Notes under the pieces: model-generated
What the model saw: the letters and a program-made list of their open reading frames with translations, nothing else
Told to the model about the DNA's origin: nothing
Databases searched by the model: none
Translations under genes and position numbers: made by a program
NCBI GenBank assembly: GCA_964016885.1
Contig: OZ024751.1
Location: forward strand, 18,786,001-18,850,000
Length of the DNA stretch: 64,000 nucleotides
Direction of reading: 5' to 3'
Origin: Eledone cirrhosa
Lineage: Eukaryota
Part shown: positions 1-64,000 of the stretch, in pieces
Layout: each line of letters starts with the position of its first letter
How positions within the stretch are numbered: the stretch's first letter is position 1

Positions 1-191
1 CGCCACCCATCTTATCTGTATTAACTCATCAAACGAAGATCACAGCTGTTTATGTTTCCTCTCCTATCTGATGGTCGTCTTCTGACTTAAAACATTTCCA
101 CCCTAAAACCTTTCTCTCCCCCTCTCTCTATCCCTTCACACGCTTTCCTTCTCTTTCTCTATATATTTCCTACTCACCCTGTCCCTTTACT

Positions 192-235
<44 letters not shown>

Positions 236-738
236 ATATGTTAAATACATACATACATACATACATACACACACACGTATTTATACATATACACATACAT
301 ACGTTGATACACACACTCATATATATATATATATATACATATATACAAGGTACCCCCCTCCCCCCCCCCCGCCGCTTGTGTCTGTGATGGCAAGTGTGAC
401 ACACACACACACTCTCTATCTCTCTATCCCACACACACTCACACACACACACATATATATATATATATGTGTGTGTGTGTGTATATGTGTATGATATATG
501 TATGTATATATATATATTTATTAAAATAACAGATTAAAGTCTTCATATTTAATATTATTACTATATATATATATATGTATATATATATGTGTGTGTGTGT
601 GTGTGATATATATGTTTATATATATGTATGTGTGTGTGTGATATATATATGTTTATATATATGTATGTGTGTGTGTGAGATATATATATGTGTATGTATG
701 ATACATATATATATATATATATCACTCTTTCCGTCTCC

Positions 739-840
<102 letters not shown>

Positions 841-875
841 TATATATATATATGTGAGTATATATATATATTTAT

Positions 876-919
<44 letters not shown>

Positions 920-941
920 ACTCTTTCCGTCTCATTCTCTG

Positions 942-985
<44 letters not shown>

Positions 986-1559
986 TGTGGGAGAGAGAGA
1001 GAGAGAGAGTGTGTGTGTGTGTCACACTTGCTTTCACCCTACCTCTACCAAACTATCAATCTGATTTTGTTTCATCTTCGATAAAAATAATTTAGGAGTT
1101 CATCTCAAGATCTCTAAATCTACCTAATAGGACATTTTTTCTTTCTTCCTCTGGTCACCAATCCCTGCCTCACCTTCAGACATCAAACAACATCACTACC
1201 ACTGCTACTACCATCACCACCAACCCCACCGCCATCAGCCCATCGCTACTAATACATACATCACCACCACCACCACTGTCATCATCCCCATAGCCACCAC
1301 CATCCCAACCCATATGCACACTACTATCATCACAGCCAACACCATCATCATCACCAACACCAACGTAAGCACCAAAGACAAATCACCATCACCACAACCA
1401 CTAATATTACAACCACCAACGCTACCACCTCCAACACGACTCTCAACACCGTCACCACTACCACCGCCTCCACCATAGCATCACGATCGACACACCACCA
1501 CCACCACCAGCATCGCCATCACCATCACCATCACCATCACCACTACCATCGCCACCACA

Positions 1560-2570
1560 ACCACCACCATATGAACCCCGCTATCAACACTACAACCACC
1601 ATCACCACCACCACCACCAACATCACTATCCCCACCACCACCACCACCAACATCACTATCAACACTACCACCACCACCATCATCACTATCAACATTACCA
1701 CCACCACCACCACCACCACCACCACCAACATCACTATCAACACCACCGCCACCACCACCAACATAACTATCCCCACCACCACCACCACCACCAACATCAC
1801 TATCAACACTACCACCACCACCATCATCACTATCAACATTACCACCACCACCACCACCACCACCACCACCACCACCACCACTAACATCACTATCAACACC
1901 ACCGCCACCACCACCAACATCACTATCCCCACCACCACCACCACCAACATCACTATCAACACTACCACCACCACCAACATCACTATCAACACTACCACCA
2001 CCACCACCAACATCACTATCCCCACCACCACCACCAACATCACTATCAACACCACCGCCACCACCACCACCAACATCACTATCCCCACCACCACCACCAC
2101 CAACATCACTATCAACACTACCACCACCACCATCATCACTATCAACATTACCACCACCACCACCACCACGACCAACATCACTATCAACACTACCACCACC
2201 ACCACCAACATCACTATCAACACCACCACCACCACCACCAACATCACTATCCCTACCACCACCACCACCAACATCACTATCAACACTACCACCACCACCA
2301 ACATCACTATCAACACTACCACCGCCACCACCACCACCACGACCAACATCACTATCAACACTACCACCACCACCACCAACATCACTATCCCCACCACCAC
2401 CACCAACATAATTATCAACACCACCACCACCAACATCACTATCAACACCACGACCACCATCATCACAACCACCACTACCACCACCACCAATATCACAACC
2501 ACCACTACCACCACCACCACCACCACCACCATCATCACAACCACCACTACCACCACCACCATCATGAACA
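1560..2570. repeat. (ACC)n-derived minisatellite, ~27-33 bp unit ACCACCACCAACATCACTATC(AAC/CCC)
   Basis: Unit visibly reiterated about 30 times; stop-free in several frames only because of its composition. Confidence 0.9.
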
Positions 2571-2949
2571 GTGCTATCAACACTATTATCAACACCACTA
2601 ATAGCAAGACTGTTAGAACCACTCACCACCACCACCACCACCACCACCACTAATAACCAAAGTGATTTAGTGATTTACCAATAACACTATAGCACAATTA
2701 GTAGTTCAAACAACAACAACAGCAACAACAACAACAACAACACAGAGAAGAGGTACTTACAGTTGTAACAGCTGCAATTAAAATCACTATCAAGATTCCT
2801 AACCACCACCACTACCTCCCAAACCACCTCACCACTATCAACTCCACCACCAACACCACCAATACCAATACCACCGAAACCACTATCAATACCACCAACA
2901 CCACAAACACTACTAATTCTACTAACACCTACACCACCATCAACACCAC

Positions 2950-3240
2950 AAACATCATACACAGCACCAACACCAATACCACTACCAAAACCATCATCCC
3001 AACTACCACCTACACTACCACAAACACCAGACACAGCACAAACACCAATACCACTATCAAAACCACCATCCCAACTACCACCTACACCACCACAAACACC
3101 ACACACAGCACCAACACCAATACCACTACCAAAACCACCATCCCAACTACCACCTACACCACCACAAACACTACACACAGCATCAACACCAATACCACTA
3201 CCAAAACCACCATCCCAACTACCACCTACACCACCACAAA
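2950..3240. repeat. ~60 bp tandem repeat (CAATACCACTACCAAAACCACCATCCCAACTACCACCTACACCACCACAAAC...)
   Basis: 4-5 copies in register on consecutive 60-nt lines. Confidence 0.85.
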
Positions 3241-4191
3241 CCTAATCAACAACACCTACGTTACTAAACAACCATGAAACTACCACCAACACCACTACCA
3301 GCTACATCACCATCAACACCACAAACAGCACCAAAACCACAACACTACCACCCACACCACCATCAACACCAATACCACTACCGATACCACTACCACCAGT
3401 ACGACTACCACCTACACCACAAACAGCACCAACACCAAAAACACTACCACCCACATCACCACAAACACCACACACAACCCCAACACCAACATCACTACCA
3501 AAACCACCACCACCACTACCACTACCACCTACACCATCACAAACACCACCACCAACACCATCACAAACACTAACACCACCACCATCACTACCAAACTACC
3601 ACCACTACCACCACTACCACCAACACCATCACTACCATACTACCATGACCACCAAACTACCCCCACCACCATCACTACCACCATCACCATCACTACCATA
3701 CTACCGCCAGCACCGCCACTACAACCAACACCATCACTACCAAACTACCAGCACCACCACTACAACCAACACCATCACTACCAAACTACCCCACTCCACC
3801 ACTACCAAACTACCCCACTCCGCCACTACCACCAACACCATCACTACCAAACTACTCCACCCCCACCCTCACTACCACTACCACCAACACCATCACTACC
3901 ATACTACCACCACCACTACCACCACTACCACCACTCCCACCCACCCCACCACCATCACCCCCACCCCAGCCCCCAACACCACCACCACTAACAACAACAA
4001 CAATTGTAACCAACACGATATCAACCGATAAGAAGTTAATAAGGACAACTTACATCGATCTGCCATTGAGATCAAAGGTGAAATCGGTGTAAACAGACTT
4101 TGACCAGTATATCACTATATATAGGCTTGACCATCACAACATTAATATATATCGTTGACCACCATAACACTAATATATAGTACTGACCATA

Positions 4192-4378
4192 ATAACTGTT
4201 TCTACCTTTTGGCACAAGGCCAGCAATTATCCAGTGCATTACTGGTACTTTTATTTTATCGACCCCGTAAGGATGAAAGGCAAAGTTAACTTCGGCGGGA
4301 TTTGAACTCTGAATGGCAAGGGCCGTAACTCTATGCGTCAAAGCATGGTGTCCGATCCTCTACCGATACTGCTAACAC
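4192..4378 (-). mobile_element. tRNA-derived SINE, family A, near full length
   Basis: Reverse complement of the family consensus: A-box-like TGGCAGTATCGG, B-box GAGTTCAAATCC, core CTTTGCCTTTCATCCTTACGGGGTCGATAAAATAAAGTACCAG, tail GGCCTTGTGCCAAAAGTAGAAACAATT. Confidence 0.9.
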
Positions 4379-4379
4379 C

Positions 4380-5070
4380 AATATATAATGTTGACCATAA
4401 CAACACTAATATATAATATTGACCATCTTATCACTACTTCCATCATAACACTAATATATAGTAGTGACCATAGCAACACCAATATATAGCCTTGACCACC
4501 ATAACACTAATATATAGTATTGATCATAGCAACACTAATATATAGTACTGACCATCATAACACTAATATATAGTAGTGACCATAGCAACACCAATATATA
4601 GCCTTGACCACCATAACACTAATATGTAGTATTGATCATAGCAACACTAATATATAGTACTGACCATCATAACACTAATATATAGTAGTGACCATAGCAA
4701 CACCAATATATAGCCTTGAACACCATAACACTAATATGTAGTATTGATCATAGCAACACTAATATATAGTACTGACCATCATAACACTACCACCATGATA
4801 CTAATATATAGTAGTGACCATCATAACAACACCAATATATAGCCTTGACCACCATAACACCAATATATAGTACTGACCATCATAAGATTACCACCATGAT
4901 ACTAATATATAGTAGTGACCATAACAACACCAATATATAGCCTTGACCACAATAACACTAATATATAGTATTGATCATCATAACACTATCACCATAATAC
5001 TAATATGTAATACAGACCATAACAACACCAATATATAGTAGTGACCGACCATAACAACATCAATATATAC
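4380..5070. repeat. ~25 bp minisatellite GACCA(TC)ATAACACTAATATATAGTA with higher-order ~105 bp period
   Basis: More than 20 visible units; the variant order (gtagtgacc / gccttgacc / gtattgatc / gtactgacc) recurs. Confidence 0.9.
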
Positions 5071-5072
5071 CA

Positions 5073-5312
5073 CTAAGGCGGGTAAAATTCACGAGATCCA
5101 TGGACGAGTTCTCTCCAGCGGTCTCTGTCCTTCATTATCGCTGCCATGTCCTGCGTCTCCAACAGACCAGTGTCTGTCCTTAGAGCATCAACATACGTTA
5201 ACCTTGGTCTTCCTCTTCTAGTGTGTCCATGTAGGGGCTCCCAAAGGAGCACTGAGTGCAATGTCAACTCTGGATGTCGGTGAGCATGTCCAGCTAACCT
5301 CAGTCTCCTCTG
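5073..5312 (-). mobile_element. RTE-clade LINE, 5'-truncated C-terminal ORF fragment
   Basis: Translates RRLRLAGHAHRHPELTLHSVLLWEPLHGHTRRGRPRLTYVDALRTDTGL...MKDRDRWRELV*, the typical RTE C-terminal RL.(W/L)AGH..R / R.RGRP / DR..WR signature. Confidence 0.85.
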
Positions 5313-5342
5313 TATATATATATATATAGAGAGAGAGAGAAA

Positions 5343-5480
5343 GATCAGAATGGAGGTGGTAAAAACCAGTTACACCATTACTCACAAGAGTACTCGATAC
5401 TTGGGGTAGTAGAGTGGATAATATGAAAAATTCAGGGCCACGACGGCTGAGCTCCAGCCGTTTCAACAGCTAGATCCAAT
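5343..5480 (-). mobile_element. PLE pLTR-like fragment, 'GAGCTC' family (3' half of hammerhead plus tail)
   Basis: Minus strand reads CTGTT-GAAAC-GGCTGGAGCTCAGCC-GTC, then a tail homologous to 32140-32210 and 33355-33430; microsatellite flanks. Confidence 0.65.
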
Positions 5481-5775
5481 TATATATATATATATATATA
5501 TAATATATATACATACATATACATATACATACATATATATATATATACATACATATATGTGTGTATTGAACAATAAGAATAAAACAAGATAGGTTCTGAA
5601 GATAGGTTCTGAAACAGTTCTTGATTTACGATCGTTTCAGAGTGTTGATTGATCATGGTTGATCGACATATCACCTAGCAGGTAGAGGTTATGTCACTAC
5701 CTATTTCTAGTCCTGAAACACCTGATCTATACAAACAAATGTGTGTGTATATATATATATACTAACATTACAAGG

Positions 5776-5860
5776 GGTCCGACGAGCCGCAGATTACAGA
5801 GTCAGGTAAGATCGATACAGATCGAACCTTGAGCTGATCAGTGGCGAAACGCGCGTCACC
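5776..5860 (+). ncRNA. Type-I hammerhead ribozyme motif (core variant CCGACGA) in a pLTR-like insert 5763-6015
   Basis: GGT-CCGACGA-GCCGC...GTGGC-GAAAC-GCGC-GTC-ACC, then AATAAA at 5865; stems I (GGT/ACC) and II pair; palindromic loop III. Confidence 0.75.
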
Positions 5861-6045
5861 AATCAATAAATATAATGAAGAAGTAACCAATCGTCCTTGT
5901 TATCTTTTCACTATAATACACTCTGTATAGCTCTACACCTCGACACAGAAGTGAACCTAAACATCGAGTGCTCACCCGAGTGAACCTGCAGTAACTCCAA
6001 GTTACACTCCCTGGATATATATATATATTTATATATATATATATA

Positions 6046-6322
6046 TAGTTATGTAATAAAACAACATAAGATAATTATTTCATTTACCAGTGGTTTCTTG
6101 AACGCAAATGTTATGTCTGTCTTCAGTCGTCAGAATGAATAAATAACATGGTGTTTTTATTAGATATGGATTTTCTGACGACTGAAGACAGACATAACAC
6201 CTGCCTTCAAGAAACCACTGGTAAATGAAATAATTATCTTATGTTGTTTATTACATAACTAATAAGGTCTGTAGCCTTCATGTAGCAGTCTTTTTCCTGT
6301 ACCTTTCCAACGGAAATACTTC
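6046..6322. mobile_element. Fold-back PLE-type insert: arms 6046-6135 / 6173-6261, right tail; hammerhead core in each arm
   Basis: Arms are near-perfect reverse complements; minus strand of left arm reads TTCATT-CTGACGA-stem II-GAAAC-CACTG-GTA-AATGAA; (TA)n on both sides. Confidence 0.85.
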
Positions 6323-6338
6323 ATATATATATATATAT

Positions 6339-6736
6339 ATTAAGAAATAAACCAAAGAAGCCTTCAATACATCCAAAAGTCTTTATTAGCCAACAATGTT
6401 TCGTCCTATTAAGGACTCATCAGGGTAAGTAAAGCTATAAGAAGCACTATCGGCCAATACAAGCCAAAAACTCAGAAGAATGTATGTATACTCCATATTC
6501 TTCTTAGTTTTTGGCTTGTATTGGCCGATAGTGCTTCTTATAGCTTTACTTGCCCTGATGAGTCCTTAATAGGACGAAACATTGTTGGCTAATAAAGACT
6601 TTTGGATGTATTGAAGGCTTCTTTGGTTCATTTCTTAATTCTTCGGCTCTGTTTAATTACATTGAGCTATACCTTTACTGTCATTTCTATAATATGAAGA
6701 GGGTGTTTAACTCCAACACACTCTAGTATTTTAATT

Positions 6737-6738
<2 letters not shown>
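6339..6738. mobile_element. Fold-back PLE-type insert: arms 6339-6481 / 6497-6639, ~100 bp right tail
   Basis: ~143 bp inverted arms with about 3 mismatches; (TA)n flanks; hammerhead in both arms. Confidence 0.9.
6552..6589 (+). ncRNA. Minimal type-I hammerhead ribozyme
   Basis: GCC-CTGATGA-GTCC-TTAATA-GGAC-GAAAC-ATT-GTT-GGC, then AATAAA at 6591; textbook core and stem II; mirror copy on the minus strand at ~6388-6426. Confidence 0.85.
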
Positions 6739-6774
<36 letters not shown>

Positions 6775-6993
6775 TGAAAACGAAGGGAATTTCTTAAGTG
6801 TGATGACCTAGGTTTTACATAAGTGACATGAACTGGCACGACCTAACAAAGGAATTTGAGCCCAGGAAGTTTGAGCTCAATGGAAAATAGTTATGTGAAT
6901 GTGTGTTTGTATGTGACATTGAGTATCTCTAAGTGACTGTGCGGTAGTGAATGACATGCATGTACGTATATATGTATTTTATGTAAGTATGTA

Positions 6994-7021
<28 letters not shown>

Positions 7022-7030
<9 letters not shown>

Positions 7031-7089
7031 AAAGTTTGTCCTTCATCAGTGATCTTCCAACCATCATAGGCATTTCATCGCTTTAAAGA

Positions 7090-7120
<31 letters not shown>

Positions 7121-7208
7121 GACAATGCCTATGATGGTTGGAAGATCGCTGATGAAGGACAAACTTTTTTCATATGTAACCCATTTGTAACTCCGCAGCG
7201 CCTTTATT

Positions 7209-7212
<4 letters not shown>
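7022..7212. mobile_element. Fold-back insert: arms ~7022-7074 / 7124-7175, poly-T in loop, right tail
   Basis: ATATGAAAAAAGTTTGTCCTTCATCAG...GGCATT versus its reverse complement; CTGATGA at 7149 without a complete GAAA half; (TA)n flanks. Confidence 0.8.
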
Positions 7213-7287
<75 letters not shown>

Positions 7288-8110
7288 GCATGTATATACT
7301 TTATATATTGACTTATTTATGAATGTATGCATGTACCTACGTACGTATGTATCTATGTATATACGTACATATGTATATATGAATCTATATATTTATGTAT
7401 ATATGTTTGTATGCTTATATGTATATATGAATCTGTATACTTTTGTATGCATGTATGTATGTATATATGTATGTGTGAGAAAGTTTTTCCGCATGTGTTT
7501 AAGTGCGCGTAACGTTTACATATGTAAATGTATGTGCGTGTGTAGCTACCATTTGCGAAACCATTTTATCGTCATCGATAAGATGTGAAAGCATCTGACA
7601 CTTATTACAAGTAAGACCCAATACATCAATAGATCAATAGATCAATAATGTCCCTTGATTACAGAGAAAGCTAATGGAGCCTTTATTTCACCCATACGAA
7701 CATATGCAGCCGCGCACATTCACTCAAACCTTCTCAAATATATAGTTTTATGTATAATTATACCTACGTACATGTAAGTATACGGTAGGGTTTCTTTCAC
7801 ACACGTATTCAAGTACATGTATACATGTAGAGTTTTGTATACAAATATGTCTACGCATATATACACATGTATCTATGTATGTTTCACACAAACACATAAA
7901 CACACACATTTGCGAGCTCCACATATATATATAAATACATTTCCACTGACATTCACGTATATATATTAGATATATACATACATATATGCATTCTATTATA
8001 CATAAATGCACCCATGCATAGAGTCGTATATGTATAAACAAATATATATATATATATATATATATAACAGATTAAAGTTTAAGCAAAGTAATCGTTGCTT
8101 TCACCCTTAC

Positions 8111-8147
<37 letters not shown>

Positions 8148-8372
8148 TATAATAGAGGGGAGGGAGAGATATTCTGAGGGGTGATGCAGTGTGGGTATAG
8201 AATATAGGTAAATCCCCAGCGGTACCAAGCGGTTTCGATTTGTGTGTTGAGCAAGCCTTTCCAGGGGCTGAACACACGAGCGGAAAACACTATACCTTGG
8301 TTGTGATATATATATATATATATGATCACAAGTCTTTTTCATTTTCCATCTTCTATTTCTGAATGTGAAACT

Positions 8373-8429
<57 letters not shown>

Positions 8430-8431
<2 letters not shown>

Positions 8432-8726
8432 ATAATAATAAAATTGAAGACTAAAATCCATAGAGGGCTCGATAAGGAAAGTATATATCAAATATATAAG
8501 AACCGTAGAGCAAATATTTATTAAAATAACAGATTAAAGTTTAAGCAAAGAATCGCTGCTTTGCCAGCGAACGTTACCACGAACCAAAGTATCGTCTTCC
8601 TGTCTTCCTCCGGTTGCAACGTTTTTTGAAATATCCAGTTCTGCGTTTACAGATTGACTTTGTTAGTTTCAGAAGATCCCGTTAAGGGTGAAAGCAGCGA
8701 TTCTTTGCTTAAACTTTAATCTGTTA

Positions 8727-8733
<7 letters not shown>
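8430..8733. mobile_element. Fold-back insert: arms 8520-8562 / 8691-8733, left tail; degenerate hammerhead
   Basis: Perfect ~43 bp inverted arms; CAGAAGA-TCCC-GTTAA-GGGT-GAAA at 8670-8693; further fragments of the family at ~516-541 and ~8064-8110. Confidence 0.75.
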
Positions 8734-8793
<60 letters not shown>

Positions 8794-9148
8794 AAGACTT
8801 GTCATGAAGAGGAAACACAGAGTACTGTATAAAAAAATGGTGAGCTCATGTGCGAGGGTACAGTAAAATAGTTTATAAAATAGAGTAAAAAGCCTTAAAG
8901 ACGGAAAAAGTAGTTACCATCGGCCGCTCTGATGTATCGATCCCAATTATCAGATATGGGTTCGATTCCTCATAGCGTCCGATGGCTCTTCACTCTATTT
9001 TCTAAGATATATTGAGGCATTTCTACGCAAGAACACACCATTGTTTATATTGACTTTAACAAGCCAGCGCTTCGTAAAAGTCTGAGAGATCGGCTACGTT
9101 TATAGCGAAACGTATGTTATAGAACTTGTAAGATGAAAACATGACATC

Positions 9149-9309
9149 AAACCCCCAAAAGATTATGAAAAATACCGCAAACCATTTTGTACGACATTAT
9201 AATGGGTAATTGCTGGCCTTGTGCCAAAAGTGGAAACAATTATAATGGCAGTCATTATAATGTCGTACAAAATGGTTTGCGGTATTTTTAATAATCTTTT
9301 TGGAGTTTG
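9149..9309. repeat. ~55 bp inverted repeat with a SINE 3' fragment inserted in the loop
   Basis: CAAAAGATTATGAAAAATACCGCAAACCATTTTGTACGACATTATAATG versus its reverse complement; SINE tail 9204-9238 flanked by direct ATTATAATG. Confidence 0.8.
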
Positions 9310-9342
9310 GTTTCTTATCCCAATGATGTCATGGGATGTGAA

Positions 9343-9547
9343 GGCGGTGATTTTGGCAATATCGTTAGAGGGTCGGACGCCATGCTTTCCAGCATAGTTA
9401 CGTCCCTTTACGGTCTGAGTTCAAATCCTGTCGAGGTTAACTCTGCCTTTCATCGTTACGGGGGTCGATAAAATAATACCAGTAATACCCTGGAACCAGT
9501 AATACCCTGGAACAATTGCTGGCCTTGTGCCAAAAGTAGAAACAATT
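9343..9547 (+). mobile_element. SINE family A, full length, with internal 17 bp duplication
   Basis: Matches the consensus; ACCAGTAATACCCTGGA is duplicated. Confidence 0.9.
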
Positions 9548-10337
9548 TTAATGACGCTGCTAATCCTATGTCCGAAGAACTTGATTAAACAATGAAAAAA
9601 TAATTGAAACGAAACACAACTGTTGAGTCTGTTTATATTGGCAGGCTGGCCACATGAAGGTATAACAATATCTGTTATAAGATTTCACACCAAGAAACTT
9701 GCAAAAATGCATCCATTTACTTATTTACTTGTTCTGTCATTCACTCCCTTTCACTTTCCTCCTCTCTCATATATATATATACACACACACACATAAATAC
9801 ACATAAGCATATACGTTTGTGTGTGTATATATATATATATATATATACACATACACACACACACACGTGTATGTATATATATAATCGAAGTAGAGAATTT
9901 GAGAATGTTTAAAAGCAACCAAGAGATTATTGATAAAACTGACATATTTGTTAAATATTAAGACATTTTTAGCTGTCACTGACACACACAGACACTCACA
10001 CAAACATATATATATCAAATATTTACACATATATATGAATATAATGTATATATATATATATATACGTATATATATACACGTATATATATACACGTATATA
10101 TATATATATATATTTATATATCAAATACATACACATATATATACATATATATATATATCAACTACATACACCTATATATATATTCATAGATATATAGATA
10201 TATATATCAAATACATACACATATATATACATATATATATATCAAATACACCCATATATATATTCATAGATATATATAGATATATATATCAAATACATAC
10301 ACATATATATAAATATATACATATATATATTTATATA

Positions 10338-10398
<61 letters not shown>

Positions 10399-10441
10399 AA
10401 GACATACACATATGTATCAACTACATACATACATATCAAAT

Positions 10442-10511
<70 letters not shown>

Positions 10512-10662
10512 ACAGAAGCTAATGTTTTTCCATACTTAATATAATGCATAAATTCTCATTTGTAGTTTCTTTTATTGAATTCTTGTCACTTTTTTTCAAC
10601 CGAAACAAATATAAAAGATAATAATAATAACAATCATTACTATTATTATAAATATTATTATT

Positions 10663-10736
<74 letters not shown>

Positions 10737-11003
10737 CTCATAACTTATAGTTTTGTCTTTCGTTATTGACGCATTGGAAGACGATCTTTTGATTGGTTTC
10801 GGGTGGATCGAAGTTATCTTGTTCATCAAGATCAGGTTTGATAGATTGATATATTGATACATCGATCTTACCGATAAGAAAAATAGAAACACTTAAAAGC
10901 GTTTTATTACTGATTTAATTCCGTATTGATTTGAGAATATTTCTGTCTTTTGTGAAATATGAATTTCGTCCAGAAATACATGTTTTCATTGTCGGTGTGA
11001 GTG

Positions 11004-11047
<44 letters not shown>

Positions 11048-11100
11048 AGTGTGTGTGTGCGCGTGTGTATGTGTGTGTGGGGAGTACGTGTGTGTGTGTG

Positions 11101-11155
<55 letters not shown>

Positions 11156-11217
11156 GTATATATATATATTTATATATAAATATATATACATTCATTTATA
11201 TATATATATATACATTC

Positions 11218-11290
<73 letters not shown>

Positions 11291-11368
11291 CATATACATG
11301 TGTATATATACATATATATACATATGTACATATATATATGAGTGTATGTATATATATATATGTGTGTG

Positions 11369-11434
<66 letters not shown>

Positions 11435-11451
11435 TACATATGCATATATAC

Positions 11452-11489
<38 letters not shown>

Positions 11490-11550
11490 ATATATATATG
11501 TGTGTGTATATATATATATATAGATAGATATAGATATAGACATATAGATA

Positions 11551-11973
11551 GATAAATATAGACGGGTGTGTAAGATTGTGTATAGAAGATTATATTAATA
11601 AAAGGAATTCCAACTTTGTCTGATTTACTCATTTTATTTACAATCCTTAAAAATTTATAATGGTTTTATAATGAAATAGTATGATAGAATATTAAATGTT
11701 AAGTGTTAATTGAACAAGTACTTTCATGGTTTCGCACTCTTCAGGTTCATAATGTGTGGTGACAGTCAAGTTTGCAATTTTCAACAGTTGAAAATTGCAA
11801 ACTTGACTGTCACCACACATTATGAACCTGAAGATTGCGAAACCATGAAAGTACTTGTTCAATTAACACTTAACATTTAATATTCTATCATACTATTTCA
11901 TTATAAAACCATTATAAATTTTTAAGGATTGTAAATAAAACGAGTAAATCAGACAAAGTTGGAATTCCTTTTA

Positions 11974-11980
<7 letters not shown>
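11551..11980. mobile_element. Near-perfect 390 bp palindrome (arms 11591-11785 / 11787-11980) plus 40 bp left tail
   Basis: Centre TTTTCAAC-A-GTTGAAAA; about 2 mismatches; reduced hammerhead-like GAAC-CTGAAGA-TTGC-GAAAC-CATG at ~11824-11847; same family as 54476-54703. Confidence 0.92.
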
Positions 11981-12012
<32 letters not shown>

Positions 12013-12089
12013 CTATGTATATATGTACGTATGTTCGTTTATTCTTTAGTAGAAAAGATGGAAGTCGTTTATCTGTTTATCTTTCCAGC

Positions 12090-12213
12090 TACTTAATTCT
12101 ATTGACAACACAATGATGAAAGAAGAAGTTGACTTGGGCGGGATTTGAACTGTGTATGAAGAAAGTATTGCAAATCATTGGTTCCGACCCTCTACTGATA
12201 CTGCCAATCCACC
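12090..12213 (-). mobile_element. SINE family A, diverged 5' part
   Basis: GGCGGGATTTGAAC and TCCGACCCTCTACTGATACTGCCAATCCACC match the head. Confidence 0.75.
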
Positions 12214-12440
12214 TACTACTACTACCACCAATACTACTATTACTGCGACGACGACAAGAAGAAAAAGAACAACAACAACAACCACAACAACAACAACAAA
12301 AACAACAACCACAAAAACAACAAAAACAGCCGCCAAAACAGCCACAATAACCACAACAACAACAACCACAACCACCAAAACAACAACCACAACAACCACA
12401 ACAACAACCACCAAAACAAAAAGAACAACCACAACCACTA

Positions 12441-12479
<39 letters not shown>

Positions 12480-13758
12480 CCAAAACAACAACCACAACAA
12501 CAACAACCAGCAACCCTGCCAACAATAACAGTAAAATGAACAGGAAATTGAAAACGATCAATCAAGATCTTTCAAAGCTCTCTTGTTTTATTTTCTATAT
12601 TTTCTTTATTCTATCATGACATGTATTGATAGTTTGTTTAATTCATTCATTATTTTCAAGTTCTTTCTTCAATCTCTTTTACTTTCATATTTTCTTCCAT
12701 TAAATTTCATTCTTCCCGCCATTATTGTCTTATTGAATTTTTCTTCCGACGTCTCTTGTCTTTTTTTGTGTTTTTTTTTAACGTAACTTTCTGCCATCTT
12801 GGTTCTGGTGTCTTTGTTGCTATTTTTTTCTTTTCTTTTTCTTTTCCTTCTTTTTTCCATTTCCTTCTTTTTTCTTTCCTGTCTTTTCTTTCTTTTCTAT
12901 TTTCACTTTTCTCTTTCTTCTTCTTTTTCTTCTTCTTCTTCCTTCCATTTATTTGACAACCAATCATTTCAATGTTTTCCTTCAAAACTCTCTTAAAATT
13001 GTTTTGTTTAACTTTTTGGAAGACGAGGAGAAGAAGGAGTGAAAGTAAAAGAGAGAGAGAGGAGGAAGAGAAGGAGAAGAAGGGCTCGGAGGAGAAAGAA
13101 GTGAAAGGTGGAAAGAATTTATATTTTTTATTTTAAGGGTATATTTTATTCACTCCTTTCTTTATATTAAACATTGGTTCAATTGAAAATATTGGACTTG
13201 GATTAAAACTTTTCATTTACAGTAATTTTTCCGTGTACCGGCGCTGATAGTTCTTTCTTTCTATCAGTCTTACTTTTTTTCCTTTTTCTTCTTCTACTCC
13301 GAGTCCTTCGTCTTCTCTTCTCTTCTTTTTTCTCCTAGTCTTTCGTCTTCTCCTCTTCTTTTTTCTCCTAGTCCTTCGTCTTTTCCTTCTCTTCCCTTCT
13401 CTTCCTTCTCCTCCTAGTTTTTCTCTTTCACTTCCTTTTCCGCTTTCTCTTCCTAGTCCTTCCTCTCCTTCTCTTCCTTTTCCTCCTCGTCTTTCTGCTT
13501 CTCTTCCTTTTCCTCCTAGTCTTTCTCTTCCTCTTCCTTTCTCTCCTTCCCTCTCCTTTCTCTATTTCTCCTTCTTCCAAGTTTGACCTAATGCCCTCCA
13601 TTTATAATCCAGTCTCCACCATCATTCTCACCTTCTGGTTTCAATGTTTACTTTTCGTAAAATACAACAAAACACAAATTATTTTCTCGAATATGAACCG
13701 GGTGTATGGCTAGTGTGTGTGTGTGTGTGCGTGCGTGCGCGTGTGTGTGTGCGTGTGC

Positions 13759-13793
<35 letters not shown>

Positions 13794-14377
13794 GTGGGGT
13801 TATGTCGGCTTTAGTCTGTTACTAAGTGAATCTAAAGTATATCAACACCAACAGCGAAGGGGGTGTGCATCTGTATGTGTGTGTGTGTGTGAGCATCTGT
13901 GTGTACATCTGTATGTGTGTTGGTGTGTATATGTGTGCATCTCTTTGCGTGTGTGTATGCAGCTGTATGTGTGTGTGCATCTGTATGTGTGTGTGCATCT
14001 GTGTGTGTATGTGTGTGTGCATGTGTGATGATTTTCTTTTCTATAGAAACAGTCAGCTTTTCAGGGTGGATAAATTTCCACCTGGGACGATTCCCCATCA
14101 GCAGGATTTAAAAACAAAAAGAATTAAATTGAATCAGTAAAGATTTTGGGGAGCAAGTGATAAGGTTAGAATGTGTTGTTTAAGGACACACACACCCATA
14201 TATATATATATACATGTACACACATATATATATATACACATGCACACACATACATATATACATGCACACGCATACATATATACATGCATACATATACATA
14301 TATACATGCATACAGATAGATCTATACATGCATACACATACATCTATACATGCATACACATACATATATACATGTAT

Positions 14378-14409
<32 letters not shown>

Positions 14410-14824
14410 TTATATATACACACACACATCTGTATGGTTATATGTATGTCAAAATAAAAATAAGGGAAAAGAAAGGAAAACACGGAGGGTGTGGGTTCGG
14501 AAGGGAAAACAGTAACAAAAATAAAATTAAATAGGTCATTTCTTACGTCTAACACCTTTCACTCACAATATCTTACAAATTCGTAACTTTTTGTTAGAAA
14601 AACAAAATTTTAAAAGAAACTGTGTATCCATCACACTATTTCAAGAGACATGTGTGAGAATTAACATACGTTACTATGAAGAATATAACAACGTGAAACT
14701 CAAGTAAGCCGTTCGGTAAAATACCGTTGTTCACACGAAATATTGAAAACATTGAAAATATATTTTCACACCCCCAAACCAACACACATATATATATATA
14801 TAAACATATGTGTATTTCTGTATT

Positions 14825-14912
<88 letters not shown>

Positions 14913-15037
14913 TGACTATCGTCCGAAATGTTAAGGCCTACTTCCTGCTATTTCAAGCGTTAAACTCATATATTCCTTCCATATACTGTACCGATTGTGT
15001 TATTTCTGTTTACCTACACACACACACACATATACAT

Positions 15038-15073
<36 letters not shown>

Positions 15074-15077
<4 letters not shown>

Positions 15078-15328
15078 TAAGACAGGGGGAAAGAAAAAAT
15101 GGCTTCACTTGTGCTTTCAACAAATTTATTTTCTTCACAAAATCCAAAAAGAATTTTTCTTAAAAAAAATTATTTTATAAATTAAGTTAATTTATAAAAT
15201 AATTTTTTGTAAGACAAATTCTTTTGGGATTTTGTGAAGAAAATAAATTTGTTGAAAGCACAAGTGAAGCCATTTTTTCTTCCCCCCTGTCTTAATATAC
15301 CTAACTGTACCAAGGATTACACACATTT

Positions 15329-15333
<5 letters not shown>
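15074..15333. mobile_element. Palindromic insert: arms 15074-15185 / 15187-15298, 35 bp right tail
   Basis: 1-nt loop (ATTAA-G-TTAAT); (TA)n flanks; only a degenerate GTGAAGA...GAAA motif. Confidence 0.85.
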
Positions 15334-15382
<49 letters not shown>

Positions 15383-15524
15383 ATATATATGTCTCTCCCT
15401 CTCTCTGTATATCTACATCTATATATATTTATGTATCGGGCCGTTTGTTTACACACGAATCGAACATTATGATTAATGTTCGATATAATCCATACGTACA
15501 TATGTGTATGTATATAACTGCGTG

Positions 15525-15622
<98 letters not shown>

Positions 15623-15690
15623 TCTGCATACTTAAATTTATGAAACAGGGTGAGAAATAAAATGTTTAAATTCTAATTTTATTATATATA

Positions 15691-15727
15691 CTAGCAGAAA
15701 ACCACACTTCGCGTGGTTTTCTGCTAG
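15691..15727 (-). mobile_element. Helitron-like 3' terminus (hairpin plus CTAG|T)
   Basis: Minus strand ACCACGCGAAGTGTGGT hairpin, then TTTTCTGCTAG|T; the same terminus GTGGTTTTTCTGCTAG|T occurs at 28126-28142. Confidence 0.5.
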
Positions 15728-15924
15728 CATGTGTAGCGTGTATATTGATATTATACGCAAGTATATATGCATGTAGATATGATAAACAAATAGAAACGAA
15801 ATTGACAGTATACACAGAAATTGAACGAAGACTGTAATCAGTAACGTAATCTATAATACATAAAAAAAAAAACGATATTATATATAAACTGCATTAGGAG
15901 AAAATTAGTGACGGAAATATATGA

Positions 15925-15990
15925 ATAAAGTACCAGTAATGCACTGGGCTAATTGCTGGCCCTGTGCCAAACGTAGAAACAATTATTATT
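15925..15990 (+). mobile_element. SINE family A, 3' fragment
   Basis: AATAAAGTACCAGTAATGCACTGGG...GTAGAAACAATTATT. Confidence 0.85.
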
Positions 15991-16191
15991 ATGTTTATTA
16001 TAAAATGTTATGATAATTGCGATAATACCTGATGATATTTTGAATTAACAGAAATATGACCTTGACGATAATATTTTCAGGATTATCATAATGATGGTGA
16101 CGAAATGAATAGAAATGTTAATATTAACGACAGCCCTTCCTAATAAACCAACAAGAATATCAGCAACAACAAGAAACATGGCCTCTCTCTC

Positions 16192-16256
<65 letters not shown>

Positions 16257-16269
16257 GAGAAATATACAT

Positions 16270-17640
<1,371 letters not shown>

Positions 17641-17789
17641 TGTATATTCAAAGATATGCATATATTTTCTATCATTTTTATTAATTTATTTTCATATTTA
17701 GTTTGTTATTTCCTCTTCTGTAAACGATATATTATTTTTTATTCTCATCCTTTCTCTTTTTAAATCCCCTTTTTTCCCCCACTGAACGT

Positions 17790-17900
17790 TTACAGCGCCC
17801 TCTGGTTACAACTATTCTAGCCAATCAGAAAACAGCAAGATAGTTAGCGTCACTTCATTTAGCTAACCCTGACTTCCTGTCATTCGGTCTGACTGCCATT
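17790..17900. promoter_or_regulatory. Promoter-like island: CTCF-like site, CCAAT box, CRE-like half site, ETS site
   Basis: CAGCGCCCTCTGGT (17793), AGCCAATCAG (17819), GCGTCAC (17847), ACTTCCTG (17872) within 90 bp of unique sequence. Confidence 0.55.
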
Positions 17901-18119
17901 GTCAACTGCAAGAAGATGTAGATGTCTTGCTGAGAACAGGGATGTTATGATTTTGGTGTAGGAACGGAGAAAACTGAAGGAAAACTGACGTAAAATGCAA
18001 GAGGCAATGCGAGAGGATGTGAGAGTGAGTTGAGGCGAGATAGTAAGCGAAAGGGTGACAAATATATGAGAGAAATATATGAGAGAAAGACAGACAAATA
18101 GAGAGAGAGAGAGAGAGAG

Positions 18120-18191
<72 letters not shown>

Positions 18192-19624
18192 TGTGAGATA
18201 GAACTAGACAGAGATGGTTATATAATGTGAGAGATGACATGAAAGAATGCCTGACTATGAGAGAGGGATTACAGGAAAAAGGTTAATTCAAATCAAATAC
18301 ATGAGTGATAGATTGAATAAGACACAGAGAGAAGTAGAGGGGTAGACAGTGTGAGAAGTAGAGAATGGCAGAGAGAGAGAGAGAAGAAATAGATGGAAAG
18401 AAAGTGTAAAAAAGAGAGAGATAGAAAGAGAGGAGAGAGAGAGAGAGAAGAGAGAGTGTAGGAGAGAAAAGGAGAGAGAAGGAAAGAGGAGAGAGAAGGA
18501 GAGTAGGAGAGAGAAGGAGAGAGAAGGAGAGAGGAGAGAGAAAGTGAGAGACAGACAGACAAGCAGACAAAATGAAGCTAAATCAGTAAAACTGTAATAA
18601 ATACAGAGAAAAAAGATGCGATAATAAGAAAGAAGATAGGAAAGTGAGGAACAAGGACAAAGCCAGAGAGAGAGAGAGAGAGTGAGAGCGAGAGAGAGAG
18701 AGAGAGTGTGTGAGAGAGTGTGAGAGTGAGAGAGAGAAAGAGAGAGACTGACGGAGTTAAAGACGGTGAAATGTGTAAAACGATAGAAATATACGCAGTG
18801 TTTTAAGATTCTTGCAAACGTGCTTAACCAAATGTTGGAACTTTTCGGCGCTAGTGTATCTATTGACGTATAAACTAGAGATCTCTGGCAGATTTATCTA
18901 CAACAATCTCTATCTCACGTGATACATCATAGAATGGGTCAGATCTGGTTGCAACGTCAAAGCAAGCAGAGTAGTGGGGGGCATTATATAGACAGTAGGT
19001 TTGGCTGGAGCCAAGAGCCCTGCAATAGTTAAAGGGCCTTAAATTTATGTTTTTTCTAACAAATAATAAAAGAAGCGCTCCGATGAAATTGTCAGCCCAC
19101 AGCCCCAATGAAGCTTAATCAGCCAACCGAGGGGAAAGTCCATGATGTACAACTGAAAGAAAAAAGGGGAAAATGTTATCAATAGATTGAACCAAGGAAA
19201 AGGGCTTCTATTCCTCTATCGAGTGCTTATATTATATGCCAGTCACCAAGGTTGGCAGAGGTGAGATTAAAGTTCCGAACATACAGAGTTGGTATAGACA
19301 CCTCAGATATTCGGGTGCATCTCTCTAATAATTTCACTAATTACATTGTATTTTTGGACTATATAATTTCTTTTTAACACCGAAAGGATGAAAGCAGAGT
19401 AGACTTATATGGGATTTGAACTCGCAGCGCATAGTCCGGAGTGAATATGATATAATCGACATCCTACGTACATATATAAATAGATAGTTAGATAGTTAGA
19501 TAAATAGATAGATAAATAGTTATATAGTAGATAGATAAATAGTTAGATAGATAAATAGATTGATAGATAATTAAATAGATAGATAGATGGATTTCTTTAT
19601 TATAGATTGATAGATAGCTAGAAC

Positions 19625-19721
<97 letters not shown>

Positions 19722-20540
19722 ATTTTAGATAGATAGATAGATAGATAGATAGAAAGACAGATAGATAACACAAGGGAGGATATATATATATATAGGTACA
19801 CGCATATATAAATGTATGTCCCTCTCTCTCTCTCTTTATATATATAGGTATGCATGTGTACATACATGTTTATATATACATATATGTGTGGGCCTCTGTG
19901 TGTGTGTACACAGAGAACAAAATGGAGGAAATGAGAATAAGATATATGATGATCATCAGTTAAACGACAAGAATAACCGTTATAAAAAGACAGCGACATC
20001 AACAAGAACAACAACAACAACAACAACAACAGCAACAACAACAACACCTATAGTAAAAAAAAACAATACAACAACTACAATAACAAAACCCACCAACCAG
20101 TAATAAAGAAGAACAGCTATAGCAATAACGTAATATGACAATCGCAATGAAGGCAAAGATTATGTTGATGATAATAATGATAGTGACAGTGACAACAAAG
20201 ATGGCGACGATCGTAGAAGGCTAGGAAGAGAGTTAGAAAGAAAAATATGATGATAGTTCGACAGGAAGGAAGACAACGCCATGAGATACCGTGTGAGAGG
20301 AAGTTGATAGAGAAGGAATGATACAAAAAAAATGTAAACTATACACGATATGAAAAACCTAACAAAAAGAGACTCAAACAAAAATACGTGAGACGAAATG
20401 TAAGGAGACTTAATACAATATATATATATGTTTGTATGTAAGTATATATATGTATGTATATATATATATATGTGTGTTTGTGAATACCTGAGTAGATCAA
20501 TATATATATATACATATATATATATGACTATATATGACTT

Positions 20541-20583
<43 letters not shown>

Positions 20584-20615
20584 TATATATAGATACATAT
20601 ATTATTCATATATAC

Positions 20616-20687
<72 letters not shown>

Positions 20688-20698
20688 TAGATATAAAA

Positions 20699-20752
<54 letters not shown>

Positions 20753-20800
20753 TTATATAGATACATATATATATAAATATATGTATATACATGCATATAG

Positions 20801-20912
<112 letters not shown>

Positions 20913-20947
20913 TTATACATACATACATACATACGTACATACATACA

Positions 20948-20979
<32 letters not shown>

Positions 20980-21263
20980 CATACATGTATATTATTATCA
21001 ACATTGATGCATATATGTCCCAGAAATGCAAATATACATTCACACAGACATACGTACCGCGCTGAAAAAAATCTTATCCATTCGCAAACACAGATCTAAA
21101 AATACATTTGCCTTCACGCAACTATTTCAAAATTACGGAAGTTAATATTACAGCAGGGCGGAAAATATCATATACTTATTGTTATGTCTGTACGTAAGGT
21201 AGAGTGTATATAAGGATGCGTATGTATATGAGGATGTATCTATGTAATATATAGAGACATACA

Positions 21264-21310
<47 letters not shown>

Positions 21311-21359
21311 ATTAGCATATATATATATTGATACATACTTACATATATATTCATACATA

Positions 21360-21432
<73 letters not shown>

Positions 21433-21756
21433 ATATAGGAAAGATATATGTATGTATGCATATATATATATATACATACAAACATACATATATATATACA
21501 TATATATATATACATACAAACATACATATATATATACATATATATATACATACATACATATATATATAGATATATATGTATATATATATGTATATATATA
21601 TATATATGTATGTATATATATATATGTATATATATATATATGTATATATGTATGTTTGTATGTATATATACCCCCCTCCCCCCACTCTCAAGATCGTGAA
21701 ACTAATAAACCTTTATTTGTACTGCCCCTCTGTTTTGTTCCCGTTCCATTTTTCAC

Positions 21757-21790
<34 letters not shown>

Positions 21791-22001
21791 TATATATATT
21801 TGTGTATGTGTGTGTATCTGTGTGTGTGAGTCTATGTACTTTTGAATAAGTAAATCTAATGTGTATATATATTCAATTAATTCTGACGGTGCGTGTGTAT
21901 AAATATATTATTGTTTTATGTGTTTGTTTGTTTCGAATTTATTTGTATGTGTATGAATGTGTGTATGTACATTTGTATAAGTATTTCTCACTTAATGTGT
22001 A

Positions 22002-22068
<67 letters not shown>

Positions 22069-22235
22069 TTGATTGTGCCAGTGTGAGTATGTATTTGTCG
22101 TTGTTTCATACGTACGTATTTTTGCATGTGTGCGCGTGCATGCATTCTTATGTCTTTGTGTGGATGTGTATTCGTATTTGGGTGCGTGCGTGCTTGTGTG
22201 TTGTGTGTGTGTTGTGTGTTTGTGTGTGTGTGTAT

Positions 22236-22290
<55 letters not shown>

Positions 22291-22429
22291 TGTACCTACA
22301 TAAATGTATTTCATATGTGATATCCGTAACTAATTTCCTTCCGGATCCGAACGAATTCTCGTTGTAGGCGAGACTTGAAGGGAAATCACGTCTCTCTGAT
22401 TTACGTTTGCTTTGTTTTCTTTTTCTAAT

Positions 22430-22486
<57 letters not shown>

Positions 22487-22598
22487 CACAGTGTGAATAT
22501 ATATGTACTTTGCATATAATATCTCTCTATCTATTTGGGTGTTTTGCTGTCCATATATCTAGCTAACAATTTATCTATATATTTATCTCTCTCTCTCT

Positions 22599-22659
<61 letters not shown>

Positions 22660-23230
22660 TATCCGTCTATCTATGGAATACTCATCCACTTAAATTGTTA
22701 TGCAGTATGGATTATTCATCATCGAAACTGGCGGAGGATTTTATTGAAATTCACACCAAACATGTTCTATGTAATATAACCGTGTTTGGAACACAGGTGA
22801 AATAATGATCTTACATGAAATAGTTTTAGATAAATATGAACACTTTAAATGAATGATAACTAGGGATATTTTCTGACTGTGTGGTAAAAAAAGGGGGATA
22901 ATTAACCAACTCATAGGAAGATGTAACTCACCCTGTTAGTGATCTGCAACTCCGTCGCATAATAATTTAATGCGTCGGGCTAAGATGTTTTTGGTCTTGT
23001 TATACGCATTTTTTTATGTATAATGAATGCCCGTTTAAAATAATTTAATGTACGAGATGCTTCATTTATCAATATTCTCATTTAATTAATATATTTTGCA
23101 ATTGTTTACTGCCATTTGTATATATATATATATACAAATGGCAGTAAAATATACACACATATGTATATATGCACACACGCACACATGCATATATGCACAC
23201 ACACAAACACACACATATATATACATATAT

Positions 23231-23276
23231 CTGTTGAAACGGCAGGAGCTCAACCGTCGGGGTCCCGATTCCTTCA
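23231..23276 (+). mobile_element. 'GAGCTC' family pLTR fragment (hammerhead 3' half)
   Basis: CTGTT-GAAAC-GGCAGGAGCTCAACC-GTC-GGGG between TA tracts. Confidence 0.6.
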
Positions 23277-23310
23277 TATATATATATATATATATATATA
23301 TTAGCCCTAG

Positions 23311-23389
23311 TTCTCTGATGAACTTTGATTTTCCATTAGAAATCCATTGGATTTCTGGTGTTTTACAAAGCGAAACCGATCGGTCAGGG
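23311..23389 (+). ncRNA. Type-I hammerhead ribozyme with extended stem II (insert ~23301-23475)
   Basis: TTCT-CTGATGA-(A)CTTTG...CATTAGAAATCCA/TGGATTTCTGGTG...CAAAG(C)-GAAAC-CGATCG-GTC-AGGG; palindromic stem III ACCGATCGGT; (TA)n flanks. Confidence 0.8.
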
Positions 23390-23470
23390 CGAAAAGGATA
23401 GGTAAATATTTAAATTATATTTTTTAATTTATTTTAAAAAATTGGTTGAATTTTGCTTGTTCTGCTTATC

Positions 23471-23771
<301 letters not shown>

Positions 23772-24154
23772 CAGACAGACAGATTGGTAGATAGATGGAT
23801 AGATAGATAGATAGATAGAGAGAGAGCGATAGATTGGTTGATAGGTAGATCTATATATAAATAAGTGCGTGCGTGTGTTGAATATGAGCGAGAAAGCGAA
23901 TCTGTGTGTGTGTGTGTGTGTATGTTACTAACTGAAAGACAACGGTACATGTACATATAACAGCAATGCCACCCTCATTTCATACGACACCCCATTTACC
24001 AAAAATGTGTTTTTAGCTCATTTTCTATTTTAAGAATTACTTTACTATTTGAAACTACACATCAGACTTTTTGATCAAACAAGAAATAAGAGAGAATGAG
24101 ATGAAAAGAGTAGGTAACATAATGAAATGGTGAGAGTGGGAGAGAGAAAAGAGA

Positions 24155-24169
24155 GAGAAGAGATGGGCC

Positions 24170-24233
<64 letters not shown>

Positions 24234-24239
24234 TGGGCC

Positions 24240-24277
<38 letters not shown>

Positions 24278-24283
24278 TGGGCC

Positions 24284-24323
<40 letters not shown>

Positions 24324-24329
24324 TGGGCC

Positions 24330-24389
<60 letters not shown>

Positions 24390-24394
24390 TGGGC

Positions 24395-24434
<40 letters not shown>

Positions 24435-24474
24435 ATGGGCCTAAAAGAAAGAGAGAGAGAGAGGAGATGGGCCT

Positions 24475-24524
<50 letters not shown>

Positions 24525-24570
24525 ATGGGCCTAAGAGAGAGAGAGAGAGAGAGAGAGAGGAGATGGGCCT

Positions 24571-24608
<38 letters not shown>

Positions 24609-24680
24609 ATGGGCCTAAGAGAGAGAGAGAGAGAGAGAGAGGAGATGAGCCTAAGAGAAAGAGAGAGAGAGAGAGAGAGA
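24155..24680. repeat. (GA)n array punctuated 11 times by GATGGGCCTAA
   Basis: Constant 11-mer separated by variable-length GA runs. Confidence 0.9.
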
Positions 24681-24897
24681 GTGGGGAGATTGGCCAATGA
24701 GAAAAAGAAGTAATTATATATAAACTAAACAGCAACAGCAGCAGCAGCAGCAGCACTAGCATAAGCAGCAACATCATTTCTGTAAAAATTACGACAACTA
24801 CAACTGCAACAACATCAAGAAAATAACTACCACTACTTTTATATTAATTATATTAATGATGACGACGAAGAATATTATGATGATAATAATGATGATG

Positions 24898-24934
<37 letters not shown>

Positions 24935-24949
24935 CAACAATTATTGTTA

Positions 24950-24994
<45 letters not shown>

Positions 24995-25304
24995 GCATAA
25001 ACAGAAACGACATCAAATGAAAGAATTGTGAAGGAAAAAAAAATGAAAAGCAGGAAAAAAAAACAAACAAACGCCCAAACTATAATAACATCAATGACAA
25101 CTGCGAAAAGAACAACAGAAAACGAAGTTTAATACTAAATAAATATAAATAACTATAAATATAAAATACTATACAACTAAATATAGAACATAATATATGA
25201 ATAAACAACCAAAAAATATGTAAATAAATAAATATACAATTAAATAAATAAATGAGAGTATATTAGAAAAAAAATACAACGAAGTGTTTCTTTCACTGAT
25301 CTTG

Positions 25305-25370
25305 CCCTTCCGCCATTTTGATTTTGTTATAATCAAGCTTCATTTGACTTGGCCACTTCCGGTAAAAATC
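25305..25370. promoter_or_regulatory. Promoter-like island: YY1 motif plus ETS/GABP motif
   Basis: CCGCCATTTTG at 25310 and CACTTCCGGT at 25354. Confidence 0.5.
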
Positions 25371-25537
25371 AATGTGCCGAGAGAAAGTGAGAAAGGAAGA
25401 TGGTAGAAGCCAAGACAGCGTTACCTACTGCTGCCAGACTTCAATTATGTTTTCTGTTCCATGATTTTTTTAAAAACTATACATAAATATATGCATGCAT
25501 GCTTATATACACACGTACATATACACACATATATATA

Positions 25538-25575
<38 letters not shown>

Positions 25576-25894
25576 CGCAAATATATATACCATATACATA
25601 CTTACGTAAATACATACATTCATATATATATATATATATATACATATATGTATGCATGTAAGTGTATACATACATAACATATATATTTGCCTAAATACAT
25701 ACGTGCATGTATATATATATTATATATATATATGCTATAACTTAGATATTTGGTGTGTGTATGTATGAAGCTTTTGTTAATTACCTGTTTTACATTATTT
25801 TTTATGGATGTAGAAATGGGATATATATGTATGAGAGTGTGTATGTGTACATGTGAGAACATACGTGTGTGTGCATGTTGCATATCTATATTAA

Positions 25895-25954
<60 letters not shown>

Positions 25955-26051
25955 ACCGAATGTCTTTGCTTTAAAGAATTATATGTTGAAAAAACTAACA
26001 AAGGAAAAGAAGAACAAAAAATGACTCAGAAGAAATTAAGAAATGCTTGCG

Positions 26052-26082
<31 letters not shown>

Positions 26083-26753
26083 AGTTGAGTCCTCAGAAGG
26101 CTCAGTTCGTGTAACCTCATGATGAAAAGCATTCCATGATAAAACTGTCTTATATTTTCAGGGATAATTTACTCCAGGCTACATTAACCAACACGTTAAT
26201 TTTCGAAGGCAATAGGGTGTGATTTAGAGAAGTCTGACTTCTATTTCTTGCAGCTTAAATGTCCCAAATCCAATGCCAAAACAGAATGACAAATGCACCA
26301 TTAAAATGTCACTGTCAGAAAATCAACATCATGTCAGCATTGTTACAACACCATCACAACATAACAGTAACAAAGGCACCATTATAACACCACTTTTTTT
26401 TATGTTCATTTTGAACCTCTGATGCTTAACACAACAAAATTATAAGGAAACGAAAACTATTTTTGCGAAAGTAATAAAGGCATGGCCATCACAGATTTAA
26501 ACTGATAACACTACCATCTCAACATGACGAACACAAATCCGCCATCACAACATTGATGTTACGAAAACATCACATCACTATCATGGCGATATTACAATGA
26601 TAACACCACCGTTTCAATTCCATCATCAAAACATCACCATCACAATGCAACCATTAAACAGCGCTATCAAAACATCACTATGACAACATTATAATTTCAA
26701 CACCACAATCACTATATTACTATCATAACACTATCATCAAAATATCATTATCT

Positions 26754-26938
26754 GACGGTGAATTGGCAGTATCGGTAGAGGGTCGGACATGCTTTCCAGC
26801 ATAGTTACGTCCCTTTACGATCTGAGTTCAAATCCTGCCGAGGTTAACTTTGCCTTTCATCCTTACGGGGTCGATAAAATAAAGTACCAGTAATGTACTG
26901 GGTATTTGCTGGCCTTGTGCCAAAAGTAGAAACAATTA
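26754..26938 (+). mobile_element. SINE family A, full length (3' fragment follows at 26995-27046)
   Basis: Consensus match from head to tail. Confidence 0.92.
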
Positions 26939-27294
26939 TACAATATATATATATATATATGTCGTGTAGACATGGATAAATACATAGGTATGTGCCAGTA
27001 ATGTACTGGGTAATTGCTGGCCTTGTGCCAAAAATAGAAACAATTATCTAAACATCATCTCACAGCATAACCAAATTATTAGGCGCAGTTTAATTAAGTG
27101 TCAACCATAACTCCATCTACCCTAGTAGTTTACCGGTGTATAACGGGAGTTGCTTATTCGTCCGGCAGGAGGCCTCTTTTATCGCAACTAACCACCATAT
27201 CTGGTAGCCGTATCGCAATCCACCACATGCTGCCGGTTCTCAAGCGGAACAGTGAGTTATGATTATGAAAAACCTATTATTAATATCTATACAG

Positions 27295-27481
27295 GGCGGT
27301 GAATTGGCGGTATCAGTAGAGGGTTGGACGCCATGCTTTCTAGCATAGTTACGTCCCTTTACAGTCTGAGTTCAAATCCCTCCGAGGTTAACTTTGCCTT
27401 TCATCCTTACGGGGTCGATAAAATAAAGTACCAGTAATGTACTGGGTAATTGCTGGCCTTGTGCCTAAAGTAGAAACAATT
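27295..27481 (+). mobile_element. SINE family A, full length, with TSD
   Basis: Flanked by direct TTAATATCTATACAG. Confidence 0.93.
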
Positions 27482-27534
27482 AATATCTATACAGCCGATG
27501 TTAAAGTTAAGATTCTGTGAAATAATCTATTATA

Positions 27535-27716
27535 TAATTGTTTCTACTTTTGGCACAAGGCCAGCAATTACCCAGTGCATTACTGGTACTTTATTTTATC
27601 GACCCCGTAAGGATGAAAGGCAAAGTTAACCTTGGCGGGATTTGAACTCAGAATGGAAAGGGCCGAAACTCTATGCGTCAAAGCATGGCGTCCGACCCTC
27701 TACCGATACTGCCAAT
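27535..27716 (-). mobile_element. SINE family A (subfamily 2), with TSD
   Basis: Flanked by AATAATCTAT(T/A)ATATAA. Confidence 0.92.
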
Positions 27717-27810
27717 AATCTATAATATAATAAAGGGAGGAGTGGAGGACAGCGTCCGTTTTATATGTTTTTATCCCGTTAGTAAAATAAGTTGGATTAC
27801 TTTGAATAAA

Positions 27811-27998
27811 TAATTGTTTCTACATTTGGCACAAGGCCAGCAATTACCCCAGTGCATTACTGGTACTTTATTTTATCGACCCCGTAAGGATGAAAGGCAA
27901 AGTCAACCTCGGCGGGATTTGAACTCAGATCGTAAAGGGACGTAACTCTGCTGGAAAGCATGGCGTCCGACCCTCTACCGATACTGCCAATCCACCGC
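27811..27998 (-). mobile_element. SINE family A, with TSD
   Basis: Flanked by TTGAATAAATAAT. Confidence 0.92.
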
Positions 27999-28682
27999 AA
28001 TTGAATAAATAATGAATGAATATTGTGTAATTACGTAACTCTTGATTAAACACAAATATTCTTATATATAAAGCATTGCTTATTTTAAGATTCACTTCTT
28101 TAACATTTTCAAATGTCAAAACAGGGTGGTTTTTCTGCTAGTTAATCTAATAACAAAAATATATCTAGCTACAATGTGAATACATTGCCAAGTTTCCTTT
28201 TTGGTTCTCCTTCATCCTATCACAATAAAATGTGCACAACACTTTAATGTGTTGTTCTACCGATCATTATAATCCTGCAGAAATCAAACTGAATACGAAA
28301 ATTATTTACGATGTAAATACTAGGTACAATGTTATTGAATAATATCGGTATGATAGAATGATTTTAAAATAATTTGTTAAAAACTAATATAATACGATAG
28401 TTATCGTTGCAGTTTCGCATAATATTATTGATGTTTAACCACAGGACATACCTGAATCACCAGACCTATGATCAAACCTATCTTAAGAGATATAAGAAGA
28501 TCCAGCGAGTCCTATAGAATCTATCTCAACAGTTCGATAGTTTTACAGTACTTGGAACATATAAAACATTAAAAAATTATATAAGCCCATTACGGTGATG
28601 AAAATTATAGATAAATCTGAAATTCCTGGTTTGAAATACTTAGGTGTGGTGTTTTGTCAACACACTGACACACATATGCATA

Positions 28683-28786
<104 letters not shown>

Positions 28787-28787
28787 C

Positions 28788-28894
<107 letters not shown>

Positions 28895-28920
28895 TATACA
28901 TATATATATATATATATTAC

Positions 28921-29026
<106 letters not shown>

Positions 29027-29063
29027 TCGTATGTAGACATATTTACACGCGTGCCTGTGAATC

Positions 29064-29105
<42 letters not shown>

Positions 29106-29703
29106 TATATATATCTTTGGAAAAGATAATGGATGTCTGACAGTTATAAGTGTGTTTCAGTTTGATTGTGTGTGCGAGTGTGAATGTGTGAGTGCGCATG
29201 CGTCTGTGCGCGTGTGAATGTTTGTGTGAGTGAGCATGCGTCTGTATTTGGGTGTTTGTATAAGTGGGTGCGTGCATGTTTCTGTATATAGAAAGTTCAC
29301 TTATAAATTTTTCGCCCCATGAGAAACACGCAATCGCCCTTAAGTTCCAATTGCCACAAATCAAGAAATATCGCTCCACCACTAACTCCATTTTTCTGTT
29401 GTTCATGCGTTGGTTTTTGGGGTATTTTTTTTTTTTTGACATCAACATTATTATCATCTTCGTCATCACTATCATCCTCATCATCATCATTTTTAATCTT
29501 ATCGTCGTCATCATTATTGTCATCACCATCATCTTTTAAAGGAAACAATGTTTGAACAATGGGGAAAAATTTAGCTGGATATAGAAATCTCTATGTTAAG
29601 GAAATATATCTCTATTTGTTCCTGATAAACATACACACACACACACACACATATATATATATGCATATATATACATACATACACAAATGTATACACACAC
29701 ATG

Positions 29704-29766
<63 letters not shown>

Positions 29767-29888
29767 GCAAACACAAATGTATACACACATACACGTATAT
29801 ATATATATATATACATAAATGCACAAATGTATACACACATATATTTATATATATACATATATATACATACACAAATGTATACACACAG

Positions 29889-29937
<49 letters not shown>

Positions 29938-30210
29938 TATATACACACACACATATATATATACATACATACACACACACACATATGTATATACATACAC
30001 AAATGTATACACACATATATATATATATACATGCATACATACATACACAGATGTATACACACACATATATACATACAGAAGTGTATACTAACACACACAC
30101 ATACACAAGTGTCTACACACACACACTCACACACACACATATATATATATATGTATATACATGTACATTTTAAGTATCTATGTATGTATATATGTATGTA
30201 TGAGTGCTTG

Positions 30211-30244
<34 letters not shown>

Positions 30245-30294
30245 TGTGTGTACGTAACTATGTATGTATGTATATATGTATATATATATATAAG

Positions 30295-30330
<36 letters not shown>

Positions 30331-30402
30331 CATATATATAGGTAACTGTGTATGTATATATGTATATATATATGTACGTAACTATGAATGTATGTATATA
30401 TA

Positions 30403-30478
<76 letters not shown>

Positions 30479-30499
30479 ATAACTATGTATGAAAGGTTC

Positions 30500-30644
30500 A
30501 CAATAGACAAACACATCCAGCCGTGATATTTCAACGTGAAGACAGGTTTCGTGAGTTTCATAAATGATAGTGTGATATATACGGCTTTGATGTTTGTCCA
30601 TTATTATTTCCCTCCCTTGCTGTACCAGGAATATAATTTACTGG

Positions 30645-30646
<2 letters not shown>
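30500..30646. mobile_element. Diverged fold-back insert with right tail
   Basis: AATAGACAAACACATCCAGCCGT versus ACGGCTTTGATGTTTGTCCATT; ends in (TA)n. Confidence 0.5.
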
Positions 30647-30700
<54 letters not shown>

Positions 30701-30703
<3 letters not shown>

Positions 30704-30777
30704 CGTGGCTCAAAAAAATGTATTCAGTCTTCAACAGCATTGTAATCAAAGTGTGTATATATTTTTTGGACACCCTG
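30701..30777. mobile_element. Tc1/mariner-type micro-MITE
   Basis: TA|CAGCGTGGCTCAAAAAAATGTAT ... ATATATTTTTTGGACACCCTG: imperfect TIRs starting CAG at a TA site. Confidence 0.6.
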
Positions 30778-30781
30778 CATA

Positions 30782-30841
<60 letters not shown>

Positions 30842-31065
30842 TTTATATATATATATATAAAATATATATATATGTATATGTATATAAAATATATATATTA
30901 CTATAAATATAAAATATAATATAATATAATATACATATGTATATATATATATATAAATATATATATATGCATATATATACAAATGTATATATATATATAA
31001 ATATAAAATGTATATATATATATATATAAATATAAAATATATATCATAATAAGCATATATATATA

Positions 31066-31115
<50 letters not shown>

Positions 31116-31498
31116 GGTATATACATATATATAGTTATTTATATAATATAATTATTTAATTATATGTATACATATTTTCTTTCAATATTCTTTCGTTTTT
31201 TTTAATTTTTTTTTTACTGCTTCTACTATCAATTCCTTTCTTATTTTTTTTTCCTCATTTTTTTCTCTTTATGTATATATAATTAAAGTCATCAGAAGAG
31301 AAATTCACTGTGAACAGCGAAAGACTGACAAAGGTAGAAATCACAGCTCTATACATATATATACACTTTCATACATACATACATGTATACGGACATGCAT
31401 ATATACATACGTACATACACATACACACACACACACATATATATATACACACACACACATATATATACACACATACACACACACATATATATATATAT

Positions 31499-31545
<47 letters not shown>

Positions 31546-31598
31546 CACATCTATATATACACACACACACATATATATATACACACACACATATATAT

Positions 31599-31629
<31 letters not shown>

Positions 31630-31693
31630 CACACATATATACACACATACACACATATACACACACACACACATATATATATACATATATCTA

Positions 31694-31752
<59 letters not shown>

Positions 31753-32046
31753 GTGTATGCGCAGGTGTATGTGTGAGTGTGAATGCCATCGTTCACACAA
31801 ACAAACTCATTCATGTATACAAACAAACAAACAAACAAAGGAGAAACATGTAAGAAAAGATAATATTACGAATCAACTGAGGAAGTGAGAGGCGGTCACA
31901 GTTATGGCGTCGGTGGTGGTGATTGAGCGTGGGGTGGAAGGTGTTAGAGTCGTGGGGTGAAGAGAGTGTGACTATAGTGGTAGTGGTGATGATGACGTCA
32001 GCTGTGGTAGTGGGATGGTAAAGGTGATGTCTGTGATTACACACAC

Positions 32047-32080
<34 letters not shown>

Positions 32081-32081
<1 letters not shown>

Positions 32082-32215
32082 GAAAAATGTTTGACCCCGA
32101 CGGCCGAGCTCAAGCCGTTTCAACGGCTATTTCTGGACTCTACTACTCTAAGTATTGAGTACTCTGGTGCGTTATTGTCCATCTGGTTCCCTACCACACC
32201 TCCTTCGTTATATAA
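32081..32215. mobile_element. 'GAGCTC' family insert with internal inversion
   Basis: 32081-32143 is the reverse complement of 50960-51022, whereas 32140-32212 is the family tail in + orientation. Confidence 0.7.
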
Positions 32216-32237
32216 TATATATACATATATATATATT

Positions 32238-32660
32238 TAAAAAAAATAGAGGTGTGACACCCGAGTTGTGATATATTAGTAAAAAGGAAAAGAAAATGCT
32301 GACAAATTTTTCCCAGTGAAAAATAGTTTAATTAGTAATAAGTATAAATTAGTAATAAGTATTGGTTAGTATTCAGTTTTAATTTTAAGTTTCTACCGGT
32401 TGCGCATTTCTAATGCTTTTCAAAAATAATTTTGAGATAGAGCGCCCGTGATGTTTGCTCTAATCAGATTAGAGCAAACATCACGGGCGCTCTATCTCAA
32501 AATTATTTTTGAAAAGCATTAGAAATGCGCAACCGGTAAAAACTTAAAACTAAAACTGAATACTAACCAATAATTATTACTAATTTATACTTATTCCTAA
32601 TTAAACTATTTTTCACTGGGAAAAATTTGTCAGCATTTTCTTTTCCTTTTTACTAATATA
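32238..32660. mobile_element. Near-perfect palindrome (arms 32272-32465 / 32467-32660) plus left tail
   Basis: Centre CTAATC-A-GATTAG; about 4 mismatches; degenerate hammerhead TTGAAAA-GCATT-AGA-AATGC-GCAAC-CG-GTA; (TA)n flanks. Confidence 0.92.
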
Positions 32661-32676
32661 TATATATATATATATA

Positions 32677-33116
32677 TACGATATATTAACAAATGGAAAC
32701 TATATTTATAAAACCATATTTATTTCATTATACATATTTCAAGGACACCAAGTTAAATTATGGTGTGCTTTCATCGGATAAAATATAATATAGAGCAGTT
32801 TTATAAATAAATAGTGACATACCCTTAAAGAATGCGACCATTTCTGTTGGAAGCTCGCGGGAAATGGTCGCATTCTTTAAGGGTATGTCACTATTTATTT
32901 ATAAAACTGCTCTATATTATATTTTATCTGATGAAAGCACACCATAATTTAACTTGGTGTCCTTGAAATATGTATAATGAAATAAATATGGTTTTATAAA
33001 TATAGTTTCCATTTGTTAATATATCGTATTTTTACTCCAATAATTTGTTGAGTGCTTTATATCAGTTATAAAAATATTTGCTTGTTGTATCCCAACAATT
33101 TAAATAGAACTTCTAC
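32677..33116. mobile_element. Fold-back pLTR insert (arms 32677-32844 / 32861-33028, ~88 bp right tail), related to the termini of the coding PLE
   Basis: Arms nearly identical; terminus and tail align with 34822-35060 and 38640-38788. Confidence 0.92.
32920..32984 (+). ncRNA. Type-I hammerhead ribozyme
   Basis: TATTTTAT-CTGATGA-AAG.ACACCA...TGGTGT.CTT-GAAAT-ATGT-ATA-ATGAAATA; 8 bp stem I; overlapping AATAAA. Confidence 0.8.
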
Positions 33117-33176
33117 ATATATATATATATATGAATATATATATATAAATATATCCATATATATATATAAATATAT

Positions 33177-33277
<101 letters not shown>

Positions 33278-33354
33278 TATATTGGAAAAGTAAATAACAA
33301 CAAGGAGTAGAGTTAGGAAAGGTGTTAGGTATTAGGTTCCCGCTTGAGATATAT

Positions 33355-33572
33355 ATAACAAAGAGGGTGTGGGAAGATACCAGGTGGACCATAACGCACC
33401 AGAGTACTCAATACTTAGGGTAGAAGATTGGGTAATAGGAAAAGAGTCAGGACCCCGACGATTGAGCTCCGGCCTTTTCGACAGCTAGATCCGAACAGTT
33501 CAGTTCTATCTGTCGAAACGGCCGGAGCTCAGCCGTTGGGCTCCTGGTTCGGCTCTTGACTCTTTTCCTATA
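33355..33572. mobile_element. 'GAGCTC' family fold-back insert, left tail
   Basis: Arms ~33435-33484 / 33510-33571 (ATAGGAAAAGAGTCA... / ...TGACTCTTTTCCTAT); both truncated within hammerhead stem II. Confidence 0.8.
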
Positions 33573-33788
33573 TATATATATTTGTTTAACCTGTTTAGCT
33601 TGCTTCGTTTTTTGGGCTCCGGTGGCGGATAGCTTCACGACCACCGTTTTCATTTTGTCTGGCCTCTATAACATATGTTAATTACTCTGGTCTTCTTTTA
33701 GTGCATTGAGCGCTTGGCGCATATCTCGAAAATTGCGTTTCGCTTGCTTTTGGCCACCGACGAAATACGATCTGGCTGAAATTATATT

Positions 33789-33826
<38 letters not shown>

Positions 33827-33964
33827 AGAGTGTTGAAGTTTGCTTGAAGCATTGTGGAATAATAAAAATAGTCGTTTTCCAAAACCTCAACAATGCAGAT
33901 GGGTAAATCATCGGGTAACAGAATCGGGTGGTAATGAGAGAGAGATGTAAGAAGCTTCGAAAAT

Positions 33965-34022
<58 letters not shown>

Positions 34023-34234
34023 AGGAAATTATTCATATTCGTAGAACTTATGACCGGTAAGCTTTTTCTCAATCTTCTATCTTTCAATTTCAGCTTTTCT
34101 TTCTCATTCTATATTCTGATGAAGGACTGATGTCGAAAACGTAAAGACTCTTTTCATACTATATCAAGCGTCAAATAAATATATTTCTTAATTATAATGC
34201 GTTGTTTGCTTTGTTGTTTCCGTTTAACTTTTGC

Positions 34235-34384
<150 letters not shown>

Positions 34385-34485
34385 TCAATCGTAAGATGTA
34401 TAAATACCACCATATCACATTGGCAGTCGACTTTCCAGGTGATTTCCTTCGAATGAAACAGTTCTAGTCCTGTAGAAGCCATTTC

Positions 34486-34516
<31 letters not shown>

Positions 34517-34693
34517 CAATGTTGTCTACTCTTGGTGGTAGGGTCCGTACTCTAGATAGAATTCAATGTAATCTGATCCAGTGAAATCTATATATATGCG
34601 GCCGACCGAACTAGAAACTGCTAAATGTGTGGCCGCCCTCTTGTCTCTCTGCCTTTTCAGCCCCATGGATTATATTCCTTTGTTAAATTTTGA

Positions 34694-34751
34694 ATACCTG
34701 ATGATGTCGCCGGATTCATACTGAACCGGGTCATTGAAATGTTCATAGTAT
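34694..34751 (+). ncRNA. Type-I hammerhead ribozyme in solo pLTR-like insert 34516-34800
   Basis: ATAC-CTGATGA-...CCGG.TTCA-TAC-TGAACCGG...-GAAAT-GTTC-ATA-GTAT-AATAAA; (TA)n flanks. Confidence 0.72.
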
Positions 34752-35299
34752 AATAAACCTTAAAGGAATTACACCAGTCCAGCCTCCTGTTATTTTATAA
34801 TATATATATATATATATATATGCAAAGTTTTATTTAAATTGTTGGGTTAACAACGAGTAAATATTTATAACTGATATAAAAGCACTCAACAAGTATTTGG
34901 AGTATATTTACGATATTAAATAAATGGAAACTATACTTATAAAACCATATTTATTTCATTATATATATTTCAGGGATATCATATTAAAAAAATATGTTAT
35001 GCCTTCTTCAGACAAAATACAATATAAACAGTCTTATAAATAGATAGATTCGACATACCTTTCAACTTCGACTTCTATTTGAAAAGTTGATTTGGTAGTG
35101 AAAAAATATTAGGGACAGTTATAAAAAGAAAGAAAGAAAGAAAAACGAAGAAAAAGAAGAAATGCATGCAACTAAATAGAGAGAGATAGATATAGAGAGA
35201 TAGATAGAGAGAAGAAATTCATGTAAAGAAACAGAGAGAGATATATAGAGAGAGGAAAAAAACACAGAAGGAGATAGATAGAGAGAGAGAGAGAGAAGG

Positions 35300-35345
<46 letters not shown>

Positions 35346-36040
35346 TATAGAGAGATAGATATAGATAGAGATAGAGAGAAAGAAACTAGGTAGTTGGGCA
35401 CCAGTTGAGTGACGTATCAATGATATATTTATTTATTTATTTATTTATTTAGCTCTAGTATTAATGTAGAGAGAGATATATGTGGTTAAGAGAGAAAACA
35501 GCCGTTACATAGAGAGAAAAGAAAAATATCCAGACAAAAACGAGGCAGATTTAAAACACAATGTTTCATCAATGTAAAAAATATCAATTCGTATAAATAT
35601 CAGTATTCATGAATGAGACGCGTATCAATAATGTGTGAAAAATAATGATCATATGTCTAGTTTAAAATTCCTAGGTTTATATTAGAGTTGAGTTAAATAG
35701 AAGGTTATCCCAGATTTTATACTATATACATCCATGTGAATTTACGTGATCAGCTCTGCAAATTCATATTTCACACGAAAACATTCTCATTGTGCTATAA
35801 AAATTTAAGTATACATATATGTGTACATACACACAAATATATATAGAGTCTACATTAATTTTAACAATACTATTCATGTCTTTACTCTACATGATTATCG
35901 TTCAAGCATAAATAGAGAACAGATATCAATATATCAATAAAAATATCAGAAACAAAAAGTAAATAAAAAACAAAAAAATCAAAAAAATATTAAAAATAAA
36001 AATATTAAAAATATTAAAAATATTAAAATAAAACATAAAT

Positions 36041-37323
36041 AACATTACTATGGGATCATCCGACTCAGCTCAGGTAACTGACCTTGTGGGCCTATTTTTA
36101 ATCAATTCGCTGCATAGGAAAATACCCGGTGCTACCGGAGGTTTATATAGAGATGACATGCTTTTACTTATTGAAAATAATAACTCTGAACTAAATAGAA
36201 AAAGAAAACAAATTACACAATTTTTTAATTACTTTAATCTAAAAATAGAAATTGAGAATAACCATAGAATAGTCAATTTCCTAGATGTAACATTAAATCT
36301 CAACACATGTCTTCACTATCCATTTCACAAGTTGAATGAAAACTTAAACTATGTCAGCTTTAACTCTAACCACCCCAGATCTGTTAAAAATACTATAGTA
36401 AACTCTGTTCAAAATCGTATCTCTAGAATCTCATCTAATAAAAATATTTTCGACGAAAAAGCCCAGTATTACAATGAAGCGTTAGCTAGAGCAGGATATA
36501 GTGATAAAATTATGTACATAGATAATAATAGACAAACTAACCAAAATAACAACAATTTTAATTACGGCAACAACTTTAACAACTATAATAGAAAGCATTA
36601 CAATAATTCCAAAAGCCAAAAAAGAAATAGAACTAGGAATATAATATGTTTTGCCCCCCCCCCCCCCCTTTCTCACTAAACATTAAAACCCACATCGCTA
36701 AACTATTTTTTAATGCTCTTGATAATCGCTTCCCTAGAACACATAGGTATCACTCAATTTTCAATAGACATACTATAAAATTAACCTACTCATCCACCAA
36801 AAATTTAGCACAAAATATTAATAGAATAAATAATAGGAATTTAAAACCTAGCCAAAATACCGATAATAGCATAAATAATATCCAAGTTAACAAATGTAAC
36901 TGTAGAGATAGATCTAAATGTCCGTTAAATAACAATTGCTTAGTTAAAAATATAATATACAACTGTAATGTTAAAACGGACTTAAATTCTTTTAACTATG
37001 TTGGTTCCACCTCGACAGAATTTAAACTTCGCTATAATAACCACAAGAATTCTTTCACAGATCCAAGCAAAAAATCCTCAACATCACTATCAGGCCTACT
37101 CTGGCAACTTAGGCATGATAACGTTGGATATTCAACGGCTTGGAATATAGTCTCAAGAGGGATTCCTTTTAATTCATCCTCTGACACATGTGACCTCTGC
37201 GCGGAGGAGATATTCTTTATACTAAAATCTAAAAATTCCCTTAATTTACGGACAAATTTATTCAGTTGCTGCAGACATATATTGAACTCAACTTTTAAAT
37301 ATAAATATAAATTTAAAATGTAG
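36041..37323 (+). pseudogene. PLE reverse transcriptase (C-terminal half) fused to GIY-YIG endonuclease; one frameshift at C15 (36654-36668)
   Basis: TMGSSDSAQVTDLVG, GLYRDD, FLDVTLNL, SNHP thumb, then PPFSLNIKT, IKLTYS, CNCRDRSKC, NIIY...YVG, RYNNH, CDLCAEE, LN..CRH; no internal stops in either segment. Confidence 0.93.
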
Positions 37324-38396
37324 TATATTTAATTTGATTTATAATTATTTATGAAACTCGCCGATAAATCTTTCGATTCCTTTTTATTTTAAACATTCTT
37401 CATGAATAATTAAACTACCCTAAAAGCTGATGCTCCAAATATATCGAATAAATTTTACACTAGATAAACTTCTATATTAAATATAAGACCATCTGTAGAT
37501 CAAATGGGTATCCTAAACTTTTGGAATGTTTTCTGCTAGACAGGATTTGGTGAATAATTTTGGTTTTGTTTGCTTTTGATTCTGATGCTTATAACGAACT
37601 TGGCAATATATTGTCAATTAACTTTGAAGGGTTGATCTCTGTGGTTGATTTGCGGGGCATACTATGTTTTATTTTTATTTTAATATTTTTAATATTTTTA
37701 ATATTTTTATTTTTATTTTTATTTTTAATATTTTTTTGATTTTTTTTGTTTTTTATTTACTTTTTGTTTCTGATATTTTTATTGATATATTGATATCTGT
37801 TCTCTATTTATGCTTGAACGATAATCATGTAGAGTAAAGACATGAATAGTATTGTTAAAATTAATGTAGACTCTATATATATTTGTGTGTATGTACACAT
37901 ATATGTATACTTAAATTTTTATAGCACAATGAGAATGTTTTCGTGTGAAATATGAATTTGCAGAGCTGATCACGTAAATTCACATGGATGTATATAGTAT
38001 AAAATCTGGGATAACCTTCTATTTAACTCAACTCTAATATAAACCTAGGAATTTTAAACTAGACATATGATCATTATTTTTCACACATTATTGATACGCG
38101 TCTCATTCATGAATACTGATATTTATACGAATTGATATTTTTTACATTGATGAAACATAGTGTTTTAAATCTGCCTCGTTTTTGTCTGGATATTTTTCTT
38201 TTCTCTCTATGTAACGGCTGTTTTCTCTCTTAACCACATATATCTCTCTCTACATTAATACTAGAGCTAAATAAATAAATAAATAAATAAATATATCATT
38301 GATACGTCATTAAACTGGTGCCCAACTACCTAGTTTCTTTCTCTCTATCTCTATCTATATCTATCTCTCTATATTTTCTCTTTCTCTCTCCTCTCT

Positions 38397-38433
<37 letters not shown>

Positions 38434-38679
38434 TTCTGTGTTTTTTTCCTCTCTCTATATATCTCTCTCTGTTTCTTTACATGAATTTCTTCTCTCTATC
38501 TATCTCTCTATATCTATCTCTCTCTATTTAGTTGCATGCATTTCTTCTTTTTCTTCGTTTTTCTTTCTTTCTTTTTATAACTGTCCCTAATATTTTTTCA
38601 CTACCAAATCAACTTTTCAAATAGAAGTCGAAGTTGAAAGGTATGTCGAATCTATCTATTTATAAGACTGTTTATATTG

Positions 38680-38745
38680 TATTTTGTCTGAAGAAGGCAT
38701 AACATATCTTTAATATGATATCCCTGAAATATATATAATGAAATA
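38680..38745 (+). ncRNA. Hammerhead ribozyme of the coding PLE pLTR (mirror copy on the minus strand at 34952-35019)
   Basis: TATTTTGT-CTGAAGA-AGG...CCT-GAAAT-ATAT-ATA-ATGAAATA; stem II differs from 32920 but pairing is kept. Confidence 0.78.
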
Positions 38746-38830
38746 AATATGGTTTTATAAGTATAGTTTCCATTTATTTAATATCGTATATATATATATA
38801 TATTGTTGGTGTTTTTCAATAAACACATCT

Positions 38831-38964
38831 CATCATTTCTGAGGACGGCATGTATAGGTGTAGGTATGTATATTTCCTCTGATAATTTGTAATATTTTTA
38901 CATAGATCTATATGATACCCATACCAACACACATATACATCCCAGAAACGATCGTAAAATGATG
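38831..38964 (+). ncRNA. Type-I hammerhead ribozyme with ~100 nt stem II (insert ~38803-39020)
   Basis: CATCATTT-CTGAGGA-[ATGTATA.GTGT.GGTATG...CATACC.ACAC..ATATACAT]-GAAAC-GATC-GTA-AAATGATG; perfect 8 bp stem I; palindromic loop III. Confidence 0.82.
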
Positions 38965-39050
38965 AATCTTTTAATATAAGGAGCTTGTTCATTGTTTTTA
39001 TTTCATTGTTTTTATCAATTTATATATATATAGTGAGAGAGACTGAAAGT

Positions 39051-39091
<41 letters not shown>

Positions 39092-39189
39092 GGGTTATAC
39101 GTCATACTAAATTACTACTCTTTTACCTGTTCCAGCCGACTGGAATATGAATTTATTCTACTTCATACTAACAGAACTACGATCACAAC

Positions 39190-40091
39190 CACCACTAATA
39201 CCACTACTACACAACAACATAACTAATATTACCACATCGCCCACTACCAATGCAACCACCATCACCACCACCACTGTCACCGCCACAACAACTGCGTTCA
39301 CCACCACCTTCATCCCCAACAACACTGACATTGTCACTGCCACCGTGTTCTCCACCACCAAGACAACGTCCATCACCAGCAGCAGCACCACCACCACCAC
39401 TTCCAGCACCACCGCCACCGGCACTGCCACCACCACTGCCACCACCGCCACTGCCACCACCGCCACTACCAACACCACTGCCACCACCGCCATTGCCACC
39501 ACCATCACCGCCACTGCCACCACCACCACCGCCATTGCCACCACCATCACCGCCACTGCCACCACCACCACCGCCATTGCCACCACCATCACCGCCACTG
39601 CCACCACCACCACCGCCAATGCCACCACCACCACCGCCACTGCCACCACCTCCACTAACACTGACTATCACCAGCACCACCATTGCCACCGTGACCACTA
39701 AGACAACGACTGTGACCAGCACAACAACCTCGACCATCGTCCCTATCAAGACCACCACTGCCACCGTCACCAACACCACCACAACTGCCAACGTCACCAA
39801 CACCACCACCACTGCCAATGTCACCACCACCACAACCACCGCCAACGTCACCCCCTCCACCACCACTGCCAACGTCACCAACACCACCACCACCAATGCC
39901 ACCACCACCACCACCGCCACTGCCAACGTCACCACCACCACCACCACCACCACCGCCAACGTCACCAACACCACCGCCAACGTCACCAACACCACCACCA
40001 ACGTCACCAACACCACCACCACCGTCACCACCACCACCAAAACAACGAACATCACCAGCACCACCACCACCACCATAACAACAACAACAAG

Positions 40092-40127
<36 letters not shown>

Positions 40128-40140
40128 AACCAACACCACA
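39190..40140. repeat. (ACC/GCC)n-derived low-complexity array with 36 bp sub-repeats
   Basis: Visible ACCACCGCCATTGCCACCACCATCACCGCCACTGCC and GCCAACGTCACC units. Confidence 0.88.
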
Positions 40141-40602
40141 CCACAGCAATTTGCTATGAAATTAATTGCAGACGACACGCCATTATCTTTCAGGTTTCTT
40201 GGACCACCGCGGCCCCGCCATTTTGACGCCAATTACTTTAACTCTGTCGAGTTGGGTGTTTTTTACGGATAGAAGAGAGATAGAGACAGAAGGAGGGAGC
40301 GGGGGGAAGAGATCGAGAGAGGAGGGGATGAAGGATTGGGTGGGAGTATTAGATGGATGGTTAAAGGGGGAGGGGGGCACTGATTAGAGAAGTGTGTTGG
40401 ATGAGGGGATAGAGACTGAAGGAGAGGGAGAGATTGAGAGAGGGGGGAGAGATCGAGATATCGAAAGAGGGGTGGGATCGAGACAGGAGGGTTGCAGGGT
40501 TTGGGTAGAAGTAGTAGATAGAATGGTTAGAGAGGAGGAGGAGCACTGATTAGAGAGGTGTGTTGGAGGAAGGGAGAGAGAAACAGAAGGAGGGGGAAAG
40601 AT

Positions 40603-40644
<42 letters not shown>

Positions 40645-40787
40645 TGTTGCAGGATTGGGTGGGAGTAGTAGGTGAAATGGTTAGAGGGGACGTACTGATT
40701 AGAGAAGTGTGTTAGAGGAAAGAATGAGAGAGAGAGAGAGAGGGAGAGAAAGAGAGAGAGAGGGGGGAGAGAGAAAGAGAGAGAGTT

Positions 40788-40837
<50 letters not shown>

Positions 40838-40872
40838 TAGAATATAAAAATATAGAAAGTGGAAGAAAGTAC

Positions 40873-40968
40873 ATAATTGTTTCCACTTTTGGCACAAGGC
40901 CAGCAATTACCCCAGTACATTACTGGTACTTTATTTTATCGACCCCGTAAGGATGAAAGGCAAAGTTC
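40873..40968 (-). mobile_element. SINE family A, 3' half
   Basis: Reverse complement of core plus tail. Confidence 0.88.
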
Positions 40969-41138
40969 ATCATAATCATCGCAATCACGCTCTTCATCAA
41001 CATCATTATCGTCATCACCACCATCACTTTCCTCATCATCACCATCATCATCATCATCGTCATCGCCATCACTATTACCATTATCATCATCATCATCATC
41101 ATCGTCGTCATCGTCATCATCATTATTATCATCAACAA

Positions 41139-41280
41139 AGAGTTACGGCCCTTTATGGTCTGAGTTCAAATCCCGCCGAGGTTAACTTTGCCTTTCATCC
41201 TTCCGGGGGTCGATAAAATAAAGTACCAGTAATACACTGGGATAATTGCTGGTCTTGTGCCAAAAGTAGAAACAATTATT
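41139..41280 (+). mobile_element. SINE family A, 5'-truncated, inside (CAT)n
   Basis: B-box through tail match. Confidence 0.9.
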
Positions 41281-41649
41281 ATCATCATCATCATCATCAG
41301 CAGCAGCATCATCATCATCATCATTATTATCATCATCATCATCGTCATCATCACCATCATTGTCATCATCACAATCATCATTATCATCCTAAACATTTCC
41401 AATCTCTTCTACCCACAAAGCTGGTTTTAAACATGGTCACTCAACCTGCTAGAAATAGCTACCAAATACCTTCAAAATCACTTAATCAACAACAACAACA
41501 GCAGCTAACAACAACAACAACAACAACAACAACAATTCTACTACTGCTATTAACAATATTAACAACTTCAAAATATAAAACACTTCCCTAATGATAAGCC
41601 TATCATCATCATCAACAACAACAATATTTTGATTTGATTACATTTTGTG

Positions 41650-42460
41650 TGTGTATGTATGTATGTATGTGTATTAGTGTATGTCTGTATGAGTATTAGT
41701 GTATGTATGTGTATTAGTGTACGTATGTATGTGTATTAGTGTACGTATGTATGTGTATTAGTGTACGTATGTATGTGTATTAGTGTATGTATGTATGTGT
41801 ATTAGTGTATGTATGTATGTGTATTAGTGTATGTATGTATGTGTATTAGTGTATGTATGTGTATTAGTGTAAATATGTATGTGTATTAGTGTAAATATGT
41901 ATGTGTATTAGTGTATGTATGTATGTGTATTAGTGTATGTATGTATGTGTATTAGTGTGTGTATGTATGTGTATTAGTGTACGTATGTATGTGTATTACT
42001 GTATGTATGTATGTGTATTAGTGTAAATATGTATGTGTATCAGTGTATGTATGTATGTGTATTAGTGTATGTATGTGTATTAGTGTATGTATGTGTATTA
42101 GTGTATGTATGTGTATTAGTGTAAATATGTATGTGTATTAGTGTATGTATGTATGTGTATTAGTGTATGTATGTATGTGTATTAGTGTGTGTATGTATGT
42201 GTATTAGTGTACGTATGTATGTGTATTACTGTATGTATGTATGTGTATTAGTGTAAATATGTATGTGTATTAGTGTATGTATGTATGTGTATTAGTGTAT
42301 GTATGTCTATTAGTGTATGTATGTGTATTAGTGTATGTATGTGTATTAGTGTATGTATGTATGTGTATTAGTGTATGTAGTATATATGTATGTGTATTAG
42401 TGTGTATATGTGTATTAGTGTATATACGTATGTGTATTAGTGTGTATATGTGTGTTAGTA
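41650..42460. repeat. 18-22 bp minisatellite GTGTATTAGTGTATGTAT(GTAT)
   Basis: About 38 visible units. Confidence 0.92.
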
Positions 42461-42534
42461 TGACAAATAAGAGGAGAAGCGAATGGATGAGAGGAGAGAG
42501 ACAGAAAAAAGTGGAGAAACTTTGAAATAAACAG

Positions 42535-42605
<71 letters not shown>

Positions 42606-42656
42606 GAGAGAGAGAGAGGGAAGGGGGAGAAAGTGACAAACAGACAGACATATAGA

Positions 42657-42830
42657 TATATTTCTTTATTAGGCACAAGGGCGCACAAGAAAAGGGGATA
42701 ATACAAAGACACATGCGGGGATTTTACATACAGTCGTGTAAACATATTGAAACACAATTATAACAATCGAAATCCCCAATAGGGAGGAAGCGCCACAAAT
42801 GGGTTGTTTAATACCCCGTCGATAGAACAT
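42657..42830 (-). mobile_element. L1/Tx1-like LINE 3' UTR fragment in (TAGA)n context
   Basis: Paralogue of 43056-43230; ends AATAAAGAAAT on the minus strand. Confidence 0.7.
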
Positions 42831-43055
42831 ATAGATAGATAGACAGACATATAGATAGATAGATTGGTAGAGGGAGGGGTTGATAGAGAGAGAGAGAAAG
42901 AGAGAGATTGATAGGTAGGTACGTATATAGGTACGTATATAGCTAGCTAGATGAAAGAGATACATAAATAAATCAGTTAGGAGATCGATATATAAATATA
43001 TATGGATATATGTACAAAGACAGATAAACAGACAGACAGATAGATATATAGATAG

Positions 43056-43437
43056 ATTTCTTTATTTGCCACAAGGGTTCACAAGAAAAGGGGTCAATAC
43101 AAGGACATATGCCGGGGATTTTACATACAGTCGTGTAAAAAAATATTTTCAACAAACAAATTTAACAATCGAAATCCCCAATAGGGGTGAGGCGTTACAA
43201 ATAGGTTGTTTAATACCTCGTCGATAGAACAACCCTCAACTCCAGGAGCGTGTTGTGCAAGTGCTCCTTTCTTCCTTTTGCTCTCATCTTCAACCTACAG
43301 GTTTATATACAGAGAAGGCCCAGTCACTCGGGCCATTTTTGCTACATTCACCCACCGTTCAGTAAATTTACTGGGGTGCAGTGCCTCTCTTTCCACCCTG
43401 ATTCTCCTTCTAAAGTGGTGCCTAAAGAAGGGAATGA
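43056..43437 (-). mobile_element. L1/Tx1-like LINE 3' end (ORF2 C-terminus plus 3' UTR)
   Basis: Minus frame LIPFFRHHFRRRIRVEREALHPSKFTERWVNVAKMARVTGPSLYINL* (F..RW terminal motif), AATAAA, (ATCT)n tail; TAGA repeats on both sides. Confidence 0.65.
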
Positions 43438-45249
43438 GTTGATAGATAGATAAATAGAATGATAGATAGATAGATAAATAGATAGATAGATAGACGGAGA
43501 GAGAGAGAGAGAGAGAGAAAGAGATAGATATGAGGGAGGGAGAGAGAAAGAAAGAGAGTGGTAAATAGATAGATAGAGGAAGAGAGAAAGAGAGTGAGAA
43601 AGAGATGGATAGATAGATAGATGGAGGGAGAGAGAAAGAAAGAGAGTGAGAAATAGGTAGACAGATAGATAGAGAAAGAAGGAGAGGAGGTGATTAGGGA
43701 AGAGGATGAAGAGAACTGGAGGGGGGGTTAGAAGATATATTTAAGAGTTATTAATTGCTTTAATATAGAGACAGATAGGTTTGAAAAGATTAAAACATTT
43801 TTCTTGTTTAATTTGATTTCATTCTGCATCAGTAACACCAATAAAAACAACAACAATAACAAGAAGGAATAGGACAACAACAGCAATAACAACTATAATA
43901 AAAGCACCAATAAATTCGCCGTAAACAACAACAACAACAACATCAACAGCAACAAAAATAACAACAAGAAATTCACCATAAAAAACACCAACATCATCAA
44001 ATTCATTACAGACAGCAGCAACAACAACAACAACAACAGCAGCAACATTAACAAGAAATTCGTCATATAGGACGAAAACAACAATATCCATAAATACATT
44101 AAATCAACAACAACAACAACAACACTAACACTAATGATATTAACAACGAAAATGAAATAGAACAACAGCAACAATAGTAGTGACAGTATGGCGGCGGAAC
44201 TATTAAAATTTAAATACTAAGCAGAATTAAAAAAGCTGGCCGGAGGTGGGTAGGGAGAGATGAATGTGGGGGAGTGTGCATTGGAATGGAAACTTTAGTG
44301 ATACAAAATCAAGCCATACGTCAGATTTCGTCAAAGTCATAAGCTATGACAATCATGTCAGATCTCAACCATAACTGTAATGACACATATGAGAGATTAT
44401 CTCAGGCTCGACGTTGTTATTATTGTTGTTGTTCTTCTTCTTGTCTTTTACCCCAAGGCCAGCTTTGATTGAGGAAAACTTATGATCAAGAGCATTTCAA
44501 ACGTGTCCTTCTCGATGGTTTAAAATGTTTCCAAGGTACGACAATCGGTTGAACATTTTATAAGCTGGCCAAAATACTCTCATGAGGTTTATTTTTCTAT
44601 ATAATCCCTGGAAAGAAACACTGCTGTTATTAATTTGAAATTAATGCATTCATCGCTCCTTCATAGTCAGCCCGTGATTACGGTTATCGAATATATAGAT
44701 CTACTAGAGGCAAATTATATTATGTACCGCCCCAAGAGACTCCAGGGAACCTTTAAACATTGGTGGGACCGCGGTAGTGTTGTCCTGAACCGCATGAAAG
44801 CATTAGAAATGTTTGACACGCGAATATCCGGTCAAAACCAACCATCTATGGACACTAACAATTTATTACCTCCTGTGACCCCAGGAATAACAGTTAAGTC
44901 CAGAGACCGTCCTCCCCAGGACACCTGAATTTTACTCCACCCAGATCAGAAAAATCACACACACACACACACTAACAAACATACATCCATCCATAAATAC
45001 ATATAGACACATACACACACACACACACTCATATGTATATATCTATACATACCAACCACGTTTTCTATCCTTCCTCTACAGACATCCACCTCCTCCTCCT
45101 CTTGCCCCACCCACATCTCTATGTCCCAATGTCCCACATCATCTCCTCCTGACAACCCCATACCCCCAGTCCATCAATTAATTAAGACATCTTTCACACC
45201 TCACTGAAGATGTTGCATGCAATCAGCTACAATCCTTATTACACTGGTT

Positions 45250-45896
45250 GAGGTGGTGGTGGTGGTGGTGGTGTGGTGGTGGTGATGGTGGTGGTGGTGG
45301 TAGCAGTGGTGTTGGTATTGGTGGCGACTTTGGTGATGGTGGTGGTGTGGTGGTGGTGATGGTGGTGGTGGTGGTGGTAGCAGTGGTGTTGGTATTGGTG
45401 GCGACTTTGGTGGTGGTCGTGATAGTGGTGGTGTGGTGGTGGTGGTGATGGTGGTGGCAGTGGTGGTGGTGGTGGTGGTGGTGGTAGCAGTGGTGTTGGT
45501 ATTGGTGGCGACTTTGGTGATGGTGGTGGTGTGGTTGTGATGGTGGTGGTTGTGATGGTGGTGGAGGTGGCGGTGGTGGAGGGCATGGTAGTGGTAGTAG
45601 TGGCGGTGGTGGTGGTGGTGATGGTGGTAGCAGTGGTGTTGGTATTGGTGGCGACTTTGGTGGTGGTGGTGTTGGTGGTGGTGATCATGGAGGGCATGGT
45701 AGTGGTAGTAGTGGCGGCGGCGGCGGTGGTGGTGGTGGCGGTGGTGGAGGTGGCGGTGGTGGAGGGCATGGTAGTGGTAGTAGTGGCGGTGGTGGTGATG
45801 GTGGTAGCAGTGGTGTTGGTATTGGTGGCGACTTTGGTGGTGGTGGTGGTGGTGGTGTTGGTGGTGGTGATCATGGAGAGCATGGTAGTGGTAGTA

Positions 45897-45938
<42 letters not shown>

Positions 45939-46340
45939 GTGCAGGTGGAGGTGGCGGTGGTGGAGGGCATGGTAGCTGTAGTAGTGGCGGTGGTGGTGGT
46001 GGTGGTGGTCGTGGTAGCAGTGGTGTTGGTGGTATTGGTGGTGGTGATCATGGAGGGCATGGTAGCGGTAGTAGTGGCGGTGGTGGAGGACATGGTAGCG
46101 GTAGTAGTGGCAGTGGTGGTGGTGGAGGCGGTGGTGGAGGGCATGGTAGCGGTAGTAGTGGCGGTGGTGGAGGACATGGTAGCGGTAGTAGTGGCGGTGG
46201 TGGTGGTGGAGGCGGTGGTGGAGGGCATGGTAGCGGTAGTAGTGGCAGTGGTAGTGGTAGTGGTGTTGGTATTAGTGGCGATTTTGGTGGTGGTGGTGCT
46301 GCTGATGGAGGGCATGGTAGCGATAGTAGTGGTGGTATTG
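45250..46340. repeat. (GGT)n-derived compound minisatellite
   Basis: Recurrent GGTAGCAGTGGTGTTGGTATTGGTGGCGACTTT and GGAGGGCATGGTAG units. Confidence 0.9.
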
Positions 46341-47090
46341 TTTGTATATATGTGTATGAGTGTGTATATAGGTAGATTTAGAGAGAGTGAGTGTGAGCGA
46401 TGGTATGGGGCAAATGTTAGGTTGTAATGGTGAAGGTAGTGATGGCGGCAGTGGAAATGAGGGTGGAAGTAGAGCTGGTTAAGAAGGGGAGATAATTTAA
46501 TATTATTAGTGGTTGTGGCTGTTGTAGGATAGCTATGTGGATAGGAGAGGGAGTTGGAGAGAGAGAGAGAGAGATAAGGATTCAAACCAGATTTCAAAGT
46601 GTTGGTGTTCCTTAGAGGGGTGTTAGTAGTTGTGATACATTAGTTAGAGCAAACACCATGTTACATATATGTTTATGTGCGTGAATGAGTTCTTGCGTGT
46701 TGGATGTCCATCGCTTCCGTCAACGAGTGTTCCAGTTGTGTTCTTACTCCTGGCTCTTTGAATTACAGGTAGAATTTCAATTTTTGGAAGTTATCTGGAC
46801 TGGAGCAACACTCCGCCGAGAATCAAAATTGCGGTTTTTGCGATCGTGAGCTTAAAGCCCTAACAACTAAGCCACACATGTTGCACAAACTTGTTAATAA
46901 CGATAAAGGTGATAAATAAATTACTTCCAAATCATTATAAAAAATTCTAAATGCAAGTATGTCTTATTCGTATTTTTGGTGGGTTTATTTAACTGCCGTA
47001 AAGGCTACCAATATAATTTTCGGTTTGGCCCTGTAATATATACCGAAACCTGATTATATAACGTACAGTTGGCAGCTGATGAGGGGAGCG

Positions 47091-47186
47091 ATTAACTTTG
47101 CTTTTCATCCTTACGGGGTCAATAAAATAAAGTACCAGTAATGCACTGGGTAATTGCTGGCCTTGTGCCAAAAGTAGAAACAATTA
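47091..47186 (+). mobile_element. SINE family A, 3' half
   Basis: Core plus tail match. Confidence 0.88.
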
Positions 47187-47605
47187 CTTTATATTGTGTC
47201 CTAGCGTTTCCAAGAAGCAATTTTTGTTGCAAATCGCGCAATGCATTTACTAGAACGATAGATTTATACAATATATTCCTGTGTTTACAGATCTGGCTCT
47301 TGAGACCAACCAGCGAGAGGCGAACTCTTTTACACACAAGGCACGTATGTAAAATGCTGAACATATAACATATTCATGTATGTATTTAAAATACATACAT
47401 ACATACATACACATTCATTCGTGCATAAATACATACATTAATACATACATTAATACATGCATATATATAGATATATATATACATATGGGAGACAAGCATA
47501 AAAATAGTAAAGTATGAGGAAAAAAGCACAAAATTATAAATAGCTAAGTGGTAACTGTGGAGGAGGTTGAAGAGGAAAGAATGAAAGAAAGTAAGAGAGG
47601 GAGAT

Positions 47606-47686
<81 letters not shown>

Positions 47687-48375
47687 TATATAAAGAGATA
47701 GAGAGATAAAGAGATAGATAGATAAATAGATAGATAGAGAGAGAGATATATATAAAGAAATAGATAGAGAGCCAGATAGATAGCACACAGACAAGTAGAT
47801 AGATAGTAATTAGAGAGCGAGAAAGAGAGAGAAACGGGGGGGGGGGATGCGAGAAAGTAAAACAAGAAAGGAAACAACGAAATGTAATGAGCGAAATGAA
47901 AGATGCTAGAAAGAAAAGAAAGAAGTTAGGTTAGAGATAATTATTGTAAAGGCAGACGACAATATGGCGTCTGTCACATGATATAAAATTGCTTCCTCTT
48001 GTCATACAAACCCTTCAGATTTGTCAACTTGTGTTAATTGTAGCAACGTACACGATTGGTTAAATCTGGTTAGTCTGATGGAAAAGGATGGAGTAGTGAG
48101 GATGAGGAAGGGAGGAGGGAAAACGGATGAGACAGATGAAGATGGAAGAGAGACCTTATATGAAATCGGGAATAGGAAAATGTGGGAGAGAAATTGAGAG
48201 AGAAAGAGCGAGATGTGTGAAGAGAAGAGAAAAAGAGTAAGAAAGGAAGGAAAAAGAAAAAAATTGAAGGAAATTTAGAAAGAGAGGGATAGGGCTAGGG
48301 AATAAAGAAGTAAGAGTAACTTTTGAGGGGGTAGATAGAGAAATAAAGAGATAGGTATATATATATATATGTGTG

Positions 48376-48474
<99 letters not shown>

Positions 48475-48556
48475 AGATAGAAATGTGAGGAAGGAGGGTG
48501 ACAATGATGGAAGGAAATGAAGGATGGAAGGAAATATATGCATGAAAGAAAGAAAT

Positions 48557-48663
48557 AATTGTTACTACTTTTGGCACAAGGCTAGCAATAACCCAGTACA
48601 TTACTGGTACTTTATTTTATCGACCCCGTAAGGATGAAAGGCAAAGTTAACCTCGGCGGGATT
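48557..48663 (-). mobile_element. SINE family A, 3' half
   Basis: Reverse complement of core plus tail. Confidence 0.88.
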
Positions 48664-48817
48664 TAATAATGAGAGAATGAATTAACGAAAGAATAAAATC
48701 TATTCATAGAACTATTTGAGGTTTGTTACTTGATTTTACAAAACACACGCACACACATATACATACATACATACATACTCCTACATATATATATATATAT
48801 ATATATATAAATACATT

Positions 48818-48849
<32 letters not shown>

Positions 48850-48892
48850 TATATATATGGATATATACTCAAACACACATATATATATGTAT

Positions 48893-48929
<37 letters not shown>

Positions 48930-49047
48930 GGTATGTATATTTTGAGGTTAAGGAGTTATGTCCCCCTGAGATGCACATAGAGCGTCTTTTACTATAGCCT
49001 CACTTTCACCAACGCTTTCTTAGTGGGGAAACTGCAGATGCTCATCG

Positions 49048-49089
<42 letters not shown>

Positions 49090-49641
49090 CGTATGTGTAT
49101 GTGTGGGTATGTGTATGTGTGTGTTTGTGTATATTCCTATCTGAATTGTTCGACGAAAAAAGTGATCTAATAAAAAAAAGTGATTGAGAAAAATAAATGA
49201 ATAAAATGGCTGGGTTTAATATATATTTCGACAAAGTCCCTACAAATACGTGCCCCAGTATGGCCACAGTCAAATGTCTGAAGCCAGTCAAAGAACAAAA
49301 GAATAGGCGAATAAAACAAACTACTACAACAACAATAAGAAACAACAAAAATATCTCATAAACGTCACAGGCATTCTATTTACATTTTTCCGGTAAATTT
49401 AAGACATCGTGCCTAATCAAAAGTAACACAACAATGTATTGATATAGTCTTAATGCTAAAATGCTACATATGTAGTATGTCATGGAAAGGAATGCGTTCC
49501 CAGTCTTCTCAGTGTATTTCAGTGTATTTCAGTGTATTTCAGGCATCCGCCATTTTGGCTGACGTACTCGCCAGTCAGTTTCTTGAGAAATTAGTTCCGA
49601 CATTGATAATAGGGCTTTGATTTTGTTATTTTTATATGTAC

Positions 49642-49688
<47 letters not shown>

Positions 49689-49708
49689 TATGTAAACATT
49701 TATATATG

Positions 49709-49747
<39 letters not shown>

Positions 49748-49910
49748 TTGTGGGGGGGGGGGGGTATGAATATATACACACACACACTATATATATATAT
49801 ATATATAATAAATGTATACACACAAATACATACATATGTATAACACATATACAATGTAGATGTACTTAATACATATACACCCACAAACACCCACACTCGT
49901 ATGTATGTAT

Positions 49911-49958
<48 letters not shown>

Positions 49959-50529
49959 TGCGTGCGTCCTCTGTGTGAATATGCATATATATATATATAT
50001 ATATATGTGTATATATATGTTTGTATGTATGTATTTCAATGGTAATAAAGACTTATCTTCCTAGCTAGTCTATGGTCATTCTTCTGTAAAATTCTCAAAT
50101 GTTTATGATTTCACTCACTTGACCACTTGACACTTAGGGTGACAGCCATTGTATGATCTCTCAGACATAATTAATAGAAGTGATATTATCCACACTTTAG
50201 TCTCGTATATCGAGAGAGTGACCATTGAAAGAGAGCACAACATAACCGAAGTATTACTAACACACCGTAGACTTTGAAGAGCGTGAAATCATAATTAATT
50301 TCTTGTAGTACTTGACGTAGATACTTTCATTAAAGACAATCGTGTTGATATAGTTAAATACGTACATCTAAGTGTTGCTTGGTCTAGTTGGTTGGCCTGT
50401 TGGGCGGTTGGCCGGTTGGCCGGTTGGCCGGTTGGCCGGTTGGCTGGCTGGTTTGGTGGTTGTGTTGGTGACACTGAGAATGTGTCAGTTGCAGTCGAAA
50501 AGATTGTCTTGTCGCATTATTACTTATTG

Positions 50530-50720
50530 ACGGTGGATTGGCAGTATAGGTAGAGAGTCGGACACCATGCTTTGAAGCATAGAGTTACGTCCCTTTATGA
50601 TCTGAGTTCAAATCCCGCTGAGGTTAACTTTGCCTTTCATCCTTACGTGGGTCGATAAAATAAAGTACCAGTAATGCACTGGGATAATTGCTGGCCTTGT
50701 GCCAAAAGTAGAAACAATTA
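50530..50720 (+). mobile_element. SINE family A, full length, with TSD
   Basis: Flanked by TTATTACTTATTGA. Confidence 0.92.
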
Positions 50721-50878
50721 TTACTTATTGAAGTATAAAGAAGAAGAAGAAGAAGAAGAAGAAGAGAAGAAGAAGAAGAAGAAGAAGAAGAAGAAGAAGA
50801 AGAAGAAGAAGAAGAAGAAGAAGAAGAAGAAAGAAGAAGAAGAGAAGAAGAAGAAGAAGAAGAAGAAACAGTGAACTG

Positions 50879-50911
<33 letters not shown>

Positions 50912-50954
50912 CACACCATGAAACAGTCATAACGACACACACACACACACACAT

Positions 50955-51020
50955 AGAGCTAGAGTCCAGAAATTAGCCGACGAAACGGCTTGAGCTCTGC
51001 CGTCGGGGGTCATACTTTTT

Positions 51021-51023
<3 letters not shown>
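50955..51023 (+). mobile_element. 'GAGCTC' family fragment (hammerhead 3' half)
   Basis: GAAAC-GGCTTGAGCTCTGCC-GTC-GGGG, ending at (TA)n. Confidence 0.65.
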
Positions 51024-51082
<59 letters not shown>

Positions 51083-51279
51083 GTCTGCACGTATTTTGTG
51101 ATTCTTCATGTGTATATAATTGTATACATATATACATACGCATGAACCCATTCATACAGACAAACAGACATATATAAGCAGAGACAACTATACATACCAT
51201 ACATGCATATATATATATATATATATATATAAATATGTATACATGCATACATATATGCATACATATATACAAGCATACA

Positions 51280-52430
51280 TACATACATATGCATATATAT
51301 ATAGATACATACACATACATGCGAACGCACATACATAAAAAAATCCATACATACATACATGTATACATCCATACATACGTACATACATATGCATATATAT
51401 ATATATAGATACATACACATACATGCGAACCGCACATAACATAAAACATCCATCCATACATAACATACATACATGTATGATGGCTGCCTCCTCGTTATCG
51501 AGTATGGCCATTGCATGAGAGGAAAAAAAGAATTAATAAATAAATAAAAAATAAAATAAAAATAAAAAAAAGAAATATATATATATTATATATACATATA
51601 TATATAATATATATACATACATATACAAATACACATATACACACACATATATATACACACACACATATACATTAATAACAATAATAATAATATAATAATA
51701 ACGACAATAATAATAACGACAACAACAATAATAATAATATACATATACATATACACATACACGCACACACATAAACATATCTATAAATGCACACACACAC
51801 GATAGCAATACATACATGTATACATCCATACATACGTACATACATATGCATATATATATATATAGATACATACACATACATGCGAACGCACATACATAAA
51901 AACATCCATCCATACATACATACATGTATACATACATACGTACGTACATACATATGCATATATATATATATAGATACATACACATACATGCGAACGCACA
52001 TACATAAAAAACATCCATCCATACATACATACATGTATACATCCATACATACGTACATACATATGCATATATATATAGAGATACATACACATACATAAAA
52101 ACATCTATCTATACATACATACATGTATACATCCATACATACGTACATACATATGCATATATATATATATATATAGGTACATACACATACATAAAAGCAT
52201 CCATCTATACCATACATGTATACATTCCATACATGCGTACATACATATGCATATATATATATATAGATACATACACATACATAAAAGCATCCATCTATAC
52301 ATACATACATGTATACATCCATACATACGTACATACATATGCATATATATATATATATAGGTACATACACATACATAAAAGCATCCATCTATACATACAT
52401 GTATACATCCATACATACGTACATACATAC
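51280..52430. repeat. ~75-90 bp tandem repeat built from TACA/TA microsatellites (…GCGAACGCACATACATAAAAACATCCATCC…)
   Basis: About 9 units, interrupted at ~51480-51800. Confidence 0.8.
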
Positions 52431-53964
52431 ATATGTTCTCCCCTCTGCTAAAACACCAAACTTCATCTCCTCATCCACCATACCAAAATGTCTAGCTTTA
52501 TATAAAAAGAAATCTAATTTCTCTCATTTTATCGCCGTGTCCCGACCACATAGGACGCTGTATGCTAAACATCCTTTGATTTCTCTAGGATGAAAATAAT
52601 TTGTACAGTTTAGGGGAATTTTTTTTTTTAAGTAAAACACTCACAGACTACACACACACACTCAGACACACACATTCACAGACACACACACACACACACA
52701 CACACTCACAGACACAGAGCAACACACACACTCCAAAGACACATAAACAAACTCAGACACACCACACACTCACATGCACAGACATACACTCACACATACA
52801 CATTCACAGACACACTCACACTCACAGACACATACACTCACACACACATTCACAGACACACTCACACTCACAGACACATACACACACACACACACACTCA
52901 CATACACACTCAGAGACACACACATTCACAGACACACACACACTCACAGACACAGAGCAACACACACACTCTCAAAGACACACGGACAAACTCAGACACA
53001 CACATACTCACATGCACAGACATACACTCACACACACATTCACAGACACACTCACAGACACACACACACACTCACATACACACTCAGACACACACATTCA
53101 CAGACACACACACACTCCCACACTCACACACACAGGCATTCAAAGACACACACACACAAAAAACATTCTTTAAACAGCCACGTTGTATTTTTATTATTTT
53201 ACATTTTTTTATCATTATTCTAGCTGTTATTTTCAAACGCTGCCGGAATAAATTCGCCTTTGCCTATTTATATTCAATGTATATATATTATATATATGCA
53301 TACACATATACTTATTTATATACATATACACATACACTAATATATACACGCACACACATATACTTATATATATACACACACACGCATATACTTATATACG
53401 CACACACAGACATATATATACACACAAAAACACATACATATATGCACATATACGCACACACACACACACATATATATTCACACAAAAACACATACATATA
53501 CGCACACACACACACATATATACACACAAAAAACACATACATATATGCACGTACACACACACACATATATTTATATATATGCATACACATATACTTATAT
53601 ATATACACACACACACACACATATATACTTATATACGCATACACACATATATATATACACACAAAAACACATACATATACGCACACACACACACACATAT
53701 ATATATACACACAAAAACACATAAATATACGCACGTACACACACACATATATATTTACATATATGCATACACATATACTTATATATGCAGACACACACAT
53801 ACATATATACACACATATACACACACATATATATATATATATATAGTGTGTGTGTACGTATAAACATGATCCGTGATTGACAAGTTCATACACAACTAGA
53901 CACATGCACAGACAACATAAACATATATATGTATATAAGCATATAGATACACACTTGCACACAC

Positions 53965-54046
53965 GTGTGGCTGACTGGTTAGAGAATTGGATTCACAATC
54001 TTGAGGTTGTGAGTTCGATTCCTGGACAAGGCGAAGCGTTATGTCC
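53965..54046 (+). mobile_element. tRNA-derived head of an older SINE family (relatives on the minus strand at ~46800-46877 and ~57935-58030)
   Basis: A-box TGGCTGACTGG and B-box GAGTTCGATTCC without a closing acceptor stem. Confidence 0.6.
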
Positions 54047-54136
54047 ATATATATATATACATATATATATATGTATACATATATATATATATATGTATAC
54101 ATATATACACATATATATATATATATACATATATAA

Positions 54137-54187
<51 letters not shown>

Positions 54188-54432
54188 CATACATATATTT
54201 ATATATATATATTTATGTATATATATATATATGTATATATATGTATATATATATATGTATATATAAATATATATGTACATATATATATATATGTATATAT
54301 ATATATACATACATATATATCTACATACATATTTATATATACATATATATATACATATATATATATATACATATATAAATATATATGTATATATATATAT
54401 ACATACAGATACATATATAAATATATATATGC

Positions 54433-54463
<31 letters not shown>

Positions 54464-54475
54464 TAGATAAATATA

Positions 54476-54703
54476 CACGGATGTGTATGATTGTGTATAG
54501 AAGATTATATTAATAAGAGGAATTCTAACTTTGTCTGATTTACTCGTTTTATTTACAATCCTTTAAAATTTATAATGGTATTATAATGAAATAGTATGAT
54601 AGAATATTAAATGTTAAGTGTTAATTGAACAAGTACTTTCATGCTTTCGCAATCTTCAGGTTCATAATGTGTGGTGACAGTCAAGTTTGCAATTTTCAAC
54701 TGT
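54476..54703 (-). mobile_element. Unfolded single copy of the 11551-11980 family (arm plus tail)
   Basis: About 95% identical by eye to 11552-11785, including the tail. Confidence 0.9.
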
Positions 54704-54860
54704 AATGAGATGGGTAAATTTTGTACCTTATATACCGTGAAAAGTGGCTCCAGAATGCTAAATCTTGCAAACTGTATTTCGACCAATCGGTGTGTAGTTT
54801 CACTGAATTACTAAAGCTGATTGGTTTAGGCGTCACGGTTGGTTGAGCATGTCTAACGAC
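54703..54860 (-). promoter_or_regulatory. Candidate Pol II promoter: two CCAAT boxes, TATA box, initiator
   Basis: Minus strand: GTGACGC, AACCAATCAG (~54827-54818), GATTGG (~54788-54783), TATATAAG (54734-54727), TCATTACAGTT (54708-54698). Confidence 0.55.
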
Positions 54861-54964
54861 CACTATTTGATCCTATCCAAAGCATCAATTGTTTTGCTAT
54901 TTTTAGAAATGATGAAAATAGCATTTTCTAGTAATCATCACCATCACTTTTATTATTATTATTG

Positions 54965-54996
<32 letters not shown>

Positions 54997-55093
54997 GGTG
55001 GTGGTGGTCTTAGTCGACATGGTCGTAGTCATAGTCATAGTAGAAGTAATACCCTAAGCATTATTATTGTTCATTTAGCTTGGGTTTGAATTT

Positions 55094-55330
<237 letters not shown>

Positions 55331-56274
55331 ACCAAGAAAAAATACGTTAATGGTTCAAGTTTTTCCTGGATAGTGAAGGAAAAGAGAAGAAAAGTCAGAT
55401 ATTTCAAATTATTAAGATGAGTATGCAAATGAGGTTGAGGTATAGGGCTGAAAAAAACGTTATTTTTAGACGCTATACAGAATTTAAATAATTGGGATAT
55501 ATGTATGAGTAGGAAGAAGAAAAAACGAAAGAAGAGCTTGTATTTAATAAATTTAAAAAGAATTAACAATTTGCAGGAATGGTGGAATATGATTCCAGAA
55601 TTTAAAATGTATTTAGTTATATTATGAGTTATAATATTGTATATATATAATGAATTAGATTATATGAAGAATTATGGTTGTAAGTAGATTTTATCTTATT
55701 ACATTACAACCGGTTGTAAATATATAAATATATATATAGATTAATAATTGTGCATGTATAAGTATTATAGAAATAGAATTAAGTTACAATTATTAGTTGT
55801 TTATATTTCTCATATGAGATACGAAGGATGTTGATTCTGCATTTTACATTAAAAAAACACGTAGTTTCAAGTTTGTAAGAGGAGAACAATTTGTAGATTC
55901 AAATATTTTGTTCCATTGAAAATCTTTTCAGAATATTGTTAATTTAGCGAAGTTATATAGTTTATCATACATATTATATTATAATGTTTATGTTTGCTCG
56001 ATTGAAAAGAAAGATAACTCCAATCTTGTTTGCTAACCGTTAAATTTAATGAATGATTTCAGAAAATATATAGAGAAAATTATATATTATTTTGTGTGAG
56101 ATTAAATTCAATTATACATTATTTTAGTCGAAAGATGTTGTGAAAGTTTGAAGATCAAAGAAGAGGGAAAAAGTATTGTGCATTTCGAAGAACTATCATA
56201 AAGACTTTCAGGATGTCAATTAAAGATTATCGATCTACATCTGAAAAAATAAATATATATATATATATATATAT

Positions 56275-56415
<141 letters not shown>

Positions 56416-57121
56416 TTATAGAAAAGACATATATCATAAGAGTAGAAGAGAAAGAACTATGATACAATATATTAGATGCCAATAGCCGAAGCGAAGTGTG
56501 CTCAATGCTTAGAGATGCAATGTTAAATATTATAGTCAGGTTAATACTTAACGAGAGTTAAGCGCAGAAGATAGGCAGAGCCGGTATAGTAAAAATAAAT
56601 GGAGGAGAAGGCAATAGGTTTATAAACAAAATTTCCTCCTTACACAGTGTTTCATCGAAGGCATAACACCAATATAACAGGTCTATATGTATGTGCGTAT
56701 GTATGTATATTATTATAAAGATTATCTGCTTAAAATCTTCAGAGAAGAAGGGATAATTATCTTTAATGATGTTGCTGGAGAGCAGTCCAATCTATACAAC
56801 AGCAAACGAATTTTACCACTACTGGTATAATTCCTTCAGAGGAATACTTAGAGGCATATATACGTCGGAGTTCATACCTTAATCAATAATAAGTTTAAAT
56901 GAAAACTAAGTCATAAATATAAAATGACGGTTACAAGGGGGCATAATAATCTAAGGTGTATTTAAAAAAATTTAATTAACATCAAAGATGGATAACGTCG
57001 AGTGCTTTTTCCATATTGCGTCATTATTAATAATGCAGAACGACCAATTCTACCCAGTGGTAAACCACCAAACTTAAACGTGTATGTGTGTGTGTATATA
57101 TGTATATATATATATATATAC

Positions 57122-57750
57122 AGGTTTAAAAATAATAAGAAGAAAGCAAGAACGAGAGGGGGGGGGGGGGGAGTTTTCCTCATCAGTTGTCTGCTGCGGG
57201 TCTCGGATATTTCAACGCATTAAAGACAATATATCTACCCCCAGTGCGTTCAATAACTAGGTAAGTTATTGGCAAAAGGGAGGAGGGGGAAAGGATAATA
57301 TAGGATAACAGAAGGCAAAAGGGAAAAAAAAGAGAGAAAAGAGAAAAAACAGCGAAAAAAACAAAAACGAAAAAAAAAAAAACAGGAAGGTGCTCGCACA
57401 TTCTTCGGTTTGTTGTTTACCGTTTTTTTTTTTCGTTTTGTTTTTTTTTTTTCGCAGTTTTTCTCTTTTCTCTCATTTTTTTCCCTTTTTCCCTTCTGTT
57501 ATCCTATATTTTCCCTTCCTTCCCCTTCATCCGTTTTTCCCAAATAACGTACTTATCTAGTTATTAAACGCACTGGGGGTAGATATATTGTCTTTAATGC
57601 ATTGAAATATCCGAGACCCCCCAGTAGACAACTGATGAATAACCCCCCACCCCACCCATCCCCCACCGCCGTTCTTGATTTTCTTCTTATTCTTATTTTT
57701 AAGCCTACTTAACTAGCAATTACAGAGCCAATGCTCTTCTCCATAATATA
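57122..57750. mobile_element. Older fold-back insert: arms ~57122-57385 / 57418-57706, right tail
   Basis: For example CATTAAAGACAATATATCTACCCCCAGTGCGTT versus AACGCACTGGGGGTAGATATATTGTCTTTAATG; CTGATGA at 57632; (TA)n on the left. Confidence 0.85.
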
Positions 57751-58037
57751 TACTTACACACATTTAAATATATTTCCTTTTATTACTGTATATATGGATG
57801 TAAAAAATATGAAATTTATCGCTTCCACCTATGAAATATTAACTGGTCCCATAGGAGTTTGTACCTCATTGGAGGTTTCTTGGGTATTTTAACAAAAGAG
57901 ACCCCTGTACCGTCATAAAATACAACGGGAAATGAATTCTCAAGAACATTAGAAGCCACGGCCTAGTCCAGGAATTGAAAACACGATTTGGTGATTGTGA
58001 GCCTCAAAAACTTAACCAATAGGGAACGCGCTTTCCA

Positions 58038-58307
58038 CGGGGGTCGATAAAATAAAGTACCAGTAATGCACTAAGTAATTGCTGGCCTTGTGCCTAAAGT
58101 AGAAACAATTATTTGTGGGTGGATTGGCAGTATTGGTAGAGGGTCAGACGCCATGCTTTGACGCATAGAGTTACGGCCCTTGCCATTCTGAGTTCACATC
58201 CCGCCGAGGTTAACTTTGCCTTTCGTCCTTATGGGGTTGATAAAAATAAAGTACCAGTAATACACTGAGTAATTGCTGACCTTGTGCTAAAAGTAGAAAC
58301 AATTATT
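58038..58307 (+). mobile_element. Tandem SINE family A copies (3' part 58038-58112; full copy 58118-58307)
   Basis: Consensus matches; both followed by ATTATTTGTG. Confidence 0.9.
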
Positions 58308-58376
58308 TGTGTATGTATAATGCACGCACGCACACACACATAAATATATATATACAAATACATACATAAATGTATA

Positions 58377-58409
<33 letters not shown>

Positions 58410-58517
58410 AATACACACATATATATAAACATAAAATTATATACACAAACACACACACACATATATGCACACACACACATATACACACATATACACACAT
58501 ATATACACACACCCACC

Positions 58518-58558
<41 letters not shown>

Positions 58559-59416
58559 GTGGAACACTGGAAGGTAATATCTGTAGTGGTAGAGCACTCA
58601 GTCCATGGGACGAGGGGTGGGCTAGAGGTCATGGGAACTATAAGCCTTGTGCGTTCAAGTCCCAGTACCAGTACCAATACATTGTTACCAGTGAGCTTTA
58701 CATAGGGATATTACATCCAATGGAGTCGCAGAATATTCACATCGTCAAACAATTAGTATTAATTTTTAATTTTCAATAATTCTTACAAATTTTTCATTTC
58801 AATACGGCTTAATGATAGCATATTGTTCGGTAGAGTTTGGGATTTGATTTGTTTAGTGAAGTAATACAGAAGGCATACATGTGGTGGTGGTGGTGGTGGT
58901 AGTGGTGGTAGTGTGTGGTGGTGGTGTGTGGTGGTGGTGGTGGTGGTGGTAGTGGTGATTGTTGTGGTAGTGGTGGTAGTGTGTGGTGGTGGCGGTGGTG
59001 GTTGTGGTGGTAGTGGTGGTGGTGGTTGTTATCGTGGTAGCGGTGGTGGTGGTGGTGCTTGCTGGTGGTGGTATTGGTGGTGGTACTGGTGGTGGTGGTG
59101 GTAGTTGTGGTGGTAGTGGGTGGTGGTGGTGGTGGTGGTTGTGGTGGTAGTGGTGGTGGTGGTTGTGGTACTGGTGGTGGTAGTGGTGGTAGTGTGTGGT
59201 AGTGTGTGGTAATGGTGGTGGTGGTGGTGGTGGTGGTGGTTTCGGTGGAGGTGGTTGTGGTGGTGGTGGTGGTAGTGGTGGTGGTGGTGGTGATTTTGGT
59301 TGTGGTGGTGGTGGTGGTTGTGGTGGTAGTGGTGGTTGTGGCGGTAGTGGTGTTGGTGGTGGTTATCGTGGTAGTGGTGGTGGAGGTGGTAGTGGTGGTG
59401 GTGGTTGAGGCGTTGG

Positions 59417-59616
59417 NNNNNNNNNNNNNNNNNNNNNNNNNNNNNNNNNNNNNNNNNNNNNNNNNNNNNNNNNNNNNNNNNNNNNNNNNNNNNNNNNNNN
59501 NNNNNNNNNNNNNNNNNNNNNNNNNNNNNNNNNNNNNNNNNNNNNNNNNNNNNNNNNNNNNNNNNNNNNNNNNNNNNNNNNNNNNNNNNNNNNNNNNNNN
59601 NNNNNNNNNNNNNNNN
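59417..59616. other. Assembly gap (200 N)
   Basis: N run after a GGT array; sequence on the two sides need not be adjacent. Confidence 0.99.
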
Positions 59617-60459
59617 TGTGTTTCTGTGCATGCGTGCCCATTTATGAATGCACATTAGAATGACTTTTTATGAATTTAGAATATTAGATAAGACGCATAT
59701 ATTTTCCTTAAACTCTTGCAAATATAAGTGTAACATATTTTTATATATTGCTACAAAGTCGTACAAAACATAAAAAGAACACACATACATGCATAGATAG
59801 ATTCTCACACATATATATGTGCATGTATGTATGCAGACACAGAAACAGGTATTTTAAAGTGATTTACTCCAAAATGTAATCGTATATAGAAAATTTAGGA
59901 TCATATATATATATACGCATACCCATATTCCTACACCTATACACCTATCTAAATATCTATCTATTTATCTCTCGGTCTCACACACACACACACACACACA
60001 CCACACACATGAATATATATTCACAAAGACACACATATCTTCATATATATTTTGAAAAAAAAAATTAAGAGATGTGGAGGGAAATGTTGTTGAATTGTCA
60101 CAAGCTCTTACTGAAAAGATTTTGTTTCCTTCTACAACATCAACAAGAACAGCAATATGAACAAACTAAACAAACCGCCCCAAATAATAATTTTTTTTTA
60201 AATTGAAAATAACAGTCGAGAATATTCTTCATATCTGCCACAAAAATTACAATACAACTGCATCTGTAATGTCGCTCATACTAAAAGAAATATATGAAGA
60301 AGTGTAGAAAGAGTTGGTGTGAAAATGTTGTATGAAAAAATATAAAATAAAACTTTGGATCTTCCCGAAGTCTTTAAGCATCTCTTTCTCATAGCTTCCG
60401 TCAGTTTTCTCAGTTTTGTCATGGATGATTATATATATGTGTATGTATAAATACATATT

Positions 60460-60491
<32 letters not shown>

Positions 60492-60628
60492 TTTTATATA
60501 TCTGTATTAACATATATATATATATATATATTATATGTATATTATATATATTTATGAACACCCCCCCCCCACACACACACATACATATATATATCGAATA
60601 AACTAGAAAAACACAGATGTAAAAGAGG

Positions 60629-60662
<34 letters not shown>

Positions 60663-60897
60663 CGTTCATGAGTGTGTGTATGTCTGTGTACATTTCATTT
60701 GTGTTTTTCCACAAAACAGCGCCGACTCTACTAAGCAATTTTTCTCACCTTTTTAATGATTTTACGAACTTTCAATTTTTTTTTTCGGCTGAATACATAT
60801 AAATATATTTATGTTAATTTTATTATATTTTTATACCATTTCTCTAGACACATATTTAAATATATTTTAATATGTACCTTTTAATATTTATATATAC

Positions 60898-60968
<71 letters not shown>

Positions 60969-61194
60969 TGTGTGTGCGTGTGTGTGTGCGTGTGTGCGTG
61001 TGTGTTATTGGACGTCTTTATATTTTATTTCTTTTAATATTTTTTTATTCTATTTCGTCTCATTATTTCATCGCAGTGGTGAGATGTTACCCAAAATATT
61101 TTTTTCTAAATGGAGAGAAAAACATTACCATTTTAAATGTAAATATATGAGTGTTTAAATGCATATAGATAGATAAACACATATGTACATACAT

Positions 61195-61245
<51 letters not shown>

Positions 61246-61335
61246 GATAGATAGATTCTCACACATATATGTGTGCATGTATGTATGTATGCAGACACAG
61301 TAACAGGCATTTTACATCTGTACATACATACATAT

Positions 61336-61377
<42 letters not shown>

Positions 61378-61748
61378 ATGTATATAGATGTATTGATGTA
61401 TATATATATATATATGCATCTATGTCTGTATAGCCAGGAAGTCTAGAAGTATATGCTATCCGTATGATAAGCAGCTAAATTGTACCTTAGCGTTAAAAAA
61501 TGTTTTCTCAAGTATTTTGGAAGTGATTTCCACAATAGAAGATATTTTGAAATACTCTCTCATATACATACTCTTTTGTCCTCTGCCATCTACAAATCAT
61601 CGTTTTTCTACACATGAACACACGCATATACACACACTCTCAAACACACACATACATGTCAAGGTATTTATATATGTATGTATGCACATATATATGTATA
61701 TGCACGCACACCCATCCACACACATATATACGTGTGTGTGAGAGGGCA

Positions 61749-61804
<56 letters not shown>

Positions 61805-61888
61805 TGCATATATATATATATATATTATATACTGCATATATATATATATATATATATTATATACTGCATCGTATATATATACTGCAAA

Positions 61889-62073
61889 CGGTGGATTGGC
61901 AGTATCGGTAGAGGGTCGGACGCCTTGCTTTCCAGCATAGTTACGTCCCTTTACGATCTGAGTTCAAATCCCACCGAGGTTGACTTTGCCTTTCATCCTT
62001 ACGGTGTCGATAAATTAAAGTACCAGTAATGCACTGGGTAATTGCTGGCCTTGTGTCTAAAGTAGAAACAATT
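61889..62073 (+). mobile_element. SINE family A, full length, with TSD
   Basis: Flanked by TATATACTGCA. Confidence 0.92.
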
Positions 62074-62079
62074 ATATAC

Positions 62080-62117
<38 letters not shown>

Positions 62118-62201
62118 AAGGTTAAACAAGGTTCAATGAATAAATCAAAGAATGAGTTTACACTTGATGACAAGAAGTTCTATTTTTGTTAATATTTTGA
62201 A

Positions 62202-62245
<44 letters not shown>

Positions 62246-63368
62246 TGTATATATTATATATAAATGTGTGTGCGTGTATTTGTTTGTCGCTCTCTCTTTC
62301 TCCATCCCTCAAAATTTCTCTGTCACCCTCCTCTCCCCTCTCTCTCTGTCTCGAAGTTAACTTATTCCTTAGTTTTCTAGTTATGCCTAATGTCACCCTG
62401 TTTGCCTAACTGTCACCCTCTTTGTCTAACTGTCACCTTCTTTGTCTAAATGTCACCTAGTGTAGCTTAAGATATCCTCCACGCCATTTTATTTTTTGTT
62501 CATCACTTATTAATGGCGGATTTTCTACTCAGCGGAAGAAAGACTTTTCATTATTTTGTCCTTTAAAATCCATCCCAGTCCTGTGTATCCTGGAACCCAA
62601 GATATGGCATTGTTTAAACCAGGTAGTCACACTAGACAATATAATAGACAGATGCTCCTATTGAAGCTTACCAAGAGATGATACTCGTGTACACACACAC
62701 ACACGCACACACACACAGGCTCGTTGTTGTTGTTATGATTGTTCTGGTTATTCTCACTCATTCTGTTGTAGTTGTAGTTGATGCTGCTGCTACTGTTGTT
62801 GTTGACTTTATTGTTGTTGTTGTTGATGTCGTTGTAGTTGATGATGCTGTTGTTGTTGTTGTTGTTGACTTTGTTGTTGCTGTTGTTGTTGACTTTATTG
62901 TTGTTGTTGATGTCTTTGTTGTAGTTGATGATGTTGCTGCTGTTGTTGTTTTTGTTGACTTTGTTGTTGCTGATATCGTTGTTGTTGTTGACTTTGTTGT
63001 TGCTGATGTCGTTGTTGTTGCTGTTGTTGTTGTTTATAGCTGCTTCGTCATGTCAGTGAAGGTTGTTCTTTAACCCCAGGTGAGGTCTACAGTCATATTT
63101 GCAATATGTCAATTTGGTCCAATTTGGTAAAGTGATGTTCTCATTTCTCTCTCTTTATCTATATATTTCTTTCTCTCAGTTCTCTCTCTCTCTTCCAGTG
63201 TCGCTGTTCCACTCCCCCTCTCCCTCTCTCTTTATCTCCCTTTATCTCTCTCCATTTCTCTCTATTGCTCTCCATTTCTTTCTCTTTCCATCTCTGGCCC
63301 TCTATGATTTTTCTCCCTCAATTTCTCCTCATCTCTCTCTCTCTCGCTTTTTCCATCTCCATTTCTCT

Positions 63369-63421
<53 letters not shown>

Positions 63422-63787
63422 CCTCTATTCCTCTCCCATCCCTTTCTTCTCTTAGTCTCTCTTCTTTCCTCTTTCCATCTCAAAGAATTCTTCTGTCAAC
63501 CAGTAAGACGTGTGAAGAGGACAAAAAGACAGCATTTGTTTTAGAGACTAAAAAACAGCCTGGATTAATTCATTGTTCGAGTGATCCGCCATTTTGTCAG
63601 AAGGAGAAGAAAGGATGAAAACAAGAAAAAAATTCCATTCGTGTTTAGTACTGCATATATTCGTACAGACATTTGTATTTGTGATGGTGACACTCAGACA
63701 GAAGCAAACATACACCCACACACACATATATATATATATATATGTGTATTATGTTTTTCTGTGTGTAAGTGTACATGTGTGTGTGTG

Positions 63788-63931
<144 letters not shown>

Positions 63932-64000
63932 CGGAGGCTCACCTATACTAGCATAGATACGTATATATTGTACTCTTGCATACGTGTAGGCATATATGTG

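Follow-up and report, generated by a model that had tools for sequence, protein, structure and literature searches.

The window, that is, the whole 64-kb stretch of DNA analysed here, carries at 34822..38788 a 4-kb insert that is bounded on both sides by (TA)n and consists, in order, of an 81-nt tail, an inverted arm, a remnant of a reverse transcriptase (RT) and GIY-YIG endonuclease (EN) gene, and a 3′ UTR that includes the second arm. Remnants of the (TA)n target are plain in the sequence at 34800..34821 on the left and at 38787..38803 on the right. The tail (34822..34902, minus strand) belongs to the inverted arm only and is homologous to the 87-nt tail of a hairpin at 33030-33116. It adjoins the left arm (34903..36041, minus strand), an inverted, 5′-truncated copy of the element 3′ end of about 1.13 kb, which meets the coding remnant in a head-to-head junction (36033..36045); here, arm and ORF piece each have ACAT at their natural end, and a few additional letters separate them. 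On the plus strand follow the RT remnant (36042..36653), leading from motif 4 (TMG) to YRDD, the thumb and an Asn-rich linker, then a C15 run with a frameshift (36654..36668), and then a stretch with the CxCx5C linker, the GIY-YIG endonuclease, CxxC and CxH (36664..37323), closed by a stop at 37321-37323. The 3′ UTR of about 1.47 kb (37324..38789, plus strand) contains CT and ATCT microsatellites and, from about 37664, the tail-less right arm.

Both arms run in the sense direction outward, towards the flanks, and each bears a type I hammerhead motif about 100 nt from the tail-less end, at 34945..35025 in the left arm (minus strand, core start 35011) and at 38674..38752 in the right arm (plus strand, core 38688). 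Self-BLAST of 34903-~36040 against ~37664-38789 gives 96.0-96.5% identity, and a global alignment of the arms, in which 1,107 positions are aligned, shows 7 substitutions and has indels in simple-repeat tracts. The (TA)n directly adjoins the right arm, and 81 nt separate the left arm from its (TA)n. An earlier note on this DNA had described near-identical inverted arms of 1.1 kb, a (TA)n target, a tail on the inverted left arm and a tail-less arm extending into the ORF, and this anatomy is borne out by the arm divergence, the two TA tracts and the extra nucleotides on the left. The neighbourhood of the element is a nest of separate TA-anchored inserts.

The coding part consists of two overlapping frames, 36032-36679 and 36637-37323, which are separated by the C15 run; the first terminates at a stop at 36677-36679. 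A tblastn search with full-length relatives merges both pieces into one RT-EN gene (E 6e-70), which starts at the TMG of RT motif 4, its 5′ part cut away. The motif numbering used here follows common usage and the labels in the source paper on these elements. In the relatives P0013, P0017 and P0018 (713-759 aa), the alignment with the first piece begins at residue 311-319, so that about 315 N-terminal residues are absent, including RT motifs 1-3 and the motif A Asp, which is nearly invariant in homologs. Because these motifs are missing and the frame is shifted, the copy cannot encode a working RT and, judged by its reading frames, cannot itself supply the enzyme. The earlier note had reported an absence of stop codons, which is contradicted by the stop after the C15 frameshift and by the 5′ truncation of the ORF. 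Its suggestion of an enzymatic partner for the small inserts fails for this copy as well, and such a role is possible only for its family.

The features of the C-terminal region point to a particular group of Penelope-like elements (PLEs). According to PMC8557442, the Hydra clade is defined by a C-terminal EN that lacks CCHH, a CxCx5C linker, CxxC and CxH motifs, canonical hammerheads and (TA)n targets. In the copy, the linker reads CNCRDRSKC, a pattern also seen in 109 of 154 homologs, a set that includes many fragments, and the C-terminus holds CDLC (CxxC) and CRH (CxH), both of which are present in all 19 homologs of at least 600 aa. CCHH is absent: the interval from IIY to YVG holds a single Cys and lacks CxxC, and two Cys occur there in none of the 93 parsable proteins. 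The GIY-YIG domain is C-terminal to the RT, with YRDD upstream. For the 227-aa C-terminal piece, the predicted model (pLDDT 85) matches the GIY-YIG domain of I-TevI (Z 9.5, rmsd 2.1, 88 residues), followed by three further nucleases, namely T4 EndoII, the UvrC GIY-YIG domain and a restriction endonuclease. Foldseek ranked the same proteins first, with an E of only 0.18. In effect, the C-terminal GIY-YIG with its three cysteine motifs, recognised earlier from the letters alone, was recovered with an I-TevI-like predicted fold. The Hydra-clade assignment proposed at the same time agrees with every feature testable in the copy: motifs, C-terminal EN, hammerhead and (TA)n. On these features, rather than on an RT tree, the element is very probably a Hydra-clade PLE.

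Other placements were considered and set aside. Neptune and Nematis elements have a CX2-5CxxC linker together with CCHH, neither of which is found here; Penelope/Poseidon elements have CCHH in the EN and no zinc finger in the linker; and Naiad/Chlamys elements have an N-terminal EN and no canonical hammerhead, whereas this element has a hammerhead and carries its EN at the C-terminus. A DNA transposon with long terminal inverted repeats is ruled out by the internal RT/GIY-YIG gene and the asymmetric ends.

A search of cluster representatives with the C-terminal piece gave 6,260 relatives at E<=0.001, the top one 46% identical, and one of ten clusters checked has an informative name (hypothetical protein of Argonauta hians). 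With no more than 46-47% identity to the best relatives found, the element represents a distinct family. In the N-terminal region, which is missing from the examined copy, the 19 long homologs carry DK[TS] in 16 cases, RW[KR] in nine and DKG in one; the Hydra features described in PMC8557442 are RWK and DKT motifs, with no CxC and no IFD. A by-eye comparison of consensus A3, built from 28 long homologs, with published Hydra proteins shows the same motif series. Pfam gave no match for either ORF piece and none above the cut-off for seven homologs, and a PDB sequence search returned nothing significant, its best RT-like row being a retron-type RT (E 0.78). The ESM Atlas returned clusters labelled HTH_animal and, as a lead only, a further one in which 17% of the members have RVT_1.

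The locus is a recent, dead copy of a Hydra-clade family in a published PLE layout. It resembles Hydra-1_Obim and Penelope-13_HM, as described in PMC8557442, in CxCx5C, CxxC, CxH, the absence of CCHH, YRDD, the hammerhead and the (TA)n target, and a stretch F-A-P..F-S-L-N, compared by eye, is common to the element and Hydra-1_Obim and absent from the five other new Hydra consensi presented there. According to the same source, Penelope-13_HM has a 966-nt 5′-truncated inverted copy at its 5′ end, and it is usual for PLEs to have inverted 5′-truncated copies and a tail, which can lie at either end (PMC8557442, PMC3846280). Unlike Hydra elements, which that description gives as generally <3 kb with tails of 30-40 bp (PMC8557442), this family has a 3′ UTR of about 1.47 kb with microsatellites, an estimated full length of about 3.8 kb and tails of 81-87 nt; the examined copy also differs from published Hydra elements in being truncated and frameshifted. 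A head-to-head inverted 3′ end with the tail on one copy is likewise described for Pen2a_Av of Adineta vaga (PMC3846280) and Poseidon PAc of Anolis (PMC11167929); these, too, have 5′ junctions of the microhomology type and an Asn-rich region ahead of the EN. In the descriptions of these two elements, pLTR plus tail includes the ORF start, whereas here there is no direct pLTR and the stretch from hammerhead to tail has stops in all three frames. The departures from known PLEs are of degree (the long 3′ UTR, tails of 81-99 nt in some families, no ORF start). The published clade is small, and the element adds to it one family whose 3′ UTR and tail are unusually long.

Sequencing reads show how this family looks elsewhere. 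Part of the ORF stretch occurs in 10 of the 14 runs listed, and four of them (X1, X2, X4, X12) were mapped on 36020-37660 at 85% likeness. In X1, 1,561 contigs fit, 400 of them at 99% or more, 463 at 95-99%, 501 at 90-95% and 197 below 90%. The family is multi-copy and diverse; read depth is not a copy number. Contigs extending upstream of 36042 (six in X1, five in X2, two in X4) carry one agreeing sequence (agreement 0.90-0.96), which by eye continues in frame into the W...FD stretch that precedes TMG in homologs, and hence longer family copies exist. The loose ends of X12 raw reads were set aside, with an agreement of 0.36-0.49 and 88% of reads diverging beyond.

The reads also bear on the frameshift. 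In X12, 57 of 223 reads lack eight letters of the C run and 15 lack five, making 72 of 223 frame-continuous, and 17 lack seven and are out of frame. In X4, a depth of 20.9 of 32 lacks eight letters; in X1 and X2, the listed gap concerns only a small part of the depth among the rows listed, beside 13 further rows. Because other copies mostly have shorter, frame-continuous C runs, the C15 frameshift is likely specific to this copy or an assembly error. Of 361 differences, 40 were listed; 34 of these lie in the ORF, and the silent ones among the 34 number 20, where 9.4 +/- 2.6 would be expected (P about 2e-4), an excess in keeping with selection on the source copies. At least 95% of X12 reads disagree with the window at four of the listed sites (36415, 36649, 37134 and 37185); the copy is either young, with changes of its own, or from a related species. 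No single contig or read of the four mapped runs spans 36020-37660, and no intact copy was seen in them. Given that the family is multi-copy, that its ORF extends upstream and that most of its variation is silent, intact source copies are likely to exist.

Two smaller inserts in the window are related to the element by their termini. The first (32676..33116, plus strand) is a hairpin of the arm-arm-tail type, with 169-bp arms, a 16-nt spacer, an 87-nt tail and a hammerhead at 32928. The second (55198..56255, minus strand) is a one-armed, tail-less insert whose hammerhead has a changed stem III base and which has no ORF match. The element 3′ end with its tail is 82% identical to the hairpin (32853-33116) over 272 columns (E 4e-67), and its terminus is 76-78% identical to 55190-55305 (E 1e-23 to 8e-20), the last ~120 nt of the second insert, which shows no further similarity to the element beyond that length. 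Local alignment scores of 263 and 104, respectively, compare with shuffle maxima of 37, and none of 200 shuffles in each case reached them. The sharing of termini with these inserts, put forward earlier for positions 32677 and 55200, is therefore significant in alignment. The additional claim of a common arm-arm-tail layout holds for the hairpin and not for the one-armed insert.

The proposal that the hairpins are tied directly to a PLE stands for this one hairpin and goes no further, as the seven other hairpins compared with the element have no significant similarity to it; for the best of them, at 7020, four of 200 shuffles score as high. The match of only 82% makes it more likely, as far as the alignment tells, that the 32676 hairpin comes from a sister family than that it is a passenger of the examined element. 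No ORF-bearing sister of either insert was seen in the 64-kb window.

A systematic scan of the window found nine palindromes with short spacers, three of them with a spacer of 1 nt. Seven abut a TA run, with the opposite arm 33-99 nt from a TA run. The other two, at 9148 and 27355, were left out of the hairpin set: they belong to a high-copy repeat of about 190 bp and lie >300 nt from any TA run. BLAST adds two hairpins, 33436-33570 and 57122-57706, giving a set of nine. In all nine, one arm lies <=1 nt from a TA run (background 2.3% per side), and in eight the far TA run is within 99 nt. At least eight inserts have a one-sided tail. A repeat search over the whole window was dominated by microsatellites.

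The hairpin at 11591 is informative, as it matches a copy at 54460, tail included, and this copy continues past the apex as a plain one-way insert. The hairpin is demonstrably the stump of a longer, non-palindromic element. Since it is a truncated piece of a copy of the 54460 type, the hairpins look like truncated insertion products, and the evidence points to such products rather than to a dedicated passenger class. The competing view is that the hairpins are dedicated non-autonomous elements, copied as palindromic units by the enzyme of this Hydra family. It could draw on the 32676 hairpin, which keeps the whole tail and a hammerhead with compensatory changes, on published non-autonomous PLEs with the same 3′ ends as their autonomous partners (as described in PMC8557442 and PMC9977147), and on the lack of an ORF-bearing sister in the window. 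This view is nevertheless quite improbable, given that the examined Hydra copy is dead, that no two hairpins of the window have a sequence family or apex in common, and that it sits poorly with the 11591 stump, the seven hairpins that do not match the element and the sister-family fit of the 82% match.

Very short PLE insertions (median 128 bp) and non-autonomous PLEs are published (PMC8557442, PMC9977147). Chlamys-N, MRC1 and non-LTR retrozymes, as described, are likewise short non-coding inserts that share a PLE 3′ end or a hammerhead, but they have pLTRs or head-to-tail tandems, whereas the inserts here are head-to-head palindromes, each of a different sequence. An identification of the hairpins as non-LTR retrozymes, which are head-to-tail tandem hammerhead units, was rejected on this head-to-head arrangement. 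In the literature covered, outside of which most subscription papers lie, no account of dense arm-arm-tail mini-hairpins or palindromic PLE stumps was found.

The hammerheads were called by a custom pattern scan, which gives seven matches in the 64-kb window against 0-1 in ten shuffles; four hairpins (6046, 6339, 11591 and 32676) contain hammerhead cores. Across the three related termini, 97.9% of 95 stem cells are paired, compared with 36-60% in slid controls, a figure that comes from five rows of only three families and is not a probability. Three stem II pairs show two-sided changes. The monomer fold is not the minimum-energy structure (z 0.59); according to PMC4209133, dimers are the presumed active form of hammerheads whose stem III is weak and palindromic. 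At E<=1, the 150 of 432 Rfam matches listed include no hammerhead family and only sub-threshold miRNA-type matches to hairpins and microsatellites.

The explanation that best accounts for the whole, and is probably right, is a truncated Hydra PLE insertion, made in trans, in which two separately primed cDNAs were joined head to head. The RT-endonuclease of an intact copy elsewhere would act on the (TA)n tract and nick both of its strands, so that one cDNA would be primed from each flank. Initiation would occur at two sites of the element RNA, 81 nt apart, one at the tail end and one at the tail-less end. The tail-primed cDNA would stop after about 1.2 kb, within the 3′ UTR, and the cDNA from the tail-less site in RT motif 4, at a length of about 2.75 kb. 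The two may then join head to head at their 3′ ends through a short microhomology (ACAT), each cDNA serving as the template for the second strand of the other. Where both stop early, the product would be a hairpin of 200-600 bp with a one-sided tail, like that at 32676 (of the sister family) and the other hairpins. In vitro, a PLE protein of Anolis nicks both strands, extends them and starts RT at two sites bracketing the tail, as reported in PMC11167929.

A fold-back model explains the inverted arm differently. The cDNA or antisense transcript would fold back, prime itself and be copied, after which the endonuclease would trim the open end and leave the tail on one strand. PMC3846280 proposes that PLEs prime themselves on an antisense template, and 'EN-mediated resolution' of the tail is described in PMC8557442. 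The near-identical arms speak for this model, and so do the 1-nt spacers, which fold-back explains more easily: with two separate cDNAs, both stops would need to lie no more than a few bases apart. The position of the tail favours two primed cDNAs, because fold-back of a tail-primed cDNA, in its simple form, predicts the tail on the longer arm. In the element, the tail is on the shorter arm, and so it is at 11591, where comparison with 54460 shows the apex continuing three bases further along the tail-less arm, with a 2-nt microhomology. The arm asymmetry can be decided in these two cases and weakly in a third, the 32676 hairpin (alignment score 43 vs 35). Moreover, self-priming would need a 1.6-kb loop for the element, and the in vitro starts of RT at both tail boundaries and on both strands (PMC11167929) argue against it. 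Self-priming is unlikely. The extra letters at the junction, in place of a clean ACAT overlap, count against joining by microhomology.

Two independent insertions in one TA tract, a later inverted duplication or an assembly artefact would be other ways to obtain inverted arms. The neighbourhood is indeed rich in separate TA-anchored inserts, and no read set across the junction was seen. The junction, however, has no TA run, and the one-sided tail recurs in at least eight inserts. The arms are also 99.4% alike, far more than family copies, which spread over 85-100% (a range taken from the ORF and inner 3′ UTR, the arms excluded); being closer to each other than family copies are, both arms come from one source. 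A collapsed assembly would not yield arms that differ at seven sites and in microsatellite lengths. These possibilities are extremely improbable.

A more general rule also suggests itself, namely that a tail on the shorter arm and a join by 2-4 nt of microhomology record double target-primed PLE stumps of many families. This extension is tentative and rather doubtful. How PLE inverted copies and tails form is described as open (PMC8557442, PMC11167929), and in a genome rich in young palindromic stumps, junction counts could separate the two-cDNA model from the fold-back model. If the rule is true, the genome is a natural library of thousands of junctions on the completion of PLE integration. 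If transcribed, the hairpins would also form long perfect dsRNA and could be a large source of it for the pathways of editing or small RNAs; according to PMC5625713, hyper-editing in Xenopus is driven by palindromic repeats, and loci of this kind are in excess in octopus. In the 64-kb window, the nine hairpins total 2,754 nt, or 4.3% of its length.

Besides the hairpin at 32676, eight more arm-arm-tail palindromes are present in the window, all of them anchored in (TA)n, differing from one another in sequence; their spacer lengths range from 1 to about 50 nt. Hammerhead cores occur in those at 6046-6322, 6339-6739 and 11550-11981 (hairpin 11591), and two others lie at 7023-7211 and 57122-57790. 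In the palindromes at 15073-15332, 32236-32661 (32271) and 33350-33570 (33448), hammerhead cores were looked for and not found; these could be candidate products of Naiad-type PLEs, which are hammerhead-less. The palindrome at 33436-33570, with its tail of ~85 nt, belongs to a repeat family with pieces at 5356-5477, 23227-23301, 32057-32214 and 33352-33546.

The family from which the hairpin at 11591 arose is represented by a one-way copy with a tail and a hammerhead (54460-54935; core at 54659, minus strand), which is about 97% identical to the hairpin and longer than its arm. Single TA-flanked fragments at 23300-23475, 34025-34235 and 34519-34799, with hammerhead cores at 23315, 34116 and 34698, respectively, are likely to be 3' stumps left by different PLE families. 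Such TA-flanked inserts form a nest at 32000-35000.

Within the main element, the Asn-rich stretch between the RT thumb and the linker (36530-36640) is longer by about 24 residues than that of the homologue P0003 and is reminiscent of the inserts rich in Asn that PLEs of Adineta vaga carry. Near 36850, another such stretch varies in length, in frame, among reads.

The window also contains at least 14 copies, 80-95% alike, of a high-copy interspersed repeat of ~190 bp, presumably resembling an octopod tRNA-derived SINE (4189-4389, 9343-9550, 26755-26960, 27297-27716, 27807-27997, 41136-41281, 50530-50725, 58118-58307, 61888-62100 and others), and an assembly gap of 200 N at 59417-59616.

Follow-up and report, generated by a model that had tools for sequence, protein, structure and literature searches.

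Endonuclease-bearing (EN+) Penelope-like elements (PLEs) of the Neptune/Nematis type, in the account of Craig et al. (2021, PMC8557442), carry a reverse transcriptase (RT) with a C-terminal GIY-YIG endonuclease, a CX2-5CxxC linker and CCHH-type residues. The PLEs of that account have pseudo-LTRs (pLTRs) with a hammerhead, partial tandems, an inverted 5'-truncated copy, (TA)n targets and a 30-40-bp tail at one end; an ORF1 split off by a frameshift is listed for some PLE type in the legend to its Fig. 1. The function of the hammerhead is there called unclear, and work on tandem and inverted structures is called for. In Penelope of Drosophila virilis, as described by Schostak et al. (2008, PMC2377424), transcription starts within the pLTR from an internal, TATA-less promoter, the only mapped Penelope promoter in that account, which sees no obvious mechanism for pLTR regeneration. 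Pen2a of Adineta (Arkhipova et al. 2013, PMC3846280) is reported to have a putative TATA box and Inr; its inverted pLTR falls 37 bp short of the length of the direct ones.

The enzyme of Poseidon from Anolis carolinensis, according to the account of Frangieh et al. (2024, PMC11167929), cuts and extends both strands of AT-rich targets; synthesis begins at two internal sites, one at either end of the tail, with a template RNA that spans the pLTR-ORF junction; the hammerhead in its pLTR is described as dispensable in vitro, with 0 RNA-seq reads ending at the cut. Animal non-LTR retrozymes (bioRxiv 10.64898/2026.07.22.740005) are described as short, non-coding, hammerhead-bearing and pLTR-related. 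Known features of PLEs include an inverted pLTR with a tail, transcription from inside the pLTR and insertion at (TA)n targets, as described in PMC8557442, PMC3846280 and PMC2377424.

The element studied here, recognized from a locus at 54.5 kb of the window (the whole 64-kb stretch of DNA that was analysed), is a known kind of element with an unusually clear genomic record of RNA ends. Apart from the hammerhead, for which it has a hammerhead-like motif that lacks a conserved pair, it shares the above features of EN+ PLEs, the AT-rich targets and the two internal RT start sites (here putative) of Poseidon, the start within the pLTR of Penelope (also putative here) and the TATA and Inr of Pen2a, whose unequal pLTRs may be compared with the unequal arms reported below. 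Most copies have a fixed 5' end, at a putative TATA-driven start, for which no parallel was found in the account of PMC8557442. The promoter, internal in D. virilis, lies here upstream of the putative start and is lost from copies ending there; the RT start sites, in the ORF for Poseidon, would here be in the 5' leader; and copies pile up at the predicted hammerhead cut, whereas no Poseidon reads end there. Retrozymes are tandem arrays of hammerhead-bearing monomers; the copies sampled here stand alone or in head-to-head pairs and correspond to the pLTR of an element that is intact and autonomous, so they were not assigned to that class.

The literature search found no paper that reports genomic copies clustered both at a TATA-driven start and at a hammerhead cut (supplements or figures may show similar distributions), none on Penelope-like elements with ribosomal frameshift and Neptune, none on the Penelope pseudo-LTR with strand transfer or strong-stop, and none linking octopus Penelope with palindromes. 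The mode of PLE transposition is unsettled, and a young family with intact copies and thousands of insertions predicts the ends to the base: in the numbering given below, the RNA would start at +0 and be cut at +72/73, and RT would start at about +198 and +242.

A young PLE and its copy at 54.5 kb

Positions within the element are counted along the minus strand, +0 being the A at window position 54703. The copy and its promoter block comprise the following features.

54459-55097, minus strand: 5'-truncated PLE copy (ORF2 stub, complete 3' pseudo-LTR and tail), flanked by (TA)n tracts
55064-55096, minus strand: last ten codons and stop of the RT-GIY-YIG ORF, identical to the ORF2 C-terminus of copy L104
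54820-54824, minus strand: CCAAT box 1, retained in 59 of 69 promoter-bearing arms
54783-54787, plus strand: CCAAT box 2, inverted relative to the element, also retained in 59 of 69 promoter-bearing arms
54727-54734, minus strand: TATA box TATATAAG, its first T 31 nt before the pile-up base 54703
54698-54708, minus strand: initiator-like TCATT (54708-54704) and putative transcription start (54703, +0 to +5), at the 5' ends and exact folds of copies

This is an ordinary 5'-truncated PLE copy, which starts in (TA)n and has a full 3' pseudo-LTR. It is 92.5% identical to the 3' end of an ORF-bearing copy (L033), and 85% to L104. By tblastn, no ORF1 or ORF2 match was obtained in the 64-kb window at E<=1e-3, and nothing in the window reached the Rfam gathering score. 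The first-pass annotation had placed two CCAAT boxes and the TATA box on the minus strand: one CCAAT, the TATA, the TCATT and the 31-nt distance are real, while the second CCAAT is on the plus strand. The TATA consensus and the 31-nt spacing are preserved in two subfamilies with different letters (TATATAAG in one, TATAAAAG in another). The promoter of L104, from the youngest subfamily, has a second TATA-like 10-mer immediately upstream of the TATA box.

Upstream of the promoter block, copies of the family continue, via an (AAC)n/(AAT)n 3' UTR, into the part that codes for RT and GIY-YIG. In L104, a tandem with a period of 4,202 nt, two ORFs are intact: ORF1, whose ATG is at +282, and an overlapping RT-endonuclease ORF2 of 775 codons. 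In a Pfam search, ORF2 matched RVT_1 at E 2.9e-6, which falls short of the curated cut-off, and GIY-YIG at E 3.2e-6, which passes it; the GIY-YIG match covers residues 687-773 of 775. ORF1 gave no credible match. At E<=1e-30, 496 relatives were found, which carry the same Pfam families, the named ones being mostly from molluscs or mollusc-associated metagenomes. The element is thus a young endonuclease-bearing PLE, with the RT followed by GIY-YIG in one ORF, and it has pseudo-LTRs from partial tandems, inverted truncated copies and a tail on one side, the hallmarks of PLEs. Both flanks of copies are (TA)n, so that target-site duplications are unreadable.

The linker CNDNRCGTC, which fits CX2-5CxxC, the DKG and GLKF motifs, and a CxxC with two His in the endonuclease (CCHH-type) would place the element in the Neptune/Nematis type, by the linker and motif definitions given in PMC8557442. 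It is not of the Hydra clade, which has no CCHH, has DKT for DKG and does not conserve GxKF, nor a Naiad element, which has an N-terminal endonuclease and no hammerhead, the GIY-YIG being C-terminal here.

A slippery heptamer, U-UUU-UUA, lies at L104:2834-2840, in the ORF1/ORF2 overlap and in the ORF1 frame; a -1 shift there enters ORF2 before its conserved N-terminal motif. Of 19 aligned rows, 17 retain it unchanged; the rows include repeats of the same locus. Local folding downstream of the site gave no strong stem, and a search for a longer (fused) ORF1 homologue found none, which is weak evidence. A programmed frameshift is likely, with splicing as the alternative. A candidate active source lies at G000:C1:97368472-97381111, where this PLE forms a tandem array of four units, each about 4,188 nt long.

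The region at 54.5-54.9 kb had been proposed as a special donor, the unique gene of a 230-nt non-coding RNA. This is not supported, since the promoter block belongs to an autonomous PLE, as its 3' pseudo-LTR, and recurs with other copies, at least 1,371 arms keeping the promoter junction. A stand-alone non-coding RNA gene or SINE-like donor, with a unique locus or a few independent ones, was rejected on the same grounds of abundance and autonomous PLE origin. The 391-nt block that includes the promoter is a young repeat: it gave 1,950 candidates, and the copies scored, at least 40, were all at 97-100% identity. The tail 27-mer occurs at least 4,454 times in the 3.0-Gb genome, the promoter-joined 32-mer 1,178 times.

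Two pile-ups of 5' ends

The 5' ends were tallied in 90 of the first 100 tail-bearing matches on contig C1, corresponding to 89 insertions (L095 was dropped, being the same insertion as L094; L075, scored +68, is misaligned and really +150, and L079, unscored, is at +116). Of these 89 consecutive copies, 54 begin at -3 to +11, with 32 at -1/0; were the starts uniform over -149 to +190, the binomial p for such a concentration at -3 to +11 would be about 1e-57. The whole promoter is present in 17, one begins within -149 to -4 (at -93), and the remainder are spread across +12 to +190.

Across the genome, exact matches to the 32-nt fold junction number 359, against 0 for its reversed control. Among arms carrying an exact +40 to +66 anchor, promoter bases -11 to -9 are kept in 1,371 and missing in at least 2,629, a lower bound that leaves out the exact window-type fold; a like-sized control window further upstream gave 60 arms, about half of them point mutants. 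The depth of two contig runs of unstated kind on L104, a measure that cannot itself reveal starts, rises about tenfold at the +0 region. The expectation that fold points and 5' ends would pile up at 54703, and that the promoter was not copied, is thus borne out.

Many start-site copies are unfolded and joined directly to (TA)n or to flank, so the pile-up at +0 is not made by folding. No strong snap-back stem was found at +0, and the TA-rich TATA box has no pile-up in the C1 sample. From these data we infer that the CCAAT/TATA block directs Pol II to start at +0 to +5. The base before +0 is G in 34, C in 53 and A in 13 cases (hand count in the 100 matches listed of 181); microsatellite interruptions, usually G after T and C after A, confound the reading of these counts as a test for a cap G.

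The second pile-up coincides with a further feature of the copy.

54626-54664, minus strand: type I hammerhead-like motif, +39 to +77, with the predicted cut between 54631 and 54630 (+72/+73)

The predicted cut position, after +72, follows the numbering of the hammerhead consensus. The motif has a 5-bp stem I, a CUGAAGA core, a 3-bp stem II with a GAAA loop and a palindromic GUAC stem III, the last being present also in PLE pLTR hammerheads as described in PMC4209133. The G10.1-C11.1 pair, conserved according to that account, is missing, and the region folds no better than shuffles (z -0.2).

Breaks were scored at 60 loci taken from the 100 matches listed of 380 arms selected for a break in +45 to +96; of these loci, 14 with internal indels or duplications were set aside. 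In the resulting 46, 21 breaks are at +71 to +76 (p about 8e-9, against uniform over +45 to +96); six arms break exactly at +73, several being joined to unrelated flank. Positions +62, +79 and +86 have equal snap-back stems and show no peak. The class is a minor one, 5 of the 89 unselected C1 copies starting at +67 to +79. A palindrome of roughly 8.7 kb (L103) consists of two full-length elements folded at +72/73. In a further locus (L212, G000:C1:437043318), the arm starts exactly at +73 and follows a segment from within ORF2 that has the orientation of the arm, which suggests a template jump from the cut end.

The ends at +73 may derive from RNA cut by the hammerhead at its predicted position. 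If so, they are in vivo evidence for cleavage by a PLE hammerhead and for copying of the cut RNA. The genome likely records both where the RNA of the element starts and where it is cut.

Two 3' ends and the origin of the short copies

The 3' ends of the copies, and the palindrome at 11.6 kb, are described by the following features.

54504-54508, minus strand: putative first RT start site, where short arms end (+197 to +200); seen in 30 of 44 inverted arms
54459-54503, minus strand: tail of about 45 nt, on one arm only, equivalent to the PLE tail described in PMC11167929; its end is the putative second RT start site
11546-11788, minus strand: long arm of the palindrome, +0 to +242, with tail
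11784-11981, plus strand: short arm of the palindrome, +0 to +197, ending in (TA)n

The palindrome (11546-11981) is about 435 bp long; the 11.6 kb refers to its location and not to its length. Both arms start at the base equivalent to 54703, where the first-pass annotation had put the fold, and are identical at 191 of 193 positions. The view of the palindrome as a double cDNA is also supported, the best reading being two cDNAs that both reached the RNA start. Elsewhere, 30 of 44 inverted arms terminate at +198 to +200, opposite a partner that bears the 45-nt tail and was selected for it. Of 30 exact-fold loci, which were chosen regardless of the tail, 17 pair a long arm with a short one; the others are interrupted. 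Short palindromes in such numbers are potential sources of double-stranded RNA in the genome.

The family, the 4.2-kb full-length element, its copy numbers, the two pile-ups of 5' ends and the two 3' ends come directly from the analysis; the explanation that we consider probable as a whole is that the block is a PLE pseudo-LTR, and that the palindrome arose from two internally primed cDNAs off an RNA starting at 54703. The RNA would start at +0, driven by the CCAAT/TATA block of the pseudo-LTR. The enzyme of the element would use each strand of a (TA)n target to prime a cDNA; the two cDNAs would begin at two putative internal sites of the RNA and run off its 5' end, to be joined head to head. 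The short copies would be by-products of the element mRNA, the first RT start sites being only 200-245 nt from its 5' end, and are likely dead ends, because they carry no promoter.

None of the 54 start-site copies continues into ORF1. Among 30 rows of ORF1-joined copies, 4 start at -8 to -1, and 19 are seamless upstream of -10; these mostly seamless rows imply that a second route exists, without a break at +0. Possible forms of it are read-through of tandem arrays, such as the four-unit one on C1, a circular template, or transfer of a +0-ending cDNA to the 3' repeat of the RNA.

As to the template, we lean towards the mRNA of the element itself. The short copies might instead be supplied in trans by a separate RNA, about 245 nt long, that the promoters of many solo or 3' pseudo-LTRs would make. 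This corresponds to the non-autonomous retro-RNA of the first-pass annotation, but with hundreds of possible donors, and start site and enzyme would be the same as above. The 1,371 promoter-bearing arms, against 129 exact pLTR-ORF1 junctions, would suit such an RNA, as would the failure of all 54 start-site copies to reach ORF1; according to the accounts in PMC3846280 and PMC2377424, a pLTR is sufficient in trans, and transcription can be driven from a 3' pLTR. The short copies, however, have the main haplotypes of the promoter-bearing copies and no lineage of their own, and internal priming on the mRNA, as described in PMC11167929, yields the same product with no extra gene. We regard a separate RNA as possible, but not as the expected answer.

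A broader and more doubtful proposal is that the pseudo-LTR acts as a true LTR, with the CCAAT/TATA block as 'U3' and a transcribed, terminally repeated 'R' (+0 to +244), the short copies being aborted strong-stop cDNAs and the hammerhead-cut RNA a real template in vivo. A +0-ending cDNA, transferred to the matching 3' end of the RNA, would regain the promoter seamlessly, and hammerhead-cut RNA would template insertions up to full-length double ones folded at the cut. If true, this would explain pLTR regeneration in PLEs.

Self-priming (snap-back) of one strand, instead of two target-primed cDNAs, has been proposed for rotifer PLEs in the account of PMC3846280, and is in our view an improbable source of these palindromes. 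Some junctions are clear hairpin snap-backs, for instance at +27 and +73 to +77, and arms share haplotypes: the two arms of a pair differ on average by 1.0 (55 pairs, two of them spurious) versus 4.7 at random, and rare variants are sometimes common to both. This sharing also fits one RNA or source, or one cDNA, copied twice, or later arm-to-arm conversion. Snap-back of one cDNA would place the central A in the long arm only; among the 17 scored exact-fold loci it is part of the long arm in 8 but of the short arm in 9. Many arm pairs, moreover, are unequally truncated at the 5' end, some inverted arms being hundreds of bases longer than their partner; two primed cDNAs fit better, since snap-back of a single cDNA cannot give a second arm longer than the first.

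Still less probable is that the pile-up at +0 marks a structural stop or a recombination hot spot, and not a transcription start. A predicted 8-bp RNA hairpin spans +0 to +26, and TA microhomology at -1/0 suits (TA)n targets; but RT is expected to stall at the 3' foot of the hairpin, at +26 and not at +0, other TA-rich places have no peak, and a TATA box stands at -31 with conserved spacing.

That the 11.6-kb palindrome derives from the 54.5-kb copy itself is hardly credible: the two share the window, and the copy is 97.5% identical to the short arm, but this means five differences over 198 nt, while four other sampled copies (L003, L007, L013 and L015) are closer to the palindrome, differing from the short arm at only 3 sites, and two copies in 64 kb are unremarkable given the number of tail-bearing copies in the genome. 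The comparison of arm variants already largely refutes it: three variants common to both palindrome arms are absent from the 54.5-kb copy and from all other 206 sampled arms, and the 54.5-kb copy carries one variant missing from both arms.

Neighbouring repeats

Directly upstream of the studied copy, in the same (TA)n tract, lies a hammerhead-like stub of another family (55190-55300, minus strand). The window contains six further (TA)n-anchored palindromes or inverted pairs of unrelated sequence (6046-6261, 6339-6639, 15073-15299, 32271-32661, 32676-33029 and 34878-38816), which probably represent stubs from different PLE families built in the same way. CUGANGA...GAAA cores were observed in the (TA)n-anchored palindromes at 6046, 6339 and 32676, and at 38688.

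An abundant SINE-like repeat of about 190 nt is present in the window at 4190, 9350, 26750, 27300, 27530, 27810, 41140, 50530, 58120 and 61890, and is also found inserted in PLE copies, such as L008.
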